A DNA stretch of 64,000 nucleotides from Dehalococcoidia bacterium (GTDB taxonomy: Bacteria > Chloroflexota > Dehalococcoidia > UBA2979). The translations under genes were made by a program, and so were the position numbers. Shown piece after piece: positions 1 to 64,000 of the stretch. A model generated the notes under the pieces. The model did no database searches and was not told the DNA's origin. It saw only the letters and a program-made list of their open reading frames with translations. The stretch lies in NCBI GenBank assembly GCA_029941115.1, contig JAPYRK010000010.1, forward strand, positions 2,527 to 66,526. The letters are read 5' to 3'. The stretch's first letter is position 1; the number at the start of each line of letters is the position of its first letter.

Positions 1-56
1 AGAAACGCAGTAAGTAATCCTCCTGCGAGAGGTAATAATAGGAACGCAGCTAACAC
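1..56 (-). CDS. nuoM: NADH-quinone oxidoreductase subunit M, 5' end only (runs off the window)
   Basis: GTG at 56 with GAGGAG SD upstream, directly after the nuoL stop; translates MLAAFLLLPLAGGLLTAF..., typical of a NuoM first TM helix; position in operon. Confidence 0.7.
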   Translation of the reverse strand, partial: MLAAFLLLPLAGGLLTAF

Positions 57-72
57 TAAACTTCTCCTCGTC

Positions 73-2124
73 CTACTTCGGTGGAATCAAATTTTTTGGA
101 TTAAGTAATTTAAATGAGTAGTCAATAATTGCATGTACATCGATTCCGATGGAGCTCAACATATCGCCAGACAGGACTAAAAAGCCTCCGGCAACGGCCA
201 CAACGCCCACCATATAAAGAGACGTGTAACTTTGCAATTGTCCTGTTTCAGTCCTCCTCAGAGCTTCGCCTAAGAGTTTTGTTCCCGAGCCGACTCCGTT
301 GACTACAGGCTCAATTACGCGCTGATCGACGGCCTCTGCCCCTCGCGCAACACCATTAAGCAGTGCCATGCGTACCACACCAGTCTCAGCAAATTCATTG
401 ACGTAATAAAGTCTTCTTAGAATATTATGTGCTCGGGGAAATCGATCCTGAATAACCGCTGATGAAGGCTGATTCGCTAAATAAATCGCAGCGGCAGTAC
501 CGATTCCGCCTAGCGCCACGATAGTAGAAATAGTCAAGACAAAGCTGTCCATGTGGAAATGAAAATGCTGCATCTCCTTCGGGAGTGCTCCCTCAACAAA
601 TTCGCCAAAGTGAAGCAGCGCAGCAAAACCCAAAATGACTGCCGCCACGGACCCAATTAACATCGGAACTCCCATAGCCGGAGGAGACTCTGTAACGTGT
701 CCCTGGTAATTTCCATGGGCTTCATCTTCAGAACTATGATGGACCCCAGACGGATCGCCTCCTTTGTACTCGCCAAAAAAGGTCATGAAAATCACTCTAA
801 ACATGTACAAGGCGGTCATGAATGCCACAATGGTTCCGACAAGCCACAATAACTTATCAACATGCCAGGCCTCTAGCAAAATTTCATCTTTTGACCAAAA
901 ACCAGCGAGTGGGAAAATTCCTGATAAAGACAATGAGCCAATTACAAACGTTAGGAAGGTCAGAGGCATTTTGGTGCGTAAGCCGCCCATTTTAGGCATT
1001 TCGAATGTACCTGTTGCGTGGCTTACCGACCCGGCGCCCCAAAAAAGTAAGCTCTTGAAAAACGCATGTGTGAAAAGATGAAATATCGCAGCCACGTATC
1101 CGCCCAGACCAATCGCCATCACCATATAACCCAGCTGAGAAATTGTTGAGTACGCCAAAACACGTTTTATGTCAGTCACAACCAACGCCATTGAAGCCGC
1201 GAAAATGGCAGTAAAACCACCTACATAAGCTATTGCTGTTGATACTGATGCTGGTGCGGCTTCAATGGTTGGAAAGAATCTGGCGAGTAAATAAACTCCG
1301 GCTGCTACCATGGTTGCTGAGTGCACTATCGATGAGACGGGGGTCGGTCCTTCCATTGCGTCAGGTAACCAGAAATGCAAAGGAAATTGAGCGCTCTTAC
1401 CGGCCGCTCCTGCTAATAAACCAATAGTGAATCCAGTGAGAATTGGTGCCGAAATTAAACCCACATGCGCCATCTCATTAATTTCACTAATCGAAAATGT
1501 TCCGGTCTTGGCCCATATAAGCGTTACAGCCAGAACTAATCCAATATCACCGAATCGAGTAACAATGAATGCTTTCTTAGCAGCCGCAGCAGCCGAAGGG
1601 CGATCGAACCAAAATCCTATGAGTAGATATGACGTAAGGCCCACTAGTTCCCAGTGTATAAAAAGTTGCAAGAGACTTGAGGCCATAATTAACCCCAACA
1701 TCGACGCGACAAATAGCGACATAAACAAGAAAAATCTCGAGTACGCGGGGTCGTGTTCCATGTAACCCATCGAATATAATTGCACCAACAACGCGATTGA
1801 TGTGACTACGAAAATCATTACTGCCGACAAGCCATCAATTCCAAGGCCGAAGCTGATCTGAAGATCAAAAATAGAAAGCCATAAGTATTCGCCAAGCCCA
1901 ATATCTGCGCCATGATGCCCGATGGACATATCCAGCGTCCACAGACCTAATACCCATGACAAGACCGCAAATACTATGGCTATATTTCCTGCCCTATTTT
2001 CCGGCAAGACATTAGCCAAACGAGTTCTTCTAGCAAATATTGATACCGCTATAACCCCTGCGGATCCAAGTGGAGCCAGGTATATCAGCCAAATAAGAAA
2101 TTCAGGGATATCAGGTAAAAACAT
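73..2124 (-). CDS. nuoL: NADH-quinone oxidoreductase subunit L (antiporter-like)
   Basis: 683 aa hydrophobic; WELVGLTSYLLIGFW, GKSAQFPLHFWLPDAMEGPTPVS, AYSTISQLG, FHLFTHAFFK motifs. Confidence 0.97.
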   Translation of the reverse strand: MFLPDIPEFLIWLIYLAPLGSAGVIAVSIFARRTRLANVLPENRAGNIAIVFAVLSWVLGLWTLDMSIGHHGADIGLGEYLWLSIFDLQISFGLGIDGLSAVMIFVVTSIALLVQLYSMGYMEHDPAYSRFFLFMSLFVASMLGLIMASSLLQLFIHWELVGLTSYLLIGFWFDRPSAAAAAKKAFIVTRFGDIGLVLAVTLIWAKTGTFSISEINEMAHVGLISAPILTGFTIGLLAGAAGKSAQFPLHFWLPDAMEGPTPVSSIVHSATMVAAGVYLLARFFPTIEAAPASVSTAIAYVGGFTAIFAASMALVVTDIKRVLAYSTISQLGYMVMAIGLGGYVAAIFHLFTHAFFKSLLFWGAGSVSHATGTFEMPKMGGLRTKMPLTFLTFVIGSLSLSGIFPLAGFWSKDEILLEAWHVDKLLWLVGTIVAFMTALYMFRVIFMTFFGEYKGGDPSGVHHSSEDEAHGNYQGHVTESPPAMGVPMLIGSVAAVILGFAALLHFGEFVEGALPKEMQHFHFHMDSFVLTISTIVALGGIGTAAAIYLANQPSSAVIQDRFPRAHNILRRLYYVNEFAETGVVRMALLNGVARGAEAVDQRVIEPVVNGVGSGTKLLGEALRRTETGQLQSYTSLYMVGVVAVAGGFLVLSGDMLSSIGIDVHAIIDYSFKLLNPKNLIPPK

Positions 2125-2312
2125 TAAATTTTATTCAAAACCTCCCGAGCAACGTGCGTTTTTCCATCGGGGATCCAAAGTTCACGAGGGTCACTCATCC
2201 CAGTTGTCTCAATCGGGGGGATTATACGAACAGCAAGTGCCTCCTGATTGAAAAGTTCGCGCCACATCTCAGCTGAGTATCCGTCCTCAACATCCATAAA
2301 CTTAACCCACAT
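2124..2312 (-). CDS. small soluble protein, DUF2007/PII-like, inside the nuo operon
   Basis: 62 aa from ATG 2312 (GGGGTG SD); stop overlaps nuoL ATG; pattern WVKF..AEMWRELF..E.LAVRI...ELWIP....AREVL resembles DUF2007 (by eye). Confidence 0.7.
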   Translation of the reverse strand: MWVKFMDVEDGYSAEMWRELFNQEALAVRIIPPIETTGMSDPRELWIPDGKTHVAREVLNKI

Positions 2313-2324
2313 ATGACACCCCAA

Positions 2325-2675
2325 TTACCAACGCATCAAATTGATTCGGTCGAGATCAACTGTTTCGCGCTTTCGATACACCAAAACGGAAAGCGCAAGA
2401 GCAACTGCTGCTTCCGCTGCAGCTACACTCAAAATAAATACAACAAATACGTGGCCATCCACCAAACCTGCTTCACTCGACGTATTCTGCGGAAATCGTG
2501 AAAATGCTAACAGCGCCAAAATCGAACCATTGAGCATCAGCTCAATCCCCATTAATACGGCAATGGCGCTGCGTTTACCAAGCGCGATAGCAGTCCCTAA
2601 ACCGAAAACAGACCCCGATACAATCAGATAATGCACAAGGCCGATCTCGAATATTAGTTCAGAAATTCCGGTCAC
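2325..2675 (-). CDS. nuoK: NADH-quinone oxidoreductase subunit K
   Basis: LMGIELMLN and VAAAEAAVALAL motifs, 3 TM. Confidence 0.95.
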   Translation of the reverse strand: MTGISELIFEIGLVHYLIVSGSVFGLGTAIALGKRSAIAVLMGIELMLNGSILALLAFSRFPQNTSSEAGLVDGHVFVVFILSVAAAEAAVALALSVLVYRKRETVDLDRINLMRW

Positions 2676-3190
2676 CTGCCCTCGCCCTCCTCTGGATCTG
2701 AAGGCGAAATCTGCACAAGCATGATTGCGCCGATAAGCGCGAATAGCAGCAGCACTGACGCGATCTCGAAAGCCAAAACATATTTACCTAACAGTAAATT
2801 TCCAATTAAATCAATCGTAGTAGTGAAATCAGTCGCCGGACCAGACCAACTAGTGTCCAGGGCTAAAAAGCCCACAAAGGTGGCAATACCTCCTGCAGCA
2901 AGCAGTCCTGGTAAAACGTATATCGTATTTCCATTATCGCGGGAGGCCAGCGGAGTCAACATAACCGCAAACACCATAAGAACTGAAATGGAACCGGCAT
3001 AGATAAGAATTTGTGCCATCGCTATGAAGTCTGCCGATAATGTCAGAAATAATCCTGCCATGCCCAAAAACGAAATGACTAAGAAAGCTAAAGCGTGCAA
3101 TAAGTTTCTTGCAAGGAATACCAAAGTCCCAGAACCTAGTACCAGGCCCGCCATCATATAAAAACCGATAACAATTCCAGGAGAATCCAT
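2672..3190 (-). CDS. nuoJ: NADH-quinone oxidoreductase subunit J
   Basis: RNLLHA, ADFIAMAQILIYAG, FEIASVLLL motifs. Confidence 0.95.
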   Translation of the reverse strand: MDSPGIVIGFYMMAGLVLGSGTLVFLARNLLHALAFLVISFLGMAGLFLTLSADFIAMAQILIYAGSISVLMVFAVMLTPLASRDNGNTIYVLPGLLAAGGIATFVGFLALDTSWSGPATDFTTTIDLIGNLLLGKYVLAFEIASVLLLFALIGAIMLVQISPSDPEEGEGR

Positions 3191-3198
3191 CTAAATCA

Positions 3199-4629
3199 TC
3201 ATCCCCTTAGTACTTTTGCTGCTTGCAGACCGCCCATTTTTCGTGTCAAAATCGGAGCTGGTGGCGCCGAAAGATCAGTATCCCTAAATAGCACTCTCAT
3301 CCACACGAAAGTAAGACCTACTGCTGCCGCTACATTTACAAGCGCAATAAGTCCGAGAGACAAGAAGCTGGGAGCGTCCCACCGTACGAGGATTGAACTC
3401 TCAATGGCTGTCAAAAACATTAACGCAATTGATACAGGTATGAGAAACTTCCACGCGAAGCCCATTAATTGATCTAACCTAAATCGTGGTAGCGTCGCCC
3501 GTATCCAAACAAATAAGAAGTACACCAATCCAATCTTAGTAGCCAAAATCAGGTAGCCTGGAATCCAAGTCTCTAGACCAAAAAACGTGTACCCGCCTAG
3601 GAAAAATGTCGACATCAGGGCCCCTACAAGGATTGCGTTGCCCAGTTCGACAGCCATAAATAGTCCGGCCTTCATACCGGAATACTCTGTGTAAAAGCCA
3701 GCCACTATCTCGGATTCTGCTTCTCCAATATCATTCGGTGTCCGGTTTATTTCAGCGGTTGACGCAAATAGAAAGGCTAACGCCGCGAAAGGAATCAGCA
3801 TAATCAGCCATACTCCCTGTTCTGATTGCCACATAACTATCTCAGAAAGCTTCGTCGAGCCCGTTAAAAGGACTACTGCTAAAAGCGAGACCGATATCGG
3901 GATTTCATACGAGATCATCATTGCTATCGTACGCATGGCTCCAAGCAATGAATAATGATTATTTGAGGCCCACCCAGCCATGAACACTGCTAGCACTCCT
4001 AACGACGAAATGGCAATCACAAACAACACACCCACGTCCAAGTCTGCGTAGGACATCTTTGGTGACCATGGGATCGGAGCCCATCCAAGAATGGCTGGGA
4101 TAAATACAGCAATTGGTGGTGCGAAATACAAAAAACGGTCAGCTCCGCGAGGTATAATTATTTCCTTCTGCATGAGCTTTAAAGCATCTGCTAGGCTTTG
4201 GAGAAGGCCAAAAGGACCAGTTCTATTCGGGCCCTGTCGAATCTGAAATTTTGCGAGGAGTCGCCTTTCCGCCCAGGGACCTATAAGCAACCATCCTCCC
4301 ACAACAGAAACAATCCCCGTCGCGCCCAACAACGTCGGAATCAAATATGTAAGCGTAGACGCGATCCTAGAATCCATTCCACTACTGTTAATAGCATCGG
4401 ACAGACTGACCATCGCATTCCCAAAATCGCGGATGTCATACCACTTGCCGTCTAGTTGGCCTGAAACCACCATATATCCTATCAATATCTGGGAAATAAC
4501 AAAGCCAATTAGGGCAACTGAAAGCGCCACCAATACAAGCTTTGGGAGACCGAGGGCTCGATCCAGAAGAGAGCGATGTTCTGCTATCTGACGGGACATT
4601 GGCGTAGCTGGTCGCGTATCGCTACTCAT
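3199..4629 (-). CDS. nuoH: NADH-quinone oxidoreductase subunit H with N-terminal extension
   Basis: ERRLLAKFQIRQGPNRTGPFGLLQSLADALKL, AEINRTPND.EAESEIVAGFYTEYSG, RATLPRFRLDQLM; 476 aa, longer than the usual ~330-350. Confidence 0.95.
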   Translation of the reverse strand: MSSDTRPATPMSRQIAEHRSLLDRALGLPKLVLVALSVALIGFVISQILIGYMVVSGQLDGKWYDIRDFGNAMVSLSDAINSSGMDSRIASTLTYLIPTLLGATGIVSVVGGWLLIGPWAERRLLAKFQIRQGPNRTGPFGLLQSLADALKLMQKEIIIPRGADRFLYFAPPIAVFIPAILGWAPIPWSPKMSYADLDVGVLFVIAISSLGVLAVFMAGWASNNHYSLLGAMRTIAMMISYEIPISVSLLAVVLLTGSTKLSEIVMWQSEQGVWLIMLIPFAALAFLFASTAEINRTPNDIGEAESEIVAGFYTEYSGMKAGLFMAVELGNAILVGALMSTFFLGGYTFFGLETWIPGYLILATKIGLVYFLFVWIRATLPRFRLDQLMGFAWKFLIPVSIALMFLTAIESSILVRWDAPSFLSLGLIALVNVAAAVGLTFVWMRVLFRDTDLSAPPAPILTRKMGGLQAAKVLRG

Positions 4630-5729
4630 CTATCAATCTCCCCCACAACAATGTCTAGTGACCCCAGAGTCACAATCGCGTCTGATAATGCGGCATCACG
4701 TCCCAGTTCATTCAACAGCGATAAATTAATCAGGCTAGGCGCACGCAAGTGAAAGCGGTACGGAAATGGGCCTCCATCCGATACGAGAAAAAACCCAATC
4801 TCACCTCGTGGGCTCTCGATACGTGAGTAAATCTCGCCCTCATCTGGCCGAAGAGCCAAGGGAATATCTGTTTTATGAGCCCCAGATGGGATTTGTGAAA
4901 TTGCTTGCTTAATAATCTTTACAGATTGATAGAGTTCGCTCATTCGCACCATGAATCGGTCGTATACATCACCGGATTTTCCAACTACCACATCGAAATC
5001 CATTCGATCATAAACGGAGTATGGATCTGCCTTCCTTAAGTCCCATGGAATGCCGCTCCCTCTCAGTACCGGACCGGTTAACGACGCGTTAACTGCATCT
5101 TCGGGGGAAATAACACCCACTCCTCGTGTTCTGGCCAAAAATACCTCATTAGACACTAGAAGTTCGTGGTACTCATCAATGCGATCGGGCAGCTCATCGA
5201 CCAATTCTTGAAGTGCGGGCCAGAATTCTACAGGTGGGTCAAAGGCAACGCCACCAATTCTCATATAGTTGGTTGTTAATCGAGCTCCGCATGTCATCTC
5301 AAAGAGGTCAAGTATCTTTTCTCGTTCGCGAAACATATAGAGAAGTGGTGTCTGCCAGGCGCCGGCATCAGAAATTAATGTGCCATTAGCCATGGCATGA
5401 GATGCGATTCTCTGTAATTCAGAAAAAATCACTCGAAGATATTCAGCGCGCTCTGGTACTTCTACACCGGCCAATCGCTCAACCGCGATGGCCAGGCCTA
5501 AGTTCCCCGTCATGGCTGCTAAGTAGTCGGCCCGATCAGTGAAAGGAATATTCTGGGTGAATGTTCGTTCCTCAGCCAATTTCTCCATCGAACGATGTAA
5601 ATATCCAACAATCATGTCTAGATCTTTTATTTTCTCGCCATCCATCACAACCCGTAAACGAAATACTCCGTGAGTTGATGGATGCTGCGGTCCAATATTT
5701 AAGACATATGGCTCTGTGGAGGTGGTCAT
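4626..5729 (-). CDS. nuoD: NADH-quinone oxidoreductase subunit D
   Basis: NIGPQHPSTHG, GYLHRSMEK, DRADY, ESPRGE, GEIDR C-terminus. Confidence 0.97.
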   Translation of the reverse strand: MTTSTEPYVLNIGPQHPSTHGVFRLRVVMDGEKIKDLDMIVGYLHRSMEKLAEERTFTQNIPFTDRADYLAAMTGNLGLAIAVERLAGVEVPERAEYLRVIFSELQRIASHAMANGTLISDAGAWQTPLLYMFREREKILDLFEMTCGARLTTNYMRIGGVAFDPPVEFWPALQELVDELPDRIDEYHELLVSNEVFLARTRGVGVISPEDAVNASLTGPVLRGSGIPWDLRKADPYSVYDRMDFDVVVGKSGDVYDRFMVRMSELYQSVKIIKQAISQIPSGAHKTDIPLALRPDEGEIYSRIESPRGEIGFFLVSDGGPFPYRFHLRAPSLINLSLLNELGRDAALSDAIVTLGSLDIVVGEIDR

Positions 5730-5738
5730 ATCCTGTGA

Positions 5739-6353
5739 TCAACCTCTACCTTCACTGAGATCAGTCTCAGCTCTATTCTCATCTGTTTCACCCGTAACAA
5801 CATAAGCTACGCCGGCCTCAACGTTTTCCTGATTAATTGGCCGAATCGGTTTGTCCTTATCTTCAAATGGGAAACCTTCTAAACCTGGAGTAATTCTCCC
5901 CGGCATCGCCAAAAAGTCCTTACGAAGAGGATGACCAGGAAACCCATCCCACAAAAATAGTCTACGCAAATCAGGATGCCCTTCAAATCGCACACCCATA
6001 AGATCGTAAACTTCCCTTTCCTGCAGTAAAGCTCCTTTGTAAACCGGATATGCACTCTGAACAACTGCCGGATCCATACCATGAGTTCTCGTCTTGACTA
6101 CCAGTTGATGATTCAAGTCTAGGCTTTGTAGATGGTAAATAACTTCGATGTGTGTATGTCTGTCAACTGCAGTTAAATTAGACAACTGAGCCGCATCAAA
6201 TTCATCCGAATCAAGCAACCACCGCAAGGCCTCAATCACTCGATCCGGAGCGACTTCTATCCATTCATCAGTGACCGCAGTGACAATGTCTGGTAACGAT
6301 TTACCCAATACTTGACTCACGAAAATTCCTGATAATTGTGTGGCGGTGCGCAT
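5739..6353 (-). CDS. nuoC: NADH-quinone oxidoreductase subunit C
   Basis: EREVYDLMGVRFEGHPDLRRL and GHPLRKDF motifs; ATG 6353 preferred over the upstream start at 6371, which overlaps nuoA. Confidence 0.95.
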   Translation of the reverse strand: MRTATQLSGIFVSQVLGKSLPDIVTAVTDEWIEVAPDRVIEALRWLLDSDEFDAAQLSNLTAVDRHTHIEVIYHLQSLDLNHQLVVKTRTHGMDPAVVQSAYPVYKGALLQEREVYDLMGVRFEGHPDLRRLFLWDGFPGHPLRKDFLAMPGRITPGLEGFPFEDKDKPIRPINQENVEAGVAYVVTGETDENRAETDLSEGRG

Positions 6354-6361
6354 AGTTTTTC

Positions 6362-6736
6362 CTAACGCCATTCCAGAGCCCGTTTACGCCAAGCGTAAAC
6401 AAGTCCGAGCAGTAGAATTCCAATAAATAAAACGGCCTTCCACAGCACCGTTAGAGCTAGCTCTTGATGCTCTACCGCCCACGGGTACAGAAAAATTACT
6501 TCAACATCGAAAATCACAAATCCGAGTGCGAAAAGATAATATCGTGCGTTGAATTGGCCCCATGAAGAACCCTCGGCTTCAACGCCACATTCGTATGTCG
6601 CGAGTTTGATCGGGTTGGGGTTTTCGGGTCGAATCTTTAATTGGTAAAGCAGGAAAGACACCATTATTGGCAACATCGGGAATGCAATTGCCAAAGTGAA
6701 CAAGATTCCCACTCGACCAAATACTTCGGGGATCAC
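6362..6736 (-). CDS. nuoA: NADH-quinone oxidoreductase subunit A
   Basis: TYECG, FDVEVIFLYPWA, YAWRKRALEW motifs; GGAGG SD. Confidence 0.96.
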   Translation of the reverse strand: MIPEVFGRVGILFTLAIAFPMLPIMVSFLLYQLKIRPENPNPIKLATYECGVEAEGSSWGQFNARYYLFALGFVIFDVEVIFLYPWAVEHQELALTVLWKAVLFIGILLLGLVYAWRKRALEWR

Positions 6737-6836
6737 GTGCGCCTCCGTATGTACCCTATCCAGCCTTAACGGCGAGGTTATCTTGCCTGATAGATGCGAG
6801 CAACTGTAAATTGATTTATTTTAGTATTTAAAAATT

Positions 6837-7319
6837 CTAAGACAGTTCAGTGACCCCTCCGTTCTCCATCCCCTTTGCCGTGTCTAATGTTTTAGCAGCT
6901 ACGACAATAAACTCTAAATCCAGCGAGCCCGTGTTTCGGATCTGATGAGGAATCGCCGCCGGAAAAAACAAAAAGTCACCAGCCTCTACGTCCTTACGCC
7001 AGGGGCCGCAGTCAATTTCCGCACTTCCAGTGATGAAGTAATAAATCTTCTCCACGTCATCATGAACATGCCTCACATTTGTTTCCCCTGCCGAGAGTTT
7101 GTTGAACAAAGAAAACTGAAATGAGCTCTCAAAAATACCTTCACTCTCCTGAAACATTCGTCGAATTGCAAGGTTACGAGTTATTACGGGCTCAACCGAT
7201 TCTTTTGAGCGCGTCACAAATCGTGCATCCGTAGGAGGAGAAGTTATCTCTCCTGTAAACTCAGGAACCGCCGGTGGTAAGTTATTTTCACTGGGACTAT
7301 CAGGTGCATTTTCAGTCAT
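6837..7319 (-). CDS. cupin-domain protein
   Basis: HVHDDVEKIYYFITG and GDFLFFPAAIPHQIRN cupin motifs. Confidence 0.85.
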   Translation of the reverse strand: MTENAPDSPSENNLPPAVPEFTGEITSPPTDARFVTRSKESVEPVITRNLAIRRMFQESEGIFESSFQFSLFNKLSAGETNVRHVHDDVEKIYYFITGSAEIDCGPWRKDVEAGDFLFFPAAIPHQIRNTGSLDLEFIVVAAKTLDTAKGMENGGVTELS

Positions 7320-7393
7320 CTCGGCCTCTCTTATTACTACTTAGGTGAGAAGAGAATCATAGCGTCTGATGATGAAAATTCAAAACCTCTCAC

Positions 7394-7468
7394 CATAGGT
7401 GGTTGACCTGCACCTATGATTGGCAATACATTGCCCGTTGTCAGTAAAAAAACTTTTTTTTTACTGAC
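7394..7468 (+). promoter_or_regulatory. sigma70-like promoter overlaid by three inverted repeats
   Basis: TTGACC(7403-7408)-N18-TACATT(7427-7432); CATAGGTG-N9-CACCTATG (7394-7418); GGCAAT-AC-ATTGCC (7422-7435); GTCAGTAAAAAAA-CTT-TTTTTTTACTGAC (7440-7468). Confidence 0.6.
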
Positions 7469-7515
7469 CGAACAAAACGTGACGTCTAACGTCGAATTAT
7501 TTTAAGGAGCGGAAA

Positions 7516-7944
7516 TTGACCGACTATAACAAGCCAATTCCTGATCCCGACCCGTATACCTCTGGTCCATTCTGGGAGGGTGCGAAGGAAGGGAAATTAA
7601 TGCTGCCTCGTTGCAACGATTGCAACCGTGTGCACTGGTATCCGAGAATCTTATGCCCCTTCTGTTACTCACGGAGTATTTCGTGGTTTGAGGCATCAGG
7701 TGAGGGAACACTCTATAGCTTTGCAGTCCAACAGAGAGCATTCGCTCCAGGCTGGGCGGAAGAAGGCCCTTACGTCACCTGCTTCATTGACTTAAATGAA
7801 GGCGACCGTATGTTCGGTGTCCTTTTAGATGTTGATGTTTCAAAGCCCGAAGACATTTTTGCAAAAATCGGTTCGAAAGTCTCGATTGAATTTGTGAAGG
7901 CAAACGATGATGTACACGTGCCGTATTGGAAATTAGCAAGCTAA
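7516..7944 (+). CDS. Zn-ribbon/OB-fold acyl-CoA-binding protein (DUF35, ChsH2-C-like)
   Basis: PFWEGAKEGKLMLPRCNDC...YPRILCPFC; TAAGGAG SD, TTG start; next to a thiolase. Confidence 0.93.
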   Translation: MTDYNKPIPDPDPYTSGPFWEGAKEGKLMLPRCNDCNRVHWYPRILCPFCYSRSISWFEASGEGTLYSFAVQQRAFAPGWAEEGPYVTCFIDLNEGDRMFGVLLDVDVSKPEDIFAKIGSKVSIEFVKANDDVHVPYWKLAS

Positions 7945-7989
7945 AAGCTTCGAAAATACTGAATCATGATTTTCAGAAAGGAAGTCTAG

Positions 7990-9207
7990 ATGACAAATCC
8001 ATCAATGGCTGCCGCGATAGTAGGAGCTGCAGAGTCTGACGAGATCGGCTTTGCACTCTCTGAAAAAGGCACCACAAATACACAGCTTCATATCGAAGCA
8101 ATCAGCAATGTGTGTAAACAAGTCGGAATCTCTCCAAGTGAAATTGAAGGAGTCTTTTCTGCTGGTTTCACTCCACAAATTGCTGAATACCTGCATATTC
8201 GACCGAAATATATCGATGGGACCGCAGTAGGTGGTTCATCGTTTGAGCTCCATGTACACCATGCGTTGGCAGCTATTGCAGCTGGAGTTATTGACGTTGC
8301 CCTTGTGTCGCATGGTGAATCCGGCAGATCGGCAAGAAAGAATCAAGGCCGAGGAACTGGCGGACGTGGAGGCGGAGACCCTTGGGCGCCAGGAGCTGCC
8401 TTCAGTGGTGGCCCATATGGCGGCTGGGGAGCACCTTTTAACTATGCACATGCCATGACCCGTCACTTACATCAGTGGGGGTCAACTAAGGAAGATTTCG
8501 CTCAAATTGCAGTCTCTGCAAGAGATTGGGCTACTCTAAATCCGCGCGCAGTTATGCATTCGAAAGAAACTGATCCAAATGGTGGTCCCATTACTGTTCA
8601 GGATGTATTGGACTCTCGTCTCATAGCCTGGCCATTGAGCTTATTGGATGTGTGCTTGGTTACTGATCACGGAGGTGCTGTCTTAATCGTCTCGGCAGAG
8701 AAAGCTCACTCGTTCAAGACTCCTCCCGTTTGGATAGCTGGTGCTGGTGAAAGCATGGGTCATTGGGATATGCTCGAGATGGACGATCTGACTCTTACCT
8801 CAGCGGTAAATAGTGGGAAAACCGCCTATCAAATGGCTGGCATGGGCCCAGGTGAGATGGAACTGGGAATGATATATGATTCATTCACAGTCACCGTCGG
8901 AATTACTGTTGAAGCCTTAGGGCTCGCTCCGCGAGGTGGGTTCATGGAGTTATTTGAGGGTGGCAAGTCAGGTCCTGGCGGATCTGGAATGCCAATCAAC
9001 ACGAACGGTGGAGGGCTTTCGTTCAGTCACTCTGGCATGTACGGAATGATGCTACTGGTAGAAGCCTACAGACAGCTTTCAGGAACTGCCGAAGACGGAG
9101 TAAATGGTATTGCCGGTAAACAAACGAGCGCCCAAACAGCGATCGTTAATGGTACAGGTGGCTCACTGAGCACTACAGGTACTCTGGTTTTAGTGGCTGA
9201 TCAATAA
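7990..9207 (+). CDS. SCP-x/Ltp2-type thiolase-superfamily protein
   Basis: DVCLVTDHGGAV, IYDSFT, PINTNGGGLSFSHSG motifs; no Cys at the N-terminal nucleophile position (VGGSS). Confidence 0.9.
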   Translation: MTNPSMAAAIVGAAESDEIGFALSEKGTTNTQLHIEAISNVCKQVGISPSEIEGVFSAGFTPQIAEYLHIRPKYIDGTAVGGSSFELHVHHALAAIAAGVIDVALVSHGESGRSARKNQGRGTGGRGGGDPWAPGAAFSGGPYGGWGAPFNYAHAMTRHLHQWGSTKEDFAQIAVSARDWATLNPRAVMHSKETDPNGGPITVQDVLDSRLIAWPLSLLDVCLVTDHGGAVLIVSAEKAHSFKTPPVWIAGAGESMGHWDMLEMDDLTLTSAVNSGKTAYQMAGMGPGEMELGMIYDSFTVTVGITVEALGLAPRGGFMELFEGGKSGPGGSGMPINTNGGGLSFSHSGMYGMMLLVEAYRQLSGTAEDGVNGIAGKQTSAQTAIVNGTGGSLSTTGTLVLVADQ

Positions 9208-9227
9208 TCAGTAAACTAAATTTATAG

Positions 9228-9265
9228 AAAGAAGGGGTGTTGTTTCAACAACACCCCTTCTTTTT
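9228..9265 (+). terminator. intrinsic terminator
   Basis: AAAGAAGGGGTGTTGTT-TC-AACAACACCCCTTCTTT hairpin followed by a T-tract, after the thiolase stop. Confidence 0.85.
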
Positions 9266-9310
9266 GTTACAATTGGGGTGGATAGTGAATAGCACGAGTT
9301 TAGATTACCT

Positions 9311-10279
9311 ATGCACCAACTGAACGTGAATCAACTGCAGCACCTCGATGAATACGGCTATCTCGCGCTCGAAAACGTTATAGACCCTCGAGAAATCCTG
9401 GATCCAATAATGGCAGAATATGAGGCCGTATTGGATTTACTAGCGACAAAACTAAAAGCTGAAGGAAAAATACACTCTCTGCACAGCAAACTCCCTTTTG
9501 GAGATCGTGTCACTAGAATTTATCAAGAAACCAACATGGTCCATAATCAATATTTTGATTTTTCATTGCCTCAGAAGGGGATAACAAAAGATACTCCGTT
9601 TTGGGCAGGACCGGCCGTCTTCGATGCCTTAACCAATCCAAATTTACTCGACGTTGTAGAATCAGTTGTCGGACCAGAGGTCTACTCTAATCCTGTACAG
9701 CACGTTCGAGTTAAAGTTCCTGAAGATAAGGCTCCACGTGATTCTGATGGTAATGTAATCTATGGGGCCACCCCATGGCATCAAGATTTGGGAGTCGTCA
9801 CGGAAGAAGCTGATGCGACCAACCTACTTACAGTCTGGTTCCCGCTCATGGATACTGACGTCGAAAACGGTTGTTTACAAGTAATTCCGGGATCACATCG
9901 CGATGAAGTGCTCACACACTGCCCCGGTGCCCAAGGAATTCAAATCCCCGAGTCGCTGCTAGATCCGGGTAAAGCGAGAGCAATCCCTTTGAAGCGAGGA
10001 AGTATCCTGCTCCTACATCGAAAAACAATTCATAGCGCTCTTCCAAATCGAAGTGATCGGATCCGCTGGTCGTTTGATCTTCGATATCAACCTATTGGAC
10101 AGCCGACAGGTCGTGAAACCTTCCCGGGATTTATTGCTCGAAGTGCTCAAAAGCCGTTCGAAGAACTTCACGATCCTCTAACTTGGTTTGAGATGTGGAA
10201 AACGGCAAGAGATTCACTTGCACGTGACGACGATCCTTCCTATAACCGTTGGGATGCAGACCACGCTCTATGTGCGTGA
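9311..10279 (+). CDS. phytanoyl-CoA dioxygenase (PhyH) family 2OG-Fe(II) oxygenase
   Basis: TPWHQD, ENGCLQVIPGSH, HSALPNRSDRIR (HxD...H triad plus Arg). Confidence 0.92.
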   Translation: MHQLNVNQLQHLDEYGYLALENVIDPREILDPIMAEYEAVLDLLATKLKAEGKIHSLHSKLPFGDRVTRIYQETNMVHNQYFDFSLPQKGITKDTPFWAGPAVFDALTNPNLLDVVESVVGPEVYSNPVQHVRVKVPEDKAPRDSDGNVIYGATPWHQDLGVVTEEADATNLLTVWFPLMDTDVENGCLQVIPGSHRDEVLTHCPGAQGIQIPESLLDPGKARAIPLKRGSILLLHRKTIHSALPNRSDRIRWSFDLRYQPIGQPTGRETFPGFIARSAQKPFEELHDPLTWFEMWKTARDSLARDDDPSYNRWDADHALCA

Positions 10280-10358
10280 CGAATTATGGAGCTATACCAC
10301 CAAATTATTACTTGCAAATCTTAGTGGAAGCTCGTAACGCCACGAGTGCTAACCTCTT

Positions 10359-11174
10359 GTGATGCTTATTGATTTACATACCCACACGCAGCCACTTTCA
10401 TATGACTCTTTTCTCCCGCCTGATGAATTAATTGAGAGAAGCAAGCAGGCTGGACTAGACGGGGTTGTCCTATCTGAGCACGACGCCGCATGGAGTCCTG
10501 ATGCAGTCAAAACACTTTCTAAACGACATAACTTTCTTGTGATCCCAGGAATGGAAATTAACACCGAGGAAGGTCACATGCTTGTTTATGGCATGCACAA
10601 ATATGTATTTGGCATGCACCGAGTCCACGAACTAGCCGAACACGTCGAAAGCGTAAACGGTCTCATGATTCAAGCACACCCCTATCGACGACAACATCCG
10701 TGGAACTGGGAAAGTGAAAAAGAATGGATTCACTCTCTGGAGCGATCTGAAGCCAATAATGCGCTGAATTTCGTGCGAGGGCTGGAAGTACTGAACGGAC
10801 GGGGCAAGCTTAATGAAAATCAATTCTCCAAGATTCTTGCGGATCATATGGGCATGCCTGGTACCGCTGGAACAGACTCTCACATGACTGATGATATAGG
10901 CAAGTGTGTCACTTATTTTGATCAGGACATACAAAGCGAAGAGGAGTTGATAGAAGCACTGCGAAATGGACTCTATTGGCCAATAGACATGACGAAAGGC
11001 GACATTACTCCAGATACTCGTTACTGGGACGTTCCTAGTGATTTGAGGCATATTTTCGAAGACCTTAGCGGTCGCATGAGACATTCTGAAAAATCGATCA
11101 AAGAACAAGAAATACTGCGAAACCAAGCTGCTGCGAAAAGCGTAGAGATAATCAAGTCGCTTAGAAAGCCGTAA
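10359..11174 (+). CDS. PHP-domain metallo-phosphoesterase
   Basis: DLHTHT, LSEHD, GMEINTEEGHMLVYG, AHPYR, EVLNG, GTDSH; start 10359 (GTG) or 10362 (ATG). Confidence 0.9.
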   Translation: MMLIDLHTHTQPLSYDSFLPPDELIERSKQAGLDGVVLSEHDAAWSPDAVKTLSKRHNFLVIPGMEINTEEGHMLVYGMHKYVFGMHRVHELAEHVESVNGLMIQAHPYRRQHPWNWESEKEWIHSLERSEANNALNFVRGLEVLNGRGKLNENQFSKILADHMGMPGTAGTDSHMTDDIGKCVTYFDQDIQSEEELIEALRNGLYWPIDMTKGDITPDTRYWDVPSDLRHIFEDLSGRMRHSEKSIKEQEILRNQAAAKSVEIIKSLRKP

Positions 11175-11209
11175 ATATTTCAGCCTGATAACCGGTTTTG
11201 CTAATGTCC

Positions 11210-11239
11210 TTGACCGCAATGCACTCTTTAACTTACGAT
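11210..11239 (+). promoter_or_regulatory. putative sigma70 promoter for MaoC-MaoC-SDR-SDR
   Basis: TTGACC-N18-TACGAT, the same geometry as the promoter at 7403-7432. Confidence 0.5.
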
Positions 11240-11269
11240 TCGTTGCACAAGTAGTTGCAGGGGGTGCAA

Positions 11270-11746
11270 ATGGCTGAATCAATAATTACGGACGAGTTAA
11301 AATCCTTAATCGGCGTTGATGGTCCGGAGAGTGAAGCAGAAGTAACAACCACCGGATGTCGGTTGTTCGCACGAGCCGTCGGACACACCGACCTAATATT
11401 CTATGATGAAGAAGTGGCCAAGGCTCGTGGGTATAAATCGATTGTGGCACCTCCGGGCTTTCTAGGAACAACCGTTTACAAGCCAGCAGATGCCAAACGT
11501 GCAAGCGCCCCTCCCGGTGGATTAAATATCCCATACAAGCGAATACTTAATGGGGGGACCACTTATGAATATTATGATTCGATCGTTGCTGGAGATGTAC
11601 TCACCTCCAGTAGTCATATTACCGAATTCCAAGAACGCGAGGGCTCGGTCGGACCGATGCTAATCACATGGCGTGAAACAACTTTCCGAAGAAAATCAGA
11701 CGGGAAAGTTGTAGCAAAAGGGTCCTCGAATATGATCAATTATTAG
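11270..11746 (+). CDS. MaoC-family dehydratase, N-terminal-type (HadA-like) hotdog subunit
   Basis: FARAVGHTDLIFYDEEVAKARGYKSIVAPPGF; ATG 11270 with AGGGGG SD. Confidence 0.88.
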   Translation: MAESIITDELKSLIGVDGPESEAEVTTTGCRLFARAVGHTDLIFYDEEVAKARGYKSIVAPPGFLGTTVYKPADAKRASAPPGGLNIPYKRILNGGTTYEYYDSIVAGDVLTSSSHITEFQEREGSVGPMLITWRETTFRRKSDGKVVAKGSSNMINY

Positions 11747-11797
11747 TAAATATTAGCAAAATAAGAAGAATACTTCACACACGTTAGGAGACCGAAA

Positions 11798-12226
11798 ATG
11801 AGTGAACAGGTATTTTGGGACGATATCAATGAGGGTGACTCTCTTCCGATTATCAGTCCAGATTGTAGTACGCAGCAACTAGTTGTATGGGCGGGAGCCT
11901 CCGGTGACTTTTATCAGATTCACTACGATATCCCGTTTGCTGAAAACACCGGGTTGGACAACATCATTGTCCATGGTGCCTTAAAGCAGGCATTTCTCGG
12001 AAGATTACTGCACGACTGGGCGGCACCAGATGGTCGAATCGAACAATTTGGATGTTCGTACAGAGGAATGGATTACCCTGCAGAAGACATGTCTGTGAGT
12101 GGAACGGTCACTTCCAAATATACTGAAGGCGATCGACACCTAGTGGATGTCGAAGTCTGGACAGAAAATCCAAGTGGAAGAAAAACTACCCCAGGAACAG
12201 CTAGAGTTGCCTTGCCAACTAGATAG
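11798..12226 (+). CDS. MaoC-family (R)-specific enoyl-CoA hydratase, catalytic subunit
   Basis: AGASGDFYQIHYD hydratase-2 motif (Asp/His dyad), IIVHG. Confidence 0.9.
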   Translation: MSEQVFWDDINEGDSLPIISPDCSTQQLVVWAGASGDFYQIHYDIPFAENTGLDNIIVHGALKQAFLGRLLHDWAAPDGRIEQFGCSYRGMDYPAEDMSVSGTVTSKYTEGDRHLVDVEVWTENPSGRKTTPGTARVALPTR

Positions 12227-12286
12227 CTCTTTGTGTGCGAATCATTAAGCGGTCTTAACGGAGCGCGAACTAAGGAAAGGTGAGTT

Positions 12287-13264
12287 ATGGGAGTACTAGA
12301 CGGAAAAGTAGCTGTAGTAACAGGCTCAGGACGTGGCATTGGTCGAGGCATAGCAATGAAGTTTGCCGCTCAAGGCGCCTCGGTTATCATCAATGACCCG
12401 GGCGTAAACGTTGATGGTACCGGTCACGACGCCGGACCCGCAGATCAAGTTGCAGACGAAATTAAGGCCCTGGGAGGCCAAGCTGCTGCTAATTACGACT
12501 CAGTCGCTGAGATGGCTGGTGGTGAAAACATGGTCAAGCAAGCAGTTGATGCTTTTGGCAAGATTGATATTCTTGTCAATACTGCTGGCATTTTAAGAGA
12601 TCGAATGGTCTTCAATATGAGTCAAGAAGAGTGGGACGACGTAATAGCAGTTCACTTGAAAGGACATTTTTCAACCATAAAACCGGCGTCAATCCTTATG
12701 CGCCAGCAACGGTACGGACGAATCATCAACTTTTCCTCAAGCAGTGGAACTATCGGAAATACCGGACAGTTCAATTATGGTGCTGCTAAATCAGGTATCG
12801 CTGGTCTCGGTCGGGTAGTCGCGAAGGACTTGGGACGCTATGGAGTGACCTGTAACATTATCGCTCCCGGCGCCGGCACCCGAATGACCGCAACCGTCCC
12901 TGACAGTGCGCGAGAACTTCGGGCAGGATCTGGAATTCAAGGCGCAGCATCGAATGCACCTGTGCAAGAAAGCGCCTATGCAGGTCTCCGAGATCCGGAA
13001 TTTGTTGCACCCATGGTTACTTACCTGTGCTCTGATGATGCGTGGGACATTAACGGTTGGGTTTTTAATGTGTCAGGCGGATCGATTTCAGTATCCAGGT
13101 ATCCGGTTGCGGAAAGAAGTATCTTTAAACCGGGACACTGGACACTTCCCGAATTAGATGATGCTGTGCAAAACGTCTTAATGAAAGACATTAATAACCC
13201 AGCTCCTCCTCGTGACGATATTGAAGTTCCGGGTCGGGACATCGCGGCACGAGTTCTCAGTTAA
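12287..13264 (+). CDS. SDR, MFE-2-like 3-hydroxyacyl-CoA dehydrogenase, copy 1
   Basis: TGSGRGIG, VIINDPGVNVDG, AGILRDR, NYGAAK. Confidence 0.92.
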   Translation: MGVLDGKVAVVTGSGRGIGRGIAMKFAAQGASVIINDPGVNVDGTGHDAGPADQVADEIKALGGQAAANYDSVAEMAGGENMVKQAVDAFGKIDILVNTAGILRDRMVFNMSQEEWDDVIAVHLKGHFSTIKPASILMRQQRYGRIINFSSSSGTIGNTGQFNYGAAKSGIAGLGRVVAKDLGRYGVTCNIIAPGAGTRMTATVPDSARELRAGSGIQGAASNAPVQESAYAGLRDPEFVAPMVTYLCSDDAWDINGWVFNVSGGSISVSRYPVAERSIFKPGHWTLPELDDAVQNVLMKDINNPAPPRDDIEVPGRDIAARVLS

Positions 13265-13294
13265 AGCAGAATTTACAACGAAAGGATATCCAGA

Positions 13295-14248
13295 ATGGGA
13301 TCATCACTAGAAGGACGAAGCATCGTAGTTACCGGTTCAGGACGAGGTATCGGTGCAGAAATTGCGAAACTAATTGGCTTACAGGGTGGAAATGTCATAG
13401 TTAACGACCCAGGCGTAAACGTTGACGGTAGCGGCACGGACAACGCGCCTGCCGAAGAAGTAGCTCAAGAAATTAAAGCTGCCGGCGGGAATGCGATCGC
13501 CAATTTTGACACTGTGGCGACCGCAGAGGGCGGCGAAAATATGATTACACAATGCGTCGACGAATTCGGACGCATCGATGGAATCGTTCACGTAGCTGGA
13601 ATCTTGCGAGATCGTATGATTTTTAATATGACCGAAGAAGAATGGGACGATGTCGTGGCTGTCCACTTGACTGGTTTGTTTAACGTAGTCAAACCCGCGT
13701 CAATCTTATTCAGGCAACAACGATTCGGACGCATCATTGGTTTCTCCTCCGGATCCGGAATGAACGGCAACACTGGACAAGCAAACTATGGCGCTGCGAA
13801 AGCAGGAATTACAGGCGGTATCAGGTGTGCGGCGCGTGACTTAGGTCGCTACGGCGTCACATCCAATGCGATCTGTCCAGGTGCCGCTACTCGGATGACG
13901 GCTACCGTTCCTGATGCAGCACGAGATCTTCGGTCTAGTCAAGGAATTCAAGGACAACAGCGGACCGAAAGTATTGTCAATCAACTTCGTGCCGGGTCTT
14001 ATGTCGCCCCGATGGTGGGATATCTTTTGACGGATCAGGCATGGAATGTTAATGGAAAATGTTTCAACGTCTCTGGCGGACAGGTCTCACTTTCGTCGGA
14101 AGAAGTACCGTACCGTTCAATCAACAAGGCAGGCATGTGGGAGCTTGATGAGTTGCAAGCACTTGTTCCATCAAACCTAATGTCGGGACTACGAAACCCT
14201 GCTCCACCACCAGCAGATCTCAGTATCCCTGGAAGATTAGTGGGGTAA
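13295..14248 (+). CDS. SDR, MFE-2-like 3-hydroxyacyl-CoA dehydrogenase, copy 2
   Basis: TGSGRGIG, VIVNDPGVNVDG, AGILRDR, NYGAAK; colinear paralog of the upstream gene. Confidence 0.92.
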   Translation: MGSSLEGRSIVVTGSGRGIGAEIAKLIGLQGGNVIVNDPGVNVDGSGTDNAPAEEVAQEIKAAGGNAIANFDTVATAEGGENMITQCVDEFGRIDGIVHVAGILRDRMIFNMTEEEWDDVVAVHLTGLFNVVKPASILFRQQRFGRIIGFSSGSGMNGNTGQANYGAAKAGITGGIRCAARDLGRYGVTSNAICPGAATRMTATVPDAARDLRSSQGIQGQQRTESIVNQLRAGSYVAPMVGYLLTDQAWNVNGKCFNVSGGQVSLSSEEVPYRSINKAGMWELDELQALVPSNLMSGLRNPAPPPADLSIPGRLVG

Positions 14249-14285
14249 CCGTAAAGAACTTGATCGCTTTATAGTAATTTTTTAG

Positions 14286-14325
14286 AAACGACCGAGTGTG
14301 TTGAAATGCACTCGGCCGTTTTTTT
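14286..14325 (+). terminator. intrinsic terminator between convergent genes
   Basis: AAACGACCGAGTG...CACTCGGCCGTTTTTTT hairpin plus T-tract. Confidence 0.75.
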
Positions 14326-14912
14326 CAGGGCAGCAATCGTTCCATACGATAATAAGATCTGCCGGCACGAACTACTTCACCAACTCTCGTGAAACCGCTA
14401 GCAACAAATGATCTCTGCGCTCTCTCATTCCATGTAAGTGTATGCAAATATATCTTTACCAAAGAAAGTTGACTGCCCATCACCTCGACCATTAAATCAA
14501 TAATCTCTCGCCCATAGCCTTTACCCCAAAAATCTTTGTTGCCGATGGTGATTCCAAGCTCGGCTTCCTGGCGCAACGGATCATATCCGTAGTACATGAC
14601 ATTTCCTATATGCTCTGAAGTCTGCTTGGATAGTACCGCGTACGTCTTTCTGTAAATCGTAGTCTCGCGCAAGTCACGCTGGATGTTACCTCTAAACGTC
14701 TGAAATGTTCCAATATACGGTGTGGCTCCATCGAATGCTGCAAGTTCCTTATCACGCTTCCAGGAATAGTCATTCGTCGCATCATCAATATGCTTGTTGC
14801 GCAATTGCACGAGACATCCCTCTGCAACGACAGCTAGTTCGCCGGTTGACCCGAATTTAGAGTCCAAATTACTCACCCATCTAGTCCGTTCTAAGTCGGT
14901 ATCTAGAGTCAA
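14325..14912 (-). CDS. GNAT (RimJ/RimL-like) N-acetyltransferase
   Basis: ELGITIGNKDFWGKGYG and NERAQRSFVASGF; true start may be slightly downstream. Confidence 0.85.
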   Translation of the reverse strand: MTLDTDLERTRWVSNLDSKFGSTGELAVVAEGCLVQLRNKHIDDATNDYSWKRDKELAAFDGATPYIGTFQTFRGNIQRDLRETTIYRKTYAVLSKQTSEHIGNVMYYGYDPLRQEAELGITIGNKDFWGKGYGREIIDLMVEVMGSQLSLVKIYLHTLTWNERAQRSFVASGFTRVGEVVRAGRSYYRMERLLP

Positions 14913-15339
14913 TCACGGCGAGTGCCATATCCAGTACCTCTCTCTGATTTTGGTACGTCAAGAGCTTTACTGCCTCATCTACCTGAAACCAGTCAACCTC
15001 GTCAAATTCAGTATCATGACCAGAAAAACTTCCTCCAAGATGTCTCATTAGAAAAAAATGAACCGTCTTGTATTTTAAAGGATGGGAAGTTCGTTTTACT
15101 GAATATTCAATATTCATCAAAGGCCGGTCTATCTCAACTATAAGACCCGTTTCCTCACGTACCTCACGTAAAGCTGCACTAGTTACAGATTCTTCAGCTT
15201 CTAATCTGCCCTTTGGAAGAGCATACAAATCCTCCGATCCATATGCCCTAAAACGATGGCATAGCACAACTTCAACCTGATCAGCAAGCCTTCTTAACAC
15301 CACTCCCCCGGCAGCAATTTCGGTTAACTCCACATCCAT
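14881..15339 (-). CDS. NUDIX hydrolase (Ap4A-hydrolase-like)
   Basis: LPKGRLEAEESVTSAALREVREETG Nudix box. Confidence 0.92.
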   Translation of the reverse strand: MDVELTEIAAGGVVLRRLADQVEVVLCHRFRAYGSEDLYALPKGRLEAEESVTSAALREVREETGLIVEIDRPLMNIEYSVKRTSHPLKYKTVHFFLMRHLGGSFSGHDTEFDEVDWFQVDEAVKLLTYQNQREVLDMALAVIDSRYRLRTD

Positions 15340-15353
15340 CTATTCTTACCAAA

Positions 15354-16370
15354 CTACTCGTCGTCAGAACTCATTGACTCTAGAAGTCCTCCAGAGTTAA
15401 TCTGCAACGAGTCAAGCGCAGCTTCCAAGTCATCTGCGAGTTCAGGTTCGCGCCCATCGCGCGCAATCCTTTCGAGAATACGCTCTGCATCAAGCGAGCC
15501 TATTTCAGCTAACGCTTTGATAGCCGCACGGCGCACATCTATCTCTGGGTCTTCCTCAAGCAACATTGTCAATGGCTCCAGCGCGCCATCCGTGACTAAA
15601 CCACCCGCAGCTTCTGCAACTGCTTCTCTGACATCAGGATCTTCATCATCAAAATGGTAAATCAACAAGTCGAGCCAGGTTGGAGACGCGCTTCTACCCA
15701 TCGCTCTCAAGGCGGCTAGCTGCATCTGATTCCCTCCTGTCTCGTATTGATCTGTAATCAATTCTGAAATCAAATCGCCACTCAGTGCACCGAGTGACTC
15801 AAGTGCGCCTGATCTTACGTCTGTTTCTTCTTCAATATCGTCCACTAGTTCTCGAAGGGCCGTGATAAGCACTTCGCCATCCTCGGTGGACAAGACCCCG
15901 AGCTCGGCTGCGACAACCCAAGGTGCTAAAGCACTTGTCAACTCGCTTCGAACAACATGTGATATCTCCTCTTTGAGACGCGCCAAAAAGAGGTGCATGA
16001 TCTCGGGTCTATCCTCATCCTTCAATCCTCTTATCGAAAAGATACGAGTCGGAATATCATCTATACGAATACCGGAAAGGAAAATAGCTTGATAATCCAG
16101 ATTTCGATCAGTTGCGTTCATCTGCACCATCTTTTCGATGATTTCACGAGTTCGGTCGACTGGCATTTCGGACCATAATAAAACTAATGCCTGTAGTGTT
16201 TCCATCGTCGGGCGAGAGAGACTCTCAAGCGCTGGCTTAGATATAGAATCTTGCGAATCAATACTCTTTAAGACCTCAGTCACAGAGTAAGGCTGCTCTA
16301 ATTCATCGATCACAGCCTCTAAACCAAAAACACCGTCTATATCTTCTGGTACTACTTCTGGGTCTATCAT
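15354..16370 (-). CDS. HEAT-repeat protein
   Basis: repeated DVRxxAxxALG units; very acidic. Confidence 0.85.
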   Translation of the reverse strand: MIDPEVVPEDIDGVFGLEAVIDELEQPYSVTEVLKSIDSQDSISKPALESLSRPTMETLQALVLLWSEMPVDRTREIIEKMVQMNATDRNLDYQAIFLSGIRIDDIPTRIFSIRGLKDEDRPEIMHLFLARLKEEISHVVRSELTSALAPWVVAAELGVLSTEDGEVLITALRELVDDIEEETDVRSGALESLGALSGDLISELITDQYETGGNQMQLAALRAMGRSASPTWLDLLIYHFDDEDPDVREAVAEAAGGLVTDGALEPLTMLLEEDPEIDVRRAAIKALAEIGSLDAERILERIARDGREPELADDLEAALDSLQINSGGLLESMSSDDE

Positions 16371-16391
16371 TACGAGCTATCCTCACTGAGC

Positions 16392-17408
16392 TTATTCAAC
16401 AATACTGTCAACTATTGGCCCAACATTTACATCTCTGCTAATCAAACTTGTTAGTGCTTCTCTCGCGCTCTTTCGTCTGGAAATTATCGAATCAAGTTCC
16501 TCGCAAATTGGGAGCTCTACTCCGGTCGCTTTTGCCAATACAAGAGCTGCTGTAAGGGAATGAAGTCCCTCAACCGTTTGTCCTATTTCAGCCAATGCAC
16601 TTGCGGCATCTAAACCATTTCCGATCTTCTCTCCAAATAAACGGTTTCTAGACAGAGGGCTATATGCCGTGGCAATCAAATCTCCAGCCCCAGCTAAGCC
16701 TTGAAATGTCAACGGGTTAGCACCAAAGGCTTGTCCAAGTCGTGTCATCTCGGCCAATCCTCGAACCAATAATGCTGCCTTCGCGTTGTCTCCAACAGTC
16801 AAGCTATCAGCGATACCGGCCGCAATTGCTATTACGTTCTTCATCGCACCACCAAACTCTGCACCCACCAAGTCATCTTCGAGATACACACGGAGGCTCT
16901 CCGAATGAAAGGCACCAAGCAACAACTCACTTCGGGTGGATTTCGTCGCGATCACCGTGGCTCCCGGTAACCCTTTACTGAGCTCTATAGATAAATTTGG
17001 CCCAGTCAAAACTGCGACCTCATTATCCGGCAATATCTCGTTAACTAACTCCGACATACGCTTGGGTTGGCCAGCGGAAAAACCTTTAGTTGCTGACAAG
17101 ATTAATGTGCTTGGTAAAATAAATGACTGAATCGAATGCAGATTTTCAATCATTGTTGCCGAGGGTACTGCAACGCATAGGAGCGGTACATCTAATACAC
17201 TAGCCGCCACGGTCATGACTTTCAGGCGGTCTGGAAAGGCAATCTCAGGTAAGGTCAAGTGACTCCTATTTTCTTGTAATCTAGCAGCCTCCTGATCGGA
17301 TCGGGCCAGCAGGCTGACGTTGACTCCGTTGCGAGCTAGTAGAATTGCTAAAGTAGTACCCCAAGACGTCGTGCCTAAAACTGCGGCTCGTTGAATCGAT
17401 TCAGTCAC
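16392..17408 (-). CDS. gpsA: NAD(P)H-dependent glycerol-3-phosphate dehydrogenase
   Basis: GTTSWGTTLA, GGAMKNVIAIAAG, GLAGAGDLIAT, SRN. Confidence 0.96.
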   Translation of the reverse strand: MTESIQRAAVLGTTSWGTTLAILLARNGVNVSLLARSDQEAARLQENRSHLTLPEIAFPDRLKVMTVAASVLDVPLLCVAVPSATMIENLHSIQSFILPSTLILSATKGFSAGQPKRMSELVNEILPDNEVAVLTGPNLSIELSKGLPGATVIATKSTRSELLLGAFHSESLRVYLEDDLVGAEFGGAMKNVIAIAAGIADSLTVGDNAKAALLVRGLAEMTRLGQAFGANPLTFQGLAGAGDLIATAYSPLSRNRLFGEKIGNGLDAASALAEIGQTVEGLHSLTAALVLAKATGVELPICEELDSIISRRKSAREALTSLISRDVNVGPIVDSIVE

Positions 17409-17417
17409 TACGCTGCC

Positions 17418-18065
17418 TCACACAGATCGCTTCTCTCCACCTTTTCCAAATTTAGGCTCATCACCCGAAAGAAGACGGCGAAAATTAGGTAGATGTTTGA
17501 ACTCAATTACTCCAAATAATACTAGCGATAATATCCAGAACGGGGTCCCCAATTCCTTGAAATACGGGTCTCGCGAATAATTCTCTGTAAGTGACATAAC
17601 GGCAACATATGCACACCCTGCTAAAACTCCCATCATAGTCATCAAGGAAACATATCGAGTCAAAACCAAGATTAATAGGCAAACTAACAAAACTATCCCT
17701 GCTGCAGCAGGCGACAAAGCCACAAAAATACCGAAGGCAGTCGCGGCACCTTTACCTCCTCGAAATCCTGTGGTTGCCGGCCACACGTGACCAATAACTG
17801 TTGCTGTACCCCCCAAAGCTATTGCTGCTGTCGAGTCGCTTACTTGGCTTAGAATAAGTATAGGCAAGGCCCCTTTTGCCACGTCAATTATAAGTACTAA
17901 TACTGCCCAACGTGCGCCTAGTGTTCTGAGTACATTTGTCGCACCGGTTGCTCCGGATCCGTACTCACGTACATCCCGTAGGCCGGCTATTCTTCCGACA
18001 ATTAGTCCTACGGGAATCATCCCAAATAAATAACCTAGAATTATTCCTATGATTATTTCCATCAC
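17418..18065 (-). CDS. plsY: glycerol-3-phosphate acyltransferase PlsY
   Basis: GSGATGATNVLR, GHVWP..GFRGGKGAAT, KHLPNFRRL. Confidence 0.95.
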   Translation of the reverse strand: MMEIIIGIILGYLFGMIPVGLIVGRIAGLRDVREYGSGATGATNVLRTLGARWAVLVLIIDVAKGALPILILSQVSDSTAAIALGGTATVIGHVWPATTGFRGGKGAATAFGIFVALSPAAAGIVLLVCLLILVLTRYVSLMTMMGVLAGCAYVAVMSLTENYSRDPYFKELGTPFWILSLVLFGVIEFKHLPNFRRLLSGDEPKFGKGGEKRSV

Positions 18066-18083
18066 GAATCCAATCAGGTAGTC

Positions 18084-19487
18084 CTACTCGCTTTTATTCT
18101 CAAATCTATCCTCCGAACGTTTACGAAATATGAGACGTATTGCAGTTCCGGTATAGTCGAAATTTTCACGGATCTGATTTTCCAAGTATCTCTGGTATGA
18201 AAAGTGCACGAGCTCGGGATCATTAACAAAGAATACAAAAGTAGGAGGCTCTATTTCGGCCTGAGTTGCATACATAACCTTCAACCGTTTTGTTCCCACC
18301 ATAGGAGGTGGATGTGTCGTCATAGCCTGTCGGATAACTCTGTTAAGTTCACCTGTGGTAATGCGTCTGCGCCGCACATGATAGGCAGTAACCACTAGTT
18401 CTAAAAGTTCTTGAATCCCCTCACCTGTTTTTGCAGAAACAAACATCACCGGAGCCCACGGTAAAAAACGATAGCGATAATCAATAGACTTCACGAGTTC
18501 AGGTCTGCTCGATCTATCTTCGGCTAGATCCCATTTATTGACCCCAATAACTAAGCCCTTGAAATTCTCATTCACATAGCCTGCAATATGAGTGTCTTGC
18601 GAGGTGAGTAACTCCTTGAAGTCCAAGAGTAGTATCACTACATCTGCTCGGGCCATAGCTGATTCAGCACGCTGAACTGAGTGTCGTTCAACACCTCTAT
18701 CCACTCTCCCGCGTCTACGAATTCCAGCCGTATCAACTAGGAGCACTGAGTTTCCCTCAAAATTAAACCTAGTATCGATCGCGTCTCGCGTAGTCCCCGG
18801 TATATCCGAGACGATAACTCGATTTTCGCCAAGTATCGCATTTGTCAGTGACGACTTTCCAACATTAGGACGACCCACGATCGATGCTCGAATAAGCTCA
18901 GACTTGACTTGAAAGTCGTCACTCTCATTCGTAACGTGGCTAAAGAGATTAACTTCATTAACTATCGTGTCCAGTAATGTACCTATTCCTCTTCCATGAA
19001 GTGCAGATATTCCAACCGGAGCGCCAAGACCCAGCGAATAAAATTCTGCAGCTAATAGTTGTTGATCTGAGGCCTCGGCCTTATTCATGACAAGAATTAT
19101 AGATTTGTCTCTTGCCCGAAGGCGTTCGGCAATGATAGCGTCGGCAGGATTTAATCCAGATCTCCCATCAACTACGAAGAGTATTAACGCAGCTTCGGCT
19201 AAAACCATATCAACTCCACCGTGTATTAGTTCAGCAAAAGGATCGTCACTGTATCCTTCCACCAAACCACCGGTATCAACCAAACGTAAGACCTGTCCTC
19301 GCCATTCAAACGCCCGATAAATACGATCTCGGGTCGTTCCTGCAAGATCCTCCACTAGCGCAGTGTTCGATCGAGTCAAACGATTAAATAAAGCGGACTT
19401 GCCCACATTAGGCCGGCCAACAATAGCCACTACTGAGTGATCTAAATTACTCGACTGATCAAGTTCAGTTTGTTTCTTCTCGTTCAT
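18084..19487 (-). CDS. der: ribosome biogenesis GTPase Der (EngA)
   Basis: two GRPNVGKS P-loops, GTTRD, DTGG/DTAG, KH-like C-terminus. Confidence 0.98.
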   Translation of the reverse strand: MNEKKQTELDQSSNLDHSVVAIVGRPNVGKSALFNRLTRSNTALVEDLAGTTRDRIYRAFEWRGQVLRLVDTGGLVEGYSDDPFAELIHGGVDMVLAEAALILFVVDGRSGLNPADAIIAERLRARDKSIILVMNKAEASDQQLLAAEFYSLGLGAPVGISALHGRGIGTLLDTIVNEVNLFSHVTNESDDFQVKSELIRASIVGRPNVGKSSLTNAILGENRVIVSDIPGTTRDAIDTRFNFEGNSVLLVDTAGIRRRGRVDRGVERHSVQRAESAMARADVVILLLDFKELLTSQDTHIAGYVNENFKGLVIGVNKWDLAEDRSSRPELVKSIDYRYRFLPWAPVMFVSAKTGEGIQELLELVVTAYHVRRRRITTGELNRVIRQAMTTHPPPMVGTKRLKVMYATQAEIEPPTFVFFVNDPELVHFSYQRYLENQIRENFDYTGTAIRLIFRKRSEDRFENKSE

Positions 19488-20779
19488 TCAGCCACCACTA
19501 GTTCAATCACGACAGTACTATTCTTTTCCGCGGTCAACCCGTCCGGCAGTGTAACGACAACCGAGACGGTGTGGCTCCCTGCAGTCAGTTCAAACAAATC
19601 CACAGTGGCAGTGACAGCCTGAAGCGATAGATCTGAGACCAGTTCGATTGGTCCAATTACATCAACTAGAACGCGAGGCGGCTCGGATACGTTCAGCTTT
19701 TCTCCTAAATTCTCCAAAGTCACTTCTAAATCAAGCGTGGCAGTCACTATTATTGGGGTAATATCGATTGCCACTGTAACAAAGCTTTTCACGTTTGGAT
19801 CTCCTCCTAAAATAGTCACTCCAGATGGCAAAATAAGCGCGACGCGTTTGCTCCAATTCTCAAACTCACCCTCTAAATCAATATCTTCGGTATATAGCTT
19901 ATTCACTTCGTTAATGAATCGTTGAGGTCCTGAAATTTCAACGACAGTGGGGTACGTCCGAACGTCTGTAACCCTGTAGCCGCTCTTGGGAATTCCCGAA
20001 ACTGAAATACTCACAGGAACCTGTCGAATACTAAGATTTCTGGTAATTTCTACATTCACCTCAGTCGACGGAGGTGATATCGAAATACCTCCGATTTCAG
20101 AGCCATTCATATCAAATGCATGAAAAGATAAAAAGCGTGAGGAGGTTGCCTGCATATCGCTGACATCTAACCGAACTGCCACGGAATCAATCAGGTCAAT
20201 GCGCGATTTTGGACCTGATACGCTAACTTGGGAAGATGAAAATTCTATAGCACCAAGCTCGAATCCGCTTGCCAGTGATCCAGTCAGTCGGCTTCCTGGA
20301 ACAACTGTTTTCGTTATCCTCGGTTCCAGGATGATCACAATTTGCGGTGGGTCCACTTCAACCAATCGAACCGAAGTCTTATTACCAAAATTGATATGAG
20401 GGGTGATATCTATGAGGTGTTCCCCTTCGCCATAATTACTAAGATCAAGACTCGCCTGAAAATCAGCAGCCGTTAATGATTCCCATCTGTCCGACGTAGC
20501 AGCTGCGTAAATCTTCACACCAGAAGGAACATTAACAACTGCTAAATCCGAGGCAACATTAACTGGACTGACGGATACGAGTCCGGGAACACCGTCGACG
20601 CGTCTCGAGTTTTCTGAATCGGTAACAAATATCCACAAGGAAAGACTCAGAAGAAAAGAAATAATCAATAAGCTCGGTGAAGATTTCGCTGCGCTGAAGA
20701 TCCTATTCCACAGCCCCTTTACAAGCTCCAATGCCTCTTCACGACTTATTTCCTCGTCAAGATCGAATCTATCGCGCAT
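19484..20779 (-). CDS. cdaR: CdaR/YbbR-repeat regulator of diadenylate cyclase
   Basis: single TM (LSLSLWIFV) followed by beta-rich repeats (VSVSGP, VEISGP, VDVIGP); coupled to cdaA. Confidence 0.88.
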   Translation of the reverse strand: MRDRFDLDEEISREEALELVKGLWNRIFSAAKSSPSLLIISFLLSLSLWIFVTDSENSRRVDGVPGLVSVSPVNVASDLAVVNVPSGVKIYAAATSDRWESLTAADFQASLDLSNYGEGEHLIDITPHINFGNKTSVRLVEVDPPQIVIILEPRITKTVVPGSRLTGSLASGFELGAIEFSSSQVSVSGPKSRIDLIDSVAVRLDVSDMQATSSRFLSFHAFDMNGSEIGGISISPPSTEVNVEITRNLSIRQVPVSISVSGIPKSGYRVTDVRTYPTVVEISGPQRFINEVNKLYTEDIDLEGEFENWSKRVALILPSGVTILGGDPNVKSFVTVAIDITPIIVTATLDLEVTLENLGEKLNVSEPPRVLVDVIGPIELVSDLSLQAVTATVDLFELTAGSHTVSVVVTLPDGLTAEKNSTVVIELVVAE

Positions 20780-21618
20780 CAGAGAGCCTCACTCAGATCT
20801 GAGTTGATAGACCGCGGCTCTGGAGGGTCGGCCTCTTGTAAATCTATTTCAAATAATGTTTCTAACTGAAGTCGAAGTTGTCGCTCATTCACCGGACTCA
20901 CTAATCGACCATTCGCTGCTAAGGAAATTTCTCCACGCTCCTCTGATGTGATCAACACGACCGCATCAGTCGTCTCAGTAAGGCCAAGTCCTGCTCGATG
21001 TCGCGTACCAAATCGACTAGCCATCACTCTGCTAGATAAAGGCAGGGTGCAACCTGCCGCAAGAATTCGACCACGTTGGATGACCACCGCTCCATCATGC
21101 ATGGGCGTGCCCGGAAAAAAGAGTGTTTCTAGTAATTCGCCGCCGACCCGCGCATTCACACTTATCCCTACTTCAATTACATCCGCCAAGCCCGTGTCCC
21201 TTTCGAGTACGACTAAAGCTCCCACATTATCTCGGGCGAGCTTTAGAACTGAACCAATAATTAGCTCCAACACATGTGGCTCAATTCTCCTGTTACTAGC
21301 TAGTCCCCAGACACCTGTTCGGCCCAGTTTTTCCAAAGCCCTACGAATATCACTCTGGAAAATAATCACAACGGCCAGTACCAGCCCCGTCAAGGCGTTC
21401 CGCAACAACCAATTTAAAACTACTAAATCAAAAATCCGTGCGAGTAGAAATGCGACCACTAAAAGAACCGCAGCTCCTCGAAGCACCGACATCGCAGCGG
21501 TACCTCGAAGCAACAGCAGTAGCCAGTAAAGCGCACCCCCAACAATCACGATATCAACCACCGATGAGACATCAAAGTTCGCCACTAAGTCAACAAGTTC
21601 ACCTGAAAAATCGAACAC
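20779..21618 (-). CDS. cdaA: diadenylate cyclase CdaA (DacA)
   Basis: 3 N-terminal TMs, PMHDGAVVI and GTRHRAG catalytic motifs, SEERG. Confidence 0.95.
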   Translation of the reverse strand: MFDFSGELVDLVANFDVSSVVDIVIVGGALYWLLLLLRGTAAMSVLRGAAVLLVVAFLLARIFDLVVLNWLLRNALTGLVLAVVIIFQSDIRRALEKLGRTGVWGLASNRRIEPHVLELIIGSVLKLARDNVGALVVLERDTGLADVIEVGISVNARVGGELLETLFFPGTPMHDGAVVIQRGRILAAGCTLPLSSRVMASRFGTRHRAGLGLTETTDAVVLITSEERGEISLAANGRLVSPVNERQLRLQLETLFEIDLQEADPPEPRSINSDLSEAL

Positions 21619-21702
21619 CCGTAATACTCCTAGTTACCATCACCACTCAGTAATCCTAAGCCAAAGGCATCAGTGACGGAGCCTGCGGACAAAGAGAACT
21701 AA

Positions 21703-22614
21703 TCAGTTCACGTTAAACATGTACTTTAAAGCTGCTTGAGTCGTAAACAATCTATTCTCGGCCTGATCAAAAATAATCGAGTTTCGCCCCTCGAAAACAT
21801 CACGGGTTATCTCCTCACCATGATGTGCCGGCAAGTCATGCATCACTAGGGCATCGGGTGGGGCCGCTGACATAAGTTCCGAATTGACTTGATAACTAGC
21901 GAAAGCCTCCGCTCTTACTGCTATTTCGTCCTCCTGACCCATTGATGCCCATACATCTGTATAAACTGCAGCAACATCAGTTACAGCCTCATAGGGATCA
22001 GTTAGTTGAAAAACTGTCCCGTCTCCAGCCAGTGAATTAGCTAATTCAACAACCGACGGGTCAAGTTGATACCCAACTGGCGACGCAATCTTAATGTGCA
22101 TTCCGCTCATAACCGAGGCATACGCAAGTGAGCGAGCGACGTTGTAGCCGTCGCCCACGAAAGCAATACTAATGCCCCGCAAAGATCCGAATTTTTCTTT
22201 CAACGTGAGGAGATCGGCTAGCGCCTGACACGGATGCTCTAAGTCGGACAAGGCGTTAAGAATCGGAATGTCACTAACTTCACAAGCTGACAAAATAGTC
22301 TGGTGAGAAAAGACACGTAGAGCTATTCCATCAGCCATTCTTGATACCACTCTTGCCACATCTTCAATAGGCTCTCGCTCACCAATCTGAACCTCATGCG
22401 CACCAAATGCCACAACATGTCCTCCCAGAAGCTGAGCTCCAATCTCTAACGAGGCCTTGGTTCTAAGCGACGGTTTTTCAAAAATAGTTGTCAATACTTT
22501 TCCGGACAAAGATTGGTCGGGGCCGTTTCGTTTTAATAATTCTGCAGAATTGAGCAAATCCGATATGGAATCCGGACTCAAATCAGCAATAGCAACTAAA
22601 TTACGACCACTCAC
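21703..22614 (-). CDS. argF: ornithine carbamoyltransferase
   Basis: FEKPSLRT, HPCQALAD, YTDVWASMG, HDLPAH, DQAENR. Confidence 0.95.
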   Translation of the reverse strand: MSGRNLVAIADLSPDSISDLLNSAELLKRNGPDQSLSGKVLTTIFEKPSLRTKASLEIGAQLLGGHVVAFGAHEVQIGEREPIEDVARVVSRMADGIALRVFSHQTILSACEVSDIPILNALSDLEHPCQALADLLTLKEKFGSLRGISIAFVGDGYNVARSLAYASVMSGMHIKIASPVGYQLDPSVVELANSLAGDGTVFQLTDPYEAVTDVAAVYTDVWASMGQEDEIAVRAEAFASYQVNSELMSAAPPDALVMHDLPAHHGEEITRDVFEGRNSIIFDQAENRLFTTQAALKYMFNVN

Positions 22615-22718
22615 GATGATACCTTCCCACTTAATGTTTCAGGGGACTAAATTATAAACCTAGAGGCCAATTCAGTCCCAATTCAAAATCTTCTTCCAAA
22701 GTTACAGTTTGTCCAGTC

Positions 22719-23096
22719 TCAAGAATCATCAGACGGCATGACAATCAGAGCTAAATATGCCTCTTCTTTATGGTTATTCACGATTGCCCAAGCTCCTCTT
22801 ATCTTTGTTTCTATTTTAAGTAGATCTCCAGGATTCAGGGTTACTGCTGAGCCCTGGCTTCCACTGACAGTGACTTTCCCTAGGAGATTTATCGCAACAC
22901 CGGGAGCGGCTCTGTGAAGCGGTAGTTCTATTTCTTGCTCGATTCGTAGCATCATTAACCGTGATGCGCTTCCCAAAATAGTGCCACCCAAACCTTTAAA
23001 TGCACCTGGTCCAATTTCAAAAGGGAGATCTTTTATTGAGTAAGAATCAATCCAAGTCTCACCTTCTTCATTCTCCATTAATATATAAGCTGACAT
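22719..23096 (-). CDS. hypothetical protein, cupin-like beta barrel
   Basis: 125 aa, AGAGGTG SD; PLHRAAP..INLLGKVTV...TLNPGDLL resembles a degenerate cupin. Confidence 0.65.
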   Translation of the reverse strand: MSAYILMENEEGETWIDSYSIKDLPFEIGPGAFKGLGGTILGSASRLMMLRIEQEIELPLHRAAPGVAINLLGKVTVSGSQGSAVTLNPGDLLKIETKIRGAWAIVNNHKEEAYLALIVMPSDDS

Positions 23097-23181
23097 GTAC
23101 GCACCTCTTTTGGTAGTCTCAAAGATCTTAAACTCATAAACGTATAAGAATAGTGTCTTCGCGAACGATGCTATCTAGAAA

Positions 23182-23916
23182 GTGCAGATTCAGATGGGAA
23201 TTCACCGGAGTAACAGTCGAACTACTAACGAACTAAGAAACATAATCATTGAGACCGATGTTAGTAAGCATGCCGAAGGATCAGTCCTTGTGAGCTTTGG
23301 TGATACAAAGGTACTCTGCACGGCTACCGTAGAGCGCGGAGTTCCACGGTGGAAACGCGGAGATAATTCTGGTTGGCTTACCGCAGAGTATGCCATGCTA
23401 CCAAGAGCTACAAACACCAGATCCAAAAGAGGCCAAAATGGCAGAGCAACTGAAATTCAACGACTGATCGCGCGAGCTCTACGATCATCTATCGATCTGG
23501 CGAAACTCGGTGAAGAAACGATCACCCTGGATTGCGACGTAATTCAAGCAGATGGAGGAACCAGAACAGCCTCAATTACAGGAGCATGGACAGCTTTAGC
23601 AATGGCGATTGAGAGACTACAAAGTACTGCTAAGCTCTCCACCTCGCCAATCACGTCACAAGTGGCCGCAATCTCCTGTGGCATGGTATCTGGGGAATTT
23701 TTGCTCGACCTCGACTACCTTGAAGACTCGGCAGCTGATGTCGACTTTAATGTTGTGATGCTCTCCACTGACCAACTAGTAGAAGTACAAGGAACTGCCG
23801 AAGGTAAGGCTTTCAGTCGGCCGGATCTAGATCGCATGGTGAGCCTAGCGACTACTGGTATCGAACAATTATTTGTGGCCCAGCGACAAGCTCTTGATGA
23901 ATGGCGAAGTAAGTGA
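23182..23916 (+). CDS. rph: ribonuclease PH
   Basis: AEGSVLVSFGDTKVLCTA, EYAMLPRAT, QADGGTRTASITGA, EVQGTAEG. Confidence 0.97.
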   Translation: MQIQMGIHRSNSRTTNELRNIIIETDVSKHAEGSVLVSFGDTKVLCTATVERGVPRWKRGDNSGWLTAEYAMLPRATNTRSKRGQNGRATEIQRLIARALRSSIDLAKLGEETITLDCDVIQADGGTRTASITGAWTALAMAIERLQSTAKLSTSPITSQVAAISCGMVSGEFLLDLDYLEDSAADVDFNVVMLSTDQLVEVQGTAEGKAFSRPDLDRMVSLATTGIEQLFVAQRQALDEWRSK

Positions 23917-23923
23917 CTATTCT

Positions 23924-24259
23924 ATGAATGACGATCTGGGACTCTATGCCGTACTGACAAAGCTCGAGAGATCCATTCAGGAGTACCCCACACTATTGGG
24001 AGCGATTGCCGCAACAGCTAAGGCGCATTGGGTGATAACAGACAGCACATGCCTGGTGCTGTCTGAACTAACAGCAAAAGAAATCCGAGACAGCATTTCC
24101 GCCGCCGTTGAGGAAAGTGCACTGATTTTTGTATTGCCTGCTGATATGATCGACGCACACTGGACTCCGATGGGAAGCAATCGGTATGGTCGAGAGTTCG
24201 TGAAACAGGCTTTTATCGCCTCAGAGAAGGTGCGAAACAGTAATCGGCGGCGGTTTTAG
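23924..24259 (+). CDS. hypothetical protein, possible Cas2/VapD-like ferredoxin fold
   Basis: ORF starts 7 nt after the rph stop; pattern YAVL..L....QEY..L..AI......W.I.DST.LV.S.LTA.EIRD.I...V......FVL. Confidence 0.55.
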   Translation: MNDDLGLYAVLTKLERSIQEYPTLLGAIAATAKAHWVITDSTCLVLSELTAKEIRDSISAAVEESALIFVLPADMIDAHWTPMGSNRYGREFVKQAFIASEKVRNSNRRRF

Positions 24260-24579
24260 GCATACTCTCCGAGAAAGTGCCCTCCGAGTATATGCACGTG
24301 CGCGTGATTTTGACTTTGCATTCCATCATACCCAAAATTTGAAATTAAGCGGAACCCGTTTGGGCACTGCTCTTCAGCAACTAGCGTGGCTGCACGACCG
24401 ACCGCATCCATGTCAGACCAAAGTTCACTTTGGGTCAAATGTTCCTTCGGAGCGGCTAATAACATCACTGGTGCCCACCTAAGCCTGTTACGAAACACAA
24501 TAGCATTTTCATCCTCATAAAAAATCTCAGCCGGTTCACGGTGAGCAATTATTTCGCAAAAAACACAAAACCCCGCCAT
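24256..24579 (-). CDS. HIT-family nucleotide hydrolase
   Basis: CVFC, QSQNHAHVHILGG histidine triad. Confidence 0.9.
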   Translation of the reverse strand: MAGFCVFCEIIAHREPAEIFYEDENAIVFRNRLRWAPVMLLAAPKEHLTQSELWSDMDAVGRAATLVAEEQCPNGFRLISNFGYDGMQSQNHAHVHILGGHFLGEYA

Positions 24580-24670
24580 GATAGCCTCCGTCTGCGAACT
24601 ATTTTAGATTTGCCGGTAGCTGCTACAGTTCAGTCATGAAATTATAGGGCAACGACATTTAAAAAATAGA

Positions 24671-26032
24671 GTGAAAGAAATTATTCAAGTGCCGGAAATC
24701 CAAGCCTTCTACGGTCTTCGATACAATCCACAACTCATCAGGGGCTCGGAGGTCATTTCGCCGCCCTACGACATCGTCAAATCGGACGACCTACGCTCGT
24801 TAAGAAGCTCAGCCTCAGTAACCGAGTCCGATCGAAAATATAATGCCTCAATACTTGAGAATCCCAGCCCAACAGCTATTGGTTACGCTAGCGTATTAAC
24901 AAATATCAAAGCATGGACAGAAGCAGATGTACTAATAAAGGAGTCATATCCGTGTCTCTATCTATATGAACAAATCTTCAAACTACCTGACAATGACGCT
25001 GCTAATAAAAAAAACTCTACCTACCGGCGCAGAGTCCTACTTGCGGCGACGCGTCTTTCAAAGCCAGAAGATGGTGTAATACGGCATCATGAAAGCACAA
25101 TGGCCGGACCTCGACAAGATAGACTGAAGCTCTACACTGCTGCGAGACATGCAATAAGTCCAATACTCGCGTCGGTCGAAGATTCTAACTCGGAATTTCT
25201 TAGCCTGTTAAATGAGGATTACGGACCAGAAATATTTGGTGGAACCGATTTATCAGGAGTTGAACATAAACTCTGGAAGATATCTGAAAACACTCAGGTC
25301 GCCAAGTTTCGGAAAGTTGTTCACGATCTCCCTGCGACAATTGCAGATGGGCACCATCGAACCATGACGGCACTAGCTTATTTAGACGAAGCTGGCTCGA
25401 CCAAAAAACTAACACGCCACGCTGCTGAGCGTTTTGCTCTAATGGGACTGGCATCTGATCAGGACAAAAGTCTATTGATTTTACCAACACATAGGATTCT
25501 CCTTAAGGATTCGGCGCCCGAAGATATCCTCGACAGGCTTTCGGGGCTGTACCAAATCAATGAATTGAACTCACTCGACTCTGCATGGGAAACCGTTAGA
25601 AGAAATGCGACCGGGCCGGTAAGTTTCGTTGCACTAGGCCTAACAGAACAAGGTGAAAACTATTCAATTCACTTACTAACCGCCAAAGACGCAAACCAAA
25701 TCCGTTCAGCAATGCCCAGCCAATTAGGAGCTGCTGCTAGGGATGTGGATATTCTTATCCTTACATCCACTATTCTTCGACCTCTATTCAACATCGATAG
25801 TGCTTCTCTGGCGGCTGGCACCCAAGTTGGTTTCGAGGAAAGTATTCATATGGTGGAAAATGCTATAAAAAGCGGGGATGCAAAAGTTGCATTTTTGGCT
25901 AATCCAGCGACAATAGAGCAAGTACAAGCCGTTGCAGCCGCCGGGGAGGTGCTACCCCAAAAAACTACCTACTACTACCCAAAACTCGGAACAGGTATGG
26001 TGTTTTACCCGCTTACGGGGCGTGTGAACTAG
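24671..26032 (+). CDS. DUF1015 family protein
   Basis: SPPYD, HEST, IADGHHR, ILPTHR, LPQKTTYYYPKL..G motifs. Confidence 0.9.
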   Translation: MKEIIQVPEIQAFYGLRYNPQLIRGSEVISPPYDIVKSDDLRSLRSSASVTESDRKYNASILENPSPTAIGYASVLTNIKAWTEADVLIKESYPCLYLYEQIFKLPDNDAANKKNSTYRRRVLLAATRLSKPEDGVIRHHESTMAGPRQDRLKLYTAARHAISPILASVEDSNSEFLSLLNEDYGPEIFGGTDLSGVEHKLWKISENTQVAKFRKVVHDLPATIADGHHRTMTALAYLDEAGSTKKLTRHAAERFALMGLASDQDKSLLILPTHRILLKDSAPEDILDRLSGLYQINELNSLDSAWETVRRNATGPVSFVALGLTEQGENYSIHLLTAKDANQIRSAMPSQLGAAARDVDILILTSTILRPLFNIDSASLAAGTQVGFEESIHMVENAIKSGDAKVAFLANPATIEQVQAVAAAGEVLPQKTTYYYPKLGTGMVFYPLTGRVN

Positions 26033-26183
26033 TTACACTTCAAAGCACTCGTATATCGTGCTCACTGTGATCGTTCGAACATATTTATGGCAACTATTAT
26101 TGAAACAAGCGTTGACTCTAAGTCAGAGTCGCATGACTATGATTTAGAATGAACAAAATCATCTGTTTAACAAGGAGTACGCC

Positions 26184-27272
26184 GTGAACCTGAGACTACC
26201 TGGGCCTATCCCAGTGCCAGAACCAGTGGCTCAAGCAGGGGCCGCCCCGATGATCAACCATCGTGGCCCTGAATTCGCTTCATTAATTCAAGGAACAACC
26301 GAGAAAATTAAACAAGTCTACCTAACTAAGAATGATGTACTCACTCTCACTGCGTCGGGTACCGGAGCCATGGAGGCTGCGGTAGTGAACTTCATGCTTC
26401 CTGGCTCTCACGCGCTGATCATCACCATCGGGGTGTTCGGAAATCGATTTAAAGAACTGGTCAACGCATACGGTGGTGTCGCAACTGTATTAGAATTCAG
26501 CTTTGGTTCAGCGGCCGATCTCACACAAATTAAGGGCGCATTAGAAGCAAATTCTGAAATCAAAACTGTGTTTGTAACTCACAACGAAACTTCAACAGGA
26601 GTTACTAATCCGATCATCCCTGATTTAGTTAAGATTGTGCACAAGCACGACGCGTTATTGATAGTAGACGCAATATCGTCGCTGTCATCCGTAGAATTTC
26701 GCACGGATGAATGGGAAGCTGATGTGGTCTGTTCAGGATCACAAAAGGGATGGATGACTGCACCAGGCTTATCATTTATCTCAGTCAGTGAGACCGCGTG
26801 GCAGCGATCCAAAGAAAACCCACAGCCACGATTCTATTTTGATCTCTTACGGCATAAAAAAGCTTTGGCCGATGGCCAAACACCATGGACTCCAGCAATT
26901 TCGGTCTGGTTCTCATTGGATAAAGCGCTTGACATGATGATAGAAGAGGGCCTTGAGGCGATTTGGGCGCGACACGCACGAGCAGGCCAGAGAGTTAGGG
27001 ATGGAGTGAGAGCTATGGGATTAAAACTGTTTTCCCAAGAAGGTGTTGAATCAAATACGGTTACTTCGATTACGGTTCCTTCAGAATTAGATGGGCTTGA
27101 AATATTAAGAATCGCTCGCGAGCGGTACTCCACGGTGTTCGCGGGAGGCCAAGCCTCTCTTAAGGGACAAATTATTCGTTTCGGACATCTTGGTTATATG
27201 CCTGACTCTGATCTAGACTCTGCACTTGATGCGTTGCGAAATACACTAGCCGATCTCGATTTCAAAGCTTAG
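26184..27272 (+). CDS. class V PLP aminotransferase (alanine-glyoxylate/phosphoserine aminotransferase-like)
   Basis: LPGP, HRGPEF, SGTGAMEA, HNETSTG, VDAISS, GSQKGW; immediately upstream of serA. Confidence 0.92.
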   Translation: MNLRLPGPIPVPEPVAQAGAAPMINHRGPEFASLIQGTTEKIKQVYLTKNDVLTLTASGTGAMEAAVVNFMLPGSHALIITIGVFGNRFKELVNAYGGVATVLEFSFGSAADLTQIKGALEANSEIKTVFVTHNETSTGVTNPIIPDLVKIVHKHDALLIVDAISSLSSVEFRTDEWEADVVCSGSQKGWMTAPGLSFISVSETAWQRSKENPQPRFYFDLLRHKKALADGQTPWTPAISVWFSLDKALDMMIEEGLEAIWARHARAGQRVRDGVRAMGLKLFSQEGVESNTVTSITVPSELDGLEILRIARERYSTVFAGGQASLKGQIIRFGHLGYMPDSDLDSALDALRNTLADLDFKA

Positions 27273-27301
27273 ACCTTTCTGTTTTAACCAAGGAGTCGTA
27301 T

Positions 27302-28897
27302 ATGGCAAAAGTCCTAGTCTCTGACGAAATCGCCCAGCAGGGTCTAGACCTCTTGAGAAAAGATCATGAAGTGACTGTATTGACTGGCATGACTGAAGAA
27401 GAATTGATAATAGCCATCGTTGACTACGACGCGTTAATTGTGCGCAGCCAAACACGTGTTACTAGATCGATAATCGAGGCTGGAACCCAATTAAAGGCCA
27501 TCGCTCGAGCAGGAGTAGGAATCGATAATGTCGATGTGGATACCGCGACCGAGCATGGCATAATCGTAGTGAATGCACCCCTGGCAAACACAATTTCCAC
27601 TGCCGAGCACGCCTTTGCCTTGTTGCTCGCGACTGCCCGAAATATTGCACCAGCTGATGCTTCATTGAGATCCGGAAAATGGGAACGAAGTAAGTACTCT
27701 GGTGTTGAGCTTGCACACAAAACATTAGGCATTGTGGGCTTAGGGCGAATCGGATCTGAAGTTGCAAAAAGGGCTCAAGCATTTCAGATGAACGTCGTCG
27801 CGTATGACCCATTCGTATCAAAAGATAAGGCCGAACGCATAGGAATTGAAATCCGTGAATTAATAAACCTGTTTGAAATATCTGACTTCGTCACGCTCCA
27901 TACGACGCTTAACGAAGACACAAAACATCTAATCAATGCTGAGGTTCTTTCCCATGCAAAACCTGGACTTAGACTAATTAATGCCGCACGGGGTGGTTTG
28001 ATTGATGAGAGCGCACTACTTGAGGCAATAAGTCAAGGTTTGGTCAACCAGGCAGGACTGGATGTTTTTTCCAGTGAACCAGCTGTGGGAAACCCTCTTA
28101 CTCAACATCAAAATATCACCGTCACTCCGCATCTCGCCGCCTCGACATCTGAAGCGCAGACTCGAGCCGCGGTAAACATAGCTGAACAGGTTAATCAAAT
28201 TCTTCAAGGATCTGTCCCCGAATTTCCTGTAAATATCGACACTGTGGATACTGACACTATGCTTACGCTGGCCCCATTTCTTGAACCTAGTCGCTTGGCC
28301 GGAAGTATTGCGTCGCAGCTAGCCTTAGGTACAAGTACCTCAGGAAACATTGAAAGTGCTCATATCAACTATTTTGGACATTTCACAGGCCTTGAAACTC
28401 ACCCACTTCGTTCTTCAGCTATCATCGGCATTCTGGGCCCAGCCACCAGTATTCCGGTCAATATAGTAAATGCCTTGAATATCGCTGAATCTACGGGCTT
28501 AATAGTAAAGGAAAAATTCTCTGAGTCGATAGATCCTTATGAAAATCTCGTTCAAGTAACTGTGAATACTGATCAACTATCCGAAAAAGTGTCGACAACC
28601 AGTACCAATGCTGGAGTTGAAATAGTTAGCATTGGCGAGTGGAATATAAACTTCAGACCGGTGTCCAAGATACTGTTGCTAGTTGAAAACCTCGATCAAC
28701 CAGGTGAAGTCGGACGTGTTGGGCAGGTTATGGGAGATCTTGGCGTCAACATATCGTCCATGGCGGTGGCGCCAGGCACCACTATGGACGACCCCGCCTT
28801 AATGGTAATTGGAATAAGTCGCCCACTTGACCAATCTGAGGCGTTGAAAATCTCTGATTTGACAGGAATTAGTCGCGTTCGACAGGTCACACTATAG
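27302..28897 (+). CDS. serA: D-3-phosphoglycerate dehydrogenase (ASB and ACT domains)
   Basis: RAGVGIDNVD, GLGRIG, INAARGG, TPHLAAST.EAQ, C-terminal DQPG..G.VG..G..GVNI ACT domain. Confidence 0.95.
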   Translation: MAKVLVSDEIAQQGLDLLRKDHEVTVLTGMTEEELIIAIVDYDALIVRSQTRVTRSIIEAGTQLKAIARAGVGIDNVDVDTATEHGIIVVNAPLANTISTAEHAFALLLATARNIAPADASLRSGKWERSKYSGVELAHKTLGIVGLGRIGSEVAKRAQAFQMNVVAYDPFVSKDKAERIGIEIRELINLFEISDFVTLHTTLNEDTKHLINAEVLSHAKPGLRLINAARGGLIDESALLEAISQGLVNQAGLDVFSSEPAVGNPLTQHQNITVTPHLAASTSEAQTRAAVNIAEQVNQILQGSVPEFPVNIDTVDTDTMLTLAPFLEPSRLAGSIASQLALGTSTSGNIESAHINYFGHFTGLETHPLRSSAIIGILGPATSIPVNIVNALNIAESTGLIVKEKFSESIDPYENLVQVTVNTDQLSEKVSTTSTNAGVEIVSIGEWNINFRPVSKILLLVENLDQPGEVGRVGQVMGDLGVNISSMAVAPGTTMDDPALMVIGISRPLDQSEALKISDLTGISRVRQVTL

Positions 28898-28898
28898 G

Positions 28899-30317
28899 GT
28901 GTCTCAACAACCTAGAATTATAGACATGGATACAAATCGTCAAGGCAGCAATAATCCCTTAAGCGGGCTCCCCTCAACCTCGAAAGTACTAGAGTCCGAA
29001 AGAGCTCAGGCCCTGATTGAGAAACATGGACAGAAGGCAATTAGCGACCTTACACGTGAAACCCTGCAAGTAATTAGAGACAATATACGAAGTATGGAGG
29101 CCAGCCAAATCAGCCTAGACATCATCATAACGACACTTGAGTCAAAAGCAAAAAAACTTGGTGATACTCTTCGACCTGTAATCAATGCCACGGGAGTAAT
29201 CTTACACACGAACCTCGGACGTGCTCCACTTTCTGAAGACACCCGAGCCGCGATGGCAGATGTAACAGAGGGTTACTCGAATTTGGAATACGACGTAACC
29301 ACTGGAAGCAGAGGTTCACGATTCAGTCATCTTCAATCGATTATCCAGCGCCTGACAGGCGCAGAAGACTCGATAGTTCTCAACAATAATGCGGGTGCCG
29401 TTCTCGCAACCCTCGCCGCGATTTGCAAGGACGGTGAGGTTATCGTGTCCAGAGGTCAACTGGTGGAAATTGGAGGCGGTTTCAGGGTGCCGGACGTGAT
29501 GAGTCAGTCTGGCGCGCAATTGAAAGAAGTAGGTACTACGAACCGGACTCGCGCGGCTGACTACGAGAGCGGCATATCAGATAAAACCAAGGCTCTGATG
29601 CGGGTACATCCATCAAATTTTCTTATTTCTGGCTTCACGGAAGAAACGTCATTACGAGAAATTGTGAAGGTCGGTCATGAACATAATCTGCCGGTGATCG
29701 ATGATATTGGTTCAGGAGCGCTACTTGACTTGAGGCCATATGGATTGAAACCTGAACCTTTGCTTAGCGAATGCATTGACGACGGCGCAGATCTAGTGCT
29801 CGCGTCAGGTGACAAGTTAATCGGTGGACCACAGGCGGGTTTAATAATAGGGAAGTCAACACTTATTGATACCATCAGAAAGCATCCGCTCACGCGAGTT
29901 CTCCGACCGGACAAAGCGACGATAGCGGGAATCGCCGCAACTCTAAAACATTATGCCTTAGACGAAGCTACTGAAAAAATACCTATCTGGCAAATGATCT
30001 CTATGAATGAGTCAATTCTCCAGCAGAGAGCACAACGATTTGCTGAAGCTTGGGGATCTAGTGCACAAGTCGTTACCGGTAAGTCGACCGTGGGGGGTGG
30101 CAGCCTACCTGGACAGACTCTCACAACCAGGTTATGTGCAATTAGTCTGTCCCAACAAAAATTAGAGCTAGTTAGCAAAGAATTACGTGCCTCTGAACTC
30201 TCGATTATCTCTAAAATTCAGGATGGTGTGCTACAACTCGATCCGCGTACGGTGCTAATTGACCAAGACATACAAGTCGTGAACACGCTTGAAAAGATTT
30301 CTAAAGGTATGAAATAG
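28899..30317 (+). CDS. selA: L-seryl-tRNA(Sec) selenium transferase
   Basis: VINATGVILHTNLGRAPL, SRGQLVEIGGGFR, EVGTTNRT, SGDKLIGGPQAG, GGGSLP. Confidence 0.95.
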   Translation: MSQQPRIIDMDTNRQGSNNPLSGLPSTSKVLESERAQALIEKHGQKAISDLTRETLQVIRDNIRSMEASQISLDIIITTLESKAKKLGDTLRPVINATGVILHTNLGRAPLSEDTRAAMADVTEGYSNLEYDVTTGSRGSRFSHLQSIIQRLTGAEDSIVLNNNAGAVLATLAAICKDGEVIVSRGQLVEIGGGFRVPDVMSQSGAQLKEVGTTNRTRAADYESGISDKTKALMRVHPSNFLISGFTEETSLREIVKVGHEHNLPVIDDIGSGALLDLRPYGLKPEPLLSECIDDGADLVLASGDKLIGGPQAGLIIGKSTLIDTIRKHPLTRVLRPDKATIAGIAATLKHYALDEATEKIPIWQMISMNESILQQRAQRFAEAWGSSAQVVTGKSTVGGGSLPGQTLTTRLCAISLSQQKLELVSKELRASELSIISKIQDGVLQLDPRTVLIDQDIQVVNTLEKISKGMK

Positions 30318-30324
30318 CTTATTA

Positions 30325-30993
30325 CTATTCAGCCGCCGCGGGCGTGACGGAGGCGGTCGCTGTAGCAATCGGTGTCACCGAGGCGGTCGCTGTAGCAATC
30401 AGTGTCACGGGTGGCTGGGTTGCAGTAGGTGAAGGGTTCACAGGAGAAATACTAGTCGCACTTGGGGTAGGAGTCTTAAGATCGGGACGAGCAGGCGCGT
30501 CGATTGACCATGTTCTGCCATCTGAGTGTATTAATCTGATCGGAACGAATCCTCTCTCCACCTCAAAATAAAGTGTCGTCGAGCAGCTCACTTCCTGACA
30601 CGATACCTGCTCCAAAAGTGAAATATTGACAGTACCCTTACGCGGTTCAAAAGCCTGAAGGGTAAACAACAGGTAGCTTTCATTCGGCAGACGTGAATTA
30701 CCCTCAAATAACAAATCAACCCAGTACGCTTTCGTATTCTTGGAGCTCCAACCAGAGCCAATCACATCAAATTTAGCCAATACCGTAATGACTTCCTGAT
30801 CCTCTGTGTCTTCCTCTTCTAATGCCACCGGGGTGATCGTTGGGGTTACCGTAGGAAATTTCAATCCCGACAAGTCGCTATCGAGCTGTGAGCTCAACGT
30901 CACTATTTCTACTAAATCTTCATCACCGGAAAAAGGTGAGCATGCTGCTGCAATCACAAATATAAGCAAACTAACGGCTATATTTTTTATCAT
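30325..30993 (-). CDS. putative lipoprotein with Pro/Thr/Ala-rich tail
   Basis: signal peptide ending IAAAC lipobox; C-terminal TPTPSAT...IATATASVTP x2. Confidence 0.7.
   Translation of the reverse strand: MIKNIAVSLLIFVIAAACSPFSGDEDLVEIVTLSSQLDSDLSGLKFPTVTPTITPVALEEEDTEDQEVITVLAKFDVIGSGWSSKNTKAYWVDLLFEGNSRLPNESYLLFTLQAFEPRKGTVNISLLEQVSCQEVSCSTTLYFEVERGFVPIRLIHSDGRTWSIDAPARPDLKTPTPSATSISPVNPSPTATQPPVTLIATATASVTPIATATASVTPAAAE
30341..30400. repeat. 2 x 30-nt tandem repeat within the lipoprotein gene
   Basis: GAGGCGGTCGCTGTAGCAATC core present twice at 30-nt period; encodes IATATASVTP twice. Confidence 0.85.
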
Positions 30994-31046
30994 AATAAAA
31001 ATTAATAAACGTCTGGGCTGCTGGAATTAAGTAAACTGAACAAACT

Positions 31047-33443
31047 ATGACCCACCAATACGACCTAGAAAAACTTGAATACTCTGTAATTCTAGACCGT
31101 CTCTTGAGTTTCACGCGATCTGATGCTGGGTACAACCTCGCCAAATCGCTTCGACCGAGCTCGAGCCACGACGAGGTGCTTCGCAAACAGCAAGAAACAT
31201 TTGAGGCAGTCAGGCTGTTGTCACAGAATATTCAAATGCTATCCGATACCTTCCCCGATATACGCCCGAAAATCTACGCGGCTCAGCGAGGCGGGCTATT
31301 AACAACTTTTGAGTTGCTTGAGGTTAGCCTCGCTTGTCGTGTTGGCAACCAATGTCGAACCAATCTAGGTAAATACAGTGATATCGCCCCATTCACCTGG
31401 TCCAAAATCAGCGGTGCTGAAAACTTGAGTTCGACCACAGCCATAATACATGCAGCCGTGGATGATAGTGGAACAATTAGGGATAACGCCTCGCCTGAAC
31501 TTGCTGAAATTAGACTACGAAGAAGAGCAACGCATGATCAGTTACTGAAAAAAATGAACGGAATGGCCAAGTCAGCGGGATTAAGTCACGCGCTTCAAGA
31601 ACCCATCGTTGTTATGCGGGAAGGACGATATGTCTTACCTGTCAAGGCTGGTTTCCAATCAAACGTCCCCGGTATTGTCCATGACTCGTCAGCCTCAGGG
31701 TCAACCATCTTCATCCAGCCCAGCTCGGCGATAGGCCTCGGCAATATATATAAAGAGACTCAGAAGCTGGAAGAGCGAGAGTTAGAGAAGATACTGAGAA
31801 ATTTATCCAGTGCAGTCGGACAAGAATTCGATGCATTAGAGTATTTAGTTGCTCAACTTGCAGAAATCGATCTCATACAAGCAAAAGGTCTTTTGGCGAC
31901 CGATTTAGATGCTCTGGAACTTTATCAAGAATCTTCTCCCAGTAGTTGGGTTATGCCTTCAGACAGACCGTTATCACTAGTAGAAGCCCGGCATCCCTTG
32001 ATCGATGGCGACGTAGTCCCGATTTCCTTGCGTGTTACTGCGGATGAACAGAGCGATTCTGATCCTATGGTCTTACTTATTACCGGACCAAACACCGGCG
32101 GGAAAACAGTCTCACTCAAAACCTGTGGGCTATTAGCTCTGATGAGCCAAGCTGGATTACCCGTGCCAGCATCCGTCGGAACCCAAATGCCGGTCTTTCA
32201 AAACGTTCTAGCGGATATTGGAGATGAGCAATCCATCCAACATTCACTTTCTACCTTTTCTGCCCATGTAGCAACAATCAATAGCATTCTATCAATCTCA
32301 ACGCCCGGATCCCTGATTCTCATTGATGAAATCGGAGCCGGTACCGATCCCCGAGAAGGTGCCGCTCTTGGAATAGCGTTGATTGGAGAACTTCTTCAAA
32401 AACAAGTTGCTGTGGTCTGCACCACACATCATGCCGAACTAAAAATCTACGCACATACCAATCCCAAAATCGCCAACGCATCTACTGAATTTAATACTGA
32501 CACGCTCCAGCCCACGTACCGGCTTCTTCTGGGAATCCCGGGAGAATCAAACGCGATAGCAATCGCATCGCGGCTTGGTCTTCCTTCCTCGATCATCGAT
32601 GCGGCTCGACTAGAGCTCGGTGCCAAAGAAAGAGATTTATCTTCAATGCTTACTGAATTAAAAAATGCCTTGCAAGCTGCGGAAGAAAATGTTCGTGAAA
32701 CAGAAAATGAAAGATCAGAACTGACGACATTTCGCAATAAAACCGAACGCGAATTGCGAGAAACTCTTGAAAGGGTTCAGACCGACACCCGTCACGAGCT
32801 GGATATGTTAAGACGAGAAAGTGCGCGACTTATGCAGTCTCTCACTAGAGCTAAACGCGAGATAGAAGCAGTCAAACTCCGTAAAATAGAAAATGAAATT
32901 CAAGAGGTCACCGAAGCGGTTGCCGCTGCAGTAAAAGCAAGTATCGAGCAGTCCGAACAATGGGAGCTCGATGATTATTTTGAGGAAATTGACCGAAGCC
33001 GGTTAGCACCGGGAGTGCAAGTAACAGTGAAAGGATTTGACACACGCGGCGAGGTCAAAAGCTGGCTAGATGATGACAAATCACTCGTAGTTATTTTTGG
33101 AAATCTGACTTCTAGAATTGAGATATCTTCCATCCTCGAGATCCATGATCCGGCACCACAGGTCCAAGATAGAGTACCTTCACAACGACGTGTTCAGGTG
33201 AACTCTGAATTAGATATTCGCGGAAATAGAATTGACGAAGCCTTACCGCTGCTTGAAAAATATCTCGACCAAGCAACTGAGGGAAATATGCAAACGGCTA
33301 GGATTATCCACGGAAAAGGAACCGGTGCACTAAAAACGGCCGTTAGAGAGTATTTAGTTACTCATCCGTCGATAACTGATTTCAGTTCTGCACCAAATGG
33401 TCAAGGTGGCGACGGAGTTACTGTAGTCAGTTTTAAAAACTGA
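31047..33443 (+). CDS. mutS2: MutS2 (ATPase with Smr domain)
   Basis: ITGPNTGGKTV, DIGDEQSI..SLSTFSAH, DEIGAGTDP.EG, TTHH, C-terminal LDIRG...IIHGKGTG Smr. Confidence 0.96.
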   Translation: MTHQYDLEKLEYSVILDRLLSFTRSDAGYNLAKSLRPSSSHDEVLRKQQETFEAVRLLSQNIQMLSDTFPDIRPKIYAAQRGGLLTTFELLEVSLACRVGNQCRTNLGKYSDIAPFTWSKISGAENLSSTTAIIHAAVDDSGTIRDNASPELAEIRLRRRATHDQLLKKMNGMAKSAGLSHALQEPIVVMREGRYVLPVKAGFQSNVPGIVHDSSASGSTIFIQPSSAIGLGNIYKETQKLEERELEKILRNLSSAVGQEFDALEYLVAQLAEIDLIQAKGLLATDLDALELYQESSPSSWVMPSDRPLSLVEARHPLIDGDVVPISLRVTADEQSDSDPMVLLITGPNTGGKTVSLKTCGLLALMSQAGLPVPASVGTQMPVFQNVLADIGDEQSIQHSLSTFSAHVATINSILSISTPGSLILIDEIGAGTDPREGAALGIALIGELLQKQVAVVCTTHHAELKIYAHTNPKIANASTEFNTDTLQPTYRLLLGIPGESNAIAIASRLGLPSSIIDAARLELGAKERDLSSMLTELKNALQAAEENVRETENERSELTTFRNKTERELRETLERVQTDTRHELDMLRRESARLMQSLTRAKREIEAVKLRKIENEIQEVTEAVAAAVKASIEQSEQWELDDYFEEIDRSRLAPGVQVTVKGFDTRGEVKSWLDDDKSLVVIFGNLTSRIEISSILEIHDPAPQVQDRVPSQRRVQVNSELDIRGNRIDEALPLLEKYLDQATEGNMQTARIIHGKGTGALKTAVREYLVTHPSITDFSSAPNGQGGDGVTVVSFKN

Positions 33444-33468
33444 GCAGTAGCACTCAGCAGCTGACAGC

Positions 33469-34053
33469 CTAAATCACAGCCACATTAATCCCTTCAAGTT
33501 TAAAAGCCTTAGAATTTCCAGTTACCGTAGTCAACCCACCATTTAAAACCCTCACTCGCGGCCACTCAGTCTCATCAAGTTCAAAAATCTCGGCGAGCAA
33601 CTGAATAATTACTCCACCATGGGTGGCACAAACTACCAACTCATCTACATGGCTATCGGCAATCCTCTTAAAACATTCGTACGAGCGCATACGCAATACT
33701 GCGTTGGGCTCCATTTCTGGAATCAAGCTTGCCCAGTCCGTCCCAGGCTTGAGATTCCATTTGGCAGTGGCTTCCGCCCAGGTTTTGCCCTCGGCGAGGC
33801 CCCATCTCTGCTCGCGTAAGTCTGGTTCGGTAATAATTTCAAGATCGTGCTCCTGAGCTATAACTAGACCCGTGTGATATGCACGCTTAAGTGGACTGGC
33901 ATAAACAGCTTGTATTGACATCTCAGCGAGCTGAGTTCCAGCTGCCCTAGCCTGTTCCTGTCCCTTGGGTGTGAGGTCCGTATCAAGCCAGCCCTGAATA
34001 ATGCCGGCCGCATTCCCTTCAGACTCACCATGTCTCACCAAAATAACCGTCAC
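33469..34053 (-). CDS. histidine phosphatase family protein
   Basis: LVRHGES, SPLKRA, LRE..WG..EG, THGG. Confidence 0.92.
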   Translation of the reverse strand: MTVILVRHGESEGNAAGIIQGWLDTDLTPKGQEQARAAGTQLAEMSIQAVYASPLKRAYHTGLVIAQEHDLEIITEPDLREQRWGLAEGKTWAEATAKWNLKPGTDWASLIPEMEPNAVLRMRSYECFKRIADSHVDELVVCATHGGVIIQLLAEIFELDETEWPRVRVLNGGLTTVTGNSKAFKLEGINVAVI

Positions 34054-34055
34054 GA

Positions 34056-34715
34056 TTAACTTTCCTCAAACAATTCAAAAAAATCATTCATTTGCTGCAC
34101 ACCTTCTTCATCTATGTCCTCGTTGGTTGCTAAGTCCAACAGATGGAACAAATTGGTTAATATCCGAGCGGTTGCCCCCCAAACAAGATACTCAACTCCA
34201 TCCATGGCGAATGAATACGCGCGTGTTGCCGTTGGCGACCCGCTCTGTTCAACCATATGCCAGACGCGTGACTCGACTGACATCAAGGTAGCCAATTTCA
34301 CCACCAAAACGTCACGTACCTCAGCATCTGCTTTGGAGAAGAGTCCGTCCAGGTCAACCCCACGGAGCAACCCAACAAAAGGACTTATTCGATAGTTCGA
34401 GACGATTGTACAGGTGTCGTCTAAACGACCGATCAGTGCGATTTCATCGGATTCGACACCCATTTCTTCATTAGTCTCTCTGAGCGCAGTTACAGACAAA
34501 TCTAAGTCTTCCACGTCACGCCTACCGCCTGGAAAGGATATCTCACCTTTGTGATGGGCCACTGTGTTCGTACGAACCTGAAGAGCAACATATAACTCGG
34601 ACTCGGATTCACAAATGAGTATTAAAACAGCACTTTCTCTCATTCTGCCCAGAGGTATCTCACGGGCAGAATAATTGCGAACACTATCTTCTAAAAAATC
34701 AATCGAGGGAAGCAC
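34056..34715 (-). CDS. NUDIX CoA pyrophosphatase (NudL-like)
   Basis: HKGEISFPGG...TALRETNEEMG, VWGATA. Confidence 0.9.
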   Translation of the reverse strand: MLPSIDFLEDSVRNYSAREIPLGRMRESAVLILICESESELYVALQVRTNTVAHHKGEISFPGGRRDVEDLDLSVTALRETNEEMGVESDEIALIGRLDDTCTIVSNYRISPFVGLLRGVDLDGLFSKADAEVRDVLVVKLATLMSVESRVWHMVEQSGSPTATRAYSFAMDGVEYLVWGATARILTNLFHLLDLATNEDIDEEGVQQMNDFFELFEES

Positions 34716-34761
34716 TTTATCCTGCCCTACTTAAGCGTCTATCATCTTATACAGCGTGACT

Positions 34762-34838
34762 GGGGGCTTAGCTTAGTGGCCTAAAGCTCCGGTCTCATAA
34801 ACCGGCGAGCCTGGGTTCGAATCCCAGAGCCCCCACCA
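34762..34838 (+). tRNA. tRNA with CAT anticodon (Ile2 or elongator Met; not initiator)
   Basis: acceptor GGGGGCT/AGCCCCC-A-CCA, anticodon arm CCGGT-CTCATAA-ACCGG, T arm GGTTCGAATCC; paired 1:72 and no GGG:CCC anticodon stem. Confidence 0.93.
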
Positions 34839-35012
34839 TGCTAAATCTTTTCCCCAGCTATACAAAAGATAACAGGAAATGAAGTCACAAACTGTCATAC
34901 TATTTGGCATGAGTTCTCGATTCAATCCCAAAAAAACACCATTAGTGGCCTTAAGTCTGACTTCCTCCAAAGACTGACGTTAGATAAAAATCCATTGTTT
35001 CACTTCCAACAG

Positions 35013-35032
35013 TGACACTGAATTCAGTGTCA
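35013..35032. repeat. perfect 20-bp palindrome in an intergenic gap
   Basis: TGACACTGAATTCAGTGTCA. Confidence 0.8.
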
Positions 35033-35127
35033 GCACGGCATCCTAAAAACCCTTACCCATAGGGCTCCTGACTTCTATATGTCCAGATTTAGTTGTTCAT
35101 TCGTCCTCTTCTTCGACGAAAGGAGAG

Positions 35128-36087
35128 TTAATCCTGTGATTCGGACAATCGTTGTTCCACCTGATCCCGATCGGGCATAGAAATCATTGCACCCTCAGCT
35201 GTAACGGCGAGGCCGCCACTCACGCGGCCAAATACGACTGATTCCCTGAGTGTCTGACCTTCGGCAAGTGCGACCGCCAGTCCAGCCGCAAATGCGTCTC
35301 CAGCGGCCACTGTGTCTACGGTGTTGACCTGAAGAGGATTAAAAATAAACACTTCTTCAGCATCGGATTCCAGCAACAGGCCGCCCTGTCCACCCATAGT
35401 TACAACCACCGACTGAGCGCCGAGTTTCATGATTTGTGCGGCTGCAGCTTCCGCTGATGCAAAATCCACAACAGGAATTCCCGTCAATGCCTCGGCTTCT
35501 GTCTCATTGGGGGTGACTACATCAGCAAGTCTCAACAGTTCGAGAAGCACATCATCTATTGATGATGGTGCAGGAGCCGGATCCCATACAACCGTGATGC
35601 CATGATTTTTTGCTTCGCGCGCTAGCTTCAGTGAAATTTCCTGCGATACCTCACGCTGCAGCATCAATACCTGACAGGTTGCGAGTATATCAAGCGACTG
35701 TTCAATGTCCGTCAGACCTGCCTGCGCGTTCGCGCCCGGTATCTGAATTATATAGTTTTGTTTATCACCATCCAGCAAAATCATAGCTACCCCAGTGTGG
35801 ATATCCGGAACCCGCACTATGCCGCTGGAATCAACACCCACGTCCTTGAGATCATTAATAAGTCTCTCGCCGAACACGTCGTCACCAACTGCACCAATCA
35901 TGTGAGTCCAGGCACCGAGTCTCGCGGTCGCAAAAGCCTGATTGGCGCCCTTACCACCACCTGTCTGAAAAAAGCTATCACCAACGACCGTTTGTCCGGG
36001 CCGCGGCATCAACTCACTGGTCGCAAAAAAATCAATATTAATTCCACCAAAGACGCAAATTCGAGGTTGCATACTTGTCTCCAACAC
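35128..36087 (-). CDS. rbsK: ribokinase (PfkB family)
   Basis: GGKGANQA, PNETEAE.LTG, DTVAAGDAF. Confidence 0.9.
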   Translation of the reverse strand: MLETSMQPRICVFGGINIDFFATSELMPRPGQTVVGDSFFQTGGGKGANQAFATARLGAWTHMIGAVGDDVFGERLINDLKDVGVDSSGIVRVPDIHTGVAMILLDGDKQNYIIQIPGANAQAGLTDIEQSLDILATCQVLMLQREVSQEISLKLAREAKNHGITVVWDPAPAPSSIDDVLLELLRLADVVTPNETEAEALTGIPVVDFASAEAAAAQIMKLGAQSVVVTMGGQGGLLLESDAEEVFIFNPLQVNTVDTVAAGDAFAAGLAVALAEGQTLRESVVFGRVSGGLAVTAEGAMISMPDRDQVEQRLSESQD

Positions 36088-36102
36088 AGCCCACTAAAAA
36101 TA

Positions 36103-36474
36103 CTAGCCTAATGGAGAAAGAGTACTCCCGCCGAGGATATGCATGTGCACGTGTGGCACGGACTGACCTGCATGTTCACCACAGTTCATAACGAGTCGGT
36201 ACCCAGAGTCAAGGTTCTCCCGTGATGCTATCTTGGTGGCAACAGATACTAACTGCCCCGCTAATTCTGGATTGTTTTCCAGGTCTCGTGGTGACCGAAA
36301 TCCTGATACTTTGGGAATGACCACAATATGGACAGGTGCCGCCGGAGCTATGTCGTGAAAAGCGAGAAATGCCTCGTCTTCATAGACGGTATTATTGGGA
36401 ATCTCGCCGGCTAATATCTTTGCAAATACATTGTCCTGATCGTACGGTGCGTTTAATTGTGCGTTGATCGACAT
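36103..36474 (-). CDS. HIT nucleotide-binding protein (HinT-like)
   Basis: FAKILAGEIP, AFHDIAP.APVH, AGQSVPHVHMHILGG. Confidence 0.92.
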   Translation of the reverse strand: MSINAQLNAPYDQDNVFAKILAGEIPNNTVYEDEAFLAFHDIAPAAPVHIVVIPKVSGFRSPRDLENNPELAGQLVSVATKIASRENLDSGYRLVMNCGEHAGQSVPHVHMHILGGSTLSPLG

Positions 36475-36489
36475 CTTTGGCCTCGTCTA

Positions 36490-37719
36490 CTACGTCCGTT
36501 TTTCTGCCGAAATGATAAGTTCATCCGCGCCCCGCAGGAGCAGCGTACCACCTCTGGTAAGTCCGCCCTTTACCGGAGCGAACGAGCTGAATTCTTCGAA
36601 AAGTCGCTTGAATGCCGTGCCGGCCTCAACTCTCGCGAGTGGGGCCCCAAGACAAAAATGAATGCCGTGTCCAAACGACAAATGGCGCTTCTCTCTCCGA
36701 TCAAAAAGGAATGTGTCGGGATCGGAATATGCTGCCGGATCACGGTTCGCTGCTCCCAACATACACATCAATACATCACCTTTGGTTATCAGGGTTCCCA
36801 GCACCTCCGTATTCCGAGTAGCCACCCGTACGAGACCTTGAACGGGACTGTCGTAACGAAGAGTTTCCTCGATTACGGACGGTATAATATCGGGATTCGC
36901 CGCGATTTGATCAAGCACGTTGTGGTGATTTAGCAGTGCCAGCATGCCGTTCCCAATTAGATTGGTGGTAGTTTCATTACCTGCCACGAGCAACAATATA
37001 GTGAACGATATTGCCTCATCTCGGGTGAGCTTGTCGCCGGTCTCATCCTGATCATTCACGATGGCAGAAATTAAATCGTCTTCTGGGCTACTTAATCTTC
37101 TATCAATAATCTCGCCCAGATACGCCACCATTTCCTCGGTTACGACACGTCTGCGCTCTAATTCAGCGGGATCAGGTACCAGTTTCGTAGCGCTGGCTAC
37201 TACCGTCGACCACTCTTTAAATCGTATGCGCTCACTTGGAGGTATTCCAAGCATCTCCGCGATAACTATGACCGGAAGAGGTTGAGCCAGGCCCGCCATA
37301 AGGTCAAATTTGGACTCAGTTCGTAACGATTCCACAAGTGAATCCGTTACATCAGTAATATGTTCGTCGAGTGCAGCGATACGCTTCGGTGTGAACGTTT
37401 TGTTCACAATAGCGCGCAGTCGGGTATGGTCCGGTGGGTCACTGGTCAGCACATTGCGCACATATCCCAGAGGATTTGCCTCTGCTTCGCGCGCCACCTC
37501 ATTTGCGATCGCACCGGACGCGTACCGTGGATTAGATGAAAAAATTTCAGGGTCTTTGAGAATCGCGCTACAAGCCTCGTGAGACGTAATCACCCAGGCA
37601 TTAAGCGCGTCTGAGTGATATATCGGAGCATAATCTCTTGCACGCGCGTATTGTACATATGGATTGGATTTAAATGATGGAATAAAGGGATTGAAAACTG
37701 CGGTCTGGCCCTGCGTCAT
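36490..37719 (-). CDS. cytochrome P450 (canonical I-helix)
   Basis: DPPDHTRLR, AGNETT, EETLR, FGHGIHFCLG. Confidence 0.97.
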   Translation of the reverse strand: MTQGQTAVFNPFIPSFKSNPYVQYARARDYAPIYHSDALNAWVITSHEACSAILKDPEIFSSNPRYASGAIANEVAREAEANPLGYVRNVLTSDPPDHTRLRAIVNKTFTPKRIAALDEHITDVTDSLVESLRTESKFDLMAGLAQPLPVIVIAEMLGIPPSERIRFKEWSTVVASATKLVPDPAELERRRVVTEEMVAYLGEIIDRRLSSPEDDLISAIVNDQDETGDKLTRDEAISFTILLLVAGNETTTNLIGNGMLALLNHHNVLDQIAANPDIIPSVIEETLRYDSPVQGLVRVATRNTEVLGTLITKGDVLMCMLGAANRDPAAYSDPDTFLFDRREKRHLSFGHGIHFCLGAPLARVEAGTAFKRLFEEFSSFAPVKGGLTRGGTLLLRGADELIISAEKRT

Positions 37720-37743
37720 AGGATCTACAGTAATACCGATGAA

Positions 37744-39006
37744 CTATAACGTCACTGATATCTCCAGAGCCTTGGGTCCGCGAGCAAACCAGTCCTCTGT
37801 TCGAGGAAGACTACCCGGCTCCATTTGATCAGATAGTCGAAACGAAGACGTTTTTTCTAACAATGACCTAAATACTTCTTGTAGAGCAATTCGCGCCAAT
37901 GGGGCGCCCACGCAGTAATGAGAGCCTCTGCCAAAAGCCAGCGATGGTGGAGCGTCACTGCCTGAATTGGATCGATAACGCTCGACGTCAAATATGTCCG
38001 GATTTTCAAATACATCTGGATCTCGGTTGGTTCCACCAACCAACACCATGACGACGTCATTCTCCTTCATTTGGACTCCTGAAAATAACAGATCCGAGGT
38101 TACCCACCGCACCAGAACTTGTTGCGGTGGGTCAAATCTCAATATTTCATCAACAGCCGAATCCAGAAGCTCGCTATTCTCTCTCAAAGCTGACTGTGCG
38201 GTATCGCTGATGGCAAAGGCCAAAATTCCGTTTGTGATGGCTTCTGCTGTAGTAGCGCTTCCGGCCTGAGCCAAATCCACCACAAGAGCTAGTAGTTCTT
38301 CTGTTGATGGCAGGTCCTCCTCAGTGTTATCACTCGATATTTCTTCTGCACGTGCAATCGACGACAGAACAGAATCACTCGCCACGCGCTCGTCATGCGA
38401 GACGGATTCCAAGAATTCGGTAAGTCTGACCTTGGCTTCTCGCGCCGCGCGCCGCTTTGCTACGGTCACATCATTGAAATTAGTCTGCATTAAGGCAAAC
38501 GTATCGCTCATCACCTGATCCCGATCATCTACATGAAGTCCGAGCTGGAGACTTAATATAGTCTCTGGCACCTTCACTGCGAGAGACTGCACTACCTCAA
38601 CCACCCCACCAGAATGGGCACCTAACAGGTCATCGATCAGCATAGAAACTTCGATCCGTATATCGTTCCGTAGCTTCTCCAAAATACTGGGGGCAAATCC
38701 GCGCGCGACGATTCTTCGAAGACGGGTGTGCGAGAAGGAATCCAACTGAGCCAGTCGTTCAACATTGCCCAAGGCAGAGTTCTGCCGAACATATGCCAGA
38801 CTCTCAGATACCTTGGAACTCGCACGGCTTGGATTAGAGGAAAATGTTTCATAGTCCTGCAATACTTCTAACCCGTACTGATATGAAGTGATGATCCAGG
38901 CGTTCACAGTTTCTGAATAATGAACTGGTTCATCACTCCGAAGTCTCGCCAAGGATGAATACGGATCCGCCATATAGGACGGTCGAAATGGATTGAAGTA
39001 CGCCAT
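37744..39006 (-). CDS. cytochrome P450 (atypical I-helix)
   Basis: HTRLR, AGSATT, DEILR, FGRGSHYCVG. Confidence 0.95.
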   Translation of the reverse strand: MAYFNPFRPSYMADPYSSLARLRSDEPVHYSETVNAWIITSYQYGLEVLQDYETFSSNPSRASSKVSESLAYVRQNSALGNVERLAQLDSFSHTRLRRIVARGFAPSILEKLRNDIRIEVSMLIDDLLGAHSGGVVEVVQSLAVKVPETILSLQLGLHVDDRDQVMSDTFALMQTNFNDVTVAKRRAAREAKVRLTEFLESVSHDERVASDSVLSSIARAEEISSDNTEEDLPSTEELLALVVDLAQAGSATTAEAITNGILAFAISDTAQSALRENSELLDSAVDEILRFDPPQQVLVRWVTSDLLFSGVQMKENDVVMVLVGGTNRDPDVFENPDIFDVERYRSNSGSDAPPSLAFGRGSHYCVGAPLARIALQEVFRSLLEKTSSFRLSDQMEPGSLPRTEDWFARGPKALEISVTL

Positions 39007-39106
39007 TCATACAGAGTACCCCGTGATGAGAATTTCAAACTGTTTTTACTGAAATCTACTGGTAAGGTGGATTAATATCAAAATTTGCGTCGACGGAGTT
39101 AATGCC

Positions 39107-40513
39107 TTGTCCTCAAAAACTTATTCTGCAGAGACTACTGAGCTTGAGTCACCCTTTAGGGGTATAGACCTGTCGAAGCCCACTTATGGCAAGTTCCGAA
39201 GATTAATCCCTCTCGCCTATACCTTGCTCACAGTCTGGTTGAAGTGGAGGACGCTCCGAATTAAGAGACGCCTGTTTGGGGTCGAGCGGATGGAGGCAGC
39301 GACTCACAAATTCCATTCAGATGCGGCGATTTCTGTAGTTCGACTGGCCGTCAAGCAACAGGGCATGATAGTTAAAATGTGTCAATTTTTGGGTGCACGT
39401 GCTGATGTTCTTATGGAGGAATACGTCCGGACACTTTCGCTCGTGCATGATTCTATACCTCCAAGACCTTGGCTAGAAGTGAAAAATCGAATAGAAGAGG
39501 AACTGGGAGCGCCAGTCGAGAACCTATTTAAGTCCATCTCCGAAGAGCCAGTAGCCGCAGCCTCACTGGCACAGGTACATCGGGGGCGCACACATGATGG
39601 GCATGATGTGGCAGTGAAGATTCAGCATGTAGGCATAGACAAAATTGTCGAGTGGGATCTTGAGGCTGTTGACTTGCTCTCTAATATATGGAGTCGACTT
39701 GAAACTATCATCGATTTCCGCCCGATGGTTGCCGAAATGCGTAGAAATGCACCAGAAGAAATTGACTTCGTCCATGAAGGACGTGCGGCCGAAGAAATAG
39801 CTAATCTTCTCTCAGACAGAAATGATACAACCGTCCCGAAAATTTTCTGGGAGCTTAGCTCATTACGAGTTCTCACAATGGACTACATCGACGGCATAAA
39901 AATTACTGATACTAAAGCTTTGCGAGAGGCAGGTGTAAACCCGCCCGATGTCGCTGATGTGCTCATTGATTTGTATAACAACATGATTCTCAAATACGGC
40001 ATGTTTCATGCAGATCCGCACCCTGGAAACCTCTTCGTGTTACCGCCTAAAAGTGAAGACGAGTCTCTACGGATCGGGCTGGTTGATTTTGGACTTACTA
40101 AGTCAATAGAGACTGATTTTCGAGAGCAGTTAATGGTCCTAACCAGCGCCATCATTGAGCAGCAATCAGATGTAATTTCAACCACTATGACAGACATGGG
40201 ATTCAGGACTCGTGAAGACGACCCAGAGACGTATACCGCGCTGGGAGAAGCATTCCTCGGAGATGTGCTTCGTTCAGGAAAAGCCTATGCTGATCAGGAA
40301 ATGGTTGCAGAGGTAAATGAAAATCTTGGAAAGCTATTGCGAGCTAATCCTATTCTAGACCTCCCAGGTGACGTGATCCTGATTGCACGAGTCATGGGAT
40401 TACTTTCCGGTCTCGGTCGGACTCTGGAATCAGAAACTGACCTACTCATCTCGGTACTACCATACCTTGATCCTGATAAGGACCAGGCTAGTGATGATGA
40501 TCTCTTCGCCTAA
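39107..40513 (+). CDS. ABC1/UbiB/AarF family atypical kinase
   Basis: VKMCQ (KxxQ), AAASLAQVH, VAVK, FHADPHPGN, VDFG. Confidence 0.93.
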   Translation: MSSKTYSAETTELESPFRGIDLSKPTYGKFRRLIPLAYTLLTVWLKWRTLRIKRRLFGVERMEAATHKFHSDAAISVVRLAVKQQGMIVKMCQFLGARADVLMEEYVRTLSLVHDSIPPRPWLEVKNRIEEELGAPVENLFKSISEEPVAAASLAQVHRGRTHDGHDVAVKIQHVGIDKIVEWDLEAVDLLSNIWSRLETIIDFRPMVAEMRRNAPEEIDFVHEGRAAEEIANLLSDRNDTTVPKIFWELSSLRVLTMDYIDGIKITDTKALREAGVNPPDVADVLIDLYNNMILKYGMFHADPHPGNLFVLPPKSEDESLRIGLVDFGLTKSIETDFREQLMVLTSAIIEQQSDVISTTMTDMGFRTREDDPETYTALGEAFLGDVLRSGKAYADQEMVAEVNENLGKLLRANPILDLPGDVILIARVMGLLSGLGRTLESETDLLISVLPYLDPDKDQASDDDLFA

Positions 40514-40582
40514 CCAATAGAATATCGAGTTAAGTTTGCTCGAATCAATTCACTTACTCTATCGGGTTCTTATCAATTAAGC

Positions 40583-40637
40583 TTGCATGTATTCATTTTA
40601 TACGTTATTGTTCATTTAAATGAATGATAATTCATTT
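40583..40637 (+). promoter_or_regulatory. sigma70 promoter with a TetR-type palindromic operator at the start site
   Basis: TTGCAT(40583)-N17-TATTGT(40606); TTCATTTAAATGAA (40611-40624) and AAATGAAT-GATA-ATTCATTT (40618-40637); extra ATTCATTT half-site at 40591. Confidence 0.7.
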
Positions 40638-40663
40638 TGTCGGGCAATAGATAGGAGTCTAAA

Positions 40664-40798
40664 GTGATAACCCCGAAAGAGTACATTAATGGCGTGTTGA
40701 GCAAAGGTCGTAAGACCGGACCTCTCTTTGAAGAAGCCAAGAAGGATTACCGAAGATGGCTTCGCGAAGAAAACAGCAACTGGCGCTGTACTTTATAA
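40664..40798 (+). CDS. microprotein A (44 aa), unannotated
   Basis: AGGAG SD plus GTG; MITPKEYINGVLSKGRKTGPLFEEAKKDYRRWLREENSNWRCTL; homologous to the next ORF. Confidence 0.75.
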   Translation: MITPKEYINGVLSKGRKTGPLFEEAKKDYRRWLREENSNWRCTL

Positions 40799-40831
40799 GT
40801 ACTAACAGCCATAAATGTCAGGAGTAATAAT

Positions 40832-40954
40832 ATGAAACTTACGAATTACGTCAGCTACATTACGCGAAAAAATCGCGGTGTCGCGCCAAACTATGATGAG
40901 GCTAAAAAGGATTTTTTAGCGATGATACGTAGACGCAATATAAGTCACCTTTAA
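40832..40954 (+). CDS. microprotein B (40 aa), paralog of A
   Basis: AGGAG SD plus ATG; MKLTNYVSYITRKNRGVAPNYDEAKKDFLAMIRRRNISHL; shares Y...KxR...PxxxEAKKD[YF]. Confidence 0.78.
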   Translation: MKLTNYVSYITRKNRGVAPNYDEAKKDFLAMIRRRNISHL

Positions 40955-40955
40955 C

Positions 40956-40986
40956 GCTAAAATGCTTAGAAATCTAAGTATTTAGC
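40956..40986 (+). other. RNA hairpin directly after microprotein B
   Basis: GCTAAAATGCTTAG-AAAT-CTAAGTATTTAGC, about 13 bp with one G-U and one bulge. Confidence 0.55.
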
Positions 40987-40998
40987 TAATGATGATCG

Positions 40999-41056
40999 TT
41001 TCCTTACTTTGGGCTAACCTACTCGCGTAAGTATCCCTCAGTCCAAAGTAAGGAAA
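40999..41056 (+). promoter_or_regulatory. 17-bp RNA stem covering the putative tetR ribosome-binding site
   Basis: TTTCCTTACTTTGGGCT (40999-41015) pairs with AGTCCAAAGTAAGGAAA (41040-41056), one G-U; AAGGA lies in the 3' arm. Confidence 0.65.
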
Positions 41057-41066
41057 TTCAATAAAT

Positions 41067-41729
41067 ATGCCACGCAGGCCCGAGCGATACCTAGAAGAAC
41101 GAAAACAAGACATCATTCGGGCAGCGAAGCAGATGTTCGTGCAGCAGGGTTATGCATCCACAACAATTAGCCAGATAGCAACTGAAGCCGAGATGGCAAC
41201 CGGTACGCTTTATCGGTACTTTAAGAGCAAAGACGAACTAATTTGGGCCGTTTCACACGAACATATCGAAGAAGAACTTCAAGCCTTTACGACTTTAGAA
41301 AAAGAATCAACATCTGCCGGAGATCAGCTTCTGGAGATTTTATTGAAACCGTATCAAAATACTGATGTCGACCAGAGCCGACAAGATGCGATTATCAGCC
41401 TGGAATCGACCTTGGCTGCTTTGAGAAGCGATGGACTTAAAGAAAAAGTTGCGACAGATATTTCCATGTCGATCGACGCGTTAACCGAACTAATCCAAAA
41501 AGCCCAAGCACAAGGTGAAGTAAACCCTCAATTCAGCCCGTCCGCACTTTCAGCATTGCTCCATGGCACTGCAAGCGGTTTGGCAAGTCTCAGGCCTCTA
41601 CTGTCTGAAAATTCGACCTATATCGTGGCCGCACAAGATCTTCTAATTAAACTGGTGGAATCACTCTATAGTCCTTCTCTTGCGAAACGTTCACAGGATA
41701 AAAAAAGCATGCCATCAACACCTGAATGA
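41067..41729 (+). CDS. TetR/AcrR family transcriptional regulator
   Basis: IIRAAKQMFVQQGYASTTISQIATEAEMATGTLYRYFKSKDEL HTH. Confidence 0.95.
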   Translation: MPRRPERYLEERKQDIIRAAKQMFVQQGYASTTISQIATEAEMATGTLYRYFKSKDELIWAVSHEHIEEELQAFTTLEKESTSAGDQLLEILLKPYQNTDVDQSRQDAIISLESTLAALRSDGLKEKVATDISMSIDALTELIQKAQAQGEVNPQFSPSALSALLHGTASGLASLRPLLSENSTYIVAAQDLLIKLVESLYSPSLAKRSQDKKSMPSTPE

Positions 41730-41789
41730 GGCGTTTTAACAGTCCAGCCCAAAGTCGAACATAAGACCACTGGTGCTAATCTATAACTC

Positions 41790-44700
41790 ATGACCACAAG
41801 CCACACCTCGCATCGATCGGTAATTTCTGGAGAAGGCGCTCCAACGCATTCCTCCGTCCAAAATGCGCTGAATCTACTGGAAGGGCCAGACCATCTTCTT
41901 CAACAGATTGAGGTGGCTCTAGTAAGCGCACTTGCCGGGGGCGCAGAAGATGTTGATACATCCAGAGCTCGAAGACTTCTCTACGCCACAGACGCATCGA
42001 TCTATGAAATGGAGCCGGTTGCGGTTACTTTCCCTCGAGACACCAGCGATGTTCAAGCAATCGTGCAAGTCGCGAATACCTTCGGTGTTCCCATTCTTCC
42101 AAGAGGAGCCGGTACGAGTTTGGCGGGGCAAGGTGTCAACCATGCAATAGTGATTGACTTCACTCGCTACATGAATCAGGTATTGGAGATAGATCCGTCT
42201 TCGGTGACCGCACGTGTCCAGCCAGGACTAGTAGTTGACGCACTCAATAAACAAGCCAAAAGGCACCAACTCATGTACCCCGTGGACCCGTCCACCAGAA
42301 ATAGAGCAACTATAGGTGGTGGTATTGGCAACAATTCATGTGGTGCGCACTCGCTCAGACACGGAAAAACGAGTGACCAGTTAATTTCAGTCACCGTCGT
42401 ACTCAATGACGGAAGTATTATCCGCACCAAAAATGTCTCGGGTTCAGAATTAGAGGAAAAATTAGACGGCGACGCACGTGAATCAGAGTTGTACCGATCT
42501 ATTCGCGAGATTGCGCAATCGCGACAAGCAGAAATAGAGGCATACTTCCCAAAGATACCTAGGCGTGTATCTGGTTATAACCTTGACACTGTACTTACAT
42601 ACGACGATGGTCGTGGTGAAAGTATGGACATCGGTCAAATGATTGTGGGCAGTGAGGGAACTCTAGGAATTGTCACGGAGGCGACTCTCAAGCTTGCCCC
42701 ACTTGCTGTTAAAACGGGGATAATTGCGCTTCATTTCGAATCTATAGAAGATGCGTGCCGAGCAGCTCCTATTGCGGTCACACACGACCCCGCAGCGGTC
42801 GAACTAGTTGATAGAACAATCATCGAACGCTGTCGCGAAAGCTTTAGCTATAAATCTCTAATTGAGTTCGTAATAGGTACTCCAGGAGGCCTGCTATTGG
42901 TCGAAGTAGATGGAGAAACTGAGCAAGAAGTCATCGAAAAACTAAATGCACTAAGTAAAGACTTCAGGGGTCGTGGCCTCACTCAAGATATGGTTGTTAC
43001 CACTAACTCAGGAGAACAAGCTCGAATGTGGCGAATGAGAGAAGCCGGCCTCGGACTGTTAATGTCCGTGCGGGGAGATGCAAAACCAGTAGCCTTCGTT
43101 GAAGATGGGGCCGTTGAACCTGAATTTTTAGGAGATTACGTCGCTCGATTCGAGGAAATAGTACAACGTTATGGACTACCCACCGCGTACTATGGCCACG
43201 CTGGTGCAGGATGCCTACACATCAGACCCATGATCAATCTCAAAGAATTAGATGGCCCCGAAAACGCTGAAATTTTGGCTCAAGAAATCGCCGATTTAAT
43301 TCTGGAATTTGGAGGCTCACTCAGCGGTGAGCACGGTGACGGGATAGTACGAGGTGCTTTTACGGAGCGTATGTTTGGACCCGCCTTGGTGGATAGTTTC
43401 CGTGATGTCAAATTAGCATTTGATCCGGACTCATTAATGAACCCAGGGAAAATTATTGATACCCCAAGGTTCAATGACAATCTGCGACTTTCACCAAAAA
43501 CCGCCAGCCTCACCCCACCCACGTTTTTAAATTGGGAGGAATGGGGTGGCATTGCACGGGCCGCCGAACAATGTAATGGGCAAGGAGCATGCCTAAAGGA
43601 TGTTGGCACGATGTGCCCGTCCTTCATGGTCACGAAAGATGAAGAACACTCCACACGAGGTCGAGCCAATTTACTCCGCCAAGTGCTGAATCAGTCGCTG
43701 CCACCGGAAGAGCTCACGGGGGATCGAATCCACGATGCACTTGACCTCTGCGTGGAATGCAAGGCATGTAAGAACGAATGTCCTTCGGCCGTTGATATGG
43801 CTCTCCTGAAGTCAGAGGTACTCGCCCTACGCCACGCAGAACAAGGTGTGCCACTCAGGGATAGAATTTTTGCTGGTATCGCGAGAGGCGCCAAACTAAA
43901 TCAGTTGCTAGGTATCAGATCGTTGACAAACTGCGTAAGCCGGATCGGTTTTGTGAAGGTACTGCTTGACCAATTTCTCGGAATTCATAAGTCGAGACCG
44001 CTTCCTGAATTCGCGCCAATCTCGTTCGTAGAATGGTTTCAAAAAAACCATAGTGTCGGACGCGCAACCACAAATGGAACGATCGTACTCTTTGTCGATA
44101 CGTTTACAAATTATTTTCAGCCTCAGATTGGTAAAGCAGCGGTAATGGTGTTAGAAGCCTTAGGTTACGCCGTTCAGATAACACAACAAAATGAATGCTG
44201 CGGAAGACCTATGATCTCAAAAGGATTACTGGGTGACGCTCGGAATGCCGCTGCTAAGAACTTAAAAAGCTTGGAAAGTTTTATCGAAGCCGGCATTCCA
44301 ATTGTAGGCTTAGAGCCATCCTGCTTGCTGACCTTTCGGGACGAATATCCGCTGTTGCTGCACAACTCGCCTCCCCTTGCAAAACTTGCGGATGCTGCAG
44401 CAAAGCAGTCGTTTCTTATCGAAGAATTTATCACTCGCTGTGCCATTGAAAACGAAAGCTCGGTTCGAAGTATTTTTCAAGGTGGAACGAGCGTTTCCAT
44501 TCATATCCACTGCCATGAGAAAGCATTGGTTGGTACGGAACAGGCCCTTAAAGTCTTGGATCTCGCCAACATCCCAGCAAATTTGATTGATTCGGCGTGT
44601 TGTGGCATGGCCGGCTCATTTGGTTTTGAAACAGAACACTATGAGGTCTCCCGGGCAATGGCAGAACGAACATTGATCCCCGCAATTCGTGAAATGCCTG

Positions 44701-44816
44701 AGTCCGAGCGACTACTAATCACCGGCACTTCCTGCCGACAGCAGCTAGATCATTTCAGCTCAAAAACACCAATACATCTAGTCGAAGCATTAGCTGAATC
44801 GTTAATAAATAAATAG
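41790..44816 (+). CDS. FAD-linked and Fe-S-binding oxidoreductase (GlcD/GlcF fusion, YdiJ-like 2-hydroxyacid dehydrogenase)
   Basis: YATDASIY, RGAGTSLAGQ, GSEGTLG, SGEHGDG, CVECKACKNECP, CCG domains. Confidence 0.93.
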   Translation: MTTSHTSHRSVISGEGAPTHSSVQNALNLLEGPDHLLQQIEVALVSALAGGAEDVDTSRARRLLYATDASIYEMEPVAVTFPRDTSDVQAIVQVANTFGVPILPRGAGTSLAGQGVNHAIVIDFTRYMNQVLEIDPSSVTARVQPGLVVDALNKQAKRHQLMYPVDPSTRNRATIGGGIGNNSCGAHSLRHGKTSDQLISVTVVLNDGSIIRTKNVSGSELEEKLDGDARESELYRSIREIAQSRQAEIEAYFPKIPRRVSGYNLDTVLTYDDGRGESMDIGQMIVGSEGTLGIVTEATLKLAPLAVKTGIIALHFESIEDACRAAPIAVTHDPAAVELVDRTIIERCRESFSYKSLIEFVIGTPGGLLLVEVDGETEQEVIEKLNALSKDFRGRGLTQDMVVTTNSGEQARMWRMREAGLGLLMSVRGDAKPVAFVEDGAVEPEFLGDYVARFEEIVQRYGLPTAYYGHAGAGCLHIRPMINLKELDGPENAEILAQEIADLILEFGGSLSGEHGDGIVRGAFTERMFGPALVDSFRDVKLAFDPDSLMNPGKIIDTPRFNDNLRLSPKTASLTPPTFLNWEEWGGIARAAEQCNGQGACLKDVGTMCPSFMVTKDEEHSTRGRANLLRQVLNQSLPPEELTGDRIHDALDLCVECKACKNECPSAVDMALLKSEVLALRHAEQGVPLRDRIFAGIARGAKLNQLLGIRSLTNCVSRIGFVKVLLDQFLGIHKSRPLPEFAPISFVEWFQKNHSVGRATTNGTIVLFVDTFTNYFQPQIGKAAVMVLEALGYAVQITQQNECCGRPMISKGLLGDARNAAAKNLKSLESFIEAGIPIVGLEPSCLLTFRDEYPLLLHNSPPLAKLADAAAKQSFLIEEFITRCAIENESSVRSIFQGGTSVSIHIHCHEKALVGTEQALKVLDLANIPANLIDSACCGMAGSFGFETEHYEVSRAMAERTLIPAIREMPESERLLITGTSCRQQLDHFSSKTPIHLVEALAESLINK

Positions 44817-44915
44817 ACATCACCAAAATACTAGCCAAACCAAAATGAGACCCATGGTGCAGATGCATATATTTTAGTTATTCTATATCTAGATATCTGG
44901 ACGGAAAAAATAACA

Positions 44916-45611
44916 ATGTCGAAACATCATTACAGGAAACAGAAAATCGCAGTCCTCGGACTCGGAAGATTTGGGTCTACGCTCGCTCGTGACCTCCAAG
45001 CAATGGGACACGAAGTCATTGGCATCGATCACAATAGCAACACTATTAAATCGCTCTCGGCAGAGTTATTTCATATTGCCGAAGCCGAGGCATCTGACGC
45101 TGACGCTCTAAAATTTTTAGGAATTCCTCACTGTGACGCTGCTGTAGTAGCATTTTCCGCGCAAGATCTCGAAACGAGTATTCTCGCTACGCTCACGCTG
45201 AAACAAGAGATGCAAATACCCCGAGTGATAGCAAAGGCGGCAAACGCGAGACATGGTGAAATCCTTGAACGGGTCGGTGCTGATGAAATCAAGTATCCGG
45301 AAAGAGAATCAGGCCGCCACCTCGCTCTCGCCTGGTCAGATCAGGGGCATGAAGCTGATAACCTTGAGATAAGCAATCAGTATCTGATTACAAGAATCAA
45401 AGCCCCCTCAAAGTTACATACTGAAACATTCGCGAGTATTAGAAACCAATACCCTAATCTTGACTTTATTATGTGGATGGACGGTGAAGGCGCATTAACT
45501 TTGACGCCATCTGATAATGACATCCTTCGAAAGAATCATCTACTCGTTATCGGAGGAAATCCCAACGAAATTGAGGACTTCCTAGATGCCGTGCGTGAAG
45601 AATCCACCTAG
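44916..45611 (+). CDS. TrkA/KtrA family RCK potassium-uptake regulatory subunit
   Basis: VLGLGRFG, VIAKA...HGEILERVGAD..YPERESG. Confidence 0.9.
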   Translation: MSKHHYRKQKIAVLGLGRFGSTLARDLQAMGHEVIGIDHNSNTIKSLSAELFHIAEAEASDADALKFLGIPHCDAAVVAFSAQDLETSILATLTLKQEMQIPRVIAKAANARHGEILERVGADEIKYPERESGRHLALAWSDQGHEADNLEISNQYLITRIKAPSKLHTETFASIRNQYPNLDFIMWMDGEGALTLTPSDNDILRKNHLLVIGGNPNEIEDFLDAVREEST

Positions 45612-46807
45612 ACTTTCAGATAGAGCGATTTGAAGCCGCGAAGCGTCATAGTGCCACCCCATTCAATCTTTTGGATCAGTGGTGGAGTGTCGGTTACTGA
45701 TAGCATCGCCAGAATAGCCTGTTCTGCTAAACCCATCGCCGCTCCCGCACCAATACAGTGGTGCTCGCCAGAGCCAAACTGAAGTTGACCACGGAATGAA
45801 CGATCGAGCAAAAATTCGTCTGGTCGTTCAAATCGTTCAGGGTCTCTGCCAGCCGCCGTAACGACCGCCAATACTCCCTCTCCTGGCTTAATAGTGCGAT
45901 TACCCAAGCTCGTAGTCTCGGTCGCAAAGCGAGGAATAAACTGGGTCGGCCCCTGCCAACGCAAGGCTTCAATAACTGCCAAGGCCGTCAATTCAGGCTG
46001 TACCTTGAGTCGCTCGAATAGATCGGGAGTTATAGCTAGAATCCAGAGCATTAAGCCTATCAAAAACGCGGTTGCATTATTCCCAGCAATTGATAAATCA
46101 AATAGAAGTTTTGCTGCATCTTCCTCTGATATGCTGCCTACTTCTATGGCATCTCGTAATAACGCAATAGCCCCATTTGGAGCAGAATTAGTTGAAACCG
46201 CATGCTTGCAAACATCGCGCAATGCGGCCTGCGCTCGAACGCCCTGTGAGCGTACAATCGGACCGGCGCCGCTATGTGCACGCCAAGCTTGAATTGTTGT
46301 ACCCAATGACTCGTAGTTAGATCGTTCGCCGGGAGATGTACCAAGTAACTCATACACAGTCTCGACGACCGCCTGATTTGCAATTCCAGACATTGCCTCG
46401 AACGATTCGCCTTGAGCTGCGCTCACGGCACCGTGTGTCCATTTCCAAGCAATTTCCTTCACTATCTGTCCGTAATGATTCACATTATAAGCGGGTGACG
46501 CCAACGCTCGTTGATGCTTATGCTCCTCCAGGCCAGTTCGAATAAACGGAACATCACCCTGCCGATTACCGTCGAGTGTTCCGGTCAATTGTCTTGCTAA
46601 AATACTCCGGTTGTGCCGAATCGCAGCGTTTGCATCTGAGGAGAAAACAGAAGGTTGCTTTAATACCGTGTCGCAGTCTTCGTATTTAGTCAATACCCAG
46701 GCCTCAAACTTTGAATCCCAATGGACTGGATCTTCTTTACGTAGGCGTGCTAAAGCCGGATAAGGGTTTTTCAGATACGATGGGCGGTCAGGTTTCCAGT
46801 CGACCAT
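45608..46807 (-). CDS. cytochrome P450 (atypical I-helix)
   Basis: NPYP.LARLR..DPVHW, AGNNAT, IEALR, FGSGEHHCIG. Confidence 0.93.
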   Translation of the reverse strand: MVDWKPDRPSYLKNPYPALARLRKEDPVHWDSKFEAWVLTKYEDCDTVLKQPSVFSSDANAAIRHNRSILARQLTGTLDGNRQGDVPFIRTGLEEHKHQRALASPAYNVNHYGQIVKEIAWKWTHGAVSAAQGESFEAMSGIANQAVVETVYELLGTSPGERSNYESLGTTIQAWRAHSGAGPIVRSQGVRAQAALRDVCKHAVSTNSAPNGAIALLRDAIEVGSISEEDAAKLLFDLSIAGNNATAFLIGLMLWILAITPDLFERLKVQPELTALAVIEALRWQGPTQFIPRFATETTSLGNRTIKPGEGVLAVVTAAGRDPERFERPDEFLLDRSFRGQLQFGSGEHHCIGAGAAMGLAEQAILAMLSVTDTPPLIQKIEWGGTMTLRGFKSLYLKV

Positions 46808-46884
46808 ATTCTCTCAATCCTAATTACGTGTCTGCTCTCAGCTACAATACTCACTCTACCAGTAGCTCTTCGAAAGGAATCAAG

Positions 46885-47364
46885 ATGAGCGACGCCAACT
46901 CTAAAGCACTAACTTTGATTGAGGCACACTTTAACACTCTGGAAATAGGTTCGTCACTAGAACTTGACTCTATCTTCTCAACGGATGACGTTAGGGAATA
47001 CGCACGTGAAAACAATATCAACTGGCCCGGTCACTACCTAGACCAGAACGGCCAATCTTTAGTAGTGCCAGGAATGATATTTTTTCGACCAGCAGTTGGA
47101 TTTGGTCTGGGTGAACCAAATCCTCCTTTGGCGCGGGCAGGCTTCTTCACTCGAACTAGCCGCGCCTTCCGGCAACCTATTCGTGTGAACGAAGCTGTAC
47201 ATTTCAGAGGTCAAATCACCGACAAATATCTCCGCCGAGGCTATTACTATATCGTGGTCGACTGGACAGCAACGGGTGTTGATGGAGTAGTGGCTGCAAC
47301 TGGGCGAGAATGGCATACATTGGGCTGGGCCAGATATCCAAAAAACCATCCCAAAGGAGGTTAA
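46885..47364 (+). CDS. hotdog-fold (MaoC-like) protein
   Basis: ATG 46885 with AAAGGA SD (longer TTG start overlaps the P450); FRQPIRVNEAVHFRGQITDKYLRRG. Confidence 0.72.
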   Translation: MSDANSKALTLIEAHFNTLEIGSSLELDSIFSTDDVREYARENNINWPGHYLDQNGQSLVVPGMIFFRPAVGFGLGEPNPPLARAGFFTRTSRAFRQPIRVNEAVHFRGQITDKYLRRGYYYIVVDWTATGVDGVVAATGREWHTLGWARYPKNHPKGG

Positions 47365-47365
47365 T

Positions 47366-47725
47366 ATGTCGGACGCAGTGAATTTAATTGGTTTAGAAAT
47401 CTCACGCGGACCAATACAAGGCATCTCAACGGTCGGAGGGTCTGATCTGGTCACAAATAACGGACCCGTGGTTCCAAATGTCTTTCATTTTGCTCAAATG
47501 ACTGAGCTATTAGTTGGCCAGTTCCAACAAAATTGGTTTACCTCCGGTCAACTTTCTGTTCGATATCTTAAGCCTCTGCAACAAGGCGAAGAGTTGGTCG
47601 TAAAAGCAAAAGTAATCTCATATGATCATGACAATGCTGATCGCGCCAACCTTAGCGTTTGGTGCGAAAATATCAATGGGGAGCTGCTTGCCGTTGGCGA
47701 TGCCTCGTGCATCTGGGCACTTTAA
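47366..47725 (+). CDS. hotdog-fold (MaoC-like) protein, partner subunit
   Basis: GGAGG SD; GQLSVRYLKPLQQGEELVVKAKV...VWCENINGELLAVGDAS. Confidence 0.78.
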   Translation: MSDAVNLIGLEISRGPIQGISTVGGSDLVTNNGPVVPNVFHFAQMTELLVGQFQQNWFTSGQLSVRYLKPLQQGEELVVKAKVISYDHDNADRANLSVWCENINGELLAVGDASCIWAL

Positions 47726-47739
47726 TTAGCAAAAGGCTT

Positions 47740-48711
47740 TTACAAAAGTAAGCGTGCATATTCAACAGCAAACCAAAGTACGAATCCACCAGATCGATCA
47801 TCGTGACCTTCCACAGTTGGCCTCTGAATGTACTCCAGTAGTGTGGACAAAGGTCCGGTGCCCGCGCAGGCGTTTCGAACCTGTCCAGTTGAATCGATAT
47901 AGTTCGTAACACCTATCCAAGCTTTCTCTAAGTACGGAGAATAGTCTTGAGAAAGCCAGCCTCCTCTAATGCCTCGAGCCAAGACGTATCCAAGAATCGC
48001 CGTTGATGTCAATTCAAGGTACGTATCTGGATTGTTTATAACTTGTGGCCAGGCACCTGACTCATGCTGATACGAAATCAACGCGTCCAAATGTGCCCGA
48101 TGTTTGTTCACAGATTCCTGAAAATCAGGTTCTGTCACTGGTAAGAATGATAAAGCCTCGGCGAATCCCAAAGCAGCAAAAGCATTCCCTCTTCCCCAAT
48201 AGTACGGAGAAGAATTTGAATGCCACCAAAGATTTGAATTCGTTTGTGGATTAACTTGTTCTAAATAGTTGAATAGAAAATTTGCATAACCTTCTCGGTT
48301 AGTAAAGTCATAAGCACGTCCTAATAATGCGCCAACAAAAAAAATGTCCTCGACGCGATTGTCTGGGTCGATAGGATTTTCATCCGCCAGATACAAGTCT
48401 GCAATTTTGACCAGCAAATCCATATATTTCTGGTCAGCGGTCAAATCTGTCAAATCGTGAGCCCAGAGATAGCCACTATGGACTGAGCCATCCACAAAGC
48501 GAATCGAATCCATATCAAACTGCTTCACAACAGGATCAACCAAATGCTCAATCGAGGAAATTACCCTCTCCTCATCGCCAAGTAACCTCGCTAGTCTCAG
48601 GCGACCACTAATCGATACTCCACGTACATAATTAACAGGCAGTATTGTATTCCCATATTCACGAGCGAATACATTTGCGACGTCAATCAATGAGTCTTTC
48701 GAATTCAACAT
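47740..48711 (-). CDS. glycoside hydrolase family 88/105-like (unsaturated uronyl hydrolase)
   Basis: EDIFF, LWWH, YWGRGNAF, QHESGAWPQV, YLELTSTA. Confidence 0.82.
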   Translation of the reverse strand: MLNSKDSLIDVANVFAREYGNTILPVNYVRGVSISGRLRLARLLGDEERVISSIEHLVDPVVKQFDMDSIRFVDGSVHSGYLWAHDLTDLTADQKYMDLLVKIADLYLADENPIDPDNRVEDIFFVGALLGRAYDFTNREGYANFLFNYLEQVNPQTNSNLWWHSNSSPYYWGRGNAFAALGFAEALSFLPVTEPDFQESVNKHRAHLDALISYQHESGAWPQVINNPDTYLELTSTAILGYVLARGIRGGWLSQDYSPYLEKAWIGVTNYIDSTGQVRNACAGTGPLSTLLEYIQRPTVEGHDDRSGGFVLWFAVEYARLLL

Positions 48712-48847
48712 AGCCTCTCAACTTTACGCTAATTCCAATTCTTGAAACAAGTAACTTCTCAGACGAACCCTAGTTGGAGATAATAACCATTCCTGTTAGC
48801 ATGAAATTTCGTGAGAATAACTCAAACCAATCCCAGATATTCTTTTA

Positions 48848-48922
48848 GCGGGGGTAGCTCAGTGGTAGAGCGTCAGTTTTCCAAACTGAATGTCGCGGGT
48901 TCGATCCCCGTCCCCCGCTCCA
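48848..48922 (+). tRNA. tRNA-Gly(TCC)
   Basis: GCGGGGG/CCCCCGC-T-CCA acceptor, TCAGT-TTTCCAA-ACTGA anticodon arm, GGTTCGATCCC T arm. Confidence 0.95.
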
Positions 48923-49007
48923 ATTCAACTCATATGCTGACTAACTAACAATATCCGAATAGAATCAAACTACTAATTAAAACCTAATCGTAGAGAGTCT
49001 CACAATC

Positions 49008-49502
49008 ATGCCCGCGCAATATTCAGCCACAGATTCCAACACCGGACTTGAAGTAACCGTAACCGGTGAGTTCCCAGAAGAAAAAGATGACCGTGTTCGT
49101 ATTGCTCGAACTACTAATCTGTTTACAAGACTGATGGCTACGATACTTTCAACTGAGTCGACAGAAGAACGCAACCAGCGCTTTCGCGCGATCGAAACCC
49201 AGCTTGAAATAGCCGACTCACTGATAAAAGGTGATATGCAAGCAGTCGGAGAGCTTGTTAGAGATACGCTAAACGATATGGGGGTAACAGAAGATCAAAT
49301 TCGCGACGCCGAAGAGCAGTGGCGAGAGCAAATTGTTAAGCTAGGAGGAGATCCTGACTCAATTGAAAATATATTCCCCTCACAAAACGTAGAAGGAACC
49401 GCAAATAACGATCTTCCCTTGGAGGATCTCACGCCGGACGATATAGAAGATCTCTTTAACAGTAATAAGTCAGATGACGACGATAAAAGTGACGAGAAAT
49501 AG
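49008..49502 (+). CDS. hypothetical helical acidic protein upstream of uvrA
   Basis: 164-aa ORF ending 5 nt before the uvrA ATG; no recognised motif. Confidence 0.75.
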   Translation: MPAQYSATDSNTGLEVTVTGEFPEEKDDRVRIARTTNLFTRLMATILSTESTEERNQRFRAIETQLEIADSLIKGDMQAVGELVRDTLNDMGVTEDQIRDAEEQWREQIVKLGGDPDSIENIFPSQNVEGTANNDLPLEDLTPDDIEDLFNSNKSDDDDKSDEK

Positions 49503-49507
49503 TCTAA

Positions 49508-52435
49508 ATGGCTCGTAATGAAATTAGCATCACGGGTGCGAGAGAACACAATCTAAAGAACATCAATGTTTCAATACCACGAGACAGTCTCGTAGTATTG
49601 ACTGGCGTATCCGGATCAGGCAAATCGTCACTAGCCTTCGACACAATTTATGCTGAAGGACAACGGCGATATGTTGAATCTCTATCGGCGTATGCACGTC
49701 AATTCCTCGGTCTTATGGAAAAACCTGATGTTGATTATATCGACGGCCTATCGCCATCGATATCAATTGACCAAAAGGGCGTGTCGCGTAACCCACGTTC
49801 TACAGTAGCAACCGTCACAGAAATTTACGATTACTTAAGACTATTATTTGCTCGGGCAGGAACGCCACACTGCCCGAATTGCGGACAGAAAATAGAGCGC
49901 CAATCACCGCAACAGATTGTTGACTCAATTCTGAACGAACAAATCGACACGAAAGCTATGATTTTGGCACCTGTCGTAAGGCACAGACGAGGCGAGCATG
50001 CTCAAATTTTCGAAATGATTCGAAAAGCGGGCTACATACGAGTCCGAGTTGACGGTCAAATTCTCTCGATCGACGATGACATTACACTTAGTCGGCAACA
50101 GCATCACAATATCGAAGTTATCGTAGATCGCATCGTTATTCCTCGACTTGACCACGAAAACGGTGATCATGAACGCGGCCGTATAGTTGACTCTGTAGAG
50201 CAGGCACTTCAACTAGGTGAAGGCATTCTATTTCTAGTCTTGCTTAACAAAGATGGTGAATCGGCAGAGGAAAAAACTTTTTCGGAGCACTTTGCGTGCA
50301 CAAAACCTGAATGTGGCGGATATTCCGTTGGCGAAATCGAACCACGTAATTTCTCGTTCAATACGCCACACGGGGCTTGCCCGGCTTGTACCGGATTAGG
50401 CTATCAAATGAAAGTCGACGAGACCTTAGTCGTACCCAACAAAAATCTTTCAGTTGCACAAGGCGGCATTGTTGGGCTTAAGGGCTTTACCAAGGCTGCC
50501 TCTTGGTATCGCAGACGATTGCAAGCTGTAGCACGCTCAACTGGTTTTGAATTAGACACCCCGTTAAATGAATTGAGCGACCTCCAATGGTCGGCTCTCA
50601 TGAACGGAACCGGTGACACAGCAATTGATGAACTCGAATTTCGGTCAAGCTCCGACGCAACGTCCGTTAGAAAATTTCGTGTCCGATGGGAGGGGGTTCT
50701 CAACAATCTCCGACGACGACACCGCGAGACTGACAGCGATTGGGTTCGCAATGAAATAGAGAAATACATGGCTCGAATTCAATGCGACAGTTGCAACGGA
50801 GCACGACTAAAACCAGAAATTCTGTCTGTTTTTATAGATAAACGGTCGATAGTAGACGTAACTGAACTTGCTGTTGCTGACGTGCTCAACTGGATTCAAA
50901 CACTACAAGACGAGGAGCAAAGTCCCCTAAGTACGCGTGAATTTGCTATTGGTAGGCAAATACTGAAAGAGATTCAAGGTCGACTAACCTTCCTGCGCGA
51001 TGTGGGCCTCGATTATCTTTCATTAAACCGATCTGCGGCGACTCTATCAGGCGGAGAGGGTCAACGAATTAGATTAGCCACTCAGATTGGGTCAGCTTTG
51101 ATGGGTGTGCTATATGTGTGTGATGAACCAAGTATTGGTCTGCATCCCGTTGATAATGAACGTCTTATTTCTACGCTCACACAACTGCGAGATCTAGGGA
51201 ATACGGTTCTGGTAGTTGAGCATGATGAGGCGATGATGCTTGCCGCCGATCACCTGATCGATATAGGACCTGGCGCCGGGGAACATGGAGGCAATATCGT
51301 CGCGACCGGGACACCAAGTCAAGTGGCCAGAAATCGTAAATCGATGACAGGAGCTTATTTGTCTGGACGCAAAACTATACCTGTACCTAAGACAAGGCGT
51401 CCAGGCAATGGGAAGACATTAAGTATCGTTGGGGCTAAGGAGAACAATCTAAAAAATATAACCGCAAATATCCCGTTAGGTACTTTTGTTGCTGTTACTG
51501 GGGTATCCGGTTCTGGGAAGTCATCACTTATTAACCAAATTCTCGCTCGACAGCTTGCGTACGAGCTCAATGGCGCGCGAAGTGAGAAGCCTGGTAGTCA
51601 TGATGAACTCCTAGGAATTGAAAATCTTGACAAAGTAGTGGTAATCGATCAGTCAGCCATAGGTCGAACCCCCCGATCTAATCCAGCCACGTATACGCAG
51701 GTCTTTACGCTAATTCGTGACTTATTCGCTGAAATGCCTGAGGCCAAAGCTCGTGGCTACAAACCCGGAAGATTCTCATTTAATGTCAAAGGTGGCAGAT
51801 GTGAATCGTGCCGGGGGGATGGATATAACCTAATCGAGATGCAGTTTCTTCCTGACGTTACGGTGCCGTGCGAAATCTGCCACGGTGCTCGATACAATCG
51901 AGAAGCATTAGAGATTCTCTTTCGAGGCAAAAATATAGCCGATGTCCTCGGAATGACTGTAACCGAGGCAATTCACTTCTTCGACGCATTTCCCAAACCG
52001 CGGCGAAAACTTGATACGATTCGCGATGTTGGTTTGGGATATATTAGACTCGGGCAGCCCGCAACCACGCTCTCTGGAGGTGAGGCTCAAAGAATCAAGC
52101 TCGCGACAGAGCTATCGAGACGTGCAACCGGCTCAACTTTGTATATTCTTGATGAACCCACCACGGGACTCTCTTTCTCCGACGTTGAGTCACTCCTACA
52201 AGTACTCCAAAGATTAGTTGATGCTGGAAATACTGTGGTGGTGATTGAGCACCATTTAGATGTGATAAAAAACGCAGACTGGATCATTGATCTTGGCCCA
52301 CATGGTGGTGAGAAAGGTGGCCGAATTCTTGCCGAAGGAACGCCAGAACAAATCGCAAAAAGTAAAAAATCGATAACGGGTAAGTATCTTAGAATAAATC
52401 CAAAAAACGTCCAAAAAAAGAAACCTCGGCGTTAG
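49508..52435 (+). CDS. uvrA: excinuclease ABC subunit A
   Basis: GAREHNLKN, two [10 protein letters not shown] Walker A motifs, LSGGE signatures, CxxC zinc fingers. Confidence 0.99.
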
Positions 52436-52497
52436 TCAATCCAAGTTGATCGGAAGCCCGTATGTGAGACCATGCCTAGAGGTGAAGGGAGCATATT

Positions 52498-53697
52498 ATT
52501 TCTGATAATAATTACACGTACTTAGATTTACATGTGCATTCGGTCGACGGCTCTGATGACGCCGGAGCTCATGTAGAAGGTTACCTCAAATGGATATCTT
52601 CTCGACGAAAAAAAGGATTTAAAATTGACGGGTTTGTGCTTACAGAACATCGAAATTACGACCAATCTCTCAATTATGATGAACTCGCATCCCGATATGA
52701 TGCAATAGTTTTACGCGGGATCGAGGTAGAAACAGATATAGGACATGTTCTTGTATATGGCGCTGGTTCAGCTTTTTTCGAATCTTTTGATCTATCGGAT
52801 ATTTCTCTACCATACGAAGATGTGTTTAGAGTAGCTTGGGACAGCGGTGGCATTGCTGTTGGGGCGCATGCCGGCCGACCCAGAATCGGCGCTCTCGAAC
52901 ATGTTGATGAGCGAAATGTGACCCTCAAAGGAGTGGGTGTTCTAGAGACGCTCAATGGGGGTAGCAATGATTTCGAAAACGCACGAGCACACGAACTCGC
53001 GTCAACCAAAAATATACGTGAGATTGGAGGATCTGATTCTCACTTTGTATCAACTCTAGGTGCCTGCTTGACGCGCTTCGAAGAACAAGTGAGCAGCATA
53101 TCTGAGCTCGTGAAAATTCTACGAAGTTCGAGTTCGCAATTCGTACCATTGAAACTAGAGGAAACGCTACCCGGTGCTGACATCCCTGAATCAAGGCCCT
53201 CCTCAGAACAGTTAATACCTCATACGAGCGGACAGGGTGAACTCGGCGGAGAAGAACTTGAATATGACCGTAGTGTTGTAGGCAAGGAAGTATTTGGCGG
53301 GAAGCTTGAAGTTACCTCAGACGCGATCAGTAAGTACTGTGACGCGATCGATGAGACAAATCCAATCTATGTAGATAGTAACTTTGCTAAAACCGGCCCC
53401 TATGCCGGAATTATTGCGCCACCTGGAATTTTACAGACGGCGCAAGTAGGATCTCCGCCCGATCCGGAGGTAAAATTTGGGACTACACAGTTCATGGCCG
53501 GTTCGCATCAGGAATATCTGTTACCAATTAGGCCGGACGACACCCTTGAAGCGTACGTTCAGGTCAAGGAAGTCTACGAAAAAACAGGTCGAAGTGGTCG
53601 GATGGTTTTTATAGTGCGCCAAACAAGATGGGCCAACCAATTTGGTGAAAATGTAGCGCTACTAGAAACTTCCATGGTGATTCGACAAATTCAGTAA
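52498..53697 (+). CDS. PHP-domain / MaoC-N hotdog fusion protein, probable ATT start
   Basis: in-frame YLDLHVHS lies upstream of the first GTG (52534); LTEH, GIEVETDIGHVLVYG, GSDSH, then YCDAIDETNPIY...GIIAPPG; GAAGGGAG SD precedes ATT codons at 52495/52498. Confidence 0.8.
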   Translation: MSDNNYTYLDLHVHSVDGSDDAGAHVEGYLKWISSRRKKGFKIDGFVLTEHRNYDQSLNYDELASRYDAIVLRGIEVETDIGHVLVYGAGSAFFESFDLSDISLPYEDVFRVAWDSGGIAVGAHAGRPRIGALEHVDERNVTLKGVGVLETLNGGSNDFENARAHELASTKNIREIGGSDSHFVSTLGACLTRFEEQVSSISELVKILRSSSSQFVPLKLEETLPGADIPESRPSSEQLIPHTSGQGELGGEELEYDRSVVGKEVFGGKLEVTSDAISKYCDAIDETNPIYVDSNFAKTGPYAGIIAPPGILQTAQVGSPPDPEVKFGTTQFMAGSHQEYLLPIRPDDTLEAYVQVKEVYEKTGRSGRMVFIVRQTRWANQFGENVALLETSMVIRQIQ

Positions 53698-53706
53698 CAG
53701 AGATGG

Positions 53707-54189
53707 GTGAATAAAATGACGGACACAGCTACAGGTGCTCAGAGATACTTTGAAGAAGTTGAAATCGGTGAGGAATACATCCAAACTCAGGTCCCGAGTC
53801 GAGAAAATGTTCTCGAATTCTTAAGCACCTGGTCGGATCCTGGAGATGAAACTCGTGGTCGGTTCACTGATCAGGCAGGTGCCGACAAGGATGGACTACA
53901 AAAACCAATCGTACCAGGTAATATGTCTGCTTCAATGATTACACGGTTGGTAACTGACTGGGCGGGTCCGTTAGGACGGATAGTGAGCCTCGATATTTCA
54001 TTTAGGCGCCCAGTACAACACAACGACCAACTCACGTGTTTAGCTCTCGTAACCGAAAGAGATGATGATCTCGCCGACGCCGGCGGTCCAGCAATTGTAA
54101 GTATTGACGTTTCTTTTGAAAATGAACGAGGAGAAAAGCCTGTTCAAGGCACCGCACAAGTAGAGCTACCACGACGTGATGCCGAATAA
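53707..54189 (+). CDS. MaoC-like hotdog protein
   Basis: RYFEEVEIGE, PIVPG, TDWAGP.GRI, FRRPV; start 53707 or 53716. Confidence 0.85.
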   Translation: MNKMTDTATGAQRYFEEVEIGEEYIQTQVPSRENVLEFLSTWSDPGDETRGRFTDQAGADKDGLQKPIVPGNMSASMITRLVTDWAGPLGRIVSLDISFRRPVQHNDQLTCLALVTERDDDLADAGGPAIVSIDVSFENERGEKPVQGTAQVELPRRDAE

Positions 54190-54805
54190 TTCTAAGAACC
54201 AATTCGAACCGTCTGACTCGTCCTTTTCACAATGGTTGATTACTGAAGCGCGGGTCAGCGAGCCACGACGAATAGTTAGAACTGACGAAACGACCGTCCT
54301 CGTATCCAAGGTTGAATCTGGATTTGCTGTGGAGTTGCACAACACTCTCGACTTATTAGGATTTAAAAGTGATGACGATTTTAAACTACAGGTCAGAACG
54401 CGCATGTGGGATGCATATCCTGTGAACATGGGCCGCGTTGAAGCTTGGCGATTGAGTGTCAAGGACGTATTTCTTGAGTCAGGTAAAGAATTTTCAATAC
54501 CTGTAGCTCGATTGAATGAAATACAAATCGGTGTCGACTCAGTTGCGGCCTTGCTCGACGCAACATTATGGACCAATCCAGCTCTGGCGGACGACGCCTA
54601 TCAACCGACAACGGGGGAATCAAAGGCCTATATCGAAAACCTTAAAGCACTAAACAATGGATCAGATATCTTCACCCGTTTCTACGGATACTATGCAGGG
54701 AAATCCGTAATGAATCACTGTCCGGGAGCCCTATTCGCTAGAGAATTGCTGTCATCAGGATGGGAAATCTGCACGGGGGTGAAGACCCCAGATACTAAAA
54801 ATTAA
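54176..54805 (+). CDS. hypothetical protein
   Basis: 209-aa ORF overlapping the MaoC stop; no recognised motif. Confidence 0.65.
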   Translation: MMPNNSKNQFEPSDSSFSQWLITEARVSEPRRIVRTDETTVLVSKVESGFAVELHNTLDLLGFKSDDDFKLQVRTRMWDAYPVNMGRVEAWRLSVKDVFLESGKEFSIPVARLNEIQIGVDSVAALLDATLWTNPALADDAYQPTTGESKAYIENLKALNNGSDIFTRFYGYYAGKSVMNHCPGALFARELLSSGWEICTGVKTPDTKN

Positions 54806-56300
54806 ACAGTGATTCGATTACTGCATATCGCTTCAGTTTCCCTGATGCTGTCCTTGGGAGTGGATCCGAAGAAATCAACCAAATTCTAGGTACCTTATAG
54901 CCTGCAATGCGATCACGAAGATAGCTTGTGAGCTCCTCCTCAGTGACTATCGAATCGGCTTCCACCACAACAACTGATGCGATTTTTTTACCCCACTCAA
55001 CGTCATCTAATCCCACGACGGCTGCTTCAATCACACCTGGATAACGTTCCACGACCTGCTCGACTTCAGCTGGATGAACATTCTCGCCACCCGTTACTAT
55101 CAGATCGTCGGACCTCCCTTGGATAGTAAGAAATCCCGCGTCGTCACGAATTGCCAAATCCCCCGTATGTAGCCATCCTTTCCTAATCTTGTCACTGACA
55201 GAAGCATTCTCGTGCAGATAACCTGACGTTACCGTGGCACCTTTGACAAGAATTTGACCAGGTTTTCCGAGAGTAGGTTCCACTCCGTCACTGCTATCTA
55301 ACCGCACAGTAGCTGCCAAAAGAGGCAACCCAGCACTGCCGGCTCGCTCGAAAGCATTAGAAATCGGAACGGTCGTCACCTGTGATGTGACCTCTGTTAG
55401 ACCATACGTCTGTAAAAGTGGCAAGCCTCGTAATTGACCCTGCCTGATAAGTTCCGGTGTTGCGGGACCGCCTCCCAGCAGTACGGCTCGGATGGTATCT
55501 GGGTATCTTATTTTTGTTGGTTGTACCGATAAAATTCTCTCAAGCATTGTAGGCACGAGAGATAAGAGAGTTACGTCTCCTGAATTCAGAGCAATATTCA
55601 CGAGATTTTCGTCGAAACTTTCATGGGTGGTGACCGAGGTCCCATAAATAGCAGATCGCAACAGTATCGAAAGACCTCCCACATGAAAGAGTGGCATACA
55701 CGCGAGCCACAGATCATTATCTCTCACACCTATATTGGCTTCAGACGCAACGGCACTCCAGTAAAAGTTCCGATGGCTCAATACGGTTGCTTTTGGGTTT
55801 CCTGTTGTCCCAGACGTAAACACTATTGCAAGTGGATCAATAGGTAATAGCTCAGATCTCAGCCCTGATACAGGAGAGGAAGATTTCTCTCGCAACTCAG
55901 ATATCCGAATGAGCCGCACTTCGCATATTACTGCTAGTTCCTCCGCAATGACCTTATTACTCTCATCAAATAGCAAGTAGTCGACTTCAGCATGCTGAAG
56001 TTGCCATACCAATTCGTTAACTGTCAGTCGTGTATTTAATGGCAAAATCGGCCGTGATATTCGAATAGCTGAATGAAGGGCTATCGCAAAATCAACACCA
56101 CTCTTTGTTAAGCTCGCGATTGGTCTTGGATTCTTTTCGACAACAGAAAGTAGTCGCCCTGCCGCATGAGATACTTCAATTTCAAGTTGCTCGTAGCTCA
56201 GAGATTCATCTGAAGAACTAACCGCCGAAACCCCTGCATGGGTCTTGGATCGTAGAGCAATCCAATCTGGTAAAGCTACGCCTTGTGTGAGATTATCCAT
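54795..56300 (-). CDS. menE: o-succinylbenzoate-CoA ligase
   Basis: FTSGTTGNPK, YGLTE, TGD, GGENV; in men cluster. Confidence 0.93.
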   Translation of the reverse strand: MDNLTQGVALPDWIALRSKTHAGVSAVSSSDESLSYEQLEIEVSHAAGRLLSVVEKNPRPIASLTKSGVDFAIALHSAIRISRPILPLNTRLTVNELVWQLQHAEVDYLLFDESNKVIAEELAVICEVRLIRISELREKSSSPVSGLRSELLPIDPLAIVFTSGTTGNPKATVLSHRNFYWSAVASEANIGVRDNDLWLACMPLFHVGGLSILLRSAIYGTSVTTHESFDENLVNIALNSGDVTLLSLVPTMLERILSVQPTKIRYPDTIRAVLLGGGPATPELIRQGQLRGLPLLQTYGLTEVTSQVTTVPISNAFERAGSAGLPLLAATVRLDSSDGVEPTLGKPGQILVKGATVTSGYLHENASVSDKIRKGWLHTGDLAIRDDAGFLTIQGRSDDLIVTGGENVHPAEVEQVVERYPGVIEAAVVGLDDVEWGKKIASVVVVEADSIVTEEELTSYLRDRIAGYKVPRIWLISSDPLPRTASGKLKRYAVIESLFNF

Positions 56301-57396
56301 ATATTATCTCTTGCCACGGAGCCGTTGCGACCGTCTCTAACATATCAACATCAGGAGAGATGCCAAGTCCAAGTCCCTTAGGAATCTGAATTTCCCCATT
56401 TATCGGGAGAGGCGTTATGGCAACATCATCAAGCATCTGTTCACCAGTGCTCAAACCATGCGCAGCCTGCCATGGCAATGATGCCGCTGCATGGATTGCC
56501 ATTGAAACACCAATTGCCGAATCAAATGTTGTAGTTACGTAGCTGTCAATCTCGTATTTACTTGCCCACTCCGCCAAACCAACCGTCTCACGAATCCCGC
56601 CGATTAACATCGGTTTCAATACCAATATATCAACTGCGCGAGCTCTCACGATCTGATTAGTTCTCTCAGAATTTCTATAAATAGCCTCGTCCGCAGCGAT
56701 AGGAATTGAACTGATGGTATGCACCTCCGCAAGGCTTTCTAAATCGTCCGGATCGGTTGGTTGCTCTATCAGCTCAATATCATACGGAAGAAGCTTTTTG
56801 ACCGCGGTCTTGGCTGTTTCCAATGACCAAGCACCGTTTACATCTAACCGTAATTTTGTATCGGGGCACACAGCTCGTATCTGACGAATCGTCTCAATAT
56901 CCTCGTCCAGCGACTTCAAGCCAATCTTGAGTTTCAAAGTTGAATATCCAGAACTGACCAAATCGGCTGCGTGCGTGAGTGTCCGATCCAAAGTTGAATC
57001 AGCTAATAATCCATTCGTACTAATCGCAAAACGAGAGTGTGCTGGTCTCTCTAGGTGCAACGGTAAATCAAATTTGCGAGCCTCAGCATCCAGGAGTGCC
57101 ATTTTGCATGCATTCCACGCCAACAAGGAACCTTTGCTCGAAAAATCAAACATGCTCAATCCAAAATTTTCGCTGTCTAGACAGTTAAACTGCCTACTCA
57201 CATCGGCAAAGGCAGCGCCCCCCGTATATTCGGGTATTGGATTAACTTCACCGAATCCTTCGAAGCCCTCAGAATCCGAAATACTTACCAAAATACCTGC
57301 CCGAGACTTTATAGCTCCCCATGAGCTCTCAAATAACTCAGACAGATGTAGCTCGAACGGACGCCACCGCAGTTTTCTGACTTGAATTTGCTTCAC
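56293..57396 (-). CDS. menC: o-succinylbenzoate synthase
   Basis: KLK, RLDVNG, IEQP, AADE, LKP enolase-superfamily motifs. Confidence 0.92.
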   Translation of the reverse strand: MKQIQVRKLRWRPFELHLSELFESSWGAIKSRAGILVSISDSEGFEGFGEVNPIPEYTGGAAFADVSRQFNCLDSENFGLSMFDFSSKGSLLAWNACKMALLDAEARKFDLPLHLERPAHSRFAISTNGLLADSTLDRTLTHAADLVSSGYSTLKLKIGLKSLDEDIETIRQIRAVCPDTKLRLDVNGAWSLETAKTAVKKLLPYDIELIEQPTDPDDLESLAEVHTISSIPIAADEAIYRNSERTNQIVRARAVDILVLKPMLIGGIRETVGLAEWASKYEIDSYVTTTFDSAIGVSMAIHAAASLPWQAAHGLSTGEQMLDDVAITPLPINGEIQIPKGLGLGISPDVDMLETVATAPWQEIIYG

Positions 57397-58319
57397 ATGT
57401 AAATCCCAAATGATAGTAGAACTCCGAGTCCCAAATGCAAACGTGCGGTTGAACGTAACGCCACGTTGAACGTCGGTCCAGGTTCATCACGCAAGACAGT
57501 ACGCACTGGTGAAAGAATGAATGGAAAAGAAAGCCATACTACAAGTAACCACCAGCTCAGATCCGCAAAGAATGCTGGAAGTAACGTTGGAATCAAGTAG
57601 GCAATGAACAACATCATTAAGTACAGATAACGACTCACTTTTGAACCTAAGATAACAGCCAACGTCCGTTTACCCACTGCTCGATCTAAATCTAAATCTC
57701 TGACATTGTTAACGACCAGTATCGCCGTAACAGTCATTCCTACTGGCACAGATAGTAAAAAAACTTCGCTATTAATAGAACCTGTCTGTACAAAAAAAGT
57801 ACCCGATACTGCGATAACACCAAAAAATATAAATACAAACACTTCGCCCAAACCACGATACCCATATGGCCACGGGCCACCAACATACGTGACACCAGCA
57901 ATAATCCCAGCCAGCCCTATCACTAATACAATCCATCCCGCACTGATTATCAGATATATCCCGGGAACGGCAGCCAAGATGAAGATAAATATCACGGCGC
58001 GAAATAGTTGTTTTTCAGTTAGTAATCCACTCGCAGCAGCACGGATAGGACCTAATCTTTCTGGACCGTCAGCACCTCGTCTGTAATCCGAAAGATCATT
58101 TGCAAAATTTGCTGCGATTTGGAGAAGTAAAGCTCCTAGCAACGCCGCGAGTGCGGGTAACAAATTGAATTCATATCCGACTAACCCAGAAGCTGCGGCC
58201 CAACCCACAATAACCGGACTCAGAGCGGCAGTGAGTGTTTGAGGGCGTGCAGCAAGTAAGTAAGCTCGGGCACGGCCCTGGCGCGAAGACTCTCCACCCT
58301 GTTTAGAATCGGTACTCAT
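57393..58319 (-). CDS. menA: 1,4-dihydroxy-2-naphthoate prenyltransferase
   Basis: RPQTL, NFANDLSD..RGAD, NNVRD...D...GKRTL. Confidence 0.95.
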   Translation of the reverse strand: MSTDSKQGGESSRQGRARAYLLAARPQTLTAALSPVIVGWAAASGLVGYEFNLLPALAALLGALLLQIAANFANDLSDYRRGADGPERLGPIRAAASGLLTEKQLFRAVIFIFILAAVPGIYLIISAGWIVLVIGLAGIIAGVTYVGGPWPYGYRGLGEVFVFIFFGVIAVSGTFFVQTGSINSEVFLLSVPVGMTVTAILVVNNVRDLDLDRAVGKRTLAVILGSKVSRYLYLMMLFIAYLIPTLLPAFFADLSWWLLVVWLSFPFILSPVRTVLRDEPGPTFNVALRSTARLHLGLGVLLSFGIYM

Positions 58320-58342
58320 AAATCGTTGACTACTTCAGATAT

Positions 58343-59173
58343 TCAGCCATGAAATGGGAGTCTTGTAAATTTCTTAAAATCAGGCTTTCTCTTTGATTCG
58401 AGAAATGCGTTTCGCCCCTCTTTTGCTTCGTCGCTGGTGTAATACATCATCGTGAGATCTCCGGCTAGAATCTGGAGCCCCGTAACACCATCAGTGTCAG
58501 CGTGAAATGCATTTTTCAGAAAACGGATAGCGGTTGGAGATTTCTCATTAATCTCGCGTGCCCAGTTCACCCCTTCTTCTTCCAGCTGATCCAATGGCAC
58601 AACCGTATTCACAAGTCCCATTTCCAGAGCCTCTTGGGCATCATACTGCCTGCACAAAAACCATATTTCCTTGGCTTTTTTGGTTCCGACTTCGCGAGCA
58701 AGTAAACTCGAACCGTATCCCGCATCGAACGACCCTACCCTGGGTCCAGTCTGCCCAAAACGGGCATTTTCAGCGGCTATCGTCATATCACATACTACGT
58801 GCAAAACATGACCACCCCCTATCGCGTATCCCGCGACTAATGCAATCACTGGTTTTGGCATTTCGCGAATAAATCGCTGTAGCGGCAAAACATTCAATCG
58901 AGGTCCTTCATCATCCTCATAGCCGGCATGACCACGTACCCGTTGATCACCGCCCGCACAGAAGGAACGACCACCCGCTCCGGTAAATAGTACGACGCCA
59001 ACTTCATCATCCTTCGCAGCATCAAAAAAAGCTTCGCTAAGCTCATCAAGAGTCTGCGGTCTAAATGAATTGTGTATCTCTGGTCTATTAATTGTGATGC
59101 GTGCTATTCCTTCAGCCTTGTCATAAAGGATGTCCTCGTATTCTTTTACTGACTCCCAGTTGATGCTACTCAT
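58343..59173 (-). CDS. menB: 1,4-dihydroxy-2-naphthoyl-CoA synthase
   Basis: [29 protein letters not shown]. Confidence 0.98.
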
Positions 59174-59208
59174 TATTCCTCCAGTTCAATTCAGTGTGCT
59201 CGCTTCTT

Positions 59209-60036
59209 CTAGAGATTTCCACGATGCTGCAACAAAAAATCCTTAATCACTTTGTGAACTTGTTCCGGCCTTTCGATATGTGCTGCGTGGCCCGCATCGG
59301 CAATGAGTTCTATCTGACTGTCCGGAATCTGCTCACCCATTTCTCTAGCTATTTGACTATATTTATCATCTAGGCTACCCGCGATCAACAACACTGGCAC
59401 CCCAATACTTTTCAGGTCTTCGCCTAGCCATGATTGAGCACCAGTTCCCATTCCGCGCAGAGAATTCGCAAGTCCAATTTCTCGCTGCGCCAATCGCTGA
59501 GCGCGAAGAGCTGTCTGTGAAGATTCTGATAAATTACTCTCTTGTGACTTCCACAATGACATCGATTCCCAATGGCCTACAAATGCCTCAATACCGTCTT
59601 CAATAAGTAACTGAGCCAAAGTTTCGTCAGACTGTCTTCGTAAATTTCTCTCTTTGCAAGTTGGAATTCCAGGGCTTGCACCCTCAAGAATTAGCCCGGA
59701 GACAATATCTGGATGCCGCTTCCATACCTGCAACGCTGTTCGTCCGCCCAACGAGTATCCAAGCCACACCGCTTTTTCAATCCCCATCGACCGCACAGCT
59801 GAGACAAGATCATCAACTGCATTATCCATACGATAGTGGTCGATCTCCGATGGAGATCCCGATCGGCTGTGCCCGATAAGATCAAATGACAACGTACAAA
59901 AATTATCCTGAAGTTCACGAACCAGATCTAGCCATGTTGTTCTCGATCCCGTAAATCCATGAAGCATTACCACCGGGGGGCCAAATCCGTAGCGATCGTA
60001 ATAAAGAGCCAGTCCGTTAACCTCTGCATATGTCAT
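59209..60036 (-). CDS. menH: SHCHC synthase (alpha/beta hydrolase)
   Basis: LHGFTGS, GYSLGGR, GMGTGAQ, D.KY, AGHAAHIE. Confidence 0.93.
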   Translation of the reverse strand: MTYAEVNGLALYYDRYGFGPPVVMLHGFTGSRTTWLDLVRELQDNFCTLSFDLIGHSRSGSPSEIDHYRMDNAVDDLVSAVRSMGIEKAVWLGYSLGGRTALQVWKRHPDIVSGLILEGASPGIPTCKERNLRRQSDETLAQLLIEDGIEAFVGHWESMSLWKSQESNLSESSQTALRAQRLAQREIGLANSLRGMGTGAQSWLGEDLKSIGVPVLLIAGSLDDKYSQIAREMGEQIPDSQIELIADAGHAAHIERPEQVHKVIKDFLLQHRGNL

Positions 60037-60065
60037 AGTTAAATATTAAATACTCCGACCACTAT

Positions 60066-61862
60066 TTATTCCTTCTCTATCACGGAAACTATGTCTGTAG
60101 CCTCTCGCCAATATTGCCTGTGCATCGCCAAATTCTCAGATCTGTCCGTCTTAATCTCAAGAACAGCGAATCCTGGTTCCGCAAGTAGCTGAAATAGAGC
60201 TTCGTGCATGTTTTCATCTACTTCTAGCGCTTTATATTTTCCACGAAATGCCTCTACTAACGCTTCTAGCTTTACGTTATGTGGTGCACCCCACCACTCC
60301 TCAAAGTCATCACTCGCTATCAATGACTGCTGCGGCAAAAACGAGAAAATTCCTCCACCAGTATTATTAATAAGGACGATTTTTAAATTGAGATTATAAC
60401 GATACGCAGCCCACATCCCGTTCGTATCATGAATAAATGAAAGATCGCCCACCACCAGAATTGTAGTAGTGCCGGTGGCGGCGGTCCCCGCCCCCGCAGA
60501 CACTACACCATCAATTCCACTTACTCCTCGAGTGCCATAAATTCTGCTAGCGATATTATTGGTTGAAATAAAAGAATCTGCATCCCGAACCGGCATGCTA
60601 TTTCCAAGTATTAGAGCAATTTTGGTATCTAATCCTTCGCTCAGAGCAACAAATACGCTCCCCTCGAAACGATTACCAAAATCCTCATAAAACTGCTTCG
60701 AATATTGTTGAAGACGAGCATTGTTACGACGCCAATCATTCAAATAATCTGTTGTTGTGGGGTTGGTGTCGGACAGTTTATGTCTCACTGCATCAGCAAA
60801 CAGCTTCGGAGTACATCTATATACTTCAGCGGTGCCACCCTCATCTCGAAAGCCCGCGTAAGCTGGAGATGCCTGATCAATTACTATCTGATCAGCGTCA
60901 GAATTTGTCAGCCAGTCGTTCAAAACTTTTGATGTTGGGATCGCCCCAAACCTGATTACAACCTCGGGCTTCATCTGCTCCGCAAACCTCGACACGCGGA
61001 GCAACGTGTCTGCCGTCGTTATCAGATTACTAAAATCATACGGCCCCCATCGTAGATTACTCATCGGGTCGGCCACGATGGGCCAGTTTAACAATTGAGC
61101 TAATTCGAAAATTCCTACTGAAGACAAGTCTACTGTCTCAGGACCACAAACTATGACGCCTCGCTCAGTACTGCGAAGACGATCAAGAATGAGTTCGATT
61201 TGATAGTCATCTGGTTGTATCTGTGGCGCCTCGACAAATGTAGACTCCACTACCACCGACGAGCTGGAGTTCGATACAGCGCCAGAGATTAATGGCTCAC
61301 GAAACGGTATGTTGATATGCACCGGACCACTGGGTGAATCAATCGCCACTCCCACCGAACGGCGAGCAGCTGCAGTCGAAAATTTGGTTACTCTTCCCAA
61401 TACTGACGCGTCAACCATAGGTAATTGCACATCCCACTTTACGTGATCGCCGAATATGCCTATCTGCTTAGCGGTTTGATTCGCGCCGACCTCTTGCAAC
61501 TCCGGGGGTCTGTCAGCTGTTAAAAAAATCAGAGGAACTCTAGAAATTCGCGCCTCCATAGCCGCGGGAAGTAGATTAGCGACAGCACTGCCGGAGGTCA
61601 CACATACTGCAACTGGACGATTACTGGTACGAGCAATTCCTAGAGCAAAATAGCCAGCTGATCGCTCGTCGATGTGTCGCCATAGCTTCAACCGCTCCTC
61701 TTGACCGCGCACTTTCTTATTCGCGTTGAGCAAGCTAACCGTAACAGGAGTGTTGCGGCTACCAGGGCAAACAACGAAATCGCGCACCCCAGCTTTGATT
61801 AACTCCTCAATAAAAGCATCAATCATTCTTTCGTGGGGTAAGATTGACTGATCAACGTCCAT
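60066..61862 (-). CDS. menD: SEPHCHC synthase
   Basis: CPGSRNTP, DERSAGYFALG, TSGSAVAN, TADRP, RGVSGIDG, GDLSF.HD, NNTGGGIF. Confidence 0.96.
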   Translation of the reverse strand: MDVDQSILPHERMIDAFIEELIKAGVRDFVVCPGSRNTPVTVSLLNANKKVRGQEERLKLWRHIDERSAGYFALGIARTSNRPVAVCVTSGSAVANLLPAAMEARISRVPLIFLTADRPPELQEVGANQTAKQIGIFGDHVKWDVQLPMVDASVLGRVTKFSTAAARRSVGVAIDSPSGPVHINIPFREPLISGAVSNSSSSVVVESTFVEAPQIQPDDYQIELILDRLRSTERGVIVCGPETVDLSSVGIFELAQLLNWPIVADPMSNLRWGPYDFSNLITTADTLLRVSRFAEQMKPEVVIRFGAIPTSKVLNDWLTNSDADQIVIDQASPAYAGFRDEGGTAEVYRCTPKLFADAVRHKLSDTNPTTTDYLNDWRRNNARLQQYSKQFYEDFGNRFEGSVFVALSEGLDTKIALILGNSMPVRDADSFISTNNIASRIYGTRGVSGIDGVVSAGAGTAATGTTTILVVGDLSFIHDTNGMWAAYRYNLNLKIVLINNTGGGIFSFLPQQSLIASDDFEEWWGAPHNVKLEALVEAFRGKYKALEVDENMHEALFQLLAEPGFAVLEIKTDRSENLAMHRQYWREATDIVSVIEKE

Positions 61863-63255
61863 CCTGAGCCCCCACCAAAGCGTCACTGAGCGGCTTAAAT
61901 TTTAGGCGTACCTCTTCTAGTTCAACTTCGGGCTTCGACTGGGCCACAATACCGTTTCCCGCAAATAACCAAGCTTTACCGTCCTCTACAAGAGCCGAGC
62001 GAAGCGCTACAGCAAATTCTCCCTCGCCTCGGGCATTCATCCATCCTACCGGTGACGCATACCAGCCACGATCAAACTGTTCGTGTTCTCCAATCACACC
62101 CCACGCAATTTCTCTCGGTGCCCCGCACACAGCCGGGGTGGGATGAAGTACCTCAACTAATTTCAATAAGTTAGATTCATTTCCGGCCTGAGCTGTAATT
62201 CCTGTCGACAGGTGTTGAATATTATTTAAACGCCGAAGTCGAGTCTGTTCCACTGACACAGAGTTCGTAATTGCTCTTAAGCGATCCGAAATTTCCGCGA
62301 TGACTTCATCGTGTTCAGCGATATCTTTGTGAGAACGTGTCAATATTAGTGCCTTCTCCGTGTCCGTCGATCTGTCCATTCCACGACCTATTGAGCCTGC
62401 CAAGGCTAATGATTTAACGATATTTTCATCAAGAGAAACAAGTAATTCCGGAGTGGCGCCTACGAATGAAATTGTCCCTTCCCCATCTCTGGGAATTGAA
62501 AAACAAAACAGAAAACATTCAGGATATGACCTGCGTAGCGATCCTAAAACCGATGCTATTTTAAATTTTCCTGTCAGTGTCTTTCGTGCAGCCAATACAA
62601 CTTTTCTATATTGATTTTTCCGAACTCCTTTTGAAATAGTCTTAACAGAACTTCCCCATGCCTCTCCATCTATGTCAGTAGTCACCACTGTCATCAATTT
62701 AGAATTATCACTGCAACCCGAGGCTTCGAGTTTTTGCAACTGAGTGAGAATAGAGATCGCCTCGAAAGATGACACCTCGGGAGATATTGTCAGAAATGTA
62801 ATCGTTTCATCTGAATGTTTGTTCAACAGACGTTTTGTCAAAAGAATCTTTGGAAGAATCATATGGCCGTATCCAAAATTCTCCCAGATCTCATCGGGTT
62901 TAGTATTCTTATTAAACCTAAATCCACCCAATACAGTCGGTTCAGTTATTGTCGAGATTTCCTGGGCGGGTCTGACTACAGTGCCTGAAAGTGCATGGCG
63001 CACCCGATCATGTAATGATGATATTTCTTCTCCGCTAGCGAGCTCGAATATTTTATTGACACCTATTCCACACAAGGCAAATTGTTCACTAGCTTTTTCA
63101 AAATATGAAAAGTGACTATCAATCAGATCTTTCCCGTCTAAAAGGGTCTCAATCTTGAATGTTGTGGGCATGACATATTGACGAAAACAGTCTTCGGGAG
63201 CCGATGAATTTATAACATCAGAAAAATTCACAGTTATCACACTCATTCCCGACAA
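61852..63255 (-). CDS. menF: isochorismate synthase
   Basis: KVVLA, GATPELL, ALAGS, LHPTPAVCG, FDRGWY, AVALRS, AGNGIV. Confidence 0.92.
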   Translation of the reverse strand: MSGMSVITVNFSDVINSSAPEDCFRQYVMPTTFKIETLLDGKDLIDSHFSYFEKASEQFALCGIGVNKIFELASGEEISSLHDRVRHALSGTVVRPAQEISTITEPTVLGGFRFNKNTKPDEIWENFGYGHMILPKILLTKRLLNKHSDETITFLTISPEVSSFEAISILTQLQKLEASGCSDNSKLMTVVTTDIDGEAWGSSVKTISKGVRKNQYRKVVLAARKTLTGKFKIASVLGSLRRSYPECFLFCFSIPRDGEGTISFVGATPELLVSLDENIVKSLALAGSIGRGMDRSTDTEKALILTRSHKDIAEHDEVIAEISDRLRAITNSVSVEQTRLRRLNNIQHLSTGITAQAGNESNLLKLVEVLHPTPAVCGAPREIAWGVIGEHEQFDRGWYASPVGWMNARGEGEFAVALRSALVEDGKAWLFAGNGIVAQSKPEVELEEVRLKFKPLSDALVGAQDGR

Positions 63256-63424
63256 ACTCTATTTGGTCTAAAAGCCAGCAACTTATTCAAGTCTACCTCA
63301 GCAAGGGTTGTAGCTCCCATCATCTCTATTACACTGCCCTCATAGAAATAAAATTAAGGATTAAATATTGAGTTCGCAACACTCACGGTCGAGCCAAATC
63401 GAGGATATAAACGGACTCAAGGGT

Positions 63425-64000
63425 GTGAATCCAACGGTTATTGAAAACCGACTTCGCCAGTATGAACAGCTGGGCATTCATCGAACTGGACTGCCCGGAG
63501 ATGATGCCACTACCGAATGGCTCGCCTCAGAGCTCTCTAACTTGGGCATCGAACCAATAGTTCAATCCTATACATTTCCACGATTCGAATATAAAACAGC
63601 GGAATTGCGTGCTGATGATATTCACGTCACAGGTATACCAATGTTTGATGGCGGCGTAACCGGCCCTAGGGGAGTCGAGGGAGAACTTGCGGATGATTCC
63701 GAAGAAGACCTCTTCGGCAAAATAGTTATAGCAAATTCAGCTATTCGGAAGGATATGCGTTGGATGGAGCCGCATGCCAAAAGGCATTATGAGAGTATTG
63801 CCCAAAGAGGTGCCCTTGGCGTCATTGTTCCGACAGGAGATCCTGACGGAAAAATTGTACTGCGAAACGCTGAATCGATTCGCGAGCCATTTCAACTACC
63901 CGTCCTTCAAGTCGAACCTGACCACATCAAACAATTACGATCGCAACTCATTATTGGCGGATCAGCATTACTAAAGATTGACGGGAATCGACTCTCATCC
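63425..64000 (+). CDS. putative M28-family peptidase with PA domain, 5' part (runs off the window)
   Basis: open frame from GTG 63425: MNPTVIENRLRQYEQLGIHRTGLPGDDATTEWLASEL...GALGVIV; missing from the ORF track because it has no stop in the window. Confidence 0.6.
   Translation, partial: MNPTVIENRLRQYEQLGIHRTGLPGDDATTEWLASELSNLGIEPIVQSYTFPRFEYKTAELRADDIHVTGIPMFDGGVTGPRGVEGELADDSEEDLFGKIVIANSAIRKDMRWMEPHAKRHYESIAQRGALGVIVPTGDPDGKIVLRNAESIREPFQLPVLQVEPDHIKQLRSQLIIGGSALLKIDGNRLSS

Follow-up and report, generated by a model that had tools for sequence, protein, structure and literature searches.

A Dehalococcoidia complex I operon without nuoB and nuoI, and a probable ordinary enzyme with its iron-sulfur subunits encoded elsewhere in the genome

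Introduction

One edge of the window, by which we mean the whole stretch of DNA analysed here (64,000 nucleotides from a Dehalococcoidia bacterium), carries a complex I operon in which no gene for an Fe-S subunit was recognised, and the question is how electrons would reach the enzyme. The first-pass annotation of the locus had offered two answers, namely that nuoB and nuoI were relocated or that the operon specifies a new variant with a different electron entry. We searched the rest of the source genome (92.6% complete, 56 contigs) for NuoB and NuoI and compared the operon order in related Dehalococcoidia, as that annotation had proposed.

Results

The operon, with its subunit names assigned by Pfam profiles, runs on the minus strand in the order nuoA-C-D-H-J-K-x-L(-M-N) and contains neither nuoB nor nuoI (Table 1); no ORF in positions 1..7400 of the window matched NuoB or NuoI. 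Beyond the window, nuoM and then nuoN follow on the same contig, the end of which cuts nuoN, and all seven membrane subunits (A, H, J, K, L, M and N) are present on this contig. NuoM is 35% identical to the NuoM of a second nuo operon in the genome. The junctions are as first described, with short A-C and H-J gaps and a nuoD/nuoH overlap, which reads ATGA. Taken at its longest, the nuoC ORF would reach 10 nt into nuoA; a more likely start is the ATG at 6353, located 8 nt from the nuoA stop and preceded by AGGA six bases upstream. NuoH has an N-terminal extension of about 100 residues with one extra transmembrane segment predicted by a TM scan, as well as a C-terminal extension; in operons of ancestral type (see below) it is shorter (383-402 residues). 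In an alignment with Thermus Nqo4, NuoD H20 falls on H38 and Y69 on Y87, which we take to be the quinone-site His and Tyr in that numbering, confirming that both residues are kept.

Table 1. Features of the operon and of the nuoB and nuoI genes on other contigs (window positions unless contig C5 or C7 is given)
Feature	Location	Strand	Description
nuoA	6362..6736	-	124 aa; Oxidored_q4 118 bits
nuoA-nuoC spacer	6354..6361	-	8 nt; nuoB site in ancestral-type operons (L125, L126)
nuoC	5739..6371	-	210 aa from 6371, 204 aa from ATG at 6353; Complex1_30kDa 126 bits
nuoD	4626..5729	-	367 aa; NF004739 445 bits (cut-off 360)
nuoH	3199..4629	-	476 aa; NADHdh 352 bits across residues 106-408
nuoH-nuoJ spacer	3191..3198	-	8 nt; nuoI site in ancestral-type operons (L125, L126)
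nuoJ	2672..3190	-	172 aa; Oxidored_q3 113 bits
nuoK	2325..2675	-	116 aa; Oxidored_q2 77.5 bits
x	2124..2324	-	no Pfam family
nuoL	73..2124	-	683 aa; Proton_antipo_M 258 bits, Proton_antipo_N 70 bits
nuoM 5' end	1..56	-	491-aa gene running past the window edge, from ORFs of the same contig
nuoB2	C7:70118-70927		stand-alone on contig C7; TIGR01957 230.6 bits (cut-off 142.7)
nuoI2	C5:11807-12391		directly upstream of a nuoG-like gene; two CxxCxxCxxxCP motifs

Both junctions at which a gene is missing were spanned by contigs of runs from three other studies, a run flagged as the possible source having been excluded. The A-C junction is bridged by contigs covering 5157-6729 (run X3), 6047-7000 (X6) and 6086-6855 (X7), and the H-J junction by contigs of the same runs covering 2000-3546, 2760-3957 and 2887-3397, respectively; these contigs show 0-3 differences and no indels or joints. 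Moreover, all 80 related Dehalococcoidia loci, complete chromosomes included, have the same order, and none of them, with flanks of as much as 9 kb to either side of nuoD, contained an ORF matching NuoB or NuoI. The stop codons of nuoA and nuoC were 512-658 nt apart in all 77 loci with both genes, and those of nuoH and nuoJ 212-700 nt apart in 73 of 73, as compared with 1071 nt and 1067 nt, respectively, with B and I in place. Given the bridging contigs of other studies and the 80 related loci that lack both genes, the absence of nuoB and nuoI is not an artefact. Nor do the two genes lie just past the window, a possibility that had been raised at the outset: the contig ends inside nuoN, the flanks of the relatives' loci hold no B or I match, and both genes were found on other contigs.

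The genome encodes exactly two NuoD and two NuoB proteins. One NuoB belongs to the second operon, a canonical 11-gene nuoABCDHIJKLMN operon on contig C5 that includes B and I genes, and the other, NuoB2, is an orphan, so that the NuoD of the window is the only one without a linked NuoB. NuoB2 is 48% identical to the NuoB of the second operon and keeps all four ligands of cluster N2 (C97, C98, C163 and C193; CCxxE, C163 and the CPP cysteine). An orphan NuoB could also be a hydrogenase small subunit; we rejected this candidate, as NuoB2 passed the NuoB models and no [NiFe] hydrogenase large subunit (PF00374) was matched in the genome. NuoI2 scored 101.8 bits on TIGR01971, for which the curated cut-off is 113. 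The protein encoded directly downstream of it has 2Fe-2S and 4Fe-4S domains and a molybdopterin fold, scores 228 bits against a NuoG cut-off of 470 and has the formate dehydrogenase subunit FdsA as its closest solved relative by sequence. In the alignment, an Ile occupies the position of the Mo-ligand Cys of FdsA (VCH motif), and a working formate dehydrogenase was rejected on this ground. In addition, two nuoE-nuoF pairs are present (contigs C29 and C1), with 2Fe-2S, FMN and N3 domains; at the very strict threshold of E<=1e-120, the NuoF of contig C1 matched only itself in the class search, with no match in the other 200 genomes.

Across the class, the gene for the small soluble protein x is placed between nuoK and nuoL, with homologues in 145 of 201 genomes. 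Its likely start is the methionine of MWVKF at 2312, which gives 62 residues. No family for it was found in Pfam or NCBIfam, and a TM scan predicted no transmembrane segment. The predicted model (pLDDT 95.9) has a beta-alpha-beta-beta-alpha topology and gave no Foldseek match in the PDB at E<=0.001, the top rows being generic alpha/beta domains (including 2hfv, TMq 0.71); in the Atlas, x matched only hypothetical Chloroflexota clusters, together with a weak DUF2007 lead (0.87).

We surveyed a sample of 201 Dehalococcoidia genomes, which includes close kin, so that the co-occurrence counts that follow are not independent and overstate the support. NuoB2 matches were bimodal, with scores of at least 270 bits in 61 genomes (B2-type) and of at most 255 bits elsewhere. 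In genomes of the latter kind the match and x share a contig and strand and are about 4.3-5.9 kb apart, and B, I and x are collinear in 53 genomes of the sample. The 61 B2-type genomes include every one of the 58 with an I2-type NuoI (at least 210 bits) and of the 57 with a G-type match (at least 474 bits). Three of the 61 have no I2-type match, namely G131 (81% complete), G077 (86% complete) and G026, and in the last a more divergent NuoI is encoded 0.5 kb from B2. G026 also carries two G-like paralogues.

In other families, x-type operons occur with B and I both in place. Two loci, L125 and L126, have an intact A-B-C-D-H-I-J-K-x-L-M-N operon, the subunits of which score best against the proteins of the window operon or against B2 and I2, except that NuoN (in L125 and L126 alike) and the NuoK of L125 score slightly higher against the second operon. 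In a NuoB tree of 34 rows, op1-type (second-operon) and x-type sequences form separate clades with 100/100 support each; within the x-type clade, the four in-operon copies are basal and the relocated copies, 20 in all, group together in a single clade (support 98/96). As judged from sequence, NuoB2 and NuoI2 are orthologous to the B and I that x-type operons of related families still contain, and the relocation is common to one Dehalococcoidia subclade and points to a single departure of nuoB and nuoI.

In relatives, the departed genes are clustered as nifS-like-nuoB-nuoI-nuoG. B2, I2 and G are contiguous in L109, L110 and L121, and I2 and G are adjacent (less than 300 nt apart) in 46 of 57 genomes. 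Of 13 relatives' loci examined, 7 have a nifS gene immediately upstream and one more has a canonical iscS-nifU pair; in several genomes, genes for a NifS-like desulfurase, NifU-like scaffold protein, Ni-SOD and AhpC neighbour the cluster. The genes are scattered in the same way in G074 and G097, complete genomes of this family that consist of one contig each, with B and I megabases from the operon, so that a binning error does not explain the scattering. The ancestral-type x operon comprises 11 genes in addition to x, the genes for E, F and G lying outside it.

Discussion

We suggest, with a probability of about 0.85, that the window operon belongs to a complete, ordinary complex I with a split gene layout, the Fe-S subunits of which are encoded elsewhere in the same genome. 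Of the two answers offered by the first-pass annotation, relocation is the one that held, since nuoB2 and nuoI2 were found on contigs C7 and C5 and are orthologous to the in-operon genes of x-type operons. That the enzyme is most likely ordinary follows from nuoB and nuoI being encoded elsewhere, with a nuoG-like gene as neighbour and Fe-S assembly genes nearby. The window would supply the cofactor-free part, that is, the membrane arm, NuoC and NuoD together with x. The Fe-S subunits would come from nuoB2 (C7), nuoI2 and the adjoining nuoG-like gene (C5) and, putatively, nuoE-nuoF (C29); gene counts, orthology and co-occurrence lead us to infer that NuoB2, NuoI2 and NuoG assemble with the window subunits. 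Electrons would then pass from NADH to FMN in NuoF, along the Fe-S chain of NuoG and NuoI to N2 in NuoB and on to quinone at the His/Tyr site of NuoD, driving proton pumping in NuoH, A, J, K, L, M and N.

The class-ancestral layout was probably nuoA-B-C-D-H-I-J-K-x-L-M-N, from which nuoB and nuoI would have left once, in one subclade, to join nuoG, often immediately 3' of a gene for a NifS-like cysteine desulfurase. This nifS-nuoB-nuoI-nuoG cluster was probably broken later, in the family of the source genome, into nuoB2 and nuoI2-nuoG. The second operon would represent an older paralogue and a separate enzyme.

All 14 core subunit types of canonical complex I (Thermus Nqo, E. coli Nuo) would also be encoded here, NuoI, NuoE, NuoF and NuoG by candidate genes, with the four cysteines of NuoB and the two sets of four in NuoI shared, and with NuoD scoring 356 bits against Thermus Nqo4 and sharing its quinone-site residues. 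In contrast to the canonical system, at least four separate loci take the place of a single operon, the 62-residue soluble x is inserted between nuoK and nuoL, NuoH, NuoC, NuoB2 and NuoI2 carry extensions, and NuoG is divergent and falls below its NCBIfam cut-off. The 11-subunit complex I-like enzyme, nuoABCDHIJKLMN without EFG, is discussed in PMC11238625; the ancestral x operon resembles this type, to which the genome's own second operon belongs, with x added, while the window operon additionally lacks B and I.

The split layout, nuoACDHJKLMN with nuoB and nuoI both encoded elsewhere in the genome, is of a known kind that has been printed for other lineages, and Dehalococcoidia are a new lineage example. 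Operons of the same content, with nuoB and nuoI unlinked, are described for peatland Acidobacteria in the preprint by Hausmann et al. (10.1101/197269). That phylum is a different one, and the present case has B and I brought together with nuoG and a nifS-like gene; the split is most likely independent, because its origin can be traced within the class to an intact x-type ancestor. Within the Chloroflexi, the '2M' complex I (Chadwick et al. 2018; as presented in sections of PMC7117926) has nuoBCDI apart from the membrane operon, a second nuoM between nuoL and nuoN and a fused nuoCD. It shares with our case the phylum and the separation of Q-module genes from membrane-subunit genes. Here, however, only B and I have left, and the operon is not a '2M' complex I, as it has a single nuoM and separate nuoC and nuoD genes that stay in place. 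Outside Chadwick et al. 2018 and the supplementary tables of Hausmann et al., our literature search returned no paper on the B/I-less layout in Dehalococcoidia, and the passages of PMC12361115 examined do not treat it.

A more far-reaching, speculative idea, which we regard as rather unlikely, is that NuoG, NuoI and NuoB were gathered, beside NifS/NifU-like genes, into an Fe-S cassette. The cell could then assemble the membrane arm with NuoC and NuoD free of cofactors, and the cassette would be added, withheld or swapped according to iron supply or oxidative stress, an arrangement that would have arisen independently in Acidobacteria, Thermoplasmata and Chloroflexota, with x as a lineage-specific accessory subunit or assembly factor. 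In a related reading, which takes up the exchangeable or separately regulated electron-input modules of the first-pass annotation, nuoB2-nuoI2-nuoG would be an exchangeable or conditional cassette, regulated apart, that might dock on either membrane module; iron and oxidative stress are named as example triggers of such control. B, I and G are indeed transcription units apart from the membrane operon, with a terminator-like hairpin (14-bp stem) preceding nuoB2, NifS-like, NifU-like, Ni-SOD and AhpC genes adjoin in several genomes, and a comparable separation of B and I has been noted in other phyla. However, a pattern search found no Rex-box-like operator near the nuo loci, nor did any other regulatory site emerge, and linkage to nifS is not universal; we consider this related reading distinctly improbable. 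A consensus scan returned no sigma-70-type promoter upstream of nuoB2, and an RNA run (X21) yielded only short contigs over nuoD and nuoH, 95-99% alike, and no evidence of expression by this strain.

It is still less probable that the window complex borrows B and I from the second operon, with B2 and I2-G serving something else. A full operon with its own B and I does reside in the same genome, and at the identity between the two NuoB copies cross-assembly is conceivable; yet B2 and I2 are orthologous to the B and I of x operons in related families, the second operon's NuoB falls in the other deep clade, and the genome encodes no other NuoD-like or hydrogenase large subunit to partner B2. Moreover, in genome G032 an x-type operon occurs in the absence of any op1-type NuoB, so that the x-type enzyme can do without the second operon.

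The other early answer, an Fe-S-free complex I-like machine with a new electron entry or redox-independent ion pumping, is very hard to sustain: the operon itself has no cofactor-bearing gene in any of the 80 related loci, but the B/I/G set co-occurs with the layout, every I2-type and every G-type genome being B2-type, and NuoD retains the residues that receive electrons from N2. An assembly or binning artefact at the junctions, conceivable in a fragmented metagenome-type assembly, can be practically dismissed given the bridging contigs of three other studies and the B/I-less order in all 80 loci, including complete chromosomes.

The ordinary, split complex I that we favour would remove a false alarm, in that a seemingly cofactor-free operon would belong to a normal enzyme with scattered genes, and such scattering can mislead metabolic reconstructions of MAGs that rely on operons. 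The case would also provide a clean, datable example of the dismantling of a conserved operon, by one event in Dehalococcoidia of which both intact and split forms are extant. Only the genes of the Fe-S wire (B and I, joining G) appear to have been sorted out, often beside genes of Fe-S biogenesis. If recurrence of this layout across phyla reflects selection for separate control of the Fe-S subunits, it would bear on the assembly and regulation of complex I.

The nuo operon in the window lacks nuoB and nuoI

In the operon region (Table), no ORF matches NuoB or NuoI, in agreement with the first-pass annotation, which had described a complex I operon missing both genes. The junction sequences are exactly as it had noted: 8 nt separate the nuoA stop from an ATG at 6353 (with AGGA six bases 5' of the ATG), another 8 nt separate nuoH from nuoJ, and nuoD and nuoH overlap by ATGA. 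The quinone-site His and Tyr are likewise kept in the window's NuoD. The two genes do not lie just beyond the window either, as the remainder of the contig carries nuoM (491 aa) and then nuoN, which is truncated by the contig end.

Table. Features of the window operon and of related loci in the same genome (Cn, contigs, the window being C10:2527-66526; Lnnn, fetched loci).
Feature	Location	Strand	Remarks
cupin-domain gene	window 6837-7319	-	100 nt 5' of nuoA
nuoA	window 6736..6362	-	strong Pfam match
nuoC	window 6371 or 6353..5739	-	strong Pfam match
nuoD	window 5729..4626	-	strong Pfam match
NuoD residues 11-24	window 5658-5699		42 nt; quinone-site His loop
nuoH	window 4629..3199	-	strong Pfam match
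nuoJ	window 3190..2672	-	strong Pfam match
nuoK	window 2675..2325	-	strong Pfam match
x	window 2324..2124	-	66-aa ORF; without Pfam match
nuoL	window 2124..73	-	strong Pfam match
nuoABCDHIJKLMN (L009)	C5:26745-37053		canonical 11-gene operon
NuoB2	C7:70118-70927		269 aa; passes NuoB models; all four N2 cysteines kept
nuoB2 locus (L011)	C7:66514-72663		NifS-like desulfurase, S26 peptidase, Ni-SOD, MFS, nuoB2, Cpn60
NuoI2	C5:11807-12391		194 aa; both CxxCxxCxxxCP motifs present
nuoE-nuoF pair (L105)	C1:163192-165161		at contig end
958-aa open frame	C5 ~47.7-49.9 kb	-	distantly NuoG-like (24-33% identity in pieces)

An assembly artefact at the junctions could have produced the same picture. However, both junctions are bridged, at 0-3 differences and free of indels and joints, by contigs of three runs from three other studies, the run flagged as a possible source being left out. 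In addition, a scan with one genome per species yielded 404 relatives of the window's NuoD, of which the 80 best-matching loci (65-97% identity) were retained. These all derive from Dehalococcoidia or Chloroflexota MAGs, several being complete chromosomes, and their ORFs were searched with every subunit of the two operons that this genome encodes. In all 80 of these best loci, matches on the nuoD strand comprise only members of the A-C-D-H-J-K-x-L-M-N series, apparent neighbour swaps in some loci arising from longest-ORF calls that overrun the preceding gene, and no ORF matches NuoB or NuoI at E ≤ 1e-4. Within the same best 80, the nuoA and nuoC stops lie 512-658 nt apart (77 of 77 loci with both genes) and the nuoH and nuoJ stops 212-700 nt apart (73 of 73), compared with 1071 and 1067 nt, respectively, when B and I are in place, leaving too little space for either gene. 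The bridging contigs and the shared gene order thus rule out an artefact.

The His-loop stretch of nuoD, the most conserved of the gene, was the sole piece matched by otherwise dissimilar contigs, in all four runs. The window's NuoH is 476 aa long versus 383-402 aa in relatives with an intact operon (A-B-C-D-H-I-J-K-x-L-M-N), bearing a C-terminal tail and ~100 additional N-terminal residues that include one more predicted TM helix; extensions are further present at the C-termini of NuoC and NuoI2 and at both ends of NuoB2. Promoter-like sites were seen 5' of the cupin gene and none between it and nuoA, so that both genes may be co-transcribed.

Probable Fe-S subunits are encoded at other sites in the genome

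The assembly (1.91 Mb, 56 contigs, 92.6% complete) contains two NuoB-family genes. One is part of the canonical operon on C5, whose proteins share only 31-47% identity with their window-operon counterparts, indicating an old paralogue; among the other class genomes examined, four (G107, G136, G149 and G195) also have NuoB of this type (op1 type). The other, NuoB2, is flanked by a Cpn60 gene, with a terminator-like hairpin (14-bp stem) in between, and by an MFS transporter gene, followed by Ni-SOD and its S26 peptidase. Genes of this neighbourhood are also found at the nuoB2/nuoI2 loci of relatives: Ni-SOD in L111, L112, L113 and L116, an S26 peptidase gene in L111, L113 and L116, and the Cpn60 gene in L111, L116 and L119.

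The top NuoI match is NuoI2 (103 bits vs 79 bits for the canonical-operon NuoI). The search of the rest of the genome located both missing subunits, each with its cysteine ligands. The nuoI2 gene lies 3' of AhpC, NifU-like scaffold and MobA-like genes and 20 nt 5' of a gene for an 844-aa NuoG-like protein with 2Fe-2S, 4Fe-4S and molybdopterin-fold domains. The top model of this protein is NuoG, at a score below the cut-off, and in an alignment it has isoleucine where the formate dehydrogenase FdsA has the Mo-ligand cysteine; we read it from these features as a probable non-catalytic, NuoG-type subunit. The 958-aa open frame on C5 is comparable in length to the alpha subunits of FdsA-type formate dehydrogenases.

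NuoE-NuoF pairs are found on C1 and C29. As NuoD is encoded just twice in the genome and a [NiFe] large subunit not at all, the window's NuoD is the sole possible partner of NuoB2. C29-type NuoF orthologues (40-61% identity) occur throughout the 61 genomes with high NuoB2 matches (see below); no C1-type NuoF match at E ≤ 1e-120 was found in the other 200 class genomes, same family included.

The relocated nuoB copies form one clade

We searched a class sample of 201 genomes, this one included, with NuoB2, x, NuoI2 and the NuoG-like protein. NuoB2 matches are bimodal (270-610 bits in 61 genomes, ≤255 bits in the rest), as are NuoI2 matches (at least 210 bits in 58 genomes, ≤159 bits elsewhere), and all 58 lie within the 61, although the compared genomes are mutually related and such co-occurrence counts are not independent. 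Of the remaining three, G131 and G077 are 81% and 86% complete, respectively, and G026 carries a NuoI of more divergent sequence at 0.5 kb from its B2. Outside the 61, B, I and x are collinear on one contig and strand, in 53 genomes as counted from listed coordinates, with a B-to-x span of ~4.3-5.9 kb (for example at 1516277, 1519580 and 1520965 in G107). Two such loci (L125, L126) have the intact order; the window-operon proteins or B2/I2 are the top match for most of their subunits, the exceptions being NuoN in both and NuoK in L125, which score slightly higher against the second operon. In the complete genomes of this group of 61, wide distances separate x from NuoB2 (minimum 53 kb, G089; 0.35-1.5 Mb in G074 and G097, which belong to the same family as the window).

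In a midpoint-rooted maximum-likelihood tree of NuoB (34 rows), op1-type and x-type sequences form two deep clades with 100/100 support each. Within the x type, a single clade (98/96) unites all 20 relocated copies, the four in-operon ones taking basal positions. Op1-type B coexists with an intact x-type operon in G107, G136 and G149, and G032 lacks it; relocation thus does not go hand in hand with possession of the second operon. Of the two explanations offered initially, these observations support relocation and not a new variant with a different electron entry.

Grouping of relocated nuoB and nuoI with nuoG

In 12 of 58 genomes with both genes, nuoB2 and nuoI2 are adjacent, B first, with 45-129 nt between aligned parts. 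The order is nifS-like, nuoB2, nuoI2, nuoG in L109 (likewise in L110, with one more ORF) and B2-I2-G in L121; in L111, L112, L113, L114 and L116, a 1-4 kb insert separates B2 from I2-G, and those of L111, L112, L113 and L116 carry a Ni-SOD and/or S26 peptidase gene. NuoG-like matches of at least 474 bits occur in 57 genomes, all among the 61; the gene lies <300 nt from nuoI2 in 46 of these and 0.5-10 kb away in 10, and the last genome, a fragmented assembly, has it on a different contig. The nearest such gene of intact-operon families encodes a protein only 33-39% identical over the first 480 residues, and in G032 and G012 it adjoins nuoF instead. In G026 (contigs C19, C50), one NuoG-like gene adjoins nuoF and a second adjoins nuoB-nuoI; this genome may represent an intermediate stage of the rearrangement.

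A NifS/IscS-like cysteine desulfurase (434-517 bits on TIGR03402, just below the cut-off of 530.75) lies directly 5' of nuoB2 on the same strand in 7 of 13 relatives' loci examined (L109, L110, L111, L112, L114, L116 and L119). A canonical IscS-NifU pair takes this position in L113, a desulfurase lies 2.6-6 kb away in L115, L117 and L122, and none was seen near nuoB2 in the fetched loci L121 and L123. In the window's genome, the desulfurase gene and nuoB2 are on opposite strands, 2.4 kb apart.

A small protein encoded between nuoK and nuoL

The x product is a soluble protein of 62 aa with a conserved start, MWxKF, and no predicted TM segment. It has homologues in 145 of the 201 class genomes, lying between nuoK and nuoL wherever the context was examined. 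Its predicted model (pLDDT 95.9; beta-alpha-beta-beta-alpha) gave no significant match to PDB folds, and x matches no known family, DUF2007 being only a weak lead. The constant position in intact and split operons makes x a candidate accessory subunit or assembly factor.

Discussion

Layouts of this kind are already known: a preprint on peatland Acidobacteria (10.1101/197269) refers to "nuoACDHJKLMN operons" in all its MAGs, nuo genes being unmentioned in the main text of its journal version, and a paper on Lost City Chloroflexi (PMC7117926), citing Chadwick et al., describes separated nuoBCDI in other Chloroflexi. A full-text literature search returned nothing on such a layout in Dehalococcoidia. 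To these we add an example from the Dehalococcoidia, a single origin that can be traced, the placement of a nuoB-nuoI-nuoG group next to nifS, and x.

The window most likely carries the half of a complete complex I that is free of cofactors. Judging from gene counts, orthology, the retained ligands and co-occurrence, the proteins would assemble and function as in canonical complex I. The genes for the Fe-S wire from the NADH module to the quinone site probably left the operon in a single event within one Dehalococcoidia subclade and joined nuoG, commonly beside Fe-S biogenesis genes; the B-I-G group was then probably split again in the family of this genome.

What the first reader, a model, noticed from the sequence alone, without database searches (positions are those of the whole stretch)
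40583..41729. Unannotated pair of paralogous microproteins under a TetR-type operator
Seen: the 550-bp gap between the ABC1 kinase and tetR contains a sigma70 promoter, a palindromic operator over the start site, and two ORFs (44 aa, 40664-40798; 40 aa, 40832-40954), each with an AGGAG SD. They align without gaps over 23 residues: YINGVLSKGRKTGPLFEEAKKDY vs YVSYITRKNRGVAPNYDEAKKDF (consensus Y-h-x2-h-x2-K-x-R-x3-P-x-[FY]-[DE]-EAKKD-[YF]). Codons differ while residues are kept, which suggests selection on the peptide. Both are below the ORF-track cutoff and I do not recognise the family. Inference: a ligand-inducible small-protein system. The basic, amphipathic helix after the Pro could bind membranes, lipid bodies, nucleic acid or a partner protein; the neighbours (ABC1 kinase, P450s) point to lipid metabolism.
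Basis: partly seen in the sequence, partly recalled or inferred. Interest (0 to 1): 0.85.

Follow-up and report, generated by a model that had tools for sequence, protein, structure and literature searches.

The report
Two TetR-controlled microprotein genes
Two real genes for roughly 40-residue proteins of an unnamed family sit at the head of a repressor-controlled operon in a marine Chloroflexota genome; the regulation is ordinary, but what the tiny proteins do is unknown.

Summary
ORF A (40664-40798, 44 aa) and ORF B (40832-40954, 40 aa) exist, each behind an AGGAG, and are paralogs (BLASTP E=1e-7).

They are genes. dN/dS is 0.03-0.18 within the genus. They belong to a family of about 40-aa proteins with no Pfam or NCBIfam match, found in 49 of 99 genomes of the host's taxonomic family, a SAR202-type Dehalococcoidia group.

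AlphaFold2 predicts a soluble, basic helical hairpin for both, at moderate confidence.

The promoter and operator are supported by comparison. TGAA-N6-TTCA sites and a -35/-10 pair lie in the same register in 12 loci. The sites also precede TetR orthologs that have no small ORF. So the operator serves tetR autoregulation, and the small ORF is an optional first cistron.

The ancestral cluster is ABC1 kinase, promoter/operator, (sORF), tetR, mmpL. In this genus an FAD oxidase replaces mmpL.

The molecular role is unresolved. I favour a protein-binding adaptor co-induced with the repressor. The regulation is a known kind; the protein family is new. Interest is moderate.

The parts
40583..40588 (+). 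-35 hexamer TTGCAT
   Evidence: A TTGnnn hexamer lies in the same column, 17 nt before the -10, in 11 of the 12 TetR-linked loci aligned on the operator; one locus reads GGACAT there. The consensus scan did not call it.
40606..40611 (+). -10 hexamer TATTGT, inside operator site O1'
   Evidence: It is in register with CATCAT, CATTAT or CATGAT inside O1 of the other genera.
40601..40614 (.). Operator site O1' (TACGTTATTGTTCA). The left arm is degenerate and the right arm TTCA is kept.
   Evidence: It lies exactly 20 bp upstream of O2. That is where the 7 loci from other genera carry an intact TGAA-N6-TTCA site.
40611..40624 (.). Perfect palindrome TTCATTTAAATGAA, which bridges O1' and O2
   Evidence: The arms TTCAT/ATGAA are kept and the centre varies among the 5 genomes of the genus.
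40621..40634 (.). Operator site O2 (TGAATGATAATTCA), placed at about the transcription start
   Evidence: A TGAA-N6-TTCA site lies 43-46 nt before ORF A in 5 of 5 loci of the genus, with conserved arms and a variable centre. The same motif precedes the TetR clade in 24 of 29 loci, and is absent from 15 of 15 control paralog loci.
40653..40657 (+). Shine-Dalgarno AGGAG of ORF A
   Evidence: It lies 6 nt before the GTG. GGAG is conserved in 5 of 5 genomes of the genus.
40664..40798 (+). Microprotein gene A (44 aa, GTG start)
   Evidence: dN/dS is 0.03-0.18. Variable columns by codon position 1/2/3 are 6/7/26 of 44. The AlphaFold2 model has helix 4-13, a loop, and helix 22-38, at pLDDT 70.7.
40820..40824 (+). 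Shine-Dalgarno AGGAG of ORF B
   Evidence: It lies 7 nt before the ATG.
40832..40954 (+). Microprotein gene B (40 aa, ATG start), a paralog of A
   Evidence: BLASTP against A gives E=1e-7. dN/dS is 0.07-0.13 in the close pairs. The AlphaFold2 model has helix 3-13, a loop, and helix 21-38, at pLDDT 70.9.
40999..41056 (+). Stable RNA hairpin between B and tetR. Its 3' arm contains the tetR Shine-Dalgarno-like AAGGAAA.
   Evidence: Two 17-nt arms, 94% complementary. The fold z-score is -6.66. The hairpin is kept in 3 genomes of the genus through 4 one-sided, wobble-compatible changes and no compensatory change. It is not alignable in the other two genomes.
41067..41729 (+). TetR-family repressor gene
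   Evidence: PF00440 TetR_N, E=4.1e-17. Orthologs in 37 of 99 genomes of the host's taxonomic family are preceded by the same operator motif.
41790..44816 (+). FAD-linked oxidase fused to Fe-S and CCG domains, 60 nt after tetR. It is a possible last gene of the operon and sits where mmpL lies in other genera.
   Evidence: Pfam matches. It follows tetR in all 6 loci of the genus that reach that far, and MMPL follows tetR in 20 of the other loci.
39107..40513 (+). ABC1/UbiB-type kinase, the conserved upstream neighbour and a separate transcription unit
   Evidence: PF03109, E=4e-73. It lies upstream of the operator in most related loci.

Best explanation
A and B are two real genes. Each encodes a soluble, basic protein of about 40 residues that folds as a helix-loop-helix hairpin. 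Both belong to an unnamed small-protein family concentrated in one SAR202-type Dehalococcoidia family.

At this locus they are the first two cistrons of an operon A-B-tetR, which may continue into the FAD oxidase. Transcription starts from a promoter with -35 at 40583-88 and -10 at 40606-11. That promoter is overlapped by the operator of the neighbouring TetR, made of TGAA-N6-TTCA sites at 40601-14 and 40621-34.

Inferred from what is generally known of TetR regulators: the repressor sits on the -10 and the start site, and an unknown ligand, probably hydrophobic, releases it. A, B and new repressor are then made together.

Shown by comparison: the operator and promoter belong to tetR autoregulation. 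They are ancestrally followed by tetR-mmpL, and the small ORF is an optional leading cistron. It has been kept directly upstream of this TetR clade in 7 genera.

Inferred and weak: the microproteins work by binding a protein partner made or active under the same signal. The candidates are the TetR itself (feedback in the manner of ArmR, the Pseudomonas anti-repressor peptide) or the MMPL/ABC1 lipid-handling machinery.
For: Coding:
- dN/dS is 0.03-0.18 for A and 0.07-0.13 for B in the close pairs. Variation is concentrated at third codon positions.
- In an RNA-library contig from a related strain, all 6 listed differences inside A fall on third codon positions (positions worked out by me).
- The start codon and GGAG are conserved.

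Family:
- 74 hits at E<=1e-3 in 1.84 billion proteins, about 60 of them stand-alone proteins of 38-59 aa.
- 49 of 99 genomes of the host's taxonomic family, in 18 of 21 genera.
- 23 of 301 genomes sampled across the class and 5 of 301 across the phylum, counting the window's own genome.
- In 31 family-matching open frames of 25 related loci the match runs to within a few residues of the frame's end, and an M or V that would give a protein of about 38-50 aa precedes it.

Fold and chemistry:
- Helical hairpin at pLDDT 70.7 and 70.9.
- Median pI 10.2, net charge +4, no hydrophobic segment.

Regulation:
- Two TGAA-N6-TTCA sites 20 bp apart in 7 of 7 TetR-linked loci from other genera.
- One intact site plus a degenerate one in 5 of 5 loci of the genus.
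- None in 15 of 15 paralog loci without a TetR.
- The -35, a 17-nt spacer and the -10 (inside O1) are in register in 12 loci, with one -35 degenerate.
- Sites precede the TetR clade in 24 of 29 loci, including 12 with no small ORF. Of the 5 loci without a site, 2 are cut at the contig end. Only 1 of 43 sites lies elsewhere.

Linkage:
- A small ORF lies directly upstream, on the same strand, at 19 of 38 places holding this TetR clade, in 7 genera (coordinates).
- Stop-to-start distance is 2-13 nt in genera g13 and g18.

Cluster:
- ABC1 kinase, (sORF), tetR, mmpL.

RNA:
- One metatranscriptome contig spans 40678-41447, covering A, B and the 5' part of tetR.
- Another spans 40741-40901.
Against: - No experiment shows that the TetR binds these sites. 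The pairing rests on co-occurrence.
- The promoter is weak against consensus, and the scan did not call it.
- Genome-wide, the operator motif is no commoner than chance: 11 found, 9.9 expected.
- RNA-library contigs cannot prove a single transcript, its strand or its level, and DNA carry-over is possible.
- Twelve orthologous TetR operons work without any small ORF, so the microprotein is dispensable for the regulator.
- Most family copies lie in unrelated contexts, next to a MiaB/RimO-type radical SAM gene, a methyltransferase with YibE/F, or a transposase. About 23 of the 107 places listed are TetR-linked (my comparison of the places). So TetR or MMPL binding cannot be the function of the whole family.
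- The structure models have only moderate confidence.
- Nothing here identifies a partner.
Confidence: 0.6

Rival explanations
1. The peptides are small basic proteins that bind nucleic acid or the ribosome. They would be general stress-type factors, and this copy merely happens to be wired to a TetR promoter.
For: The family's median pI is 10.2 and its net charge +4, and it is hydrophilic. Genomes hold several paralogs each, up to 5. One conserved context lies directly after a MiaB/RimO-type methylthiotransferase gene and is convergent with a gene whose product, by my recollection, looks like YlxP/DUF503.
Against: The invariant residues are acidic or structural: E24, D28, A25, P20 and an aromatic pair. 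They fit hairpin packing, not a basic binding face. No match to any ribosomal or nucleoid protein family was found. The recurrent placement directly upstream of one TetR clade in 7 genera is left unexplained.
Confidence: 0.15
2. The small ORFs matter mainly as leader cistrons. Their translation delivers ribosomes to tetR by translational coupling, or opens the hairpin that covers the tetR ribosome-binding site. The peptide itself would be secondary.
For: In genera g13 and g18 the tetR start follows the small-ORF stop by 2-13 nt, and I saw no separate Shine-Dalgarno in that gap. In the window a stable hairpin (z=-6.66) holds the AAGGAAA that precedes tetR. The small ORF is optional among orthologous operons.
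Against: Strong purifying selection acts on the peptide sequence. The same peptide family occurs where no gene follows on the same strand. Invariant residues persist across 58 diverse members. In the window 112 nt separate B from tetR, so direct coupling is not possible.
Confidence: 0.1
3. The family are precursors of ribosomally made, post-translationally modified peptides, with a conserved leader of about 30 residues and a variable C-terminal core.
For: The N-terminal 30-34 residues are conserved and the last 5-15 vary. Genomes hold several copies. A radical SAM gene is next to some copies.
Against: Those radical SAM genes carry UPF0004 and TRAM domains, the architecture I recall for MiaB/RimO-type methylthiotransferases and not for peptide maturases. 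No protease, cyclase or dedicated exporter recurs next to the small ORFs in the loci examined. Only 4 of 58 members contain Cys. The tails are conserved within subgroups. The predicted second helix runs to residue 38, into the supposed core.
Confidence: 0.05
4. The peptides are membrane-associated accessory subunits of the MMPL exporter, like AcrZ with AcrB.
For: They are co-operonic with mmpL in genera g13 and g18. Another paralog lineage lies just upstream of a YibE/F membrane-protein gene.
Against: No hydrophobic segment exists in any of the 58 members: the maximum 15-residue hydropathy is 0.93. In this genus the operon has no mmpL, yet A and B remain under strong selection. The genome's only clear MMPL gene lies on another contig, with no operator site in the 10 kb around it.
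Confidence: 0.07

Closest known systems
NalC / PA3720-armR / MexR circuit of Pseudomonas aeruginosa (passages of PMC6018408 read; the operon name PA3720-armR is recalled)
   Same: A gene for a small protein (ArmR, 53 aa) is kept silent by a TetR-family repressor (NalC) that responds to hydrophobic xenobiotics. Once made, the small protein acts by binding another protein in an efflux-pump circuit.
   Different: I could not test sequence relatedness, because no ArmR sequence was fetched. ArmR targets a MarR-type regulator, and nothing here shows that A or B binds any regulator. By my recollection nalC is transcribed divergently from its target operon, whereas here the small ORFs lie in the same operon as the repressor, directly upstream of it.
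TetR-regulated MmpS/MmpL efflux operons of mycobacteria, for example MAB_4384 with MmpS5/MmpL5 (PMC5895659; only the search listing and the start of the abstract were seen)
   Same: A TetR-family repressor with palindromic operators controls an MMPL-family exporter. The ancestral form of this locus is tetR-mmpL behind such an operator.
   Different: The accessory gene here encodes a 40-aa soluble hairpin, not an MmpS protein, which by my recollection is about 140 aa with a membrane anchor. In the window's genus mmpL has been replaced by an FAD oxidase.
AcrZ, a 49-aa partner of the AcrB pump (recalled; no paper read)
   Same: It is a microprotein co-regulated with an RND-superfamily exporter.
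   Different: AcrZ is a single transmembrane helix. This family has no hydrophobic segment.
Sda, a 46-aa helical hairpin that inhibits the kinase KinA (recalled; no paper read)
   Same: Similar size and a predicted helical-hairpin fold. A and B also have a kinase-like neighbour, the ABC1 kinase.
   Different: No sequence or specific structural match was found: the best fold match of any kind has Z=4.7 and is generic. ABC1/UbiB proteins are not histidine kinases.
YbdD/YjiX small proteins (Pfam PF04328)
   Same: Small proteins that carry a P-x-T-Y-E-E-like motif.
   Different: Profile comparison gives a probability of 1.5%. PF04328 was found in 0 of 201 Chloroflexota genomes searched, and no family member matches it.

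Membership tests
TetR-family repressor (for the gene at 41067-41729) | N-terminal TetR_N helix-turn-helix domain | tested here: met
   PF00440, E=4.1e-17, 62.1 bits against a cut-off of 24, residues 16-61.
TetR-family repressor (for the gene at 41067-41729) | Palindromic operator overlapping its own promoter (autoregulation) | tested here: met
   TGAA-N6-TTCA sites lie upstream of this TetR clade in 24 of 29 loci, and the -10 lies inside O1. Binding itself is not shown.
TetR-family repressor (for the gene at 41067-41729) | Release from DNA by a small-molecule ligand | not testable with these tools
   Only weak matches below cut-off to TetR C-terminal domains, for example TetR_C_13 at E=2.2e-4 and 22 bits against a cut-off of 27. 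The ligand is unknown.
Any curated protein family (Pfam-A, NCBIfam, PADLOC) for A and B | Significant profile match | tested here: not met
   No family at E<=1 for A or B in Pfam. Among 58 members the best Pfam E-value is 0.07, each hit in a single member. NCBIfam best is 0.032 in 1 of 12 members. PADLOC best is 0.013 in 1 of 16. The PDB sequence profile search gives a best E of 0.41.
YbdD/YjiX (PF04328) | Profile or profile-profile similarity | tested here: not met
   hhalign probability is 1.5% over 12 columns. No PF04328 hit among 58 members. PF04328 was found in 0 of 201 genomes of the phylum.
Tetratricopeptide (TPR) motif | 34-residue helix-turn-helix with the TPR consensus, normally in tandem arrays | tested here: inconclusive
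   Helix 2 carries A-x3-[YF]-x2-A, which I recall as the pattern of the second TPR helix. TPR_2 and TPR_10 each match 1 of 58 members, at E=0.15 and 0.11. An RPAP3 TPR region matches at E=0.74. The protein has a single unit, not an array.
ArmR-like anti-repressor peptides | The small-protein gene is repressed by a TetR-family regulator | tested here: met
   Met by comparative inference only: the operator and promoter lie upstream of A.
ArmR-like anti-repressor peptides | The peptide binds and inactivates a transcription regulator | not testable with these tools
See Tried and rejected for the complex prediction.
ArmR-like anti-repressor peptides | Sequence homology to ArmR | not tested
RiPP precursor peptides | A dedicated maturase, protease or exporter encoded beside the precursor | tested here: not met
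   The neighbours are ABC1 kinase, TetR, MMPL, a MiaB/RimO-type radical SAM enzyme (UPF0004 and TRAM domains), a methyltransferase, YibE/F and a transposase. None is a recognised peptide maturase by my knowledge of those families.
AcrZ-like or type I toxin-like membrane microproteins | A hydrophobic transmembrane helix | tested here: not met
   The maximum 15-residue Kyte-Doolittle mean is 0.93 across 58 members, and the median GRAVY is -0.69.

The most novel reading that the evidence does not exclude
The microprotein is a dedicated protein-level partner of this TetR clade. It would be made from the same message, translationally coupled in sister genera, and would bind the repressor to tune how fast repression is re-established, as an anti-repressor or co-repressor. 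That would be a new class of TetR-partner microproteins. The paralogs in other contexts would have been recruited to other partners.
Probability: 0.12. Interest if true: 0.7.

Novelty: new variant of a known kind. Interest (0 to 1): 0.45.

Why it matters
SAR202-type Chloroflexota are abundant in the deep ocean (my general knowledge), and all the genomes seen here are metagenome assemblies. Their small proteins are essentially unstudied.

This work defines a small-protein family of about 40 residues with a clear sequence signature: M-x-h-x2-Y-Y-x2-[ILV]-x4-6-R-x2-x-P-T-x2-E-A-x-[RK]-D-[YFL]. It has no Pfam or NCBIfam match, and where a source names its members they are only 'hypothetical protein'.

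This work also gives a concrete, testable regulatory model for one lineage of the family:
- a TetR operator motif, TGAA-N6-TTCA;
- a promoter whose -10 lies inside the first operator site;
- an ancestral operon, (sORF)-tetR-mmpL, placed next to an ABC1/UbiB kinase and P450 genes.

If the peptides prove to modulate the repressor or the lipid-export machinery, that would add a microprotein layer to a very common bacterial regulatory module. If not, the finding still adds a well-supported gene family to annotation pipelines that skip short ORFs.

Tried and rejected
- **Chance ORFs:** rejected on dN/dS, the codon-position pattern and the family-wide profile hits.
- **Known RNA element:** no Rfam match at E<=1 in 40400-41200.
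- **Known protein family:** none in Pfam, NCBIfam, PADLOC or the PDB sequences.
- **Fold matches:** Foldseek against the PDB gave 1 row at E=9.9. VIA-align against 48,161 chains gave a best Z of 4.7, all generic helical hairpins. The ESM Atlas gave no usable hit.
- **YbdD/PF04328 resemblance**, a lead I recalled: rejected.
- **TetR regulon elsewhere in the genome:** the motif count equals chance. The one identical 14-mer, on contig C5, lies inside a coding frame whose product looks dUTPase-like to me. No site lies in the 10 kb around the genome's MMPL gene.
- **Conserved 5'-UTR structure across genera:** none seen.
- **Complex prediction** of the TetR dimer with A, using my own alignments A4 and A5: no verdict, score 0.00 against a mark of 0.32. 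This counts neither for nor against binding.
- **My first gene picks in GC-rich loci:** seven of the long ORFs sent had no Pfam match. One search printed these and one more, and their Arg/Ala/Pro-rich composition looks like wrong-frame translation. I re-picked genes by GC at the three codon positions. Contexts are quoted only from ORFs with a Pfam match or from that re-pick.
- **Depth in RNA libraries:** parts of the stretch without cover in runs X15-X18, and the small word shares of X16-X20, are not evidence of anything.
- **Literature:** five full-text searches found no paper on this family. For PMC12856327, on marine small proteins, I saw only the search listing with the start of the abstract and one reference-list passage that matched my search terms. 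PMC10730256: two passages read, neither relevant.
Full report
**The observation.** The gap between the ABC1-kinase ORF (39107-40513) and the TetR gene (41067-41729) is 553 bp. It holds two small ORFs on the + strand.
- A is 40664-40798 (GTG start, 44 aa), with AGGAG 6 nt upstream.
- B is 40832-40954 (ATG start, 40 aa), with AGGAG 7 nt upstream.
- The two peptides align without gaps over 31 residues: 11 identical, 18 similar, E=1e-7.
- The DNA under the shared core is only 78% identical.
- The palindromes TTCATTTAAATGAA (40611-40624) and TGAATGATAATTCA (40621-40634) are present.

The proposed sigma-70 promoter matches consensus weakly, and the scan tool did not call it.

**They are genes.**
- The window's genome (1.9 Mb, 56 contigs, 45.8% G+C) holds only these two copies.
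- Four of the seven other genomes of the genus hold both, in the same order. The three that lack them are 72-76% complete.
- Across these five genomes, variable alignment columns at codon positions 1/2/3 number 6/7/26 of 44 for A and 18/11/31 of 40 for B.
- Nei-Gojobori dN/dS is 0.03-0.18 for A and 0.07-0.13 for B in the pairs where dS is not saturated.
- The start codon and GGAG are conserved.

**They belong to a family.**
- A profile of 12 sequences found 74 proteins at E<=1e-3 among 1.84 billion cluster representatives. About 60 are stand-alone proteins of 38-59 aa. The long hits match in 4-10 short stretches each, which I take for repeat or low-complexity matches, and I set them aside without fetching them.
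- The signature is M-x-h-x2-Y-Y-x2-[ILV]-x4-6-R-x2-x-P-T-x2-E-A-x-[RK]-D-[YFL] followed by a variable tail. E24 and D28 are invariant and P20 nearly so in 58 members.
- No member matches a Pfam, NCBIfam or PADLOC family, or a PDB sequence, at a meaningful level.
- Where a source names public copies, they are 'hypothetical protein'.
- Hosts named by record titles are uncultured Chloroflexi, Dehalococcoidia and SAR202 metagenome-assembled genomes.
- The family occurs in 49 of 99 genomes of the host's taxonomic family (18 of 21 genera), often in 2-5 copies.
- It occurs in 23 of 301 genomes sampled across the class and 5 of 301 across the phylum, counting the window's genome.
- In 31 family-matching open frames of 25 related loci the match runs to within a few residues of the frame's end, preceded by an M or V that would give about 38-50 residues. 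This holds even inside long GC-rich open frames.

**Fold and chemistry.** AlphaFold2 with the family alignment predicts a helix-loop-helix hairpin for both.
- A: helix 4-13 and helix 22-38, pLDDT 70.7.
- B: helix 3-13 and helix 21-38, pLDDT 70.9.
- The conserved P-T-x-x-E looks like a helix N-cap (my reading). A25 and Y/F29 with the Y-Y pair look like the packing core.
- The family is basic (median pI 10.2, net charge +4) and hydrophilic, with no transmembrane-like segment.
- Fold searches gave only generic hairpins.

**The regulatory region.** This is the clearest result.
- tblastn with the window's neighbours showed the order ABC1 kinase, small ORF, TetR in two further genera, g13 and g18.
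- In all 7 of those loci, two TGAA-N6-TTCA sites lie 20 bp apart, 66-101 nt upstream of the small ORF. There are none elsewhere in the 2-3 kb fetched.
- In the 5 loci of the window's genus, one intact site lies 43-46 nt before A, with conserved arms and a variable centre.
- In 15 loci holding paralogs without a TetR there is no site at all.
- Aligned on these sites, a TTGnnn -35 hexamer lies exactly 17 nt before a -10-like hexamer that sits inside the first site. The -10 reads CATCAT, CATTAT or CATGAT in the GC-rich genera and TATTGT here. In 11 of the 12 loci the -35 starts TTG; one reads GGACAT.
- In the window this gives -35 at 40583-88 and -10 at 40606-11, inside a degenerate O1' (40601-14). 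O2 (40621-34) lies at about the transcription start.
- A search with the TetR alignment found the clade at 38 places in 37 of 99 genomes.
- In the 29 loci fetched, the sites precede the TetR (or the small ORF in front of it) in 24. Two of the five without a site are cut at the contig end. Only 1 of 43 sites lies elsewhere.
- Twelve of these loci have the sites directly before tetR with no small ORF.

The operator and promoter therefore belong to tetR autoregulation, and the small ORF is an optional first cistron. That TetR is the binding protein is inferred from this co-occurrence. Genome-wide the motif is no commoner than chance, 11 against 9.9 expected, and the only other identical 14-mer lies inside a coding region.

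**The wider cluster.**
- Downstream of tetR, the other genera carry an MMPL-family exporter (PF03176, E down to 4.8e-83).
- Upstream lies the ABC1 kinase and, in the one 6-kb locus examined, a P450 like the window's.
- In the window's genus an FAD-linked oxidase with Fe-S/CCG domains takes the place of mmpL.
- The genome's only clear MMPL gene lies on another contig, with no operator site in the 10 kb around it.
- Comparing the coordinates, a small ORF lies directly upstream on the same strand at 19 of the 38 TetR-clade places, in 7 genera.
- In g13 and g18 its stop is 2-13 nt from the tetR start, which suggests translational coupling.
- By the same comparison, only about 23 of the 107 family places listed are TetR-linked.
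- Other lineages sit after a MiaB/RimO-type radical SAM gene, or between a methyltransferase and a YibE/F gene, or beside a transposase.

**Expression.** Public RNA libraries hold parts of the stretch.
- One metatranscriptome contig, from a strain 92% identical, spans 40678-41447, that is A, B, the spacer and 380 nt of tetR.
- Another spans 40741-40901.
- A third begins its matching part exactly at 40583.
- All six differences listed inside A fall on third codon positions.

Contigs cannot show a single transcript, its strand or its level, and DNA carry-over is possible. This is weak support only.

**The spacer before tetR.** A hairpin with 17-nt arms (40999-41015 and 41040-41056) folds with z=-6.66 and encloses the AAGGAAA before the tetR start.
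- Three genomes of the genus keep it through four one-sided, G-U-compatible changes, which fits an RNA structure on the + strand.
- No compensatory change was seen, and the other two genomes differ here.
- It may set the ratio of microprotein to repressor. This was not followed further.

**What the peptides do.** This remains inferred.
- The facts are co-induction with a repressor, ancestrally with an MMPL exporter; coupling to tetR in sister genera; dispensability in 12 orthologous operons; a soluble basic hairpin fold; and paralogs elsewhere.
- I favour a small protein-binding adaptor. The TetR itself, or the MMPL/ABC1 machinery, are candidate partners for this lineage.
- The nearest known logic is ArmR of Pseudomonas: a 53-aa peptide whose gene is repressed by the TetR-family NalC and which binds the pump regulator MexR (passages of PMC6018408).
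- A complex prediction of the TetR dimer with A returned no verdict and counts for nothing.
- Rivals are a nucleic-acid or ribosome binder, a mere coupling leader, a modified-peptide precursor, and a membrane pump subunit. Each is weighed in its own section.

**Verdict.**
- The regulation is a standard TetR autoregulated operon.
- The microprotein family is real, fairly widespread in SAR202-type Chloroflexota, unnamed, and of unknown function.
- Five literature searches found nothing on it. Supplementary tables of a marine small-protein survey (PMC12856327) could not be opened.
- Interest is moderate, 0.45.

Noticed in passing
window 40999-41056: A very stable hairpin (17-nt arms, z=-6.66) lies between ORF B and tetR. 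Its 3' arm holds the AAGGAAA in front of the tetR start. It is kept in 3 of 5 genomes of the genus through wobble-compatible changes only. It could throttle tetR translation relative to A and B.
   Followed up: partly
window 40956-40986: A second, smaller stem-loop lies directly after the stop of ORF B in the minimum-energy fold. No T-run follows it, so it does not look like an intrinsic terminator.
   Followed up: no
window 41790-44816 versus L068-L092: In this genus an FAD-linked oxidase fused to Fe-S/CCG domains sits where 20 related loci carry an MMPL exporter behind the same TetR. The cargo gene has been replaced under a conserved regulator.
   Followed up: partly
window 36490-37719, 37744-39006, 45608-46807: There are three cytochrome P450 genes within 10 kb around the locus. 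One of them is syntenic with a P450 next to the ABC1 kinase in another genus (L057).
   Followed up: partly
window 28899-30317: A SelA (selenocysteine synthase) gene is present (PF03841, E=1.3e-132). The organism probably makes selenoproteins, so some in-frame TGA codons in this genome may be read as selenocysteine.
   Followed up: no
L037, L038, L039, L041 (genus g13), just downstream of O2: A third ATGAAC half-site follows O2 and forms longer palindromes, for example 9-bp arms in L037 and L039. The operator array in that genus is more elaborate than the two sites.
   Followed up: no
L090 and L093 (genus g10): More distant TetR paralogs also have a family member directly upstream, with a longer tail of about 50 aa, but no TGAA-N6-TTCA site. 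Presumably their operator differs.
   Followed up: no
G069-G072 and G026 (genus g20), e.g. L044, L049, L051, L052: Tandem pairs of family members also occur outside the TetR context, after a MiaB/RimO-type radical SAM gene. Pairing of paralogs is therefore recurrent in this family.
   Followed up: partly
G000 contig C5, about 3007: A 14-mer identical to O2 lies inside a coding frame whose C-terminus looks dUTPase-like to me. I take it for chance.
   Followed up: partly
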